Part shown: piece by piece, positions 1 through 64,000 of the stretch
Numbering within the stretch: the stretch's first letter is position 1
How the letters are laid out: each line of letters starts with the position of its first letter
Assembly (NCBI GenBank): GCA_030390025.1
Contig: CM059432.1
Coordinates: forward strand, 61,072,001 to 61,136,000
Length of the DNA: 64,000 nucleotides
Reading direction: 5' to 3'
DNA from: Squalus acanthias
Taxonomy: Eukaryota
Notes under the pieces: model-generated
Told to the model about the DNA's origin: nothing
The model's input: the letters and a program-made list of their open reading frames with translations, nothing else
Databases searched by the model: none
Program-made: the position numbers and the translations under genes

Positions 1-5
1 TGGAC

Positions 6-408
6 ATGAACACCATGTCCCCCATCCTGGGCGCCATGGCCCCCCGTCAACCCGCCGACATGGCGTCACAGTGCCACGCCCGGGCCACGGATGACTACTC
101 GGCACTCCTGGCCGAATTCCCGGCCCTTACCAATCCGACCTTCTTCGCGGAGGCCGCCAAACACGGGGTGGAACACTTCATCCCCACCACAGGCCCCCCA
201 GTGTACGCCCACGCCCGCAGGCTGGACCCGACCAAACTGGAGATCGCGCGGACCGAGTTTGCCACCATGGAACAGCTCGGCATCATCCGCCGCTCCAACA
301 GTCCCTGGGCCTCCCCACTCCACATCGCCCCCAAACCAGGCGGAGGTTGGCGCCCCTGCGGGGATTACCACCGCCTCAACGACGCCACCACCCCTGGTCG
401 GTACCCCG
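6..408 (+). pseudogene. Host Gypsy pol, N-terminal RT segment, cut by the nested insertion
   Basis: HGVEHFIPTTGPPV...SPWASPLH...CGDYHRLN; removing the insert and one TSD copy restores RYPVPHIQDF in frame. Confidence 0.9.
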
Positions 409-602
409 TGTGGTAACACAATACAGCTTCCTGTGACTCGAACTTTATTGCATCACTTCCTGTGATTAGTCCAGGATAAATACTGGACTGAGCAGTTGGA
501 TCCTGGAGAGGCATAGAGTAAGACCTCTTTTGTATGTAGCACCTTTTTAGTTGATTAAAGCTTACTTTAAGTTCACCACGCGTAAGGCTCATTCTTACGA
601 CA
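409..602 (+). repeat. 5' LTR (194 bp)
   Basis: TGTGGTAAC...TTACGACA; identical by eye to 4656-4849; ATTAAA at 554-559. Confidence 0.97.
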
Positions 603-603
603 A

Positions 604-614
604 TTTAATCAACT
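604..614 (+). promoter_or_regulatory. Non-tRNA primer-binding site, complementary to LTR positions 549-559 (putative self-primer)
   Basis: TTTAATCAACT is the exact reverse complement of AGTTGATTAAA (549-559); no TGG-type tRNA PBS follows the LTR. Confidence 0.75.
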
Positions 615-680
615 TTGAAAAACTTCGCACTCAAACTTTTTGGACGAACTCGGAACTAAGGACCCAGGGAATCACCCATC

Positions 681-3600
681 ATGGAAAACATCCTTAAACC
701 ATCGCGTCTTGACTTGGACCCAAACACCCCAGCAGCCGGTAAGGTGTGGAAACACTGGTATCGCACGTTTGACAATTTTCTCGAATATTGCAAGGCTGAT
801 GATGACACAAAGTTGCGGATACTCATCAACTGTGTCACTCCGAATGTATTTCAGTATGTTGAGGAATGGGGCAGTTACGAGGAGGCAATTCGGACGCTTA
901 AAAGACTATATACTAAGACACCGAATGAGGTCTATGCCAGACATCTACTAGCTACAGCCCAACAAGGGCCGGAGGAATCCATTGATAAATTCCTCCAAGA
1001 GCTTCGCAGACTTAGTATGGACTGTAACTTTCAGGCGGCCTCAGCTGAGCTGTACCGTGAAGAAATGATCCGTGATGCTTTCATCTGCGGGCTTGCCTCC
1101 CCATTTATACGCCAGCGTCTACTGGAAAGTAAGACACTTGAGCGTCAGAGAGCTTATGACATGGCTTGCTCTCTAGATCTGGCAAAAAGAAATGCAGACC
1201 TTTATACAGTGCCCAGACCTCGGTCTGCTGCCTTAACTACAGTCAGGCAATTTAAGAGGCCACAGGTGAACTCTATTAGGGAGGACTTTATTCCTGATGA
1301 TCAATCTGATGACTTCACTGATGAAGAGGATGATGACCCCACTGTGGCAGCCTCTTGGCAATCTAAGAAATGCTTCTTTTGTGGTGATGAGTTTCACCCT
1401 CGGAAATTCTGCCCTGCTCGCAATACGTTTTGCAGTCATTGCAACAAAAAGGGTCATTTTGCAAAGGTTTGCCTATCAAGAGCCTCTACGAGGGCTTATC
1501 AAGCTAAGTCCTACCGAACTGCCCCGGTAAGGGCCTATCAAGATGTTCCGGCTAAAATCTATCGTGCTTCCTCTCGGGTTTTCTCTCGAAGAAACACACC
1601 TAGAGTTTCAGCCACTCTTTGTGCAACGACACCAATTACAGCTGCTTGTCCTCAGAACCTATTCCATGCAGCTACAAAAGCATCAATTAATGGACATACT
1701 TTAGATGCCTTAATTGACTCAGGTAGCACTGATAGTTTCATTAGGGAACAGATTGTTGCAGAGTTAAAGCTACATGTTTTCCCATCGGACCAGGCAATTG
1801 CGATGGCTCAGTCATCACTTAATACCAGAATTTCTGGCTTTTGTATGGTTGAAATAACACTTAATGGTCACAGGTATCCCTCCACCCGGCTTTCGGTGCT
1901 CAAGGACTTATGTAGTGATCTTATCTTAGGGCTGGATTTTCAAAAGCAGCATAAGAAGCTCACCATTGAGTTCGGCGGATCCAAACCTGAACTCACTATT
2001 TCTAATATACAACCTCGATTACCGTTCTGTGCATTGTCAGCAGCTTCACTGGACGAACCCTCACTGTTTACCAGTATCCCTCCTCGATGCAAACCGATTA
2101 TAACAAAGTCACGACGTTTCAGTCAGGAAGACCAGTCTTTTATTGCGGCTGAGATTTCTCGGCTTTTAGCAGAGGATATCATCGAGCCTTGTTCGTCGCC
2201 ATGGCGCGCCCAGGTCGTTATTGTTAAGAACCCTCTACAACCTCACAAGAAACGGCTGTGCATTGACTATTCACAGACCATCAATCAATATACGGACTTG
2301 GACGCATACCCATTGCCGCGCATCGATGATATGGTTAATAAACTGGCTGAGTACACGGTGTTCTCAACATATGATCTGAAAAGTGCCTATCATCAGGTAC
2401 CCTTGAAGGTCTCAGACAAGCAGTATACGGCCTTTGAAGCCAATGGACGGCTGTATCAATTTCGTCGCCTCCCCTTTGGGGTCACTAATGGAGTGGCTGT
2501 CTTCCAGCGAGCAATGGATGACCTGGTCAAACAGGAAGACTTGAAGGATACGTTTCCTTATCTGGACAATATTACTGTCGCAGGTCGCAATCAGCGGGAA
2601 CATGACGCCAATCTCCAACGATTTTGGGATGCACTCCAGCACCGTAATTTGACATTAAATGCGGCTAAATCCATTGAGTCACAACCAACCATCAACATCC
2701 TTGGCTATTGTGTGGGCAATGGCATCATTAAACCTGACCCTGAAAGGCTTCGCCCACTCCAAGAGCTCCCGCCACCTAAGAATCCGGCCTCCTTGCGCCG
2801 GGCCCTCGGCCTGTTTGCATACTATGCTAAATGGATTCCTAACTTCTCGGACCGAATCCAACCTCTACTGAAGGCCAGCACATTCCCACTAGACACAGCG
2901 GCTGTTGCAGCCTTTAACCTCCTGAAAAAACAGTTGGAGAAAGCGGCTCTTCACTCCATCGATGAGAGTCTTCCTTTTGTTGTTGAGTGTGATGCCTCGG
3001 AGGTGGCGATCTCGGCCACTCTGAATCAGGAAGGTCGTCCGGTGGCATTTTTGTCCAGGACTTTTCAAGGGGCTGAGCTACATTATCCTCCAGTCGAGAA
3101 AGAAGCTACAGCCATCATAGAGGCAGTATGGAAGTGGACTCATCTCCTAGCTCGCCAGCACTTTACCTTAATCACGGACCAGCGATCGGTCGCCTTCATG
3201 CTCGATAATCGAAAACGGACCAAAATTAAAAATAATAAAATCCAGCTTTGGCGGCTGGAATTGGCCTCTTTTGGTTACACCATCCACTATCGACCTGGCA
3301 AGGAGAATGTGGCTCCGGATACCCTCACACGAGCATTCTGCTCCGCCATGGCACCCTCTACGCTCGTAGACATCCATGATGGGTTGTGTCATCCGGGCGT
3401 TACTCGCATGCTACACTTCGTGCGGTCCCGAAATCTCCCATTCTCTACCGGGGATGTAAAGAAGATGTGCTCGGACTGCAGAGTCTGTGCGGAATTGAAA
3501 CCTCAGTTTTTCCGCCCCTCGGGTGGTATACTCATACATGCGACCCAGCCAATGCAACGGCTTAGCATCGATTTTAAGGGGCCGTTGCCCTCTTCAACTC

Positions 3601-4637
3601 GCAACACTTATCTATTGACCATGGTCGATGAGTATTCCCGTTTTCCGTTTGCCTTTCCCTGCCCCAATATGCTGACGACCACGGTTATCAGCTGCCTTGA
3701 GCAGGTATTTGCTTTCTGTGGCATGGCATCCTATGTTCATTCGGATCGGGGCCCTTCTTTTATGTCAGGAGAACTCAAGGCCTATCTCTCGGAACGGGGT
3801 ATTGCTGCCAGCAGAACGACGCCTTATCATCCGGTCGGGAATGGGCAAGTCGAGCGTTTTAACGCTATCATCTGGAATGCGGTACGTCTGGCTTTGAGAT
3901 CTCGGGGCCTACCCAACCAGCAATGGGAAGCAGTACTTCCAGACGCATTACACTCCACACGGTCCCTCCTTTCGACCGCCACAAATACGACGCCTCATGA
4001 ACGGTTCTTCCGATTTCAGCGTCGCTCATCCTATGGGATATCTCTCCCGTCGTGGCTGACTGCACCGGGACCAGTGCTACTCCGAAGATATGTTCGGGCG
4101 TCTAAGAATGACCCCCTGGTAGATGAGGTTGAGCTCACTGACGTCAACCCTACCTACGTCTATATTCGGTATCCTGACGGTCGGGAATCTACCGTGTCAT
4201 TGCGGGATCTGGCTCCCTGCCCGCCGAAACATAGAGGGACACCAGGGGATGATATTGTACCAGGCACATCTCTGGGCTCGCCAGGTGCCTCTCATCACGA
4301 TCTGGATCTGACGCCGGCTGGTACCTCACTCCAGCGTGCCGACCTGGGGCAGACTGACTATGAGCCCGTCGGGGCTCGCACGCGCAGCCATGATCCACCC
4401 CGTACCATACGCTCGGAAACGGATCTGCCACAGCCCTGCCCGACACCCGTTCGGGCACCAGTACTCAGTCAGGATCGTCCTGACCCCTCACAGAGCGGGC
4501 TGGATCACTCGGACTCTGGTCCACGGCCCGTGGCGGGTAAACGGGCTAGGGGCCCTCTACCGCTACGAGAACCCAAACGGGTGCGGCTCTCCCTCGTCCG
4601 GCGGCTACGAAATGGAGGGAGCATCCCGGCCTCCTAA
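681..4637 (+). CDS. Single-ORF Gag-Pol polyprotein, 1318 aa (gag, zinc knuckles, protease, RT, RNase H, integrase)
   Basis: Knuckles CFFCGDEFHPRKFC and CSHCNKKGHFAKVC; protease LIDSGS; RT YDLKSAYHQ, LPFG, YLDN; RNase H ECDAS; integrase HHCC (IHDGLCHPG...CRVC) and DDE (IDFKG, SDRG, VERFN). RT-RH-IN order is Gypsy. Confidence 0.96.
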   Translation: MENILKPSRLDLDPNTPAAGKVWKHWYRTFDNFLEYCKADDDTKLRILINCVTPNVFQYVEEWGSYEEAIRTLKRLYTKTPNEVYARHLLATAQQGPEESIDKFLQELRRLSMDCNFQAASAELYREEMIRDAFICGLASPFIRQRLLESKTLERQRAYDMACSLDLAKRNADLYTVPRPRSAALTTVRQFKRPQVNSIREDFIPDDQSDDFTDEEDDDPTVAASWQSKKCFFCGDEFHPRKFCPARNTFCSHCNKKGHFAKVCLSRASTRAYQAKSYRTAPVRAYQDVPAKIYRASSRVFSRRNTPRVSATLCATTPITAACPQNLFHAATKASINGHTLDALIDSGSTDSFIREQIVAELKLHVFPSDQAIAMAQSSLNTRISGFCMVEITLNGHRYPSTRLSVLKDLCSDLILGLDFQKQHKKLTIEFGGSKPELTISNIQPRLPFCALSAASLDEPSLFTSIPPRCKPIITKSRRFSQEDQSFIAAEISRLLAEDIIEPCSSPWRAQVVIVKNPLQPHKKRLCIDYSQTINQYTDLDAYPLPRIDDMVNKLAEYTVFSTYDLKSAYHQVPLKVSDKQYTAFEANGRLYQFRRLPFGVTNGVAVFQRAMDDLVKQEDLKDTFPYLDNITVAGRNQREHDANLQRFWDALQHRNLTLNAAKSIESQPTINILGYCVGNGIIKPDPERLRPLQELPPPKNPASLRRALGLFAYYAKWIPNFSDRIQPLLKASTFPLDTAAVAAFNLLKKQLEKAALHSIDESLPFVVECDASEVAISATLNQEGRPVAFLSRTFQGAELHYPPVEKEATAIIEAVWKWTHLLARQHFTLITDQRSVAFMLDNRKRTKIKNNKIQLWRLELASFGYTIHYRPGKENVAPDTLTRAFCSAMAPSTLVDIHDGLCHPGVTRMLHFVRSRNLPFSTGDVKKMCSDCRVCAELKPQFFRPSGGILIHATQPMQRLSIDFKGPLPSSTRNTYLLTMVDEYSRFPFAFPCPNMLTTTVISCLEQVFAFCGMASYVHSDRGPSFMSGELKAYLSERGIAASRTTPYHPVGNGQVERFNAIIWNAVRLALRSRGLPNQQWEAVLPDALHSTRSLLSTATNTTPHERFFRFQRRSSYGISLPSWLTAPGPVLLRRYVRASKNDPLVDEVELTDVNPTYVYIRYPDGRESTVSLRDLAPCPPKHRGTPGDDIVPGTSLGSPGASHHDLDLTPAGTSLQRADLGQTDYEPVGARTRSHDPPRTIRSETDLPQPCPTPVRAPVLSQDRPDPSQSGLDHSDSGPRPVAGKRARGPLPLREPKRVRLSLVRRLRNGGSIPAS

Positions 4638-4643
4638 TCTTTT

Positions 4644-4655
4644 GGGGGGGGAGAA
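4644..4655 (+). promoter_or_regulatory. Polypurine tract
   Basis: G-run followed by AGAA, directly 5' of the 3' LTR. Confidence 0.85.
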
Positions 4656-4849
4656 TGTGGTAACACAATACAGCTTCCTGTGACTCGAACTTTATTGCAT
4701 CACTTCCTGTGATTAGTCCAGGATAAATACTGGACTGAGCAGTTGGATCCTGGAGAGGCATAGAGTAAGACCTCTTTTGTATGTAGCACCTTTTTAGTTG
4801 ATTAAAGCTTACTTTAAGTTCACCACGCGTAAGGCTCATTCTTACGACA
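4656..4849 (+). repeat. 3' LTR (194 bp)
   Basis: Identical to 409-602 and followed by TSD CCCCG. Confidence 0.97.
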
Positions 4850-4854
4850 CCCCG

Positions 4855-7197
4855 TGCCGCACATTCAGGACTTCTCGGCTAGACTGGCCGGCCGCTCAGT
4901 CTTTTCCAAGGTCGACCTGGTGCGCGGCTACCACCAAGTCCCCATCCACCCTGCGGACGTCCCCAAGACGGCCGTAATCACCCACTTCGGCCTGTTCGAG
5001 TTCCTGCAGATGCCCTTCAGCCTCAAAAACGTGGCCCAGGCATTCCAACGGCTCATGAACTCGGTCCTTCGGGACCTGAAGTTCCTGTTTGTCTACCTGG
5101 ACGACATCCTGGTAGCCAGTTCCTCCAAGCAGGAACACCTCGAACACCTTCGCATCCTGTTCGGGCGCCTCAGCGACCACGGGCTCATCCTCAGCCCAGC
5201 CAAATGCCAGTTCGGCCTGGACAAGATCGACTTCCTCGGCCACCACATCACCCATGCTGGGGCCATTCCCCTGCCCACCAAGGTGCAGGCTGTCCAACAA
5301 TTTCCCTGCCCCACCACCATCAAAGGCCTCCAGGAGTTCCTCGGGATGGTGAATTTCTATAACCGCTTCATCCCCAAAGCGGCGTCCCTCATGAGGCCCC
5401 TGTATGAAGCCCCTGTATGAAGCCCTCCGGGGCAGGAGCGGAAAGATGGCGGTCGAATGGACGGCAGACGCGTCCGCCGCCTTCGACTCCACCAAGACCG
5501 CGCTCGCCAACGCCACCCTGCTCGCGCACCCACGGCCCAATGCCAGGGTAGCGCTCACCACGGACGCCTCTGACCACGCGGTCGGCGCCGTGTATGAGCA
5601 GTGGGTCGACGGCGCCTGGCAACCACTTGCCTTCTTCAGCCACCAACTACGCCCCCCGGAGGTCAAGTACAGCACCTTCGACCGTGAGCTCCTCGCGCTG
5701 TTCCTGGCGGTCCGCCATTTCCGGTTTTTGCTTGAGGGCCCCCCCTTCACTGCGTTTGTCGACCACAAGCCCCTGACATTCGCAATAGCAAAGACAACCG
5801 ACCCCTGGTCCACCAGGCAGCAGCGCCAGCTCGCGGCAGTGTCCGAGTTCACCACGGACATCCAACACGTCTCCGGCCGAGACAATGTGGTAGCCAACTG
5901 CCTCTCCCGCCCCGCCATCCACGCCGCACACCTGGCAGTCGACTACGCTCAACTCGCAGCAGACCAGATCACCGACCCTGATCTGCTCTCCGCACCCACC
6001 AACCTACCAGGGCTACGCCTGGCCGACGTCGCCTGTGGCCCGACCGCAGTCAAGGTCAAGTGCGACATATCCCTATGTCAACCTCGGCCCGTCGTCCCAG
6101 CGTCCTGGCGCCGCCGGGTATTCGACATTCTCCACAACCTCTCCCACCCCGGCGCCCGCGCATCCATCAAATTGGTAGCCAACCGCTTCGTCTGGCGCGG
6201 CCTTCGCAAGGATGTGCGTACTTGGGCTAACTCCTGCCTAGCCTGCCAATGGGCCAAGGTACAGCAACACACGAAAGCACCCCTCGAGGAGTTTACCGTC
6301 CCCTCGCGGAGATTCGACCACATCCACGTGGACATCGTCGGGCCCCTGCCGCCGTCGCAATGCCACACGCACTTGCTGACCATCGTTGACCGCACCACAC
6401 GCTGGCCCGAGGCAATTCCACTGACCTCTACCACCACCGCCGACATCGCCAGAGCCTTCGTCAGCACCTGGGTCGCACGGTTCGGCGTCCCCTCCGACAT
6501 GACGTCGGACAGAGGTCCACAATTTACCTCTGAACTCTGGACCGCCGTCGCACGCAATCTCGGGGTGACCATTCACCGCACCACAGCGTACCACCCCCAA
6601 GCCAATGGACTGTGTGAGCGGTTCCACAGATCCTTGAAGGCATCTCTTCGAGGCAGCCTCCAGGACGGCGCCTGGACCGACCGACTTCCGTGGGTCCTTC
6701 TCGGCCTGCGCACCGTGGTTAAAGAAGACCTCCACGCATCGGCAGCAGAGCTCGTGTACGGTCAGCTGCTGCGCGTACCCGGCAAGTTCCTGCCCACCGC
6801 CACGACACCCTGGTCAGCCGACCAGCAACGCCACGACTTCGCCTCACCGGCGCTGCAGTTCGCCCCGGTGCCCATTGCCCGACACGGCGAAACCCACCGC
6901 GGACCCCTTCAACCCCCGTACGACGGGCCCTACAAGGTGCTACAGGCTGGGGACAAATTTTTCACCCTGCAAGTGGGCGACAGGACCGAAAAAGTGTCGG
7001 TTGACCGACTCAAGCCAGCACACTCGGAGCCCGGTGAGCAGGTCCCTGTAGCTCTTCCACCTCCACGCGGCCGACCTGCCCTCAAGCCGGTTCACCTGGC
7101 TGCTCCACGCCCGGCCGTTCCACGTCCACCGGCATCCTACAAGAGCCGCTCCGGCCGGCCCATCAGACCGCCGCACCGTCTCGTCCACACCTCCTAA
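4855..7197 (+). pseudogene. Host Gypsy pol remainder (RT, RNase H, integrase), frameshifted
   Basis: ORFs 4854-5420 and 5404-7197 are offset by a 13-bp tandem duplication GCCCCTGTATGAA (5396-5408 and 5409-5421). Confidence 0.9.
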
Positions 7198-7217
7198 GTG
7201 GATTCTGGGGGGAGCTG

Positions 7218-7458
7218 TGTGGCGGATCGCCACCTAAACGGGCATTATCCACTCTTCCGTCCGTGGACAATATATCGAGCACCTTCCCTTTAAGGCACCT
7301 TACCTTTAAGGCAGGAGTGGGCGGGGCCTCAGGATTTTTCCAGAGAATTCTGGGAGCTTGCTGTTCAGCCATTTTGTACCATGCAGTGGTATTAAAAAAG
7401 TCTCTTGTTTTCCGCACATGGATTCAGCCTTAATTCGTGTTTCGTGGCAGCCTCAACA
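7218..7458 (+). repeat. Putative 3' LTR of the host Gypsy
   Basis: Follows PPT GGGGGGAG (7207-7214); TGTGGCGG...CCTCAACA ends; ATTAAA at 7391. The partner LTR is outside the window, so boundaries are approximate. Confidence 0.6.
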
Positions 7459-8407
7459 AGCTAGCAATATATAGGTCTGAAATATACAGTTGCCGATTTT
7501 CTTGTTCCCCAACCCACACCTGCGTGTCATGCAGACAGTGTGCTCTGCCTGGAACAACAGGAGCCTGCCTCCATTTCTGGGCTTATGTTATTATCGTAAC
7601 CCCAAAATGGCAGCCAGAAGGTTTCCATGCCAAGGAAAAGATGCCACTTATCCTTTTGAACCTCCGTAGCCTTGCTATTTGCCCGCCCCCCGTCAGATTC
7701 TGCACTCTGTGAGAGGCAGGTACAAGACTGACCTCTAACTTCTTCTAGAATTGCTCCAGAAATTAACCCCAGTGCTTTGTTTGCATTTTTTATGGCCTTG
7801 TTAACCTACGTTGCTGCTATTAATGATTTGAGAATATGTACCCCTAGATCTCTTTGCTCCTTATCCAATTTAGACTCTTGGGGGGCGATGTTCCCAGCCC
7901 CGAGAAGGCATGTTTGGAGGCGGGACAGTTGGCAAAAATTGCAAAAAGTGAGGGTGGGTTCGGAACCCGCCTTCAACCCACCTCCGCGCAATTTTGCCGA
8001 AGGTGGGTTAGATGGGTGCAATTCGGTCCCGCGTCCATCAGTCGGGAGAGGTAGTTAAGACCCTTAAATAGTCGTAAGGGCCTCTATAATCCTATTTTGA
8101 CAGGCCTTTGTTATTTTGCCACATTTTGTGCGTTTTGCACAACCCTCCTAAACCACGCCAGCTGATCCTGGCGGGTTGACAAGTGGGTGGCCTCCTCACA
8201 GCTGCAGCTCCACCATTAAGACGGAGCTTTCATCAGGGATTAGTTGCAGGTAGCAGAACTTTTGTTCCACAGGTCTTTCAGCACTTTTAGCAGGCCTACG
8301 GAAGTCGGAGGTGCTGCAGCTTCTATCTCTGAACTGTGGGCCCTCCTTGGAAGACCCTCTCCCCTCTTGGACTGAGTGCTTCCCCAACGGAGGTATCTGC
8401 CAGCAGC

Positions 8408-9578
8408 ATGGGAATCATTTATTTCCTTTCATCATGGACCTCAAATTTGGATGAGGAGCAGCCAAGGCAGCAGCAGAACCAGGCAGCTCAGCAGCAACAG
8501 CAGCAGGAGCGCCAACCTCCTGCTCACCCACCTGATGCTGCACAGGGCAGAAGGCGCCAGCGCATGGAAGCACGTCGCCGCTGGAGATACCGCCCTCTTA
8601 GGGTTTACAGACAGTGGATGAGCTACCTCAACGTGAGTGAGCAGCAGTGCCAAAGGAGGCTGAGACTTTCGCGAGAGGTTGTCGGAGACATCTGCGCACT
8701 GCTGCACCAACACCTGGAGCCCAGAGGAGCGGGTGGACACCCCTTACCAGTGGCTGTCAAAGTCACCACCGCACTCAACTTTTTTGCCTCAGGCTCCTTC
8801 CAGGGATCATCAGCAGACATCAGCGGCATCTCTCAGTCAGCCGCCCACAGTTGCATCACGCAGGTTACCGATGCCCTTTTCGCAAAGGCGCACAATTACA
8901 TCCACTTCTCAAGGGATCAAGCAAGTGTCACCGCACGTTCGCTTGGCTTTGCAAATATGGCAGGCTTGCCAATGGTGTAGGGCGTCATAGACTGCACACA
9001 TGTGGCCCTTAGTGCACCCCATCACAACCCAGCTATCTTTGTCACAAGAGGAGTTTTTGCATGTTTGCTCCAAATTCTGTGGTAGTTGCCATGACTCTTT
9101 CATCCTGCGGAACTCTAGTGTTGCTCCGCTCTTCAATCCGCCAAACCAACTTAACAGATGGCTCCTTGGTGACAAGGGCTACCCCCTGAAGAAGTGGTTA
9201 ATGACACCGATCAGGAGGCCAGCTAACGAGGCTGAGGAGCGCTACAACGCCAGCCACATTTTAACCAGGTCCATCATCAAGCAAACCATTGGCTTGCTGA
9301 AGATGCGATTCCAGTGCCTTAACAGATCAGGTGGAGCCCTGGAGTATTCAACAGCCAGGGTCTCCAGAATGGTCGTGGTCTGCTGTGCACTGCACAACAT
9401 GGCACTGTATCGTGGCTTGCAGCTTCCTGATGAGCAAGTGGCTCAGTTCATACCCTCCTCAGATGAGGAGGAGGAGGAGGACCGAGCGGTGGCGTATCTA
9501 CCAGCAGCAGCGGCAGCATGCGAGCACATGGCTGCCCGTGATGCAAGGGATGCACTCATCCTGGCCAGATTTGCATAG
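8408..9578 (+). pseudogene. Harbinger DDE transposase (HARBI1-like), disrupted
   Basis: [11 protein letters not shown]...[40 protein letters not shown]; in-frame TAG at 8978-8980 and a deletion/frameshift near 9030-9060. Confidence 0.9.
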
Positions 9579-9819
9579 GTTGCCCATTGTGGCACATGTG
9601 CTTGGCTCCTTCTTAACACATGATAGACAATGGACATGACTCTCTGGCCTCCTTTCAGTCTGACCACCAACCTGACCACGCAAGTGTCACGGAGCCCGCA
9701 ATGTGGAGCTGCCTAAGCTGAAATAACATGTGCCATCACGCCAACAGTTTGCCATTACCTAATTTTAATATATTCACACAGGGATGGCATTTCATCAATA
9801 AACAGAAACAATCACCCAA

Positions 9820-10005
9820 TCTGCACACAGATCTGGAGGTTATATCCCTTGCCAGCTGGACCCACACAGCCTTGGTTTCTTTGGGAGGCCTCTTCCTCCC
9901 AGATGAGGGGAAGAGCACCTCCCTGCTAGCTCTCGCCCCCTCAACCAGCATACCCAGTGCCTCATCCGAGAACCTCGGGGAGGCCCTTGCCTTGGAGCTG
10001 GCCAT
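9820..10005 (-). pseudogene. Harbinger Myb/SANT-like partner gene, truncated exon 1
   Basis: MASSKARASPRFSDEALGMLVEG...EVLFPSSGRKRPP...W, homologous to the copies at 13674 and 52933. Confidence 0.85.
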
Positions 10006-10817
10006 TCTTCAAGGAGATAAAAGTTTGGAGGTGGTGCAGCATCGACCAAAAACCAGTGGAATGAGCCAAGGCAGCAAGCAGCCCTTAAATGAAGCTGGAT
10101 AAGTGACGTCAGCAGAGGTAAGTTTCAGTCCCAAAAGACTAATTGGCCCAGGGGAACCCACACCTCTGAAATTAACTGGCCAATTAGGGGAAAATCGCAA
10201 ATTTTTCCCACCCGACAGTGGAGGCGGGTTTGGAACCCACCCAAACCGAAACCCGCCTCCAATGGGAAAATCGCCCCCTTATTTTCCAAGGAATGTGTGG
10301 CTTCCATATTTCTCAGACCAAAATGCACCACCTCATACTTAGCTATATTGAAATTAATTTGTCATTTACAAAGAAAGAAAGAAAATTAGGAAGCCTGAAA
10401 AGCCATCTTCCAATAGCAAAGTACTCCAAATTTACTTCAAACTGATAAGATTTTTAAAAACAAAATAGTGCAGATGCTAGAAATCTGAACGCAAAAACAG
10501 AAACACATTTCCTGGGATTGGGAAGGGTGCGGGTTGGTGTTTGGGATGAGCGCCGTCCTGTCGGAATATTACCAGTGGAATGGTTTGAACCCTTGGTTGA
10601 CCTGCTATTTTTTTTTCTTCTTACAACAGAATCCTGGGACACTGGACCCTGCTGATTTTTCATGCTTTTCTTTCTACCTATTCCCCTTTAACTTTGAATT
10701 CACTTTGCTTCCAATTTCCACCCTTCCCTCACCTTCACATGGTCCATCTCCGACTCTTCCCTTCCCTTCCTTGACTTCTCTGTCTCCATTTCTGGGGATA
10801 GGCTATTGACAAACATT

Positions 10818-11003
10818 CACTGACTCCCACAGCTAACCTGAACTACACTTCCTCCCACCCCACTTCTTGTAAGGACTCTATTCCATTCTCGCAGTTTCTC
10901 CGTCTCCGCCGCATCTGCTCTGACAATGCCACCTTCCATACTAGTGCTTCCGATATGTCTTCCTTTTTCCTCAACCAAGGATTTCCCCTCTACCATGGTT
11001 GAC
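10818..11003 (+). mobile_element. Penelope-like element, RT C-terminal fragment
   Basis: Hand translation TDSHS..YTSSHPTSCKDSIPFSQFLRLRRICSD...FFLNQGFP, typical of the PLE RT thumb region. Confidence 0.75.
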
Positions 11004-11091
11004 ACGACCCCCTCAGACTCAGCACTGCACTGTTTGCTGTATTTTGCGGGGCAGGTGGGTGCCCGAGATATTCCTTGATGACATAGGTGCC

Positions 11092-11805
11092 CACCTGCAA
11101 AGAGACTTAGGGGTCCAGGTACATAGATCATTAAAATGTCATGAACAGGAACAGAAAATAATCAAAAAGGCTAATGGAATGCTGGCCTTTATATCTAGAG
11201 GACTAGAATACAAGGGGGTAGAAGTTATGCTGCAGCTGTACAAAACCCTGGTTAGACCAAACCTGGAGTACTGTGAGCAGTTCCGGGCAACACACCGTAG
11301 GAAGGATATATTGGCCTTGGTGGGAGTGCAACGTAGGTTTATCAGAATGATACCCAGACTCCAAGGGTTAAGTTACGAGGAGAGATTACACAAATTAGGG
11401 TTGTATTCCGTAGAATTTAGAAGGTTAAGAGGTGATTTGATCGAAGTTTTCAAGGTATTAAAGGGAACAGATAGGGTAGATAGAAACTATTTCCGCTGGT
11501 TTGGGAGTCTAGGGCTAGGGGGCATCGTCTAAAAATTAGAGCCAGACCTTGCAAGAGTGAAATTAGGAAACACTTCTACACACAAAGGGTGGTAGAAGTT
11601 TGGAACTCTCTTCCGCAAACAGAAATTGATGCTAGATCAATTGTTAATTTTAAATCTGAGATTGATAGATTTTTGTTGACCAAAGGTATTAAGGGATGTG
11701 GTCCAAAGGCGGGTATATGGAGTTAGGTCGCAGATCAGCCATGATTTAATTGAATGGCGGAACACTCTCGAGGGGCTGAATGGCCTACTCCTGTTCCTAT
11801 GTTCC
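11092..11805 (+). mobile_element. CR1-clade LINE, 3' fragment
   Basis: RDLGV...KKANGMLAFISRGLEYK...LYKTLVRPNLEYC...RRLRGDLIEVFK, then a 3' tail ending CCTACTCCTGTTCCTATGTTCCTAT. Confidence 0.9.
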
Positions 11806-13673
11806 TATTTAAATTAAGTGACCACCCCCCCACACTTCTACAAACTTTGGTGGGTTCAGCGCTGGAGGTAGCAGGTGGGTAAATCTCTGCATTTATGCCG
11901 GGATGCTGAACCAACAGATTTTCGGGCATTTTATTCCCAACAAAACTAGGAGATAATGTAGCAAGTAATAAGAAAAGCTTTAAGAAAATTTGGGACAATT
12001 ATGAGCTTGCATTACATATCATTAAGCAGCTAAAAGATGTCAGAACTGCTACAATAATTACCCACATGAACAGGGAGGCAGTGAAATACTTGACGGTTTT
12101 TAGATTGAGACAGATGAAGACAATACTGACAAAGAGCTGGTTCTTATTGAAATGCAGCAATTTTGTGTTGAAAAGACTAATGAAACCTTAAATAAATTTT
12201 GGAAAGCGCTGAAATAGACTCTAATACTATGGAAAATGTCATGTCAGAAAGATAGAAGCTTATCCTGCTTGGGGATGGAAGCACAACACACAGAGAGAAC
12301 AGAATTATTTCTCAGTCTAGAGATCAGAACAAAGGCAAACAGTGAATCAGATGAAAGTTGCATTCTCTCGCTTGAAGTTATTAGAGCAGTAGAAGACCAG
12401 TAAGCTAACAAGTTATTTGCCAACATTCTCATAAAAACAAACAAGTCAGATTTTTACTGGACTGAGGTCAACAAAAACAAAATGGAAATGAAGCCATTGG
12501 GGTCAAGAAGAGCCAGAGTTAAAATCTCAAGTACAAGAGGATCATCAGAGTTTTAATTAGTGGCAAGTTGTGGAGTGGTGCAGGAAAATCGTCCTTATTC
12601 ACTTTACATGGATTGTTACCATGCAAACTTACTGGATGAGGTCAACAAGATCATCTCTCAAGTAAAATACTTCAACATCAATAAAGGATATAGTTTTACA
12701 GTGGATGCATCTGAAAGAAAACTGGGAGCATTCTTCATGCAGTAATGCCAGGCTGTAGTAATGCCTCAAGAGGCTAGATTCTCCTAAGCGATCCTGCCTG
12801 AAGTTGGCCTCTCCAAAGAGCTCTCCTTACTTGCCCACTGCATGTAAGTGGCTGCGCTCAGGCCCCCCAGCAGATTTTCTACCCATTTGCCTATGTTGCC
12901 GCTGCTTCCTAACGCTACAATGGGGAAAGTGGCAATAGGCCCTAGAACGTAGTGGTAATGGGCCTAAAGTGCCCCTATGGAGGGAGAGGGCCTTGTAGCA
13001 GCTTCCTATCCTTCCATTCCACCCCCAGCACTTACCTGCTGAATGCCTTGGTCTTGGCCATGGCCTTCCGTGGGACATCAATTCACAGCATGAGGGCACT
13101 TCTGCCCTTGAACAGCAATCCCACTGCAGCACCACCAGGATTTTGCGGCGGGCTCCCTCTTGGTTGTAGCAATCCTGCTAGGAGTCCAACCTGTATATAT
13201 GATCCCTGACCATGGGGTAGTTGAGTCTGTAGGTAATGAAGGCACGTGTAGGGTTTAAATGGCTGATGGAGCTAGGGACTGCGGTGGGCAATATTACAAA
13301 GTAAGTGGGCTTTGTGATGGAGAAGATGCGAGGTCTAAAGGTGGGTTCAGGCTGCAACAGGACTTTAAGATTGCAAACACTCTGGCCGGAATTTTCTGTA
13401 CCTGGGCGGGTCGGGTGCGGGCAGTCGCCGTGGTGGGTCACGACCCCGTTCTTCACTGCATCCTGCTCTTTCAACTTTCCCTTAATGGCACCTATTAAGG
13501 CAGCCCTGCGCATTACCCGGTCCTATTAAATGGTGTGGGTCTGATGACGTTATTGATGACGCGTCTTCAGCTGGGATATTTAAAGAGGCCATGGCCACAT
13601 TGTATTTGAAGGTTCATCTAGGATAGTGCAGTCAGGGCACTGCACCATTGGAGTGTTGCAAAGAGTGGCAGAC

Positions 13674-15516
13674 ATGACTGCACAGAGACAGAGGGCTGCA
13701 CCCAGGTTCCCCGATGACTCCCTCCATATGCTTGTGGAGGGAGTGAGAGCACGCAGGGAGTTCCTCTTCCATTTCAATGGGCGGAAGAGACCTCCTCAGA
13801 AGACCCAAGGAGCCTGGCTCCAAATAGCAGAGGAGGTCAACAGCAGGGATGTTGTGAGGAGGGCCTGGGTGCAGTGCCGCAAACATTTCAATGATCTCAT
13901 TAGATCAGGAAAGGTGAGTGCAAAGCCACACTCAACTTCATCCTGCTGTGCCTCTCATCACATCCCCATCACTCTGACTTCCCAAACCTACTCCTGCACA
14001 TCCTTAGTCACACCAACATACCCTGCACCTCCACCCATCCCTCTCTCTATCTACATTATCACATCCCCATCTGACTAGCCACCCCTCACACTCACCCTTA
14101 TCCTAATGCAATCATACCAATTAACAACACACAAGGAGGCACTTGGCACTGCCACCTCACTCCATCATAGTCATTCTCATTTATTCCTTACACTCATTCC
14201 ATCACTCTCACTCAAATTTCTCTTCTTTCCCTCCTTGCAGGAAAAGAGAGCCCACAATAAAAGGGAGAGGGAGAGAACCGGAGGTGGCACTCCATCATTG
14301 GCCACCTTAACAGCAGCAGAGGAGGTTGCCTTGGAAGTGTCGGGAGTCGCAGAGCAGCTGGAGGTGGGAGACAGAGAGAGGGGACCATCTCAGCAACCCG
14401 GTGACAGAATTACATCTCATACAGCCACATGGCATACAGCAATCACTCATATGGGGACTGATGTCAACAGCCACTGAATGTTCATCATGTGCATAATGTT
14501 ATCTCTACCCATTCTTGATATGACATATCTAACTCATCTCTTTTTTCCCCCACAGGTCCATCAAGAGCCACCCTCCCACTGTCCAGGAGGAAGAGCAAGA
14601 CGACACCTCAGAAGAGCTGCCAGCCTCTGAGTATGCACCGTCACCAGACATATGCGCACCCTGCACCGGCGCAGATAAGCACACCATGGTGGGTGCAACG
14701 CAAGATAGAGTAGTGTTGTCACCTGGTGTCTCACAATTCACAAGTGAGCAACAGCAGATGGTGGAGACAGGGACAGCAGTGGAGACTCCTGGTCGGAGGG
14801 CGCAGGACGCTCCCAGCTACACTCAGCTGCATGCAGACGCTGAGCCTCGGGGGCCATCCAGAAAGAGGGCGATCCTGGAGGTGCAGCAAGAAGTGCAGGA
14901 GGCTTTGACAGGTTTTGCGACCGTGTTGTCTGCAAATGTTCAGAGAATGGAGGAGTTCATCTCCAACACGAGCACCACTGTGTCGCAGGTGATGGCGACT
15001 GTAGACTCCTCCATGGATAGGATGGCCACCTGCATGGAGCAGCTAATGCACCACTCACAGGAGCATATGCTATCTATGGAGAATAGATGACAGACGCTCA
15101 TAGACCTCCTCTCTAGAAGGGATGTCAATGTAGATGTGGGTCCTCATGGCCCCATTGCTGTGCAGCAGGGTGCTCTCCAGCTCCTTGCTAGCAGGTAAGT
15201 GAGGGTGGCCCAAGAGAGGGATGATGGTGCGAGGAGACATGGAAGTGGGGGCTCCTCTCAAAGCGCTCACACTTCTCCCCCGTTTACCCGCCCCCCTCAG
15301 TCAGAGCCCCAGATGGCTCCTTGGATCGTGATGGCCGAGTCTGCCCCTGCACAGTTGCAGGAGGGGCCATCACAGACTCCAAAACCCAGAGGACGTCTGC
15401 CAAAAGTGTCTATGCAGTCGCAGCAGGGAAGTGAGCAGGCTACCTCTACCTCTGCTGAAGCCACAGCGGTAGCACCTCGTAGAAGCATGGGTAAGTGAAA
15501 GATGAAACACAAGTAG
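13674..15516 (+). pseudogene. Harbinger Myb/SANT-like DNA-binding gene; exons 13674-13913, 14241-14400, 14556-15516
   Basis: RAAPRFPDDSLHMLVEGV...W..IAEEVN...WVQCRKHFNDL; AAG|GTGAGT donor, TTGCAG|GAA acceptor, G|GTGACA donor, CCACAG|GT acceptor, all conserved in sister copies; frameshift and stops in exon 3. Confidence 0.88.
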
Positions 15517-15814
15517 ATGCACAAAGGTAGCTACTTGGGTGCTTTAATAAATGTTTCTGTGAAGTTTCCATTACTGTGATGTCACAGATAAAAATATTTA
15601 TTTTCACCAATTTCCGGTCATGGACAAATTTGTGTGCACCTTTGGAAGTGGCTTAGTGAGTTGGAGTGAATGGTGAGACATAACGTTACCTCCAGCAATG
15701 GTGGTCAGTGTGAAAGGAATGGCTTGGTCATTGTAGGGATCCTTTATGATGTTGCTGTGGGGTGGTGCCAACCTGGCGCAGCATGTGGGAGGCATATGGG
15801 TGTAATGCGTGAAG

Positions 15815-17071
15815 TTAAGTAAATCTGGCCATGATGAGCCCATCCCTGAGCTCCCAGGCAGCAATGTGCTCGGGTGCTGGTGGGATCTGGACCGCAGGTT
15901 CCTCCTGCTCCTCTTCCTCCTCATCTTCCAGCTGATGCTCCTCTTGCTCCTGGTCCTCCTCCTCCTCCTCTGAAGAGGCTGATTGCTCAGAGCCTTTCTC
16001 CTCATGAAGCGCTAATCCTTGCTGCTGTGCTATGTTGCGCAGGGCGCAGCGGACCACGATGATTCTGGAAACCCTAGCTGGTGCATACTGAAGGGCTCTT
16101 CCAGATCTGTCAAGGCATCTGAGACGCATTTTCAGCATGCCTATTGTCTGCTCTATGACACATCTGGTGGAAATGTGGCTTTCATTATATCTCTCCTTGG
16201 CCTCAGTACTTGGTCTCCTCAAGGGTGCCATAAGCCACGTCTTCAGTGAATAGCCCTTGTCTCCAAGCAGCCAGCTAGAAAGTCTGTTTGGAGGAGCGAA
16301 GAGCTGAGGGAGGGTGGACTGGCGCAGGACAAAAGAGTCATGGCAGTTACCAGGGAAATTGGCGCACACATGCATGATGATCTTACTATGGTTGCAGACG
16401 AACTGCACATTGAGGGAGTGGAAGCACTTGCGGTTGACAAAGACTCCTGGGTGATGATGGGGTGCCCTGAAGGCCACATGTGTGTAGTCGATAACGTCCT
16501 GCACCCATGGGAAGCCAGCCAGAGCGGCAAAGGCCAGCGTCCACTCAGTAACACTGGCTTCATCAGTGGCAAAGTTGATATAATTGGCTGACTTGTCAAA
16601 GAGGGCATCGGTGACCTGTGTGATGCAGCTGTGGGCGGCCGACTGCAAGCTGCCGCAAATGTCTGCTGCAGGTCCCTGGAAGGAGCCTGAGGTGAAGAAG
16701 TTGAGGGCGCTGGTGACTTTGACAGCCACTGGTAAGGCATGTCCACCCGCACCTCTGGGCTGCAGGTCTTGCTCCAGCAATCTGCAAATGTCTGTGACAA
16801 CCTGCCGCGATAGCCTGAGCCTCCTTTGGCACTGCTGCTCCGTCATGTTGAGGAAGCTTATCGTCTACCTCTATACCCTGTGTTGGGCGTATCGTCTCCG
16901 GCGCGGTGCAGCCCTGTGCTGATGCCCTCTGTCCTGTGCAGATTCAGGTGGTTGAGGAAAAGGTTGGTGGTGTTGTTGTTGGTGCTGTTGGTGTGCCTGG
17001 TGCTGCTGGTGTTGGAGCTCATCGTGGTCCGATTATGAGGACCAAGGAGAGACAGTATAAACAGCACCCAT
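15815..17071 (-). pseudogene. Harbinger DDE transposase, about 418 codons, with in-frame stops in the N-terminal part
   Basis: ORF 15815-16846 keeps VIDYTHV, GDKGY and IEQTIG; it is in frame with the ATG at 17071 (MGAVYTVSPW), as in the copy starting at 56386. Confidence 0.92.
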
Positions 17072-17900
17072 GCTGATGGAATCAATGGCAGGTCAAGTAG
17101 AGATGACAGAAGCAATCTGTCAATGGTGTTATAGGTTCTACCAATGAGGTGACAGTGGATCCCGACTTTGCTGGAAACACTTGCAACCTCTAGAAAGCTA
17201 AATCTGTGCTGACAATGCACTCAGCAACAACATCTGCCTTAGGAAAGTGACCAGCTGTCATGTGGGTTTTTTTATTGTACTTTTCATGCTGTGCACTCAT
17301 GAGGTGGATCAATGGCCACTCAACTTCCGCCTCAGGTTCACAGACGTGGTTCCCGAGCTGTGTGATTTCTGTGCTCATCCAGGGAAATTGGAAAGGTAGG
17401 GTAAAAAGACGCTTAAGGGTCTGACAAGTACCTCATAATGATCTCAATTACCTCGGCCACCTCTGCCGTTCGGGTCGATGCCGCGCTGGCAAATGCGCTC
17501 GAGGGAAAGACGCATGGGGCGGGATGACGGCGGGTTCCCGACCCGCTCCAAGGTTTTTCAAATTTCCCTCCCGACCCGCCTCCAATCACGCCCACACAGA
17601 CCCCAGAAAATTCCGGCCTCTGGTTCAGTCTGAGGCAGTGGATGGGGGAGGGGAATAGAATCAGTCAAAAGGGAGCAGAGTTATCAAGGTGTGATTTAAG
17701 ATATACATATCAAAGTGTGATATATGCCAGAATTTTCAAGCCAAACAGCAAAAGGAATCACTTACTAAACTTAAATACTAAAAACGCCCTGGAAGAAAAC
17801 AGGATGTGATCTGTTTGAAGCAGATGAAAGAAACCATTTCCTATGTCTTGACTACTATTGTGATTTCTTTGAAATAGACAGACTGTCTGATAAAACAAGG

Positions 17901-18340
17901 GAACATAGGAACAGGAGTAGGCCATTTAGCCCCTCGAGCCTGTTCTGCCATTCAATGAGATCATGGCTGATCTGTGACTTAACTCCATCTACCCGCCTTT
18001 GCCCCATATCCCTTAATACCTTAGGTTAACAAAAATCTATCAATCTCAGATTTAAAATTAACAATTGATCTAGCATCAACTGCCGTTTGCGGAAGAATTC
18101 CAAAATTCTACCACCCTTTGCGTGTAGAACTGTTTCCTAACTTCACTCCTGAAAGATCTGACTCTAATTTTTAGGCTATGCCCCCTAGTCCTAGACTCCC
18201 TAACCAACGGAAATAATTTCTATCTACCCTATCAGTTCCCCTTAATATCTTGAAAACTTCGATCAAATCACCACTTAACCTTCTAAATTCCAGAGAATAC
18301 AACGTTAGTTTGTGTAATCTCTCCTCGTAATTTAACCCTC
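17901..18340 (-). mobile_element. CR1 LINE 3' end inserted into the old Gypsy integrase
   Basis: Reverse complement closely matches 11360-11805 (GLNYEERLHKL...GDLIEVFK plus tail). Confidence 0.9.
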
Positions 18341-18564
18341 GGCAGTCATAGCTAAGATGACTCATTTTGCACATGATAGTGTTCCACATGAGGTTATAAC
18401 AGATAGTGGACTATCATTTAATGTAAGGAAATTGCAACAGGTTGGACAACAACATGCGTTTAGTCATGTCACCAGCTCAATAAGGCACCCACAAGCAAAT
18501 GACAAGTCAGAGAACGCTGTTAAAGTTTCAACAGCATGCTTAGACAAAGCACACAATAAGTTCA

Positions 18565-18945
18565 TGGGTACGGTAGCATAGTGGTTATGTTACTGGACTA
18601 GTAATCCAAGAGGCATGATCTGGAGACACAAGTTCAAATCCCACCACAGGCAGCTGGGAAATTTAAATTAAATTAATCTGAAATTAAAAACCAGTATCAG
18701 TAATGGTGACCATGATACTATGAGATTGTTGTAAAAAACCTATGTGGTTCACTAATGTCCTTTAAGGAAGGAAATCTGCTGTCCTTACCTGGTCTGACCC
18801 ACAGCAATGTGGTTGACTCTTAACTGCCCTCTGTGGTTCAAGAAAGTGGCTCACCACCACCACCTTCTCAAGGGAAATTAGGGATGGGCAATAAATGCTG
18901 GCCTTGCCAGCGACGCCCACATCCCATGAACAAATTTTAAAAAAC
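18565..18945 (+). mobile_element. tRNA-head SINE with a LINE-derived 3' tail
   Basis: A-box-like TAGCATAGTGG, B-box-like GTTCAAATCC; tail ...GGGCAATAAATGCTGGCCTTGCCAGCGACGCCCACATCCCATGAA shared with the LINE end at 62385-62480. Confidence 0.75.
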
Positions 18946-20137
18946 AGAAGTTGGCACAGACCCTTTGCTCTTTTTGACTGGTACAATATACCCAGTCAGA
19001 TACTGGACAGAGCACCAAGTCAAAGGCTATTTGGCAGACAGATGAAACACTCCTCTCTACAGCAAGCTGACTTCTGAAACTGAGATTAGTAAGTGATGTA
19101 AAAGAGAAGCTATATTTCAGAAAAGCCAAACAGGGCCAGCTCTACAATCATAAGCTAACAGAAGGAGAAGTTGTTAGAATTCAGACAACAGGAACAGAGA
19201 AATGGTTGTCAGCACAAGTGAAATAGAAAGTGACTATCAGATCCTACAGTGTAAAAACTTACAATAGAAAGGTGTTTAGCAGGAACAAGAGACACCTCCA
19301 GAAACCAGACCCATTGTTTATGGAGAGATCTGAGAGAACAACAGAAGACCCTGGTCGGTAACAGTAAGCCAGTACCACAACTGGAACTTCAAAAACACTA
19401 CGAATAACAACCCTAACAATAAGAAATGGTAAAGTAGTGCCAAAACCATGTAACAATGATTGTATCAACTGTTATTTCTGGAACTGTTGGACTTTATAGT
19501 TGATATGGATTTCATCATTATTACTGATGTAGTCTTTTTTTGAAGTTTATTTTCCTTTGAGGCGAGAGTTATTTCCTTTGAGGATGGAGATGTATCAATA
19601 TTGGGGTAACTTCGTATCCATAATCAAGTTCCCTGACTGTCCCCTCTGAATTAAAATTGTTTACATGATTGACAGTTACATCCGAGTTGAAATGTCTAAT
19701 CAACACACACCACATTTTGAAACTCTGAAGTCTTTTTCAGTTTGTTGCCAACTGAATTTAATAACAAACACGACACACACAGGGGCGAAATCCATGGAGT
19801 GGGCACATCCCGCTGACCCTGCCAAAGTTTGTGGGTTTGGGGAGGTTCCTGCACCACTAGGATTACATCTGTGATACCCGCACACCAACTGCAGCAGTAG
19901 AGTGGCTTGTTAACAACCCCCCACAAAAAAACAGTGAACTGCCCAGAACAGCCACCTTTATAAGGGCGCCACAGTTAAATAGTTTAAAAAAATTCCCCAT
20001 TCTTCTTTGGGGGGTCTAGGCATGATCCTGGCCAGGACCCCCAGGTAGGGCCTACATGCACTTGTGGCCTACTATGCCTAGTCCATGCTCCCAGCCCCAT
20101 CTCCCACTGCTGGCCTTGTAACACCACAAAAATAGTT

Positions 20138-20320
20138 TAACTGGCCAGGTATCTCATTGCTGTTTGTAGGACCAAGTTGTGCGTAAATTGACTGCCACAT
20201 TTGCCTACAAAATAACAGTGACTACATTTCAAAAGTAATTAATTGGCTGTAATGCGCTTTAGAATGCCCCCAGGATATGAAAAGTGCGATGTAAATGCAA
20301 ATTCCTTTGTTCTTTCTTTT
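20138..20320 (+). mobile_element. Deu-domain SINE, 3' fragment
   Basis: CTCATTGCTGTTTGTAGGA...GTGCGTAAATTGACTGCC...CAGTGACTACATTTCAAAAGTAATT, homologous to 36862-37080 and 43270-43463. Confidence 0.7.
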
Positions 20321-21121
20321 CTCAAAGTGAATTATGTATGAACACTGCATCAACGATTGTTGCATGAATCATTTCAAAGCAGCGTTTCTGCCCCTAATGG
20401 AAACAGCATATATTGTTATTGCAACAACAAAATGCTTTCAAATGTCTACATGTTAATATTTTATTTTCCTTACTGAAAGAGAAGATCCTCAAGAATAAAA
20501 CTTGCATCACAGACACTGCCTCACCCATATCACTTGAAGCACTGAACAGCCCAATGACACATATTTTGGAAGGTGACAATGAACTTTACAAAAGTACAGA
20601 GGGTGAGTCATTGATCACAAGCTGCTGAATGTAGGTTCAAAATGGCAAGGGACCTTATTGAATCACTGTGATTTTTCACTCATGAAGCCACTCATGTTCC
20701 GTACACCCAAGGAGTAGGTTATTCCTTGAACAAGGAAGGTTCAACTGGTCTCTTGCTTCTCTGCAAGATGAGATGGGTACTGTTGCAAATTCAACCATGC
20801 AGTTTGTCACTCCCATGCAGCAAGAATTGTCTGCTTTTGGACTACCATTGAGCAACGTGCCCATCAATGGTTTCTGCAGAGGAGATCGCCGGTGTGCAGA
20901 ATGAGAACACAGTCACAGCATCAGCTCTTACTGAGGTTTGCCTTATATTGAGGGCTACATCCTCATGATACAATCACTGTCAGCTTCGGTTCAAAGATTT
21001 AATTGAAAATGCATTGGTGTATGTTTGTACAGGCCAGTGCAAGAACTAGCACGGATGCTGAAGCATAGGAACAGGTATGTGGCTCTCAAATTAGTATCAG
21101 TCCTTTTCTGAGCACGTAATA

Positions 21122-21400
21122 GCAGAAACAACAAGAACATGCATTTATATAGTGCCTTTAATGTAGGAAAACATCCCAAGGCGCTTCACAGAAGCATAAT
21201 CAGAGAAAATTTGATATTGAGCCAAAGAAGGAGATATTAGAGGGGCGACTAAAAGTTTGGTCTTAAAGGAGGAGAGAGATGTGGCAATGTGGAGAAGTTT
21301 AGGGAGATAATTCCAGAGCACAGGGCCCAGACAGCTGAAGACATGGCTGCCAATGGTGGAGTGAAGGATGCACATGAGGCCAGAGTTAGAGGAACCCATA
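21122..21400 (-). mobile_element. L2 LINE 3' tail
   Basis: Reverse complement matches the L2 tails at 23600-23880 and 39560-39870. Confidence 0.75.
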
Positions 21401-21648
21401 TTTTCCAGAACGCCATGTTTGAATCCCTGTAATCAGGTTTCCACCCTTGCTACAGTACTGAAACAGCTCTTATCAAAGTCACCAATGACATCCTATGCAA
21501 CTGTGACATAGGTAAACTTTCCCTCCTGTCCTTCTCGACCTGTCTGCAGCCTTTGACATAGTTGACCACTCCATCCTCCTCCAATGCCTCTCCACCGTCA
21601 TCCAGCTGGGTGGAACTGCACTTGCCTGGTTCTATTCTTATCTATCTA

Positions 21649-22003
21649 CAGGAAACTCTCGTTTAAACGGCACCTAAATATCTGGAATTCTCTAATAACC
21701 GGCAGAATTCATACTCCAAAAACTACAGTATACAGTCGTTTATAAGTTTTATTTTACTGTTAAGTAATTAAAGAGTTATGGATTACCCTCAACTGGCATT
21801 ACTGTACTTAATCAAGCATCTTCCACCATCCATTTAACACAACATTCTGTCGGGGAGTACCCAATTATACTGCACATTTCTTGATTTTTTTATTTTTGTT
21901 TGTTAAAAATAGCCTCGGTAGATATACCTCTCCGTTATCCGGAATTTTGAATCAACTGGCACCATCCCGGTCCCGTCGGTGCCAGATACCAAAGAGTTTC
22001 CTG
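21649..22003. mobile_element. 355-bp pogo/Tigger-like (Tc1/mariner) MITE, copy 1
   Basis: TA TSD; TIR CAGGAAACTCT...GGCACC; the L2 host reads through when it is removed; second copy at 48887-49241. Confidence 0.88.
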
Positions 22004-22306
22004 TAATTGTAGCCAGAGAATCACCTGCAATGGCTTCTCTTCCCGCTCCTGCATCGTTACCTCTGATGTCCCCCAAGGATCTATCCTTGCCCCCGTCTTA
22101 TTTCTTAACGACATGCTGCCCTCGGCGACATCATCCGAAAACAAAGCGTCAGTTTCCACATGTACGTTGATGACACCCAACTCTACCTCACCACCACTTC
22201 TCTCAACCCCTGCACTGTCTCTAAAATGTCAGACTGCTTGTTCGATATCCAGTACTGAATGAGCAGAAATTTTCTCCAACTAAATATTGGGAAGACCGAA
22301 GCCATT

Positions 22307-23061
22307 GGGCTGGATTTTCATAGACCCGTGGAGGCGAGTTTGGAGGCGTGTGGGGGGTTAAAATTGCGAAAAGTGTCGGGCGGACCCGACCCCGCCTCCA
22401 TTCCACCTCCACGCAATTTTGATGAAATCGTGTGCGGTGGTCCCGTCTCCGTCCCGCCGCCAAGAGGCGGGAGAGGCCATTAAAGCCCGTAACAAGCCCT
22501 AAATTGGCTCTGTAATGCCATTTTGAAACGTTTTAGCTAGTTTAACCCTTTTCCCACGTGAAGCACGCCTGATCTGAAACACGCCAGTGAAACCTGACGG
22601 GAGCACAAGTGGATAGCTGACTATCAGCTGCAGGTCCACTATTACAACGGAGATGTGATGAAGGTAGTAGTAGTATTAGGTCTGAAAGTCGCCTCTCATG
22701 CTGCTGCATTGAATGTCTTCAGAGACTGCCTGGCCTTTGCTGTGAGAGGACCTGGATGCAAAAAAAATTCTCATTCTCTCTCTCTCTCTCTCTCTCTCTG
22801 ATGCTGCTCATTTTGCATCCAGGTCCTCTCACAGCAAAGGCCAGGCAGTCTCTGACCTGCAATGCAGCAACAATGATGACATCATCAGAGGCGACTTTCA
22901 GACTGAAAACACTAATTGGTTCATGGGTTCCCACATGCTGGAACTCAATTGCCCAATTAAGTGAAAATTGCATCAATCTCCCACATCCAATTGCAGTCGG
23001 GTGGATAACACGAAATGCGGATGACACGACCCCAACCTGCCCCAGTATCAAAATCCAGCCC
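22307..23061. mobile_element. Non-autonomous Harbinger (755 bp) with a long internal hairpin
   Basis: TIR GGGCTGGATTTT (12 bp perfect), TSD ATT; empty site GAAGCCATTGTCTTC matches other L2 copies; left end homologous to 34700-35054 reversed. Confidence 0.9.
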
Positions 23062-23882
23062 ATTGTCTTCGGTCCCCGCCATAAACTCCGTTCCCTAGCC
23101 ACCGACTCAATCCCTCTTCCTAGTACAGGTATCTGTCTAAGGCTGCATGAGACTGTTCGCAACCTTGCTGTCATATTTGACCTTGAAATGTGCTTCCAAC
23201 CACATATCCGCACCATAACTAAGACCGCCTACTTCCACCTCTGTAATATCACCCGACTCCACCCCTGCCTCAGCTCATCTGCTGCTGAAACCCTCATCCA
23301 TGCCTTTGTTACCTCTAGACCTGACTATTCCAACGCACTCCTGGCTGGCCTCCCATGTTCTACCCTACGTAAACTTGAGGTCATCCAAAACTCTGCTCTA
23401 TGTGTCCTAACTCGCACCAAGTCCTGTTCACACATCACCCCTGTGCTTGCTGACCTACATTGGCTCCCGGTTAAGTAACGCCCCAATTTTAAAATTCTCA
23501 TTCTTGTTTCAAATCCCTCCATGGCCTCACCCCTCCCTATCTTTGTACTCTCCTCCAGTCTCGCAACCCCCACCACCACCCCGCCCCCACCCTGAGATAT
23601 TTGCACTCCTCTAATTCTGGCCTCTTGAGTATCCCGGATTTTAATCACTCAACCATTAGTGGCCGTGCCTTCAGCTGCCAAGGCCCTAAGCTCTGGAATT
23701 CCCTCCCTAAACCTCTCTGTCTCTCTGCCTCTCTTTCCTCCTTTAAGATGCTCTTTAAAACCTACCTCTTTGACCAAGCTTTTGGTCATCTGCCCTAATT
23801 TCTCATTACATGGCTCGGTGTCAAATTATGTTTGATAACGCTCCTGTGAAGCGCCTTGGGATGTTTTACTATTTTAAAGGTG

Positions 23883-24088
23883 AGAAGTCGCACAACACCA
23901 GGTTATAGTCCAACAGCTTTATTTGAAATCACAAGCTTTCGGAGCGCTGCTCCTTTGTCAGGTCAAGACGAAGGAGCAGCGCTCCGAAAGCTTGTGATTT
24001 CAAATAAAGCTGTTGGACTATAACCTGGTGTTGTGCGACTTCTCACTTTTGTCCACCCCAGTCCAACACAGGCATCTCCGCATCATGG
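23883..24088. mobile_element. Penelope-like 3'-end foldback insertion
   Basis: 80-bp inverted arms (23880-23959 and 23967-24046, 1 mismatch); 14-bp TSD CTA(T/C)TTTAAAGGTG; hammerhead-like GA-GGAGC-agc-GCTCC-GAAAGCT; AATAAA. Confidence 0.8.
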
Positions 24089-24134
24089 CTACTTTAAAGG
24101 TGGTATATAAATACAAGTTGTTGTTGTTGTTGTT

Positions 24135-25150
24135 GAACGCAGAGTTCTCGGAGGTTTGGAGGCCTGGAGGAGGTTACAGAGAAATGGAGGGGTGCGGCTA
24201 AGGCGGAACATCGAACACGAAAGTAAGAATTTTAAATTTGAGTTGTTGGTGGACTGGGAGCCAATGTAGGTCAGCAAACACCGGGGTATTGGTGAATGGG
24301 ACCGGTTACGGGTTAGGATACGGACTCAAGTTTATGGAGAATGGAAGATAGGAGGCCAGCCAGAAGCGTGTTAGAATATTTATGTCTAGAGGTAACAAAA
24401 ACATGGATGAGGATGGATCAGCAGTAGATGGGCTGAGGCAAAGGGAGAGACGGGTGTTGTTATGGAGGTAGAAGTCGGAGGTTGTTGTGATGAAGAGGAA
24501 ATGGGGTTGGAAGCTCAGCTCAGGGTCAACTAGGACACCGAGGTTGAGAACAGTCTGGTTCAGCCTGATACAATGGTTGGGGAGGAGAATGGAATTGGTG
24601 GCGAGGGAACAGATTTTGTGGCGGGGGTCGAAGGCAATGGCTTCGGTTTTCCTAATGTTTAACTGGAGGAAATTGCGGCTCATCCAGCATTGGATATCAG
24701 ACAACACAGAGGCAGTGGAGGGGTCAAGAGAGGTGGTGGTGAGGTAGAGCTGGGAATCTTTAGCGTACATGTAGAACCTGATGTCATGTCTTCAGATGAT
24801 GTTGCTAAAGGGCAGCATTAGATGAGAAATAGGAGGAGGCCGGGATTAGATCTTCGGGGGGACTCCAGAGGTTAAGGTGTGGGGACGGGAAGCAAAAGTG
24901 AAACCAGGCAAGGGCAGTCCCACTCAGCTGGACAACGGAGGAGAGGCATTGGAGGAGGGTGGCGTAGTCAATCGTGTCAAAAGCTGCAGAGAGGTCGACA
25001 GCAATGAGGAGGGATAGTACACCACGGTCACAGTCACAGAAGGTTGTCATTTGTTACTTTCATCAGGGAGTTTCAAAACGGGGCAGAGGCAGAAACCTGA
25101 TTGGAGAAATTCAAACATGGCGTTGTGGAAAAGATGGGCATGGATTTGGG
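24135..25150 (-). mobile_element. L2 LINE fragment
   Basis: VDLSAAFDTIDY; MYAKDSQLY...WMSRNFLQLNIRKTEAI. Confidence 0.85.
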
Positions 25151-25699
25151 AATCTTCAACAACTGAGAAACTTCAACAGTTGTGTAAACCCCACAGTCAG
25201 AATGGAAGAGGCTTGTTATAGCTCACTGGCAGGTTGTCTGAACCTCATCACACCAAAGTAGGTGGACAGCAGAATTGCAAGAATGTCTTCAAAGGGCCCC
25301 TCAGGAATCAACCAACTCTACTCCTTCCATTACGCAATCATGTACAAGTAGAGATGGATACACAGCACAAGGGTAAGCACAGTTGTGAATCACAACACTG
25401 ATATGCACACATCACACATACGCTATCACTGAAATAAATCAATATCGTGAACATTGTAAACATTGCATTCATCCGTTATTTATTTGTAATGCTGAGGGAC
25501 ACCTTTATTCTGTCAACAAATTCCACAGCAGCTTGGGAAACAGAAGTCATATATATTAATAATTGAGCAGTTTACGTGCCTCTGTTTGCAAACAAAAACA
25601 CAGCCAAGCCTTAACTGAAAATGGGACCAGTCCTGAGGCAGGAGGGACTTGTACAAGATGGATGGGTTGTGCCTCAACAGGGCTGGGACCAATGTCCTC

Positions 25700-26768
25700 A
25701 CAGGAAGGTTAACTAGTGCTGTGGGGGAGGGTTTAAACTAATTTGGCTGGGATGGGGCACCAGGATGAAGCATTAGAGAGGAGAAACAAGGTGCACAGAG
25801 GACTGGGAGAGAAAAATAGCATTAGAATAAAGAGTGGTTCAGAAATAGGAGGGATCAGATGGGGAAATACGAGGCAGACTAGGATGGATTTGGAGTGCAT
25901 GTGCATAAATGCATGGAGCGTGGTAAATAAGGTTGGTGAGCTGCAGGCACAAATTGCCACTTCGGATTATGATAAAGTGGCAATAACCGAGACCTGGCTC
26001 AAACAAGTGGAGGATTGGAGACTTGATATTCCTGACTACAAGGTATTCAGGAAAGATAGAGAAGGAAAAAAAGGACAGGGTTGGAAATATTGATCAATAA
26101 CTGTTACAGCACTGAAAAGGGATGATGTACTTGAGGCTTCAAAGACAGAATCTGCTAGAATTAATGAACAATAGAGGAGCTATTATACTGCTGGGTGTAT
26201 ACTACAAGCCACCAAATAGTGGAAAGGAGATAGAGGAGCAAATTTACAAGCAAGTTTCAGAAAGATGCAAGAACTATAGAATAGTGGAAATAGGAAACTT
26301 TAATGATCCTAATATAGACTGGGAAAATGACAGTGTTAAGGGGAAAGAGGGGGAGGAATTCATGAAATTTGTACAAGAGAACTTTCTTAATTAGTATGCT
26401 TCCAGTCCAATGAGGAAGGAAGTATTGCAGGAACTGGTTCTAGGGAATGAAGTGGGACCAGTGGAGCAAGTTTCAATGGGAGCATTTGACAAACAGTGAT
26501 CACAGTATCATTACGTTTACAGTAGCTATGGAAAAGGGCAAGGAAAAATCAAACGTGGAAATACTCAACTGGAGGAGGGCTAATTTCAGGGAATTGAAAT
26601 GGGATCTGGTCCAGGTGGATTGGAATTGAAGATTGGCAGGTAAAACAGTAAATGAGCAATGAGAGGCCTTCAAAGAGGAGATAGTTCGGGAACAGATGAG
26701 ACACATTCCCATGAGGGGGAAAGTAAGGGCATCCAAAGCTAGAGCTCTCCGGATGACTAAAGATATAG
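25700..26768 (+). mobile_element. CR1 LINE internal fragment (ORF1 end and APE endonuclease)
   Basis: CINAWSVVNKVGEL...VAITETWL...YKVFRKDR; GVYYKPP; GNFNDPNIDW; SDH motif; degraded. Confidence 0.85.
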
Positions 26769-27529
26769 ACCTAGAAATTCCTTACTTTAGCGCCACCCAT
26801 TAGCGCTGGAATCATGGTGAAAAAATGGCGGCCGACACTCTAGCGCCCTTCTCTGGCACAGGACTCAGCAGCTGCCATTTTGGTGAGGGCCTTAGCGCTG
26901 CCAATAGCAGCGCTGGCCCTAGAGATGTAAATGAGGAGCGGGTGCCGTCAGTCGGCGTGCAACGCCGACTTAACATCACCTCAGTGAACTTCAACCTTAG
27001 CACTGAGTTCAGCGCTGGGTCCTAAGCTCGCCATGAAAACCCAGCGTTCAGCAGACTGACAGAAATGCTGTTAACACCTCTTAAAGGGACACAAACATCT
27101 TTCAGGTAAGTTTGCGTTTCAGCTTTTGGACTGGATTTTTAAATATTTTATTGAAGTAGTGACTTGGTGCAATTCATGTTAAAATATTTTTAAGTGTGCA
27201 GAGAGTGCAGGGAGTGCTGCTGGACACTTGTCAGGCCTCGGATGGTAAAGGAGAGAGAAACAGAGCCCTAGAAATTCGTGGCTACCCCAAAAGCTGCCGA
27301 TGCCACCACTTCCGGGGGTTAACAGCCGTCGAAAATGGTGGCGCTGGCAGGACGGAAAAATTGATGCTGGGGACTAATTACCATTAGCCCAGTGTTTAAC
27401 TCACTGTGAAACGCCATCCTAGTGGTTTTGGTCCCGGCAGAAGGCTCCAATGTCTGCTAGAACAGCCTGCTCTGAAAGCGAGGCTATGATTTCAGAAAGC
27501 GTTGTCGTTTTCTTAAAAGGGCAATGCCT

Positions 27530-27742
27530 TCTGAAATGAGAGACTAGAGAAACTGGGGTTGTTCTCCTTAGAGCAGAGAAGGTTAAGGGGAGATTTAATA
27601 GTGGTGTTCAAAATCATGAAGGGTTTTGATAGAGTAAATAAGGAGAAATTGTTTCCTGGGAATGGGACTAATTGCATAGCTCTTTCAAAGAGCCGCAACA
27701 GGCCGAATGGCCTCCTTCTGTGCTGTATCATTCTATGATTCA
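27530..27742 (+). mobile_element. CR1 LINE 3' end, internally deleted
   Basis: RLEKLGLFSLEQRRLRGDLI plus tail GGCCGAATGGCCTCCTTCTGTGCTGTATCATTCTATGATTC. Confidence 0.8.
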
Positions 27743-27980
27743 ATGGCCCCAGGGAGGGAAGGGAGCGGGGCGTCTGTCAGCGGCCGGGAAACCTGGATAT
27801 GTCGGGAACGCGGAAGATTAAGCACAGCATGTCACATTAAGTATACACAACAACCTAAATGTTCTGAGTTTGTGCCAGTCATGAAGTTCCTTGATAGATG
27901 AAAAATTGCAAGCAATTTGCCTGCGATTTTCCAGTTGCTGCTTGCTGTGAACAAAGTGTTTCACCACTGGAGCCTACTCC

Positions 27981-28724
27981 GGGCTGGATTTTGTCAATGG
28001 AGGTGTGTTGGGGTTTTAGTCCTGCCCCCAACGACGTCCGGCCAACCCATGCTATTTTCCCTTGATTGACCTTGTTAAGCCCGCCCTGACAGATGAATTG
28101 TCAGCGTTTGACAGCTTAGAGAAGCTGTCAAACACTGACAATCTCTGTTCTAAGGTGAGCCCTTGTACTGAAGACTCACCAAACCTCTTTCCTCAGCAGA
28201 AATCAGTTGGCTGCTGCATCTGAGAATGCAGCAGCCATTCTGTCATCTCTGCCGTTGAGATGAGGCACCTCCGGATCCCCAAGGGTTAAAGCCTGCAGGA
28301 AGAAACAAAGGTAAGTAAACTTTTTCTAACACTTTACACTCAACTCTCATACATACCTTTCCACACTTGCACCCATTACTCACCTCCACAGCGGACTTTT
28401 CGATCCCTCTCACCCCCGCAGACCCACTGCTCGCCTCGCTGACCCTGGCGAGGTTCTCAGCCGTCGGAAAGCCCGCACTTGCAGGGGCAAAATGGGGATA
28501 AGCCTCTTAACTGCCTGTTAACTAACTGTTAACAGGCAGTTAATTGGCTCTAATCCCCTTCCCGCCTTGAAGAGACGGGTCCCTGCGTGAGTTGGGGACC
28601 CGCCTCCCGGGAAGATGGCACGGAGGTGGGTTGGGAGCGGGGTTGGTACCCGCTCCCAGTTTCTGCCATTTTCCCGGCAGTCCCACCTCCATACCCGCCT
28701 CCCCAGGGCTGGCAGAATTCCCCC
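27981..28724. mobile_element. Non-autonomous Harbinger-type MITE, same family as 29660-31260
   Basis: Starts GGGCTGGATTTTGTCAATGG exactly as 29660 does; colinear interior; ends TGGCAGAATTCCCC; TSD unclear. Confidence 0.75.
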
Positions 28725-29659
28725 CGTTATTGCTACAACTTCACTATTATACTTACAATAAAAACTGTAAGCTTTGCAGTCATTTTTTACTTTTGAAGTA
28801 ATGGTTTCCTCATAAATGGCACTAATAAGGAATAGTTGTTTAAAAAATAAAGTCTAAAGAAAGATAACGGTAGGCCTAAAACACAGAACTGCTCACTCAG
28901 AGGCTGATGGACTCGTGCTGCTTCCTATAGCAGCGACTGAGTTTCTGCTAGCTCTTCATCGTCATTCGCCTCTGACTCTTCCTCTTCTAGAAACATGCCT
29001 CTGCCTCTTTTGATGGCCATGTTGTGCAAAATGCAGCACACTACAACCATTCATAGAATCATAGAATAGTACAGCACAGAAGGAGGCCATTCGGCCCATC
29101 GAGTCTGCGACGGCTCTTTCAAAGAGCAATCCAGTTAGTCGCACAACCCGATCTTTCCCCATAACCCTACAATTTTTTCACCTTCAAGTATTTATCCGAT
29201 TCCCTTTTGAAGGCTACTATTGAAGCTGTATCCACCATCCTATCAGGTAGTACATTCTAAATCCTAAACACGTTGCATAAAAATGTTTTTCCTCATGTCG
29301 CCTCTGGTTCTTTTGCCAGTCACCTTAAATCTGTGTCCTCTCGTTATCGACCTTTCAGCCATTGGAAACAGTTTCTCTTTATTTACTCTATCTAAATCCT
29401 TCATGATTTTAAACACCTCTATCAAATCTCCTCTTAGCCTTCTCTGCTCCAAGGAGAACAATCCCAGCTTCTCTAGTCTATCCACGTAACTGTAATCCCT
29501 CATCCCTAGAACCATTTTAGTAAATCTCTTCTGTACCCTCTCCAAAGCTTTCACGTCCTTCCTAAAGTGTGGTGCCCAGAATTGGACCCAATATTCCAGC
29601 TGGGGCTGAACTGGTGTTTTATATAGATTTAGCATAAATTTCTGGCTTTTGTACTCTAT

Positions 29660-31260
29660 GGGCTGGATTTTGTCAATGGGGACGTGATGGAGGCGGGACT
29701 CCCACTTTTTGGGTTGTAGTCCCGCCTCCATCGACTTGTGGCCAACCCACTGTATTTTCCCTTGATTGACCTTGTTAAGCCCGCCCAGCGGGCTCAGCAG
29801 GCCAATCAAGGGTCCCTTGGATACAGGTGATGTCAGCCATTGAAATTTCATCTGTCAAGAGCTTTTGACAGATGAAATTTCAGCATTTGACAGCTCTGTG
29901 AAGCTGTCAAACACTGACAATGGCCCAAAAATTCGGCTGAATACGGGAGAGTACGAACTGTGTACTCTCGCGTATTCAGTCCCGAAGTGCCGGTTTCCTG
30001 CATGCACTGCGCATGCGCGGGAAACCGGCACTTCCGGTATGGCGAAGGGGGCGGTTCCTAAGTGAACTGCGTGCGCACTACAGGCTGTGTGCATGCAGCA
30101 CACTTAGGTTTTTTTTCAGGTTTCAACGCGAAGGTAAGTATGGAAGATTTTACACATGAAGAAAGGAGGCGTAAGACCCCCTTTTAACAAGGTAAGTAGT
30201 TAATTAAGTATTATTTTAAATTTTTTTCAACGGGTTTATCTTTTTTAGAGACTTTAAAGAAAGGTAAGTTTATTTTTATAACTTTTAAAAAGAATTTAAA
30301 TTTTTTCAAAAATTTAAATTTTTGTTTAAAGTGGTTAATTTATTTAACTATAGTTATTTTATTAATGTGATGGTTTTTTTTTAATTTATTTGAGGTTTAG
30401 CTGTTCTTTTGGGGGCAATTTGTATTCATAGTTTTGACAGTTCTCCTGTCAAATCTATGAATGAAAGATGGTGTGGTGCCATTGGCTCTCCATGGCCCAC
30501 GTGATCCCAGAGGTCGCATCGAACTAACTGCGCCTCTGGGACACGCACACACTGCGCGCCGGCACCAGGGAGAGGCCCAGGACCAGAAGTTCGTGTGGGC
30601 CCGAAATACAACGGCTGGCACGGAGTGTGATATCGCGGGGGATCCTTACCCCCGCGGCAAGCCTCCGAGTCAAATTTCTGGGCCATTATGATTTCTAACG
30701 TGAGTCCCTATACTTAGACTCAGTTAGAAATCAATCCAGCACAGAAAGCAGAGACTGCAGCTTTTGACAGCTCCGCGGCCATTCTGCTTTCTGTGCCATG
30801 GATGTGAGGGACTCCTGACACCTTAGCCTGCAGGACAAAGTTAAGGTAAGTACAAGTTCTTAAAACACTTTACACACACCAAACATACTTACCTCTGCAC
30901 TCATGCACCCATCACTCACCTGCACACCGGACATCTCAACCCCTCCAAGCCCTCCAGACCGACGGTCCGCCTCGCTAAATCGGCGTGGTTCGGACCTGTC
31001 GGGAAGCCCACACTTCAGGGCTAAAAATAGGGATTAGGCAAAAAACTGCCTGTTAACTACCTGTTAACAGGCAGTTTATTGGCACTAATCCCCTTCCCGC
31101 CTCAGGGAGGCGGCTCCCAGCCCAGGTCGGGTACCCGCCTCCTGTGAAACTGGCATGGAGGCGGGTTGGGGGCGGGATGGGTTCGGGACCCCCGAATCTG
31201 CTATTTTCCCACCCCACACGCCTCCAAACCTGCCTCCACGGGTCAATGAAAATTCTGCCC
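29660..31260. mobile_element. Non-autonomous Harbinger-type element containing a second nested MITE
   Basis: TIRs GGGCTGGATTTT and GGGCAGAATTTT; TSD TAT (29657-29659 and 31261-31263). Confidence 0.88.
29922..30684. mobile_element. Harbinger-type MITE (763 bp) nested in 29660-31260
   Basis: TIRs GGCCCAAAAATT and GGCCCAGAAATT; TSD AAT/ATT; absent at the homologous position (about 28140) of the sister copy. Confidence 0.85.
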
Positions 31261-31777
31261 TATGCCTCTATTTAGAAAGCCCAGGATCCCATATGCTTTA
31301 TTAACTGCTTTGTTAACCTGTCCTGCCACCTTCAAAGATTTGTGCAGAAACATCCCCAGGTCTCTCTCTTCTTGCACCCCATTTAAAATTGTACCATTTA
31401 GTGTGTATGGTCTCTCCTCATTATTCCTACCAAAATGTATCACCTCACACTTCTCTGCGTTGAATTTAATCTGCCATGTGTCCGCCCATTCCACAAAACT
31501 GTCTATGTCTTCTGAAATCTATTACTATCTTCCGCACTGTTTACTGCAATTCAAAGTTTCGTGTCATCTGCAAATTTCGAAATTGTGCCTGTACCCCAAG
31601 TTCAAGTCATTAATGTATATCTCCAGTCCGAAAAACAAGCATTCACCACAACTCTGTTTTCTAGCCCTTAGTCAATTTTGTATCCATGCTGCTACTGCTC
31701 CTTTTATCCCATTCTGCCTTTTTTCTCTGAGGAATATTGTGGAACATCCCTAGTGTGGTCTAAACATCAGAACCATT

Positions 31778-32720
31778 GGCCCTGATATTTACGGGGAGGC
31801 GACGAGGGAGCGGGGCAATTTAGCAGTCGGGAAACCTGAAAGCACAGGTTTCCCTCAGGTCCTGACGAATTTAACGTCAGGACCTGATTACCATTTTTGG
31901 CATCCGTTTCCCAGCTGCAGGCAGCCAGGTTAAGAGGCTGTCTGTCTGTCGGGGAGATAGGCCTGCGGCACCAGGCTGCAGACGGGGAGCGTAGAGGAGG
32001 GAGAGATCGTGGGTCGGGGGCATATCGTAGGGGGGGCCCAGAAAGATCATGGGTCAGGGGGTACATCGGAGGGAGGGGGGCGGAGTGATCTCAGGCCGGG
32101 GAGATAATCAAGGGGGCCGGGGAGAATGCAAAAATAATGCTGAGGTATTCTCTATAAAAAAACTGTTGGCATTCTACAAAAATGGTGCAGTGGTAATATA
32201 CAGATAATTATTTTTATATCTATATGGAAGATCGCAGCGGGGCCATGGAGAAGATCACAGGCCGGGGAGGACATGGGGGGGGGGGGGGAGTGCAAGGAGA
32301 TCTCAGGCCGGAGAAGACATCGGGAATCATCGGCTTGCAGTGGGGTAGGGGGGAGGGGGGGGAGTGGGAGTGGGAGGGGATCTGATCGCTGGGGAGGTTA
32401 ACAAGGTAGCTTGTTGGGCCGGAAGGAAGCACTCCTGCTCCTGCTGGCCCACAAGCAGTGCTATTCCATCCAGCAGTCATCGCCTCCCTTCAGCTGTCGG
32501 GTTTCCTGAGGCCTGGGAAACCCGGCCAACCAGTGTTAAAGCTGGATGAGAGAAAAAATCTTAGGCACGCAGCCTCATTAAAATATTGAAATGAGGGACT
32601 CGCAAGTTGGTCGCCTGCGGTTAAAACCGGAAGTGGGCAGGTTCGAGGCAGATTGAGTTTGGGTTAAAAAAAAAATTACATTTTAACTTCCCACCCGTTT
32701 TTGAGGTTAAAATTACCCCC
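31778..32720. mobile_element. Non-autonomous Harbinger-type element (943 bp) with a G-rich degenerate tandem interior
   Basis: TSD ATT (31775-31777 and 32721-32723); removal restores the host transposase frame; ends only weakly inverted; similar left ends at about 58599 and 59807. Confidence 0.7.
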
Positions 32721-33281
32721 ATTGTTTCAGCACACCAAAGTTGTGCTTGATGATCTTCCTGCCTTTCAAACATGCATTGTTATATGCTCCTTGCTTGGGA
32801 AAAGGGGTTGCATTGTGATGTTTTAAGCCACATTCCCAGCAGGTAATCCATATGTCCGAGGAACCAACATTCAACTTGTCCACCCTGGAATAACGTGGAC
32901 AATCATAATTCACTTTTTTAACTGTGCATTCAGGTGCTGAATTCAATTTGGCAGTGGTCGCAGGTGTTCAGGTGTTTGGACGTTCAGGTGGTATCCTTTT
33001 CTGTTAATGAACACCATGGGATGTTGCACAGGTGCCTCAGTGCCGACATGGGTGCAGTTAATGGCGCTCTATAACCTAGGAACATCTTTCAAAACTACTT
33101 GCCAGCTTTTCCTGCTCCGGCTACAGGCTTATGCTGATTTTAATGTATTCAGAGGCATGTGATCATTTATTCCTTGACTGCAGGGGTCCACAAGATTTAT
33201 TTGTAATTTCCTTGATGAGGCATAATCTCTGGTACATTTAATTTCTGGATTTCTTGATGAGGTGTGGTTTCTTCACATAAT

Positions 33282-35054
33282 GGGCTAGATTTTTCATTGG
33301 GGACGGGCTGGGGGCGTGTCAGGTGGCCGGTGTGTCAGGACCCCGCCTCCGATGTGAGGCGGGACAAAAGTGTGATTTTTCCCTAATTGGGCACTTGATT
33401 TCCAGCGTGTGGGAACCCCTGGCCCAATGAGTCTTTTGATACTGAAACTCGCCTCCGATGATGTCATCTATGCAGCTGGATTTAAGGCCTGCAAGCAGCC
33501 TTGGTTCTTTTTCAGCCTTACAACTTCATCAACATACTTCTGAGGGATTCCTACTGCTACCATATCCAGCACCAGACCAAAGTGTGCACCCAGATTCGAT
33601 GAGGCCTCCCTCCAAGCTCTGGTGGAGGGAGCAAGAGCAAACAAGGAAGTGCTCTTTCCTTCCTCAGGGAGGAAAAAAGCCTCCACAACAGACCAAAGCT
33701 GTGTGGCTGCAAGTGGCACAGGAGGTCAATGCTATTTCAATGTGCAGCAGAACCTGGCTGCAGTGCAGAAAGAGGTTTCATGACCTTCTCCACACAGGAA
33801 AAGTGAGTATTCCATCCCCATGACCCTCAATCTGATCCCCATCGCCTCTCATCACCAGCACTCTGCTTTGTCAACCTCCTCCTCCACATCCCACTTCACC
33901 CTTACATCCCTGCACCCTTACCCATGCCCTCTCTCTGTATGTTCACATTCACTTAACTATTCAACTATGCAGCCCTCACACTCCCTATCACTGTGATGCT
34001 ATGACAACTTACAACACACAGGGAGGGCCCTTGGTCTTGGCACCTCACTCCATCTTTGTGTCCTTCTAAGCATCTATGCTATGGATTCTCTACACTCACT
34101 CCTTCATTCTCACTCAAACTCCCCTTGTGTCCCTCATTGCAGGAAAAGAGAGCCCACAATAAGAGGGAGAGGACGAGGACAGGAGGAGGGCCACCCTCAA
34201 TAGCCCAGCTCACCACTGCGGAGGAGGCGGCCCTGGAGATCGTGGGAGTGGAGGAGGATGCGCAAGTGGGGGATGGACAGGTGGGCGCATCAGAGCAAGC
34301 TGGTGACACAATAGTTTTTCATCTCTCTCACTGACATTGCATGAGTGACTGATATTGATTCTGATGCTCTAACAGATTGACTTATGATCATCTGCACAAT
34401 TCAATGTGCATGCAATGTTTATCTCACATGTCTAACTCTTTCCTTTACTCCCCCACAGGACCAGCGACAGCCCCCCCCCCCCCCTCCCCACTGTCCAAGA
34501 GGAAAGGAAATAAATGGTTCCCATTCTTCTGGTATATACCTCAGTTAAGGAAGTGTTCCGTCAAGGTGGGGAGAGGGGTTTCCCAGGAGGTCACACTGGA
34601 GATGGGTCTCAGGCTCCAAACTTCCACAACAATGAATAGGCCTGCTAAAAGTTCCCCCAGACCTGAGACAACAAAGTTCTGCCACCTGCAAATGATGATT
34701 GCTGAAAACTTCTTTTTAATGGTGGAGCTGCAGCTGTTAGTAAGCAATCCACTTGTGATGCCACCAGGATTAACTGGCGTGTTCCAGAGGAGACGTGCAG
34801 CACGGGGGGAAAGTGTTAAATTCAGAAAGGCCTCTCAAAATTGGATTATAGAGGCACTTAACTGGTTGTTAAGGGCCTTAAGGGCCTATTCCGCCTCTTG
34901 GAGGCGGGATGGAAACGGAGTCTGAAACCCCGATTCTGGGAAAATTGCTCGGAGGCGGGCTGGAGGCAGGATCGAAGCCACCCGCCAATTTTTGCGATTT
35001 TAACACCTCACACGCCTCCAATCCCGCCTCCTCAGGCCTGGCAAAATCAAGCCC
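33282..35054. mobile_element. Harbinger deletion derivative (1773 bp) retaining Myb exons 1-2 and the start of exon 3
   Basis: TIR GGGCT(A/T)GATTTT; TSD AAT; right end homologous to the left ends of 7881 and 22307. Confidence 0.88.
33562..34505 (+). pseudogene. Myb/SANT-like partner gene, truncated; exons about 33562-33802, 34143-34302, 34459-34505
   Basis: CAPRFDEASLQALVEGA...WLQVAQEVN...WLQCRKRFHDL|EKRAHNKRERTRTGGG; same splice positions and 160-nt exon 2 as the copy at 13674. Confidence 0.82.
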
Positions 35055-36861
35055 AATGCTCCTCAATGAGCACAGAGGCTTTATTTCCAACAATTAATGT
35101 AGGTATAGGTGGATTCTGATGATCCTTTCCCTATGGCCTTAAACTTCCCTAGCTCTCCTCTATTGCACCTCATCCTCCTCCTCATCTTCCAACACATCCA
35201 GTAAAGTCAGATATGGTGATTTACCAGTACAGCTCTATGCATTAAAACATCTGAGTTTCACTTTACAACATCTCCTATTCTGCTCCATGCTGATCTCTGC
35301 TGACTCACACTGTTATCTTAATGCCACCTTAAAAGTGAGCACCATTAACATGATGTGGGCTGGAAGGCATAAGTAAGTTTGCATGTATGCCTTTAATTGG
35401 TGTCTGCATATTAATCTGATTCCGTGTCAGGGTGAATTTTGGGACAGAGGGTAAAATGCAGTAACGCACCAAATTACCACATACTTTGCATATGTTTTAG
35501 CTGTAATACACAAAGTAATTTCACCCCACTGTTATCAGTCTTGGCTGTATCAAGCCTCTTTCTTAGTGGTGCCATACAAATTAAATGAACATGGTGGGAG
35601 CACAATTTGATTCAAAACAAAATGTGCTTGCTTCACAAAATGCAGACCAAGTGCATTTTTTGGAATATTGTGAAAGAAAAAAATTAGGCCAAGTTTACAT
35701 ACATGCTTTCAGAGAATATGAAAGGATTTGATACTTTAGGGTGGATTTTTTGAATGCACACTCATGGCAGAGAGCCTTGGCTGTTTTGTGTAAATGTTAT
35801 TGCTTTCCTAGCAGTAATCAATCTCTTCCTCTGTTTTTGTTTGGGAAACTGATCATTGGTGCACCTTTAGGACTATGTACAGGGGGCAAATTATGACACT
35901 GAGGTGCTGGTGAGGAGCATTGCCCATCGGAAGCACGAAACTCGGATGTGCACTGCCCAGGATTTAATAGTCAGAAAATAGTCCACAGAGCACATCTACA
36001 TTCCTGACACATGCTCCAGGTGAGTGAGGCTCATAGCCAGCTATGTGGACTTCTAAAACTACCCCCGTACACTGTACAGCACGATTCATGTAGGTGCCTT
36101 GTCAAAATCAGAAAAATGTTTGGTTTCTCGAAGCTATATTTCATTTAAAAAATGGCATTTGGAGAAATGTTTTAGGAAAATCTATATCCACAGGGTTTCA
36201 GCATAAGCAAGGTAAAAATTTGAGAAATGTCAGAACATGGTGAGGTACAGCCTCCCTTGAGAAACTACAGAATTCAGGCAGTTGAATTACCCCTTGACTG
36301 CGAGGGACTTTCAACACTCCAACCCTTCAGACAATCAAGGATATTGTGATGGATGGGCACGTGCCTAGTTGTTAGACCTCATGAGAAATTAAAAGGATAA
36401 TATCATGCAGTTTTAAAATGCACTACCTATATAACATGCTCCAAAGCCAGCAAAACATAATACACAAACTAAGTAACTAAAATGTTGAAAACTGCTCCAC
36501 TGCACAGAGGTAATAAATGGTTAAAACTGGTCCAAAATTCAGATGATTGTAAAGCCTAGTTTGATTAGCAACGAATGAAAATGTTTGGAATAATCTATCA
36601 ATCCTGCAGTGTTGCCCAAATATGCTCCTGATCATCCCAGTATGTCTCGGAGGGTAGCATGGCATTAGGAAAGCTGACAATTGCAAATAAATGAAGAGAA
36701 TCGCATTGCTTTTGGTGGAACTGGGTTATTCTATCCAATAAATTGCTAATGCTGACTTCAGCTTGCAAGTTAGCAAAATTTGAAACATTAACTATTAACA
36801 TTTAGTGTATGGGACAGCAAGCTTTTGAATAAGTTAATAAATTGTCACCAGCAACTTATGA

Positions 36862-37080
36862 GTAAAGAAAGACTTGCATTTATATAGCGTCTTTCACGAC
36901 CACCGGACGTCTCAAAGCGCTTTACAGCCAATGAAGTATTTTTGAAGTGGAGTCACTATTGTAATGTGGGAAACGCGGCAGCCAATTTGCACACAGCAAC
37001 GTCCCACAAACGACAATGTGATAATGACCAGATAATCTGTTTTTGTTATGTTGGTTGAGGGATAAATATTGGCCAGGACA
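36862..37080 (-). mobile_element. Deu-domain SINE, 3' half
   Basis: Reverse complement has GATTATCTGGTCATTATCACATTG...GCAAATTGGCTGCCGCGTTTCC and an L2-like tail TATATAAATGCAAG. Confidence 0.8.
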
Positions 37081-38812
37081 CGTATCGGTCTTCACGGTAG
37101 AAGACACTAAAAGCATCCCAATAATGGATAATCAAGGGGCTATTGGGGTGGGGTGGGGGGGGGGGGAGAACTTAAAACAATCACTATCACTAGAGAGAAA
37201 GTACTAGGCAAACTAATGGGACTAAAGGTGGACAAGTCCCCTGGACCTGATGGCCTGAATCCTTGAGTCTTAAAAGAGGTGGCTGCAGAGATAGTGGATG
37301 CATTGGTTGTAATCTACCAAAATTCCCTGGATTCTGGAGAGGTCCCAGTGGACTGGAAAACCGCAAATGTAACGCCCCTATTTAAGAAAGGAGGGAGGCA
37401 GAAAGCAGGCAATTATTGACCAGTTTGCCTAACACCTGTCATTGGGAAAATGCTGGAGCCCATCATTAAGGAAGTGGTAGCAGGACATTTAGAAAATCAT
37501 AATATAGTCAAGCAGAGTCAGCGTGGTTTTATGAAAGGGAAATCATGTTTGACAAATTTGCTGGAATTTTTTGAGGATGTAACGAGCAGGGTGGATAAAG
37601 GGGAACCAGTAGATGTCGTGTATTTCGATTTCCAGAAGGCATTCGATAAGGTGCCACATAAAAGGTTACTGCACAAGATAAGAGCTCACGGGGTTGGGGG
37701 TAATATATTAGTATGGATAGAGGATTGGCTAACTAACAGAGAGTCGGGATAAACGGATCATTTTCAGGTTGGCAAACTGTAACTAGTAGGGTGCCGCAGG
37801 GATCACTGCTGGGGCCTCAACTATTTACAATCTATATTCATGACTTGGATGAAGGGACCGAGTGTAATGTAGCCAAATTTGCTGATGATACAAAGATAGG
37901 TGGGAAAGCAAATTGTGTGGAGGACGCAAAGAATCTCCAAAGGGATATAGATAGGTTAAGTGAGTGGGCAAAAATCTGGCAGATCGAGTTTAATGTAGGA
38001 AAATGTGAGGTTATCCACTTTGGTACGAAAAATAAAAAAGCAAATTATTATTAAAATAGGGAGAGATTACAAAATGCTGAGGTACAGAGGGATCTGGGGG
38101 CCCTTGTACATGAATCACAAAACGTTAGCATGCAGGTACTGCAAGTAATTAGGAAGGCAAATGGAATGTTGGCCTTTATTGCAAAGGGAATGGAGTATAA
38201 AAGTAGGGAAGTCCTGTTACAACTGTACAGGGCGTTGGTGAGACCACACCCGGAGTACTGTGTACAGTTTTGGTCTCCTTATTTAAAGAAGGATATACTT
38301 GCATTGGAGGCAGTTCAGAGAAGGTTCATGAGGTTGAATCCGGAGATGAAGTGGTTGTCTTATGAAGAAAGGTTGAGCAGGTTGGGCCTATACTCATTGG
38401 AGTTTAGAAGAATGAGAGGAGATCTTATTGAAACATATAAGATTCTGAAGGGGCTTGACAGGGTAGATGCAGAGAGGATGTTTCCCCTCATGGGGGAATC
38501 TAGAACTAGGGGGCATAACTTCAGAATAAGGGGGCACCCTTTTAAATCGGAAATGAGGAGGAATTTCTTCTCTCAGAGGGTTGTGAATCTTTGGAATTCT
38601 CTTCCCCAGAGAGCTGTGGAGGCTGGGTCATTGAATATAGTTAAGGTGGAGATAGACAGATTTTTGAAAGGTAAGGGAGTCAAGGGTTATGGGGAGTGGG
38701 CAGGGAAGTGGAGTTGAGGCCAAGATCAGATCAGCCATGATCTTATTGAATGGCGGAGCAGGCTCGAGGGGCCAAATGACCTACTCCTGCTCCTACGTCT
38801 TATGTTCTTATG
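37081..38812 (+). mobile_element. CR1 LINE, 5'-truncated (RT domain and 3' UTR)
   Basis: KSPGPDG, GKSCLTNL, DFQKAFDKVPH, PQGSLLGP, FADDTK; (TTATG)n-type tail; frameshifts. Confidence 0.92.
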
Positions 38813-39870
38813 TAAGGCGCTTCACAGGAGCATTCAAAGACAAAAAAATTTGACACCTAGCCACATAAGGAGAAATTAGAGCAGGTGACCAAAAGCTTGG
38901 TCAAAGAGGTAGGTTTTAAGGAGCGTCTTAAAGGAGGAAAGAGAGGTAGTGAGGCGGAGAGGTTTAGGCAGGGAATTCCAGAGCTTAGGCCCTAGGCAAC
39001 AGAAGGCATGGCCACCAATGGTTGGTCTTGCACATCCCCGATTTTCGGCCAATTAAATACTGGGAAGATTGAAGCAATAGCCTTCGGTCCCTGCCACAAA
39101 TTCCGTTCCCTCTCCCTGGCCACTTTCTGTGGCTGAACCAGACTCTTCGCAACCTTATCATTCTATTTGTCCCTGATCTGAGCTTCTGACCACATATCCT
39201 TTCCATCACCAAGACCGCCTACTACCACCTCTGTTACATCACCCGCCTTCACCTCTGCCTCAGCCCATCTGCTGCTGAAACCCTCATCCATACCTTTGTA
39301 ACCTCCAGACTTGATTATTCCAATATTCTCCTGACCAGCCACCCCCCTTGCACCCTCCGTAAACTTGAGCTCATCCAAAACTCTGCTGCCCATTTCCTAA
39401 CTTCACGTTCACCCATCACCCCTGTGCTCGCTGACCTACATTAGCTCCCGCTCTGGCAACACCTTAATTTTAAAATTCTACCCCTTGTTTTCAAATCCCT
39501 CCCTCCCTCACCCTCCCTATCTCTGTAACCTCCTCCAGCCCTACAACCTTCTGAGATTTCTGCGTTCCTCCAATTCTGGCCTCTTGCACAACCCCGATTT
39601 TCTTCACTCCACCAATGCTGGCCATACCTTCAGCTGCCTAGGCTCAGAACTCTGGAAATCCCTCCCTATACCTCTCCGCCTCTCTACCTCTCTCACCTCC
39701 TTTAAGAGCCTCCATAAAACCTACCTCTTTGACCAAGCTTTTGGTCACCTATTCTAATATCTCCTTATATGGCTCAGTGTCAAATTTTATTTGATAATCG
39801 ATCATGTGAAGCGCCTTGGGAAGTTTTACTATGTTAACAGTGCTATATAAATGCAAGTTGTTGTTGTATC
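38813..39870. mobile_element. L2 LINE fragments: minus-strand tail 38813-39020 and plus-strand 3' end 39025-39870
   Basis: Homologous to 23060-23880; ends TATATAAATGCAAGTTGTTGTTG. Confidence 0.8.
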
Positions 39871-40552
39871 ATACACAATACAATCACTATCACCAAGGAG
39901 ATTCACTGGGGTATAAAAATACTGAACACACATGCACTGAGCAATTATTGGGCAATATATTCGGTTTAAATTCATTGAAAGTTTCTGACCACTGGTGCTG
40001 AATAAGACACTAACAAATGCTTTCTTTCATCTTGTACCACATAAAGCATGAAATACACCCACTGGGGCATTTTCAAAGCAATAGCCGGCATTAATTTCAA
40101 ATTGACTTGCCTAATGGCATTGGACAGAGATGGAAAAGCTGCCATGAATGTGGCAGAATGGGGCTACTGACCCTGTAAAATGTGCCAAGTTAAGACTGAT
40201 TTACATACTTTTAGCAGGCTTACAGCATATTCCCACTTGGACCAGGAAATTTCCTCTGCGTTGGTTTGGGCGGGGGGGGGGTGGCACGTGGAAGAAACAG
40301 AGCAGGCATCCAAAATCATTGCAGCGATTAAGTTCAAGATCTTCCAATCGATTCACTCCTTTGGGAGGAATTTAAATTTTAAAGGAAACTTCAGCTGGCC
40401 CTGAGCAATACTGATCCTTCTGTAATTGCCACCTACTTTGATTACCCACATCAATATTTGGGTGGATGTATTCAATGTTTTGTTGTTAATTCTGCGAGAA
40501 AATCCTGAAAGTAGCTGTAGAATAGAGCTCCACCCAATTTTATAGAATCATA

Positions 40553-41445
40553 GGGGGAAAAATTCAGTTGGTTGCGCCTCCCATTAGCGCCTTAAGAGGG
40601 CGCTAATGGGGCGCAAAGCAACTAGCGCCTGGGCGCAGCGATGTTTGCGCCGCTCACGAACTTAACTAGACATTTTGCGGCGGCGCTAAACACTACCGCC
40701 ACGATCTCCTGCGCCGGCAGATCGTGACGTCAGTCGAGTGCGCAACGCCCCGGTATCGCCCCGGAGCGGATATTGAGTGGCGCCCCCTGCCTTACCGCCT
40801 GACGCTAGCAACGACAGGTTGAGGGGAGCGTTCTGCAGTCATGAAGGGACTGGGGGAGCGCTATTTAAAGGTGACCGCTTCCTGCCTTTTATTGTTGGTG
40901 CCATTTTTGAACTACGCATTCTGAGAGAGAGAGAGAGAGACTTCTGGAGAGATTCAACGTTGTGTGAAGGAGTTTTGGGTACTGAGCAGCACTTTGCAGG
41001 TTCATTTTGATTTGCCATTCCTTGTATCGATTTAGAAAAGATTGTGGGGGCTGCACTCTGAGCTCTTTGCCTGGTACTCTCCATTGTTCTTTCCAGCAGA
41101 TTTGATGTGCAGGTCTCTCCAGGCCAAGATTCAAGGCTGCAATGAGCAGGATGTGGATGGAAAGCAAGATTAACCATCCCCTTTAAGAACTGGCCCGTGC
41201 CATTGTGTGTGTGCTCCATTGCTGACTGACATTACATGAGCTTCGCCAGCGCTCTGAGGTAGCGCCTCGCTCCTCGTCCTTTGCGCCTTAAGACAGGTGT
41301 GAAGTGCCTGATTTAGCGCTCCAATCACCTCCAGGGGCGATAAAAGTCAAGTTTGCAGTCGGTGGCGATAATTAGCGCCAGGCGCTAATCTTTGCGCCCG
41401 GCCGATAATTGCGCCCCAAATGGGGCGATACTGAATTTCTCCCCC
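40553..41445. mobile_element. Harbinger-type MITE (893 bp) with GCGCC-rich subterminal arrays
   Basis: TIR GGGGGA(A/G)AAATTCAGT (16 bp, 1 mismatch); TSD ATA; inserted in a CR1 (ATAGAATC)n tail. Confidence 0.9.
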
Positions 41446-41910
41446 ATAGAATATTACAGCACAGAAGAGGGCCATTCAGCCCATCGTGCCTGTGCCAGTT
41501 CTTTGAAAGAGCTGGTCCATTTAGTCCCACACCCCAGCTTTTTCCCCATAACCCTGCAAATTAGTTCTCTTCAAGTACACGTCCAATTGTCTTTTGAAAG
41601 TTCCTATGGAATCTGCTTCCACCACCCTTTCAGTTAGTGCATTCCAGATCTTAATAACCCTCTGTGTGAAAAGATTTCTCCTCATTTTCCCTCTAGTTCT
41701 TTTGCCAATTAGTTTAAATCTGTGACCTCTGGTAACAGACCCATTTGCCAGAGGAAACAGTTTCTCCCGACTTGCTCTCGCAAAACTGCTCATAATTTTG
41801 AATACCTCTATTAGGTCTCCCCGTAACTTCCAATGCTGTAAGGAGAACAATCACAGCTTCTCCAATCTCTCCACATAACTGAAGTCCCTCATCCCTGGTA
41901 TCATCCTGGC
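41446..41910 (-). mobile_element. CR1 LINE 3' end
   Basis: LFSLQHWKLRGDLIEVFKIM...TRGHRFKL...FTQRVIKIWNAL; tail continues at 40540-40552. Confidence 0.88.
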
Positions 41911-42994
41911 AAAAGTAAGCATTGCTCCCTTAGAGACAGGAGAAATTATAATGGGGAATAAGGAAATGGCAGAAAATTTAAACAAATATTTTGCATCGGT
42001 CTTCACAGTAGAAGACACAAAAAGCATCCCAAAATTAGTGCGGAACCAAGGAGCTAATGAGAGTGAGGAACTTAAAGGAATTAAGATCAGTAGAGAAAAA
42101 GTACTTGAGAAACTAATGGGACTAAAAGCCGATAAATTCCCTGGACCTGATGGCCAACATCCTAGGGTTCTAAAAGACGTAGCTGCAGAGTTAGTGGATG
42201 CATTGGTTATGATCTTCCAAAATTCCCTAGATTCAGGAACAGTCCCAGCAAGGTAGCAAATGTAACCCCACTATTCAAGAAAGGAGGGGGAGAGAAAAAA
42301 TATTGCACTACAGGCCAGTTGTCGAGAAAATGCTGGAATCTATTATTAAGGAAGTGGTAACAGGGCACTTAGAAAATCATAATATGATTAGGCAGAGTCA
42401 ACATGGTTTTACGAAAGGGAAATCGTGTCTGACAAATTTATTAGAGTTTTTTGAGGATGTAACTACCAGGATAGATAAAGGGGAACCAGTGGATGTAGTA
42501 TATTTGGATTTCCGAAAGGCATTCGATAAGGTACCACATAAAGTGTTGTTACGCAAGATAAGGGCTCATGGGGTTGGGGGTAATATATTAGCATGGATGG
42601 AGGATTGGTTAACGGACAGAAAACAGAAAGTAGGGCTAAACATGTAATTTTCAGATTGGCAGGCTGTAACTGGTGGGGTGCCGCAAGGATCAGTGCTGGG
42701 GCCTCAGCTATTTACAATTTATATTAATGACTTAGATGAAGGGACCGAGTATAATGTATCCAAGTTTGCTGACGATACAAAGCTAGGTTGGAAAGAAAGC
42801 TGTGAGGAGGACACAAAGAGCCTGCAAAGGAATATAGATAGGTTAAGTGAGTGAGCAGTAAGGTGGCAGATGCAGTATAATGTGGAGAAATATGAGGTTA
42901 TTCACTTTGATGGGAAGAATAGAAAAACAGAATTTTTTTTAAATGGTGAGAAACTATTAAATATTGGTGTTGAGAGAGATTTAGGTGTCCTTGT

Positions 42995-43463
42995 AGTTTC
43001 AGCCGTGGCTCAGTTGGTAGCACCCCCGCCTCTGAGTCAGAAGGGTGTGGGTCCAAGGCCCTCTCCAAAGACTTGAGCATAAAAATCTAGGCTGACACTC
43101 CAGTGCAGTGCTGAGGGAGTTTTATATATTTGTCTTCAATTTACTTATTTCTCTCTATTTACCCTTAGCATCATTGGCATCACTCACAGGCCTGACGTCC
43201 AGGTTTCAGCTCATCTGCTGCCGAAACCCTCATCCATGCCTTTGTTACCTCTAGACTTGTCCTGTCCAATATTTATCCCTCAATCAACATCACTAAAACA
43301 GATTATCTGGTCATTATCACATTGGTGTTTGTGGGAGCTTGCTGTGCGCACATTGGCTGTTGCATTTCCTACATTACAACATTGACTACACTTCAAAAAG
43401 TACTTCATTGGCTGTAAATTGCTTTGGGGCATCTGGTGGTCGTGAAAAGCAAGTCTTTCTTTC
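42995..43463 (+). mobile_element. Deu-domain SINE with tRNA-like head; middle disrupted by other sequence including an L2 piece
   Basis: Head AGCCGTGGCTCAGTTGGTAGCAC; Deu core at about 43270-43430; (TTTC)n end; CR1 host resumes after it. Confidence 0.75.
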
Positions 43464-43796
43464 GTACAGGAAACACAGAGAGTTAGCATGCAGGTACAGC
43501 AAGCAATTAGGAAGGCAAATGGCATGTTGGCCTTTATTGCAGGGGGATTGGAGTACAAGAGTAAAGAAGTCTTACTAAAATTGTACAGGGCTTTGGTGAG
43601 ACCACACCCGGAGTACTGTGCACAGTTTTGCTCTCCTTATCCGAGGAAGGATATACTTGCCTTAGAGGCGGTGCAACAAAGGTTCACTAGATTGTTCCCT
43701 GGGATGAGAGGGTTGTCCTATGAAGAGAGATTGAGTAGATTGGGCCTATACTATCTGGAGTTTAGAAGAATGAGAGGTGATCGCATTGAAACATAT

Positions 43797-45529
43797 TGGA
43801 TTTTTCCAACCTCGGTGGGTCCATGGCAGGCAATGTCCGTGGCGTGTGGGGACCTTGCATTGGTCTTGATCCCGGTCTCCAACGTTAAAAGGTCTTCTTA
43901 AGCCCACCCTGCGAGGTTCCCAGCCAATTAATAGGAAGCGGGTCCGATGACGTCATTTGATGACGCGTCATCAGTCGGTTTCCTTAAAGGGGCCATGTCC
44001 AAATTGATTTTGACAATTCTGCTGTCAGTGTTCTGCAGCACTGAGGTGTTGCAAATACTGACAATAACTGCACAAAGGTGCACGGCGGCACCCAGGCTCT
44101 CCCATGACTCCCTCCATATTATGTCACAGCACGCAGAGAGGTTCTCTTCCATTCCAATGGGCGGAAGACACCTCCCCATGACACCAACGCAGCCTGGTTG
44201 CACATTGCACAGGAGGACACAAGCAGGGATGTCGTCAGGAGGACCAGGCGCAAACCTTTCAATGATCTCAGTAGATCACAAAATGTTACTGCAAAGCCAC
44301 GCTCAACCTCATCCTGCTGTGCCACTCATCACATCCCCATCACTCTGCCTTCCCTACTCTACTCCAGTACATCCTTACTCACACCAACTTACCTTGGACC
44401 TCCACCCATCCCTCTCTATCTACATTATCACTTCCCCATCTCACTAGCCACACCACACACTCACCCTCATGCTAGTCCAATCATACCAACTAACAACACA
44501 CAACGGTAGGCACTTTGGTATTTTATGCAATGTTCATGTGAAGTTTCTGTTAATGTGCTGTCAAACATTGAAATCTTTATTTTCAACACTTTGCCTTCTT
44601 GGACAGATTTGTGTGCACCTTTGGAAGTGTCTTAGAGAATGGTGAGACATAACTTTCACTTCCCCCGCAATGATGATGAGTGTGAAAGGAATGGCTTGGA
44701 CATTGTAGGGATGCTTTATGGTGCTGGTGTGGGATGGTGCCAACCTGGCGCATCATGTGGCAGCCAGGGTGTACAACGTCAAGAGAAGTAAATCTGGCCA
44801 TGGTGAGGCCATCGCTGGCGTCCCGGGCAGCAATGTGGTCGGGTGCTGATGCCCTGTATCCTGTGCAGCATCAGGTTATTGCGGAGAAAGTAGTTGTTGT
44901 TGATGCTGCTGGTGTGCCTGGTGATGTTGGTTTTGGTGCTGATCGTGGTGGGATACTGAGGACCAAGGTGAGATTTTTCAAGGCCACTGGTGTTGATGGA
45001 ATAGATGGAAGCTGAAGTTGAGATGACATAAGCGATCTGTCAATGGTGAGAGAAGTTGCTCCAAGGAGGTGACACTGGATAGAGAGTTTACTCCAAACAC
45101 TTCAACCCTCCATAAAGCTGAAAAGTGTATTCCAAATCCTGAAGGCTCCAGCCTCCAAGATTGGAAATTGAACAGCTGTGAAATGGTAGCTTTTATACCA
45201 CTTTTTCCACTGTCAACTATTCACAGCAATGCAGAGTCATTGAGAACCCGACACACTTACCTGATGTGATCCCCGAGCACCGGGAACCTCGTAAAAAACA
45301 TGGAAAAATCATTAGGACCAGGTAAAATGCTGCTTAAATACCTTTATGCAGCTTCTTAAGTATTTCAATTGCCTGACCCGCTGCTTAGTGCCAGGTCTGC
45401 AAACCGCAGGCAGAGCCGGCACTTGGGAAATTAACAAGGAGCAGACTTCCGCCTCGCTGTCACTCACTGCCATTTTGATAGCGGACCTGCCTCCGAACCC
45501 GCACTCTGAGCGCCGGTAAAATACAGCCC
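43797..45529. mobile_element. Harbinger deletion derivative: decayed Myb exon 1 on +, transposase N- and C-terminal stubs on -
   Basis: Right end AAAATACAGCCC then ATA; left TIR clipped (TGGATTTTT); TAQRCTAAPRLSHDSLHIM at about 44065; [13 protein letters not shown]-like stub at about 44790-44835. Confidence 0.8.
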
Positions 45530-45907
45530 ATAAGATTCAGAGGGGGATTGACAGGGTAAATGCTGAGAGGTTGTTTCCCCTGGCTGGGGAGTCTAGAACT
45601 AGGGGGCATAGTCTCAGGATAAGGGGTCAGCCATTTAAGACTGAAATTAGGAGGAATTTATTCACTCAGAGGGTTGTGAATCTTTGGAATTCTCTACCCC
45701 AAAGGGCTCTGGATGCTGAATTGTTGAGTATATTCAAGGCTGAGATCGATAGATTTTTGGATTCTAAGGGAATCAAGGGTTATGGAGATCAGGCGGGAAA
45801 GTGGAATTGAGGGCAAAGATCAGCCATGATCTTATTGAATGGCGGAGCAGGCTCGAGGGGCCATATGGCCTACTCCTGCTCCTATTTCTTATGTTCTTAT
45901 GTTCTTA

Positions 45908-47085
45908 AACCTCCTCTGTACAATCTCCAAGGCCTTGGCATCCATCCTAAAGTGAGGTACTCTGAATTGTACACAATATAAGATAAGGCCTAGCCAGTGA
46001 TTTGTAAAGGTTTAGCATGACCTCCTTGTTTCTGAATTTACAAAGCCAGGTATCCCATACGCTTTCTTAACTGCCCTATCAACTTGCCCTGCCACCTTCA
46101 AAGATTTATGAATATGCACCCCCAGGTCCCTCTGCTCTTTTATCCCCCCCCCCCTCCTCAAAATAGTACTACATTGCCAAGTTTTGTATCATCTGCAAAC
46201 TTCAAAATTGTAATCCTTATACCCAAGTCCAGGTCATTCATATATAATTAGAAAAGCAATGGTCCAATTACTGACACCTGTGGGACCCCACTGCATACTT
46301 CTCTCCAGTCAGAAAAACACATGTTCACCACTAGTCTCTGCCTCCTATCCCGAAGCCAATTACTTACACAGGTTTCCACCGTCCCTTTAATACCGCGTGC
46401 TTCTATTTTCCGAATAAGTCTATTATGTGGTACTTTATCAAATGCCTTTTGAAAGTCCATATATATAACATCTACTGCACTACCTTTATCAACCCTCTCT
46501 GTTCCTTCATCAAAGAACTCAATCAGGTTAGTCAGGCACAATTTGCCTTTAACAAATCCGTGCTGGCTGTCTCTTATTAACCGATGCTTCTCCAAGTGAC
46601 AATTAATTTTGTCCTTGACAATGGTCTCTAGTAGTTTTCCCACCACTACAGGCCAGATGTTAGAGTGACTGGCCTGTAGTTACCAGATTTATCCCTCTCC
46701 CCTTTTTTGAACAGGGGTGTAGCATTTGTAATCCTCCAGTCCTCTGGCATCATTCCCATATCCAAGGAAGACTGAAAGATTTTGGTCCGAGGTTCTGCTA
46801 TCTCCACCCCAGCTTCCCTCAGCAACCTAAGATACATCTCATCTGGACCAGGTGACTTGTTAACTTTAAGTGATGCCAACCTATTTAGCACCTCCTTTCT
46901 ATCCATTTTTATCCTATCCAATATCTCAGTTGTGAAGACAAATGCAAAGTACTCATTTAATCCCTCAGTCATGCCTTTAGCCTCCACAAGAAGATTCCCT
47001 TTTTTGTCCCCAATTGGCCCCGCCATCCTTTAACTATCCTTTTACTTTTTATATGTTTATAAAAGATGTTTTGGTTCCTTTTTAT
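45908..47085 (-). mobile_element. CR1 LINE RT fragment
   Basis: LNEYFAFVFT, KSPGPD, NYRPVTLTS, QHGFVKGK, DFQKAFDKVPH, SGVPQ. Confidence 0.9.
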
Positions 47086-48886
47086 GCCTCCATCCACCCA
47101 AGACCAGCACAACTACAGAAGAAAATCTTCTTGTGTAGCTTCCAGTTACATGCCCTGGGACTCCCTGAAGTAGTGAAAGTTACTTAGGAGCATAGGAATT
47201 GCTAACTGAAAAAAGTCCAAAGGTCCATCTAGTTCGCCATCTACCACCTGGTCATCGCATAATACAATGATAATGGAGTTGTTGACTAATAGCAATCAAT
47301 CTCTATCAATTAGCCTGCAACAGACCCAGACATGAGTGAGGAAAGCCCTAGTGCTTTCAGAACCATAGGTCCAATGTCACCTGTTTCTCCCAAGTCTGCT
47401 ACACTTACCACATGTCATGTATCAAAATACTCATTTATTGTATCCCCAAAAAGTTTGTATTGTCAGATAAAAATCCAACAAAAAAACGCTTCTCAAAAAA
47501 GTAGACAAAATCCAATTAAAAAAATTAACGAGAAAAGCCTGTGTTCCTATTACTGTTGCCTTTTTCACACAGCTTACCATTAGCCCTGGTGTGAACAGTG
47601 CACCCAGAGATTGGAAAATACTTTAGCGTGCCTAAAGCCTCTCATATGCATGTAAGTTGCAAATTATTCAAACCTATCAGCAAATCACAGGCATGGATTT
47701 CCAGTGGGAGCCAGGCAAAATTGCCCAATTTCACGTTGTTCATACTCCTGAATCCTACCAGCAAGACTCAGCCTGTCAACCAGAAAACCGATCTTTATAA
47801 CAATCAAGCAAATGTGTTAAATAATGTATGAATAGCCGTTCAATGGGATTGGATTTAATGCCGGACCCAGAGAACAGAAAGATAATTAAAGCACTAGTTG
47901 ATAGTGAAGTTATTAAATCAGGTGACAACTGAGCACTTTAATCAGTTTGAGATTCCCTAGTCTGGCCTTGAAATAGCATGCTCACAAACTACAGTTATTA
48001 GCAGATAGTCCTGGTGTACACAGTAGGACTTTGAAATTTAAATTGTATGCTAAGCCTGCAGGACTTTACTGGGGATTAATGTTAACTTTAAACAAATGGT
48101 AGGCTTCAATATGGCTATTGTGAGTGATTGTATTGGAAAAGTGGATTGGAGCTAATTAAAGCAAAGGGGACGAAACAGTGCTTTAATCAGCTTGGGGGTG
48201 TCACCTATTTCAGATACAGAACAGCACGATCACATAATACATCCATTACAACGTATTTGGTACAACATTGTACCACTTAAAAAATTAAGTAGAATTCAAA
48301 GAATGTAGGACTACACTGGGGATCAGTATACACTTGCAAAGATTTTCATTGAAATGATTCACTAATGTATGGCAACTTTTACACTGAATATTACAACAAA
48401 TTATAATGGTCTTAACCTTTAAACACACATCTTGAAATTGCTTTTTCATAGACATTGCATATTTAAATTTTACACAATGTTTGTTTTTGTTTGTATTAGA
48501 GAATTATTTTTCTAATATAATAAAATGTGAAAATGCAAAATATATCATGCTTAAAATGACAACAAAACCAAAGCTACTTTCAGATGATTTTGAAGCCTGG
48601 CATAGATACAACTGGGACACAAATATGTAAGTCTCTGTACTTATTTAATCTCAAATAAAGTTGGCTTGCAAGCATTCATGTACTAAGAGTAACACTTACC
48701 CAACAGTACTTATTCCTGCTGCCTAACAAATTACCTTATTCCAGGGTTCAGAATGGCTTTTTTAGCAAAGGGACACAATGGTCCTCAGAAACTCCTGGAT
48801 GGATAATTCACTATTTTGCTCTTTTAAAAAACAATCCCACTGCAACTCCCCGAATACCATTGCATTTACAAAATTTAAATCTCATA

Positions 48887-49241
48887 CAGGAAACTCTCGT
48901 TTAAACGGCACCTAAATATCTGGAATTCTCTAATAACCGGCAGAATTCATACTCCGAAAACTACAGTATACAGTCGTTTATAAGTTTTGTTTTACTGTTA
49001 AGTAATTAAAGAGTTATGGATTACCCTCAACTGGCATTACTGTACTTAATCAAGCATCTTCCACCATCCATTTAACACAACATTCTGTAGGGGAGTACCC
49101 AATTATACTGCACATTTCTTGATTTTTTTATTTTTGTTTGTTAAAAATAGCCTCGGTAGATATACCTCTCCGTTATCCGGAATTTTTAATCAACCAGCAC
49201 CATCCCGGTCCCGTCGGTGCCGGATACGAAAGAGTTTCCTG
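48887..49241. mobile_element. 355-bp pogo/Tigger-like MITE, copy 2
   Basis: TA TSD; same length as 21649-22003, with about 8 substitutions counted by eye. Confidence 0.88.
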
Positions 49242-49785
49242 TACTAAGCTAAATATCTGCTATCCGGGAAGTACTTTCTTCCTAAGAATTATGCCCATAT
49301 TAGTTATAATTTCTAAGTACTGTATAAACTTGACTTTGTTATTTTGAGAAGATCTGAATATTTATCTTCTTTGCTTTTTCATGCTCCAATCTGGATATAA
49401 CAAAGGTTGTACCTTGCAGGGACAATGTCACCATCCCACAGAAATTAAGAGTTTTTGTATTTCAGAACTGTAAAAGCCAGCATCCCTTGAATGATTTACC
49501 GTACTTCACTTCATGTAAACTGAAAGCTCTTGCTTCAGAAAAATAGAATTACATTTCCTTTAGTTTGCACTGTGCCAAGGATATATTTTACTTTCTCCTC
49601 TAATATGCTATAGCTTTAGATATTTAAAAAAATATATACATGAAACAGTCATTTTGCTTTTGCCTATTTATTTTTTCTCCCCTCCTGAAAGCGTTTACTT
49701 CTTGCTGAGGTACAATTTCACAAGTGCTCATTCTTCAGGTGACCAAACAGGGTGTTACAATCAATCCTGTTGAATGTCCACTTCC

Positions 49786-50163
49786 AAGTTGCCAAACCTC
49801 CCATGATTGTTCTGGAGTCTCCAGAAATTAAAAGGTTAATCTCCTGGATACTGCTGCAAGCATCCCGGGAGAAAAATTCATCAATAAAAACATTTCTGTG
49901 TTATTTTCAGTTTCTTTGAATACGTTTGTTTATTAGTTATAAAAATATTGGAAATGGGGAAAAAAATTATTTGATTGACAGTCAAAAATCATCCAATTGG
50001 ATAATGCAGAGTCTGTTCACTTTCCAATCGGAGTGGGAAGGTAGTGCGTTGCAAGGATGGACGTGTCAGGCAACCAACGACGGGAGCGGGGCCATTTGAG
50101 GTGGGGGAAGGGGATCACTCAATGAAGCCTCCAGGAATACATCCAACCAATGTTGGCAACCTT
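49786..50163. mobile_element. Possible decayed hAT (Blackjack-like) MITE
   Basis: Ends AAGTTGCCAAAC and GTTGGCAACCT resemble AGGGTTGCCAAC-type TIRs; no clear 8-bp TSD. Confidence 0.4.
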
Positions 50164-50997
50164 TCTACCAGTAGAGGCTACTGGTTAGCAATAAGGAGCA
50201 GACTCTGGCCAATTTCCCCCACCCCCCTCCAACGGCGCTCAGGCCAATAGTAGTACCCAAGCTACGATCAGCTGAGGACACAACAGTAATTGAACCTTCC
50301 TGCTCGACTGACTGTATAAACTCGAGTCATCTGGGAGCTTCTCAACTTTTGCCTTTTGATCTTGAGAAGGAAATGTTCTTTGCATTTGCAATGGATCATT
50401 TCCTTCCTCAAAACCATAGCAGATATAGGTATGTTAAGTACTGAGTGATGCTCAATAGCTCTTTCTGCTGCAGATTAAAATGGGTGAAACAGACATTCCA
50501 AGTCAGACTGCATGGTGCAAATAATCAGAGATACAACTGTGCAAGCAATTAAAAAATACATTACAGTACAAATAATAAAACAATAATAGTACATGTTCTT
50601 AAAAAATCAGGCTCTGGACGAGAGATTTTATATCTGAATTCTCTAAGTTGAATTTAAACAGTTGCCAGATAAAGACCAACCTGTAAAATAAACTAAAAGT
50701 CTGGTTTTACTTCTAATATTGAATAACACTTCAACAACATTTCTATTACAAGCATATTGTTATTGGGTAATCGAACATCAGTCAATACCATTATCCAATA
50801 CACCTCCAAAACGCACCAGTTATTAAAAAAAACAGGATTGCAGTTTTACCCTTTTTCTCAGAAGGATTTCAAGGTTATATTGTTTTTGAATGACTGCTGT
50901 CAGATTGATTTTCCCATATTTGCAGTAGAATTGCTAAGCACATCACAATCTCAAAATCTAGAAATAATGTTTGTTGTAACATCTAATCATTTCTTAC

Positions 50998-51302
50998 CTT
51001 GCTTCCCAAATCTCTGGAATCTCGCTCCATTTTAATCTCAGTAACTGTGTATTTGATGCGGTTTCTTCTTCCATTACTGCTGTTATCTGTGCCATAGTCT
51101 GGTGTTACCTGGACTGATAGAGGACTGTCACTCAGGTTTATTGGTTGCTCATCCTGGCTAGCAGAGTGGTCTGGATTGGCTGTTCCATTACCATTAATGT
51201 CTCCCATACTTGCATACATCTCCCCACAGTGACCTCCCTCTGCAGCACTAGCATTAAGCACCAAGGTCTCATTTCCATTGAAACACTCGACAGATGAATC
51301 TT
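50998..51302 (-). CDS. NOL4: Internal coding exon (305 nt, phase 1 to phase 0) of a nucleolar protein 4 family gene; NOL4 favoured, NOL4L not excluded
   Basis: Acceptor TTTTGTCTTTACAG|AA and donor AAG|GTAAGA; open frame (E)DSSVECFNGNETL...QDEQPINLSDSPLSVQ...EIKMERDSRDLGSK matches recalled NOL4 motifs FNGNETL, QDEQPLNLSDSPLS and KMER...GSK; lies in unique, AT-rich sequence. Confidence 0.8.
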
Positions 51303-51472
51303 CTGTAAAGACAAAAATGCCAGACTTTAGGACTTATCTACTTTACTGACCCAAACATCAGTTTCTGCAATATGAGCTGAAGTGTTCTTTCATGACAGCA
51401 TATCATATTAGCCCAATTAGCATGAGATGCAATCAGAAGCCATGGAGACTGAAACTGACATATATAGAACCA

Positions 51473-51697
51473 TGAAGGTCAGGCAGCATCTGTGGAGAGA
51501 GAAACAGAGTTAAAGTTTCAGGTCGATGACCCTTCGTCAGAACTGGGGGTTTCTAGCACCCCCAGTTCTGACGAAGGGTCATCAACCTGAAACGTTAACT
51601 CTGTTTCTCTCTCCACAGATGCTGCCTGACCTGCTGAGTATTTCCAGCATTTCCTATATTTATTTCAGATTTCCAGCATCCGCAGTATTTTGCTTTT
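51473..51697. mobile_element. Penelope-like 3'-end foldback insertion
   Basis: 74-bp inverted arms (51477-51550 and 51558-51631, 2 mismatches); perfect 13-bp TSD ATATATAGAACCA (51460-51472 and 51698-51710). Confidence 0.88.
51563..51603 (+). ncRNA. Minimal type I hammerhead ribozyme motif (mirror copy on the minus strand at about 51505-51545)
   Basis: AGTT-CTGACGA-AGGGTC-ATC-AACCT-GAAACGTT-AACT: CUGANGA and GAAA cores, stem II, palindromic ACGU stem III, AGUU/AACU stem I. Confidence 0.7.
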
Positions 51698-52932
51698 ATA
51701 TATAGAACCAGTTTGTGCTAATGCCGGTGTTTTCAATAAGCTTTCAATCTTCGTAAGACTTCATATTTTTATTTTTTAATTCCAACTGTCAGTATTCATC
51801 GCGTGGATAATAAGTTTTCCTCATTAATTATGCCTAAGTGCTGGGTTGACTTCACAATAGTTTTAGAGATCTAAACTATGCCAATATGACAGCACCCATA
51901 CCCCTGGCATGGGACGTTGCTCACTGAAATTGGCCCTCGTTGTGTCCGTTTTACGTCTGTTTCTCTAGTACTTCTCTGGGCCCCATAAGGAAAGTCTGGG
52001 CCTCTGCTGCCCGGGATCCTCCCACGTTCCTACCCCTGAAATGACCACCATACCCCACCACCAGTGGGCGGCCGAAAGGCCCCACAATTTTGACTTGCCT
52101 GAAGCCGGTCAACTGCCTCTCTCTACCTGTTTCGGGCGGGTAGCGAGCATAGCGGGATGTAAATGAGGCCTGGCCATGAAAATCGGCCAAGGCTTCCCAC
52201 GGAGACCCATCGGCTCCCTCTGGCTTTCTGCTCGGATAGTAAAATCCACCTTATCATGTTAGCCCAATAACCCAATACGGTGAGCCACATTGTCTGCCTC
52301 CATTATTAATACACCAAAAGTATCTCAGATCAAAATAACCCCACCAATTTGTTTTCTACAAAATGTTCAGTGGAATTTATGCTATTGCAAAGAGCCAGAA
52401 AATGCAGAAGCAACACGCAGTCAGAAGTTATTTTTGTCACCACTGAGGTATTGAAGATGACTGTATATGCACCCTGTGCTTTACAGGCTCTCATTTTGCA
52501 TAGATTTCATTGCTTAACAGTTATTAAACCAAGTGCTCATAGGCTGTAGCAGTATGTATGAATGAATTCATAGCAGTTAAATAGTTGGATGCATCAAATT
52601 TAAACAGTCATTAAAAGGGATTCATTTTCTCGATATATAGACCGGAATTTTCCCTACCTGGGCGGGTCCGGTGCGTGCGGCCGCCATGGCGGATCACGAG
52701 CCCGTTGCTGGTTCCATCCCACTCCACAAAACGATTTTACGCTAATAGGGCCTATTAAGCCCGCCCTGCACATTACCCGACCCAATTAATGGTGCAGGTC
52801 TGGTGATGTCATCGATGACGCGTTTTCAGCCGGGATATTTAAAGGAGCCATGGCCACATTGCATTTGAAGGCTCATCTAGGATAGTGCAGTCACTGCACT
52901 GCACAATTCCACTGCTGCCCAGACTAGCAAAG

Positions 52933-54850
52933 ATGACTGCAAAGACGCAGAGGACTACACCCAGGTTCTCCGATGACTCCCTCCATATGCTTGTGGAGGG
53001 AGTCAGAGGACGCAGGGAGGTCCTCTTCCCTGCTGATGGCCGGAAGAGACCTCCCCAGCAGACCAAGACAGCCTGGCTCCAAATTGCAGAGGAGATCAAT
53101 AGCAGGGATGTCATCAGGAGGACCTGGGTGCAGTGGCGCAAATGTTTCAAAGATCTTGTTAGATCAGGTAAGGTGAGTCCAAACCCACACTCACCTTCAT
53201 CCTGCTGTGCCTCTCATCACATCCCCATCACTCTGCCTTCCCAACCCTACTCCTGCACATCCCTACTCACACCAACATACGTTGCACCTCCACCCATCCC
53301 TCTCTCCCTATCTACATTATCACATCCCCATCTTACTAGCCACCCCTCACACTCACCCTTATCCTAGTTCAATCATACCAACTAACAACACACAAGGAGG
53401 CCACTTGGAATTGCCACCCCACTCCATCATAGTCACTCTCTACAGATGTAACCCATCCATTCCTTACATTCATTCCATCACTCTAATTCAACCTTCTCTT
53501 CTTTCCCTCCTTGCAGGAAAAGAAAGCCCACAATAAGAGGGAGAGGGAGAGAACTGGCGGTGGAACCCATCAATGGCTACCCTTACAACAGCAGAGGAGG
53601 CTGCATTAGAGCTGTCGGGAGTTGCTGAGCAGCTGGAGGTGGGAGACGGAGAGAGGGGGAAATCTCAGCAACCTGGTGACAGAATTACATCTCATACAGC
53701 CACATGGCATACAGCAGTCACTCATATGGGGACTGATGTCAGCAGCCACTGAATGGTCATCCTGTGCATAATGTTATCTGTACCCAATCTACATATGACA
53801 TATCTAACTCATCTCTTTACTCTCCCACAGGTCCATCAAGAGCCCCCCCCCCCCCACCCACTGTCTAGGAGGAAGAGGAAGACGACTCCTCAGAGGAGCC
53901 TCCAGCCTCTGAGTGTGCACTGTCACCAGACAGAGGCGCACCCAGCACCAGTGCAAAGACGCACACCTCGGTGGGTCCCTCGCGAGATAGAGTAGTGCTG
54001 TCACCGGGTCCATCACAAGTCACAAGTGAGCAAGAGCAGATGGTGGAGACAGGGACAGCAGTGAGACTCCTCGTCGGAGGGTGCAGGACTCTCCCAGCTC
54101 TGCTTAGCTGCATGCAGACGCTGAGCCTCAGGGGCCATCACAAAGAGGGTGATCCTGGAGCTGCAGGAACAAGTGGAGGAGGCTCTGACAGGTTTTGCGA
54201 GGGCGATGTCTGCAAATGTTCAGAGAATAGAGGAGTCCATCTCCAACATGAGGACCACCGTGTCGCAGGCGATGGCGACTGTAGGTTCCTCCATGGATAG
54301 GATGGCCACCTACATGGAGCAGCTAATCCGCCACTCACAGGAGCACATGGTCTCTATGGAGCATAGATAACTAGCTATAGAGGATAGATGACTATCTATG
54401 GAGAATAGATGGCAGAGGCTCATAGACCTCCTCTCTACAAGGGATGTCAGTGTAGAGGTAGGTCCTCATGGCCCCACTGATGTGCAGCAAGGTGCTCTCC
54501 AGCTCCTTGCTAGCAGGGAATTGCGGGTGGCCCATGAGAGGGATGTTGGTGAGAGGGGACATGGAAGTCGGGACTCCTCTCAAAGCACTCACACTTCTCC
54601 CCCATTGCCACCCCCTCAGTCAGAGCCCCAGATGCCTCCCCGGACAGCGATGGCTGAGTCTGCCCCTGCACAGTCGCAGGAGGAGCAGACTTTGGCAGGG
54701 CCATCACAGGCTCCAAAACCCAGAGGATGACCATCAAAAGTGTCTTAGCAGTCACAGCAGGGAAGTGAGCAGGCTGCCTCTACCTCTGCTGAAGCCACAG
54801 GGGTAGCACCATGTAGAAGCACGCGTAAGAGAAAGATGCCACACAAGTAG
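52933..54850 (+). pseudogene. Harbinger Myb/SANT-like gene; exons 52933-53172, 53517-53675, 53831-54850
   Basis: MTAKTQRTTPRFSDDSLHMLVEGV...; conserved GT/AG sites; 1-nt deletion in exon 2 and stops in exon 3; basic C-terminus RSTRKRKMPHK*. Confidence 0.88.
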
Positions 54851-55148
54851 ATTCACAAGAGTAGCCACCTGGGTGTTTTATTCAATGTTAATGTGAAGTT
54901 TTAGTTAATGTCATGTGAACCATAAATTTCTTTATTTTGAAAACTTTCTGGTCTTGGACAAATTTGTGTGCACCTTTGGAAATGGCTTAGTTAGTTGGAG
55001 TGAAGGGTCAGATCTAACTTTACCTCCAGCAATGGTGGTGACTGTGAAAGAAATGGATTGGTCATTGTAGGGATGCTTTATGGTCTGGCTGTGGGGTGTT
55101 GCCAACCTGGCGAAGCATGTGGCAGCCATATGGATGTACTGCGTAAAG

Positions 55149-56386
55149 TTAAGTAAATCTGGCCATGATGAGGCCATCCCTGGCCTCCCGGGCAGCAGTG
55201 TGCTCGGGTGCTGCTGGGATCTGGCCCACAGGTTCCTTCCGCTCCTGCTCCTCCTCATCTTCCAGCTGTTGCTCCTCCTGCTCCTTCTCCTCTGAAGAGG
55301 CTGTGCGCTCAGTGCCTAGCTCCTCATGCAGCGCTAATCCTTGCTGCTGCGCTATGTTGTGCAGGGCACAGCAGACCACGACGATTCTGGAGACCCTGGC
55401 TGGTGCATACTGAAGGGCTCCTCCAGATCTGTCAAGGCATCTGAAGTGCATTTTCAGCATGCCTATTGTCTGCTCTATGACACATCTGGTGGAGATGTGG
55501 CTTTTATTATATCTCTCCTCGGCCTCAGTACTTGGCCTCCTCAAGGGTGTCATGAGCCACGTCTTCAGTGGATAGCCCTTGTCTCCAAGCAGCCAACCAG
55601 AAAGCCTGTTTGGAGGTGTGAAGAGCTGAGGGAGGCTGGACTGGCGAAGGACAAAAGAGTCATGGCAGCTGCCAGGGAATTTGGCACACACATTCATGAT
55701 GATCTTCCTATGGTTGCAGACGAGCCGCATATTGAGGGAGTGGCAGCCTTTGTGGTTGACAAAGACTCCTGGGTTATGATGGGGTGCCCTGATGGCCACA
55801 TGTGTGCAGTCGATGATGCCCTGCACCCGTAGGAAGCCAACCAGACTGGAAAAGCTGAGCACCCGCACAGTAACACTGGCCTCATCAGTTGCAAAGTTGA
55901 TATAATTGGCTGACTTGTCAAAGAGGGCATCGGTGACCTGGGTGATGCATCGGTGGGCGGCCAACTGCAAGATGCCACAAATGTTTGCTGCAGGTCCCTG
56001 GAAGGAGCCTGAGGCGAAAAAGTTGAGGGCGCTAGTGACTCCATTGGTAAGGCATGTCCATCCGCTCCTCTGGGCTGCAGGTCTTGCTCCAGCAATCTGC
56101 AAATGTCTGCGACGACCTGGCACGATAGCCTTAGCCTCCTTTGGCACTGCTGCTCAGTCATGTTGAGGAAGCTCATCCTCTGCCTGTATACCCTGTGTTG
56201 GGGGTATTGCCTCCGGCGCACTGCAGCCCTGTGGAGCCCCCCTCTCTCCTGTGCAGCATCAGGGCGTTGAGGAGAAGGTTGGTGGTGTCGTTGTTGGTGC
56301 TGCTGGTGTGCCTGGTGCTGCTGGTGTTGGGCCTCATCGTGGTCAGATTCTGAGGACCAAGGTGAGACAGCATAAACAGCACCCAT
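55149..56386 (-). pseudogene. Harbinger DDE transposase with a single frameshift near 56040
   Basis: ORF from 56386 (MGAVYAV...LEQDLQPRG) switches frame to [14 protein letters not shown]...GIIDCTHV...GDKGY...IEQTIG...ARFT*; about 7 nt lost relative to the copy near 16720. Confidence 0.92.
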
Positions 56387-58820
56387 GCTGATGGAATAGA
56401 TGGCAGGTCAAGTAGAGTTGACAGAAGCAATCTGTGAATGGTGAAAGAGGTTCTTCCAATGAGGTGACACTGGATGGAGACTTTGTTGGAATGACTTGCA
56501 ACCTGCAGAAAGCTCAATCTGTGCTGGGAATGCAGTCAGCAACAGCTTCTGTCTGAGGAAAGTGATCAGCTGTCAGGTGGTAGCTTTTATACTACATTTG
56601 ATGCTGTCAACTAATCAGCTGGATCAATAGTCACTGAACTCCTGCCTCAGGTTGACAGGCGTGGTTCCCGAGCAGCTTGAGTCCCGTGGGCATCCAGTGA
56701 AATTGGAAAGGCAAGGTTAAAAAGACTCCTACGGGTCTGACAACAAGGTAATAAATATTTAAATTGGGTCGCCCGCCTCTGCCCATCGGGTCGCTGCCGC
56801 GCTGACAGACGCGCCCGAGGGACAGGCGCGTGGGGGCGGGATGACAGCGGGATCCCGACCCGCTCCAAGAAAAGTCAACTTTCCCACCCGACCAGCCTCT
56901 GATCGTGCCCACATGGACCCTGGAAAATTCTGGCCATAGACTGTCTTCATTTTCATATTGGGCTGAGGAGGAGTTGCATAACTTTGTAGCTACTATATGA
57001 CCTGATTAAATGCTAGAATTTATTATGTACACATTTTTAAATTCTATTTTCGGTCTATTGGCAAATGTGCCCATTGCCTTTATAATGTTGAATATGTGAT
57101 TCAAGGCACTGCAGTGTCAAACCTAGCCTCAAAATACTTTATTAGATTAAAAATCCATCAACTGTGAAGTAAAAAAAAATTGCTTTAAAATTAACTTGGA
57201 AGGGGGAGGTGTAACATCAGCATTTGTAAGGAGTGAGTACAATGGTAAATTTGCTGCCTGTATCTCTGGTTCAAATACGCATCACCTTATATTTATTCAC
57301 AGTAAAATCTTAAAATTTCATCTGGTATTCCTTAGCACTGGCAGATGGTACAGTTTGGCTCAGCGGTAGATGTAAGTCCACCAGAGTCTCCAGGTCAGAA
57401 TTCTGTCTGGAAGACCCCGGAAGCAATACCGTTGCTTGATCAGGTCGGTCTTCCTATTAAAAAGGAATAATCTGCTTGTGTGTCAGAACCTGTGGAAGCT
57501 CATCTAATGCTGCTTTTCCCACCCATTTCCTGTCGTGTTAATGAAAGTCATGTCCCCTTTACCCTAGATACCCCAACAGGATCAGGAGCAGAGGTCACCG
57601 GTGCCCGTTCAGCCACACTTCTATCTGCTGAGAGAGAGAGTGAGGGTGGGCCCGCACAAATTTTGGGCACGGATAGCTACCTCCAACTGATGCATCTTGC
57701 ATATCAGTTGCTGTGTATTCTCAGTTTTAAAACGGATAAAAATTAAATACATAGGTAAAGGAATACGTATATACATAAAGGTCATTCATTCACAGAATAA
57801 TGGACAGAGTCATAAAATTCGATCCTCAAAGCCCAGTAAAAATCCCAGAATACTATTTAAAAATTATAGAATTTGATGTAAATCAGTGTTTCTGATATTA
57901 TCAGCTACATGGGATAAATACCCCTATTGTTATAAAACACCATTCAGGCAATGGCACAGGAGATCTGCTAATAAATCTAATTTATTTTGGCAGCATTAAT
58001 GGCAATACAGATGGCAACTCTCAGAAATTGAGGTTGATATGGATTGAACTAAAAGAGGTGGCTGCCACAGCAGCCATTAGCTATTGACAATATCCATGCA
58101 GCAATGTCATTGTTGTATGTTCCTGTGCACTTGCAGTAGCGTACCAGGTTTGAAGGACACCAAAGTGTGGTCCCTTCAGCTATTTACTGGTGTAAGTCTA
58201 TTCACCTAAAATAAGCCAGAGTTACAAAGTAACTAGTTCCACAATGAGCAGAATGACATCATCACTCACTTTAGATTCTGGGGTATTGTACTGACTCCAG
58301 TTGGATTCAACAGTGCTATACTGAGTTTGGTGCTAAATTTGGTGCAGACAAGATTCAGTATTTAATTTATAGTAGCCCTGCAATTCCACTGGGGTTACCC
58401 TATCTCTTGCCGTAACTTCAGTGGGAGATTGGTGAAACCCCCGATAAGTGGTATAAACACCACTTTCAGCCAATTATGCCATTTCTCTTGCGGTTCCGCC
58501 AATCTCCTGCCAAAGTTACAGGAAAACACCCACAGAATATCAGGGTCAAAACTATTGGAGTATAAAATGTAATGGTATATTTTACAAATTCATAATCTTG
58601 GCCCCTGACATTTACGAGAAAGCGGGGAGGGAGCGGGCGAGTGTGTTTGCGAGGAGGAAACTCAGAAATCCAGGGAATGCGGCGGGCCTGCTGAATTTAA
58701 CAGCAGGACCTCTACCATTTTTTTTAAACCACCAGAAGGCCACAGTTTCAACATCTGGCTTTAATATACATCCTCCAAATGCCTGCAGCCTTTCTTTTTA
58801 AATAAGTGCAAATTCATTTT

Positions 58821-59399
58821 GGGGTCAATTTTAACTCCGGTGGGGTGCGGGGGGGGAGAGTGCTAAACGTACTCACTGGAGAAAATTTGAAACCTGGGCT
58901 ATTTTAACTCCCGGGCCTCATTAACATGACACAGGTCCACTTCCCTTCCCGGAACGGATGTAAAGTGAGCGGGAAGCGGCTGCAGGCCTTTGGAAAATGC
59001 TTGGCTACTTACTGGCAAGAGGTAGGTGTAGGGAAGGGGGTTCCAGGAGGATTTCGCGGGGGGAGGGTGTTGGGGGAGGCGGGGGGGGGGGGGAAATACA
59101 GGGAAGGGGAGGCTGTTCCTGATCCTCCTGACCCCACAAAGGAACGTAAAAAACTTTGGGCCTCTGCATCTTCCTGGAAGGTCTGACTCTCTTCCACCTG
59201 GCGGGAAAGCTGTGGCGACTTTCCCGCGTAAGCCCAAGTTAAAAATGCAGCCGGGGCCTGATGAAGTCATTGGGCGCCAAACTGCATATTTAAAGAAGGA
59301 CCCCGTCAGCTGTGGGGGGGCGGCTTAGCCTGAGTAAATATCGCGGTTGGCAGGATCTGGGTGACTTTGAGGCAGATGGGTAGGGTTAAAATCGGCCCC
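58821..59399. mobile_element. Harbinger-type MITE (579 bp)
   Basis: TIRs GGGGTCAATTTTAAC and GGGGCCGATTTTAAC; TSD TTT. Confidence 0.8.
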
Positions 59400-61104
59400 T
59401 TTTTTAAAAAACACAACACTTAAACATAGCTCAATTCCAAAATCCTTCACGTGAAAAATACTGAAACAGGATAAAGTGCATATTGGGAATTTAAACATGG
59501 AGGGAAGGAGGCTCCGTGGGATTTTCCATGCAGAATTAATAAGCTATAATACCAAGAGTATAGCATCCTTTTGATACACATGTACATATGCCAAAATAAA
59601 AATTCTATAACATTTGTTATACTATTGTATATGACTATTCACATATTCAAAAAATAAATAAAATAAAAATTGTCACAAAACCATTACCAATTCCCATCAT
59701 GGTAAAATTACTTTCATACATAATTGAGTGCTGACCTTCTATAGTTAGGCCCATAAGAAGCAGCTGAATGTGCCATATGACTGAATCATCTGGCTAGACA
59801 CACTTTGGCCCTGATATTTTGATTAGGACCAAGGCGGAAGTGCGGTGGATCTTCGGTTGGGATGCCATCTCATCTGCACCAAAAAAATAAATTCTAGTGG
59901 CAGGCAGGGGTGAATTTTCTGCTAACCCCCATGTCAAAATGGAGGATATACCTGGAGTAGTTTCAGATCTACCATGAGAATTTTTTCTACTGGGTCCTTA
60001 TTGGGCCTCCTCTCCGCCTTCAGAGCAGCATGGCATTGCTCCAACATTTCTGCCAATAGTTGGGGGCAGAAGCCGCAACTGGCAAGAAGCATTCAACTCC
60101 AGTATGCAAATGACTCCATCCCCCTAATTTGGAACGGGGTCTGGGCGGCGTACTAGCTCAGTCCATTCCACCACTCTTCCGACAGCAGAGTGGATGTACA
60201 AGAACTTCAGGGCCTTAATCTCTGCCTGCACACACACACAGGCTCTCTTACACTGTAGTTATACTGCACATTTAGTATCAGTGTCACAACAGTATTTGCA
60301 TTGCACCAATGCTAAATGTGTGGTATAATATTACCAATTTTGCAATGATGCAAAATAAGATGGTAGCAGCACTGATGCCACTTGAAATATGTGGTTTCAC
60401 ACCTATAGTGCTGTACGACAACTTTTGTAGAACAGTAGCCCATGGAGTGTGGAAGGAAACAGTCCACAATGCACTTCACAGTATATGTTGAGTCACACAT
60501 GTGTGCTAGTGCTCACGCATAAAACTCCTGCGGTCCCAATTTTTAAACCAAGTGATGCAAGCGGACAGCATAAATCTACACTGTTCACTCACACCATTCC
60601 AAAAATAGTTAGAGTACTGCACTGGTGCTGGCAGGAAAGCAAGAACATAAATTACACTTTTTTGTAAGCATTTAATCCTGTATAGGAAACAGTCTCAGGA
60701 TCGTTTGTGAAGCATAAAGTCAGTTTCAGGTTAGGTTCACAACCCAAGGAGGTTGACAGCGCAGCACATTTGTTGAATCGGAGGATTTGAATTACTGAAT
60801 CAGTGTTGAGTCTGCAGCAATTTAAAGCTGAGTTGACTGCTAATCAGGCAGTTACTCATGGACATTTGTCAGAACAAACTGAGTTTTACTGCTTCAGCAT
60901 TCCAATGACAGAAAGGTAATTTTATACCATATACAATAAAGTATACACAGGTGGTACATTATTCCAATAACACATCACTTGGGCATACTCCCCATGTGTG
61001 CTATAAACCAAATAAAGAATATGCAGGCAATGATTTATGGGAAAATACATCACTTGTGACACTGAACCTGGTACCTATCTGAAACAGTGTGTCCAGTGTC
61101 ACTT

Positions 61105-62035
61105 GACAAATCAACACTGCTTGTCTGACATTCAATCTTGGATAAGCCACAATTTCATCCTGTTCAACATTGGGAAGACTCAAGCCATCGTCTTTGGCCC
61201 CCACCACAAACTCTGTACCCTTACCACCAATTCCATTCCCATCCCTGGCCACGGTCTCAGGTTGAACCAGACTGTTCATAATGTCAGCATCATATTTGAC
61301 CCCAAGCGAGCTTCCAACTCCATATCCTCAATATCCAAAGACTTCCTACTTCCACGTCCGTAGCATTGCCTGTCCCTGCCCCTGCCTCAGCTCATCTGCT
61401 GCTGAAACACTGATCCATGTCTCTATCACCTCCAAACTCAACTATTCTAATGCTCTCCTGGCTGGCTTAGCATCCTCCACCCTGCAACTCATCCAAAACT
61501 CTGATGCCCATATCTTATCCCGCACTAAGACCTGCTCACCCATCACTGCTGTCCTTCCTGAACTACGTTGTCTCCTGTTCCTCAAAGCCTCAATGCCCCA
61601 ACATTCTCATTCTTGTGTTTAAGTCTTTCAATGACTTCACCCCTTCCTATCTCTGTAACCTCCTCCAGCTCTACAATACCACCCCCCGCTCCCCTACCAC
61701 CTCCCCCCCACCCCACCCCCGCCACAGAACTCTGCATTCCTCCGACTCTGGCTTCTTGTCCATCCCCCCTCCCTGCACACCACTATTGTCACCCATGCCT
61801 TCAGGTGTCTAGGCCTAATGCTCTGTAATTCCCTCCCTACACCTCTCTGCCTCTCCACCTCCCCTCACCTGCCTTAAGACCTTCTGTAAAATCTACCTCT
61901 TTCACCAAGCTTTTAGTCCCCCTTCCTAATATCTCCTTTGGCTTGAAGTCTATTTTTGTCTGATTATGCCTCTGTGACATGACTTGAGACATTTTTCTAC
62001 ACTAAAGACACTACATAAATCCAAGTTGTGGTTGA
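61105..62035 (+). mobile_element. L2 LINE 3' fragment
   Basis: CLSDIQSWISHNFILFNIGKTQAIVFG; ETLIHVSITSKLNYSNALLAG; L2 tail. Confidence 0.85.
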
Positions 62036-62379
62036 CAAGGCAATAAAATCTCCATATTAGGCTGAATAGGGGCCATTTTTGCCACAGTAAAAATGGGAAT
62101 CCTGACAAAAGTATTGCTATTGTACTATAGGGTATGCCCCTTCTCCAGCCCCTGGTTTTATTAAATGTTATATTTTGTCAATTTGTGAATACATGATTGG
62201 TGATTGTAATAATTTGAGTAGTGTATTTTTAAATCAGTTCCAAAAATGGATAAAAATAAAAATAAAGAAGCTTAATATTCTGAAGAGTAACTGAAAAGTT
62301 CTTGGAACTGTTTTAAATAATTACAGTCTTACATCTGTAGCACTGGGTAATTGATTTCGATCTTTGATTCATTGATTTT

Positions 62380-62838
62380 TTTAAATTCATTCATGGGATG
62401 TGGGCTTCGCTGGCAAGGCCAGCATTTATTGCCCATCCCTAATTGCCCTTGAGAAGGTGGTGTTGAGCCGCCTTCTTGAACCGCTGTAGTCCGTGTGGTG
62501 AAGGTACTACAGCGCTGTTAGGTAGGGAGTTCCAGGATTTCGATCCAGCGACGATGAAGAAACAGTGATATATTTCCAAGTCAGGATGGTTTGTGACTTG
62601 GAGGGGAACCTGGAGGTGGTGGTATTCGCATGCGCCTGCTGCCCTTGTCCTTCTAGGTGGTTGAGGTTGCGGGTTTGGGAGGTGCTATCGAAGAACCCTT
62701 GGCGAGTTGCATCTTGTAGATAGTACACACTGCTGACATGGTGCACCAATGGTGGAGGGATTGAATGTTTAAGGTGGTGGCTGGGGTGCCAATCAAGTGG
62801 GCTGCTTTGTCCTGGATGGTGTCGAGCTTCTTGAGTGA
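62380..62838 (-). mobile_element. 3' end of a non-LTR retrotransposon (clade unresolved); likely partner of the SINE at 18565
   Basis: Minus strand reads LKKLDTIQDKAAHLIG...IQSLHH; ends CCCACATCCCATGAATGAAT. Confidence 0.7.
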
Positions 62839-63669
62839 GTATGAGTAGGTATCATCCTGAGTTCTTTATGTTTTGATTGGTTATTTATGGATGAGAGTAG
62901 CTGTCATTATATATCTGTGATACAAAAGTCATGCTGTGAATCTTTAGATAAGCCAATTATCATATGAACTGTCACCGATGTAAAGGAATGCTGTGCATAA
63001 TTTTACCATTGACCAGTCAAATTCTGTCACACAAGTATACACTTATGAAATCAAAATCCTAATTTTGCTTTACTATATATTACTTCAAAATGGAACTGCA
63101 GAGTAACAAATTAATCACCTTAATGGAAACTCCACTGGCCAGTTTTTGTCACAGTTTTCACTACAAGTGCATTCAATAAATAGAGTTGAGGTAAAGATCA
63201 GCTATGATCTGATGGAATAGTGGAACAGACTCGAGGGGCTGAATGGCCTGCTCCTGTTCCTATGTTCCTAGTAGTAATGGCACACTAATGCCAAAACTTC
63301 CCAGCCTTCTGTCATAGGACCCAATAGCACCATTGTGGCATTGATTCTGTTGTAAATTGTGGGGTCAGCTAATGCAAACAGGCAAAGGGATGCAGTCTGT
63401 GTAATACAATAAGCCGGGGCGGAGTGGGATAGAGGAAGTAGGGGTACAGGGGGATGGGGGTGGCTAAAGACCAGAAAATCCTTGAAGGAGAGGCAGAGAC
63501 CTGGTGCAATGGCAGGATATATACCCTGCTGCTGCTTAAAGGGGCAATGGAAGCACTGAAAGAAACAGGTAACATGGTCAACAAAGATGGCAGCCAGATC
63601 GAAGAAATAAGTGGCAAAGTTCAGGGAGCTGAAAGCAGATGTCCTTGTAAGAGAGATACAGAACACTAA

Positions 63670-64000
63670 TTCTGGGTAATCTTATACCCTCATTTCAAAC
63701 CCTTCAACCACTGGAAACAGTCCCATCTCTTCATAATTTTAAACAGCTCTATCAAATCACCCTGTAATCTTCCCTGTTCTAATGAAAACAGCCTCAATTT
63801 TCAATTCTTTCTTTGTATTTTTTATTTCGTCATAACAGGCAGCATCCTAGTGAATCTGCACTACACCGTCTCTATTGCTTCAAGATTCTTCCTATATTGT
63901 GGAGCCCAAAATTGCACGCAGTACTCCACCTGTGGTCTTGCTAAGGTATTATATAGATTCACCATTACATCTTGCCTTTTATTTTTGATACCACTTGCAA
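63670..64000 (-). mobile_element. Decayed CR1 LINE fragment
   Basis: Minus strand reads NLYNTLARPQVEYCVQFWAPQYRKN. Confidence 0.75.

Follow-up and report, generated by a model that had tools for sequence, protein, structure and literature searches.

A primer-binding site complementary to its own LTR points to self-priming in an animal Ty3/Gypsy clade outside the chromoviruses

The window analysed here is a stretch of 64,000 nucleotides from the genome of Squalus acanthias (GenBank assembly GCA_030390025.1, contig CM059432.1, positions 61,072,001 to 61,136,000 of the forward strand), and it contains an intact Ty3/Gypsy element with a target duplication, a polypurine tract and a single open frame (Table 1). 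Membership in Ty3/Gypsy is indicated by LTRs of the form TG...CA, a target-site duplication of 5 bp, the polypurine tract and the domain order PR-RT-RH-IN. Pfam recognises a protease, a reverse transcriptase (RT), an RNase H and the zinc finger and core of an integrase in the 1318-aa frame, which also holds two zinc-knuckle-like Cys motifs and the RT motif YLDN; the acidic residues of the RNase H are present, and the best solved structural relative is the Ty3 RT (E 1e-50). The element has inserted into an older Gypsy element, within its RT gene. This host element is frameshifted and belongs to another abundant family, presumably CsRn1-like; its 5′ LTR is itself split by a further insertion, and its TGG-type primer-binding site (PBS) we take to be tRNA-Trp-like. 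The rest of the window holds several related transposase-like frames (8333-9578, 15818-16864 and 55152-56153), by their motifs presumably Harbinger-like, along with other dispersed repeats.

Table 1. Features of the element and of its insertion site (positions are those of the window).
Feature	Position	Strand	Remarks
Left target-site duplication	404..408	+	CCCCG
5′ LTR	409..602	+	194 bp, TG...CA, same sequence as 3′ LTR
TATA-like box	475..484	+	GATAAATACT; ATAAATACT common to both sister families of the same genome
LTR motif	549..559	+	AGTTGATTAAA, candidate self-primer, complement of PBS
Poly(A) hexamer	554..559	+	ATTAAA, sole canonical hexamer of the LTR, within candidate primer
Hairpin P2	560..572	+	GCTTA/TAAGT, begins at first base past motif; enriched across families
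U5 stem	581..599	+	CGTAAGG/TCTTACG, 5-nt loop; predicted fold
Spacer, LTR end to PBS	603..603	+	One base; A in 26 of 31 families
Primer-binding position	604..614	+	TTTAATCAACT, without TGG start
gag-PR-RT-RNaseH-IN	681..4637	+	Single open frame, 1318 aa
Polypurine tract	4644..4655	+	GGGGGGGGAGAA
3′ LTR	4656..4849	+	Motif copy at 4796-4806, no PBS partner downstream
Right target-site duplication	4850..4854	+	CCCCG
Older host element, 3′ part	4850..7458	+	Another Gypsy family, TGG-type PBS
Older host element, 5′ part	1-408		

The two LTRs show 0 differences across 194 bp, and the 20-base junction of LTR and PBS occurs 2,267 times without mismatch in the 3.7 Gb genome (reversed control, 0). All 40 scored matches to positions 409-700 in the same genome were reported as 100% identical, and all 30 fetched loci of the element agree at motif and PBS while their target sites vary. 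This particular arrangement of LTR and PBS has therefore transposed, and the element is a very young, very abundant and intact retrotransposon of the non-chromovirus Ty3/Gypsy type.

The CA that ends the 5′ LTR is followed by A603 and then, at 604-614, by TTTAATCAACT. Reverse-complemented, these 11 nt are identical to AGTTGATTAAA at 549-559 within the LTR, and the match extends no further on either side. This complementarity, one base past the LTR, had been picked out by a sequence-only reading of the locus, and it is confirmed here: among 20,000 dinucleotide shuffles of the LTR, one gave 11 nt starting 0-3 nt past the LTR and 18 gave at least 10. A PBS with the TGG start expected of tRNA priming, which that reading had found to be missing, is absent both from the window and from the 31 related families described below, and the TTAGTT around 549 (547-552) is likewise present. 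What had been missed was the poly(A) hexamer ATTAAA within the motif (554-559) and the hairpin starting at 560. As a control, the older TGG-type host family shows 4 nt of self-complementarity in both copies examined. Contigs from sequencing runs contain an LTR subfamily, about 92% identical over window positions 451-604, in which 549-559 is unchanged and an A is added after 548; provided that 615 is still T, this A would give the duplex one further pair.

The element has many relatives at the protein level (of 8,000 candidates, 1,718 were scored), and few carry organism names, those that do being from shrimp, copepod, nematode, ascidian, sea anemone, mussel and catshark. For the comparison of LTR and PBS we fetched the best 80 of 528 confirmed metagenome loci, 8 genome-contig loci, which are probably eukaryotic contamination, and two sister families from the same genome; a search of viral contigs gave no relative of the element. 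Animal-type Gypsy elements also turned up in contigs assigned to bacterial MAGs and in one database entry for a Wolbachia plasmid (L133-L140 and L263), probably as host contamination. A locus counted as scorable if it had a gag start preceded by 110 bases or more (51 of 90), and every candidate of the form "CA + 1 base + 11 bases" was compared with the sequence upstream, the one-base offset having been built in after the window had shown it. Pairing in the same register reaches 11 of 11 in 35 of the 51 loci and at least 10 of 11 in 43, as against 0 and 4 cases, at 11 and at 10 respectively, in 1,020 shuffles. The remaining eight comprise three loci without signal (L032, L072, L074), three that pair at 8-9 of 11 positions (L077, L093, L095) and two that the script mis-scored (L043, L137) and that separately show stems of 13 and 15 bp. 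With the three signal-less and two mis-scored loci dropped, the other 46 were grouped by eye into 31 families, each represented by its best-paired copy, a choice that favours the result.

Compensatory change between the LTR motif and the PBS, which the sequence-only reading had proposed looking for in relatives, is found, with two-sided changes at all ten of positions 1-10. The 31 families carry 26 distinct 11-mer motifs, and at these ten positions 309 of 310 cells are Watson-Crick pairs; at position 11 the pair is broken in 4 of 31 families. A PBS makes on average 10.84 pairs with its own LTR and 7.57 with that of another family, and none of 100,000 permutations, in a scheme that ignores relatedness, reaches the observed sum. 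Judged from these alignments, 26 distinct sequences that each match their own LTR cannot stem from the descent of a single pair. The complementarity is a real and clade-wide feature, and its signature is that of a system which would work like Tf1.

Pairing usually does not stop at the 11-nt core. It runs past 11 nt, towards the upstream side of the motif, in 27 of the 31 families, in a family-specific manner and to a usual total of 12-18 bp, with a mean extension of 3.06 within families and 0.64 across them (0 of 20,000 permutations), and it fades by position -6; the family of the window lies at the short end of this range. The sequence-only reading had placed the transcription start at 549, such that the first 11 nt of the RNA would be the primer. 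The longer pairing does not support this, nor does the only TATA-like box, ATAAATACT, which is common to the three families of the same genome and lies 74-90 nt upstream of the motif (74 in the window), where it would predict an RNA start near 504-506; a start at 549 is thus doubtful. One raw RNA run, filed under another organism, gave 0 reads on the element, and three sets of contigs show no RNA ends. A TATA box at -25 to -35 of the motif was also considered and is not conserved, TATAWR being found there in 3 of 31 families. A splice acceptor at TTTTTAG was set aside, since the pairing spans the AG and runs on upstream in unspliced sequence.

Paired change can also be followed within single genomes. 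A forced-variant search returned 38 junctions altered at PBS position 8, of which 36 share one form found in a sister family, and 18 of the 19 that were examined out of these 36 belong to a sister subfamily of the same genome with PBS TTTAATCGACT and a longer loop; the 19th belongs to the main family and has changed in the PBS only. The matching C is present in at least one LTR of all 18 sister-subfamily copies. In 11 of them the 5′ LTR has the matching AGTCG, and in the other 7 it reads AGTTG or AGTCA while the 3′ LTR still has TCG, as fits CpG decay after insertion. The subfamily has therefore spread with both sides changed. Among the metagenome loci, one copy (L045) is changed in both LTRs and in the PBS, and another (L038) in both LTRs but not in the PBS; these are single cases, and the pattern would fit a PBS renewed from the primer when the plus strand is made, a process established for tRNA primers. 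Variants at PBS position 7 are uncompensated in 11 of 12 copies, 8 of which have a G-U pair as a result, and two changes confined to the 5′ LTR are uncompensated as well. The one compensated position-7 copy, L217, has the change in its 5′ LTR and PBS but not in its 3′ LTR; its target sites do not match, and it is probably a chimera. A compensated mini-lineage made up of L217 and L240 was rejected, the two having no other private change in common.

The fold predicted for the leader consists of three helices, namely the duplex of 549-559 with 604-614, the hairpin at 560-572 and the stem at 581-599. For the segment 549-614, which was trimmed to fit the stem, the folding energy is -15.3 kcal/mol (z -3.64), a value equalled by 1 of 200 shuffles; the same helices form in longer stretches, which are no more stable than their shuffles (549-680, z -0.77; 500-640, z -0.81). 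An Rfam search of 380-720 gave no match at E<=1. Across families a helix of at least 4 bp starting within one base of the motif end recurs as a conserved second helix, in such variants as GCCT/AGGC, ACCT/AGGT and ACTTT/AAAGT, and in 19 of 31 families, where 6.8 are expected, its start coincides with the first base of the loop (0 of 5,000 shuffles). The U5 stem CGTAAG/CTTACG to which the sequence-only reading drew attention exists in the window (581-586/594-599, with G587-U593 in addition) and is predicted in the sister family L111, but it is not enriched across the clade; a conserved clade-wide stem by the LTR end was rejected, with 1,738 of 2,000 shuffles as good. From the comparison of families, the conserved second helix is the one right after the motif, at 560-572, rather than that at 581-599.

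Priming of reverse transcription by the element's own RNA is in our view the best explanation of these data, and we regard it as quite probable, because both sides change together, the register is fixed at the PBS position, no TGG PBS is present and Tf1 provides a precedent. The tRNA-independent priming put forward on sequence grounds thus gains support from pairing with the own LTR in fixed register and with compensatory change. By analogy with Tf1, folding of the leader would bring 549-559 and 604-614 together in a duplex, with the short hairpin at 560-572 stacked against it; the RNase H of the element would cut at or next to the junction, after 558 or 559; and from the freed 3′-OH, U5 and R would be copied. 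Since position 11 is the sole frequently broken pair and AA precedes the 3′ LTR in 10 of the 11 cases listed, cleavage may occur after position 10, in which case each DNA end would keep two additional bases. For the 5′ end of the primer, three places may be considered: a cap at 549 itself, one just a few bases before it, and one some 45 nt upstream, behind the TATA-like box; a longer unpaired 5′ tail would not be expected to block priming. The same duplex would hide the poly(A) hexamer of the 5′ LTR, the hexamer being presumably free in the 3′ LTR. A more particular account, which we offer as tentative, holds that self-priming evolved separately in a non-chromovirus clade with Mag-type gag, spread over crustaceans, cnidarians, molluscs, tunicates, nematodes and cartilaginous fish; that the primer would be not the first 11 nt but an internal stretch ending in the poly(A) hexamer; and that one duplex would first silence the 5′-LTR signal and then prime after the junction cut, with the PBS re-copied in each cycle.

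The overlap with the hexamer invites the reading that the duplex serves to mask the 5′-LTR poly(A) signal against premature 3′ end formation, and that priming takes another route. AATAAA or ATTAAA lies within the motif in 20 of the 31 families, so that selection for masking could preserve some of the pairing; the LTR has no canonical hexamer other than 554-559; the five bases upstream of the motif are T-rich, as near poly(A) signals; and only the 5′ copy of the motif has a partner to pair with. However, 11 of the 31 families pair without a canonical hexamer (for example AGTTTTGAAGA/TCTTCAAAACT in L041) and three of these carry the hexamer in the loop, positions 1-5, which lie outside it, covary fully, masking needs no partner one base past the LTR end, and no other primer site is visible. 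As the sole function of the duplex masking is therefore unlikely, and it may be a second role. Marginally less probable is self-priming from the copy of the motif in the 3′ R, either of the same RNA looped end-to-end or of its dimer partner. The LTRs being identical, comparative data cannot separate the two copies, and use of the hexamer in the 3′ LTR would leave the motif at the 3′ end of the RNA, from where it could pair with the PBS; the 5′ copy, however, lies 24-70 nt from the PBS in 31 of 31 families and should win by local folding, and it is the 5′ copy that is used in Tf1 (PMC7175516).

Priming by a tRNA is very unlikely, and so is priming by a tRNA fragment or other host RNA with the LTR match as a by-product. 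Half-tRNA priming does exist in copia lineages (PMC6317226), and one 11-mer recurs in 5 of the 31 families. The comparison of the PBS region with host tRNAs, also foreseen by the sequence-only reading, spanned 9 distinct sequences of 4 isotypes only, and within that range it speaks against a tRNA, the best match being 9 nt long and beginning 8 bases past the LTR end, and the PBS lacking TGG; a tRNA gene search of the 64-kb window found none. The covariation is the stronger argument and largely refutes a host primer, for the PBS tracks its own LTR through 26 variants and within one genome. Least probable of all is an inverted repeat matched at the DNA level, by template switching or conversion between its arms, with no role in the RNA: L217, with 5′ LTR and PBS changed and 3′ LTR not, would suit it, but the register is fixed at the priming position in families down to about 40-55% protein identity, most changes after insertion are uncompensated, and the element would still need a primer.

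The clade to which the element belongs is set apart from the chromoviruses by several features. That no chromodomain follows the integrase, as had been noted from the sequence, is borne out by Pfam, and 0 of 29 clade proteins match Chromo or SH3_Tf2-1 (control P0315 matches both). GPY/F is found in the integrase tail of 0 of 65 clade proteins in which a regular expression found the core, and in 35 of 39 chromovirus proteins. The gag profile aligns with a K02A2.6-like gag, which we take to be Mag-type, at an hhalign probability of 100% (E 8e-40, 246 columns, double zinc knuckle included), as against 21% for chromovirus gag, a weak comparison based on 6 partial sequences. Three trees were built, from RT-RH (55 of 79 extracted rows), RT-RH under a mixture model (36 rows) and RT-RH-IN (30 rows), with SH-aLRT supports from quick searches and with references whose Mag and CsRn1 labels are our own assumption. 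In all three, the elements with self-complementarity group with their named relatives in a single branch on a long stem (support 100), and the chromodomain-bearing references, which are algal or unnamed and do not include Tf1/sushi, form a separate branch without this clade (98, 95 and 100). The clade is, by these sequence features, not a chromovirus.

The suggestion that this might be a self-priming lineage apart from Tf1/sushi accordingly stands as far as its position outside the chromoviruses goes; an origin independent of Tf1/sushi is likely, although the AU test did not reject a sister position to the algal or unnamed chromovirus references (p-AU 0.228 and 0.153). A union with Mag-type elements was not rejected either (0.563 and 0.475), nor was it recovered with support, the clade lying outside the Mag-type branch. 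With the Mag lineage the clade has in common a Mag-type gag with a double zinc knuckle and a single ORF; it differs in that its RT-RH(-IN) forms a long branch of its own (support 100) and its RT motif is mostly DN rather than the DD of Mag-type elements. The counts are xxDN in 94 of 120 clade proteins, xxDD in 16 and 10 not parsed, against DD in 93 of 112 Mag-type references. In the window the YLDN lies at 2559-2570, Asn standing where the second catalytic Asp would be, and the family is highly amplified nonetheless. Mag elements are tRNA-primed. When sushi-type references were sought in the same genome, the Chromo matches were not linked to an ORF of the 1318-aa type, DUF4939 gave none, and the SH3_Tf2-1 matches accompanied by an RT were retrovirus-like rather than sushi-type. 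A retrovirus-like RT with a QYVDD-type motif was seen at several places in this genome (L188-L194, L201, L204).

The element may not be new in name. In Cigr-1 of Ciona, short LTRs enclose a single ORF of about 1200 aa, and the gag resembles that of an echinoderm Mag element, an anatomy that the present element seems to share. Since its relatives include ascidian and mussel proteins, the clade probably already bears a Cigr-1 or MolGy name. In molluscs a Cigr-1 clade and 16 MolGy clades are distinguished (PMC6238403); the PBS has 0 mentions in the main text of that paper on mollusc clades or of PMC8556966 on annelid clades, and the RT motif had no match in 5 supplementary files of PMC6238403. 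A search of a cluster atlas gave only generic Gypsy clusters.

Self-primed Ty3/Gypsy elements comprise Tf1 and Tf2 of Schizosaccharomyces pombe and Tj1 of S. japonicus (PMC7175516, PMC4600332, PMC5341516), and in Tf1 the primer is the first 11 bases, released by an RNase H cut between bases 11 and 12 (PMC7175516). Like these elements, those of the present clade lack a tRNA PBS and have in its place one complementary to a motif of their own 5′ LTR, with a core of 11 nt. Unlike them, they usually pair over 12-18 bp, their RNA may start upstream of the motif, the motif often holds a poly(A) hexamer, the gag is Mag-type, the RT is mostly YxDN, and a chromodomain, an SH3_Tf2-1 match and GPY/F are all missing. 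Self-priming is also known for the Tf1/sushi group of yeast and vertebrates and predicted for Tcn1, and for such vertebrate, fungal and moss chromoviruses the prediction rests, as it does here, on complementarity of LTR and PBS (PMC6317226); the present clade, however, falls outside the chromovirus branch in all three trees, with algal or unnamed references. Self-priming is also predicted outside the chromoviruses, for the TAR lineage of plant Ty1/copia (Houba, Osr-1), which belongs to another superfamily and other hosts, and more than one origin is thus already assumed for the mechanism (PMC6317226).

In Tf1 of yeast, self-priming has been demonstrated; in the chromoviruses related to it and in one lineage of copia elements, it is predicted. 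In the literature that we covered, which lay outside subscription journals and Repbase notes, no description was found of self-priming in a non-chromovirus animal Gypsy clade, and those other sources may well hold an earlier record. If the reading is correct, independence from tRNA arose again within Gypsy, in a large animal clade with Mag-type gag, an element that uses no tRNA primer can exceed 2,000 copies in an animal genome of large size, and it would perhaps lie outside the reach of control by tRNA fragments. A PBS that matches its own LTR explains why annotation tools that depend on a PBS would find none in this clade. The covarying duplex, the adjoining hairpin and the poly(A) overlap together would make up a small RNA structure with a directly testable cut site.

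At one locus (L268, G000:C1:566000-575400), at least three elements stand in tandem with common LTRs and a period of 4,247 bases, and a similar spacing is seen in a sister family at G000:C4:938983 and 943278.
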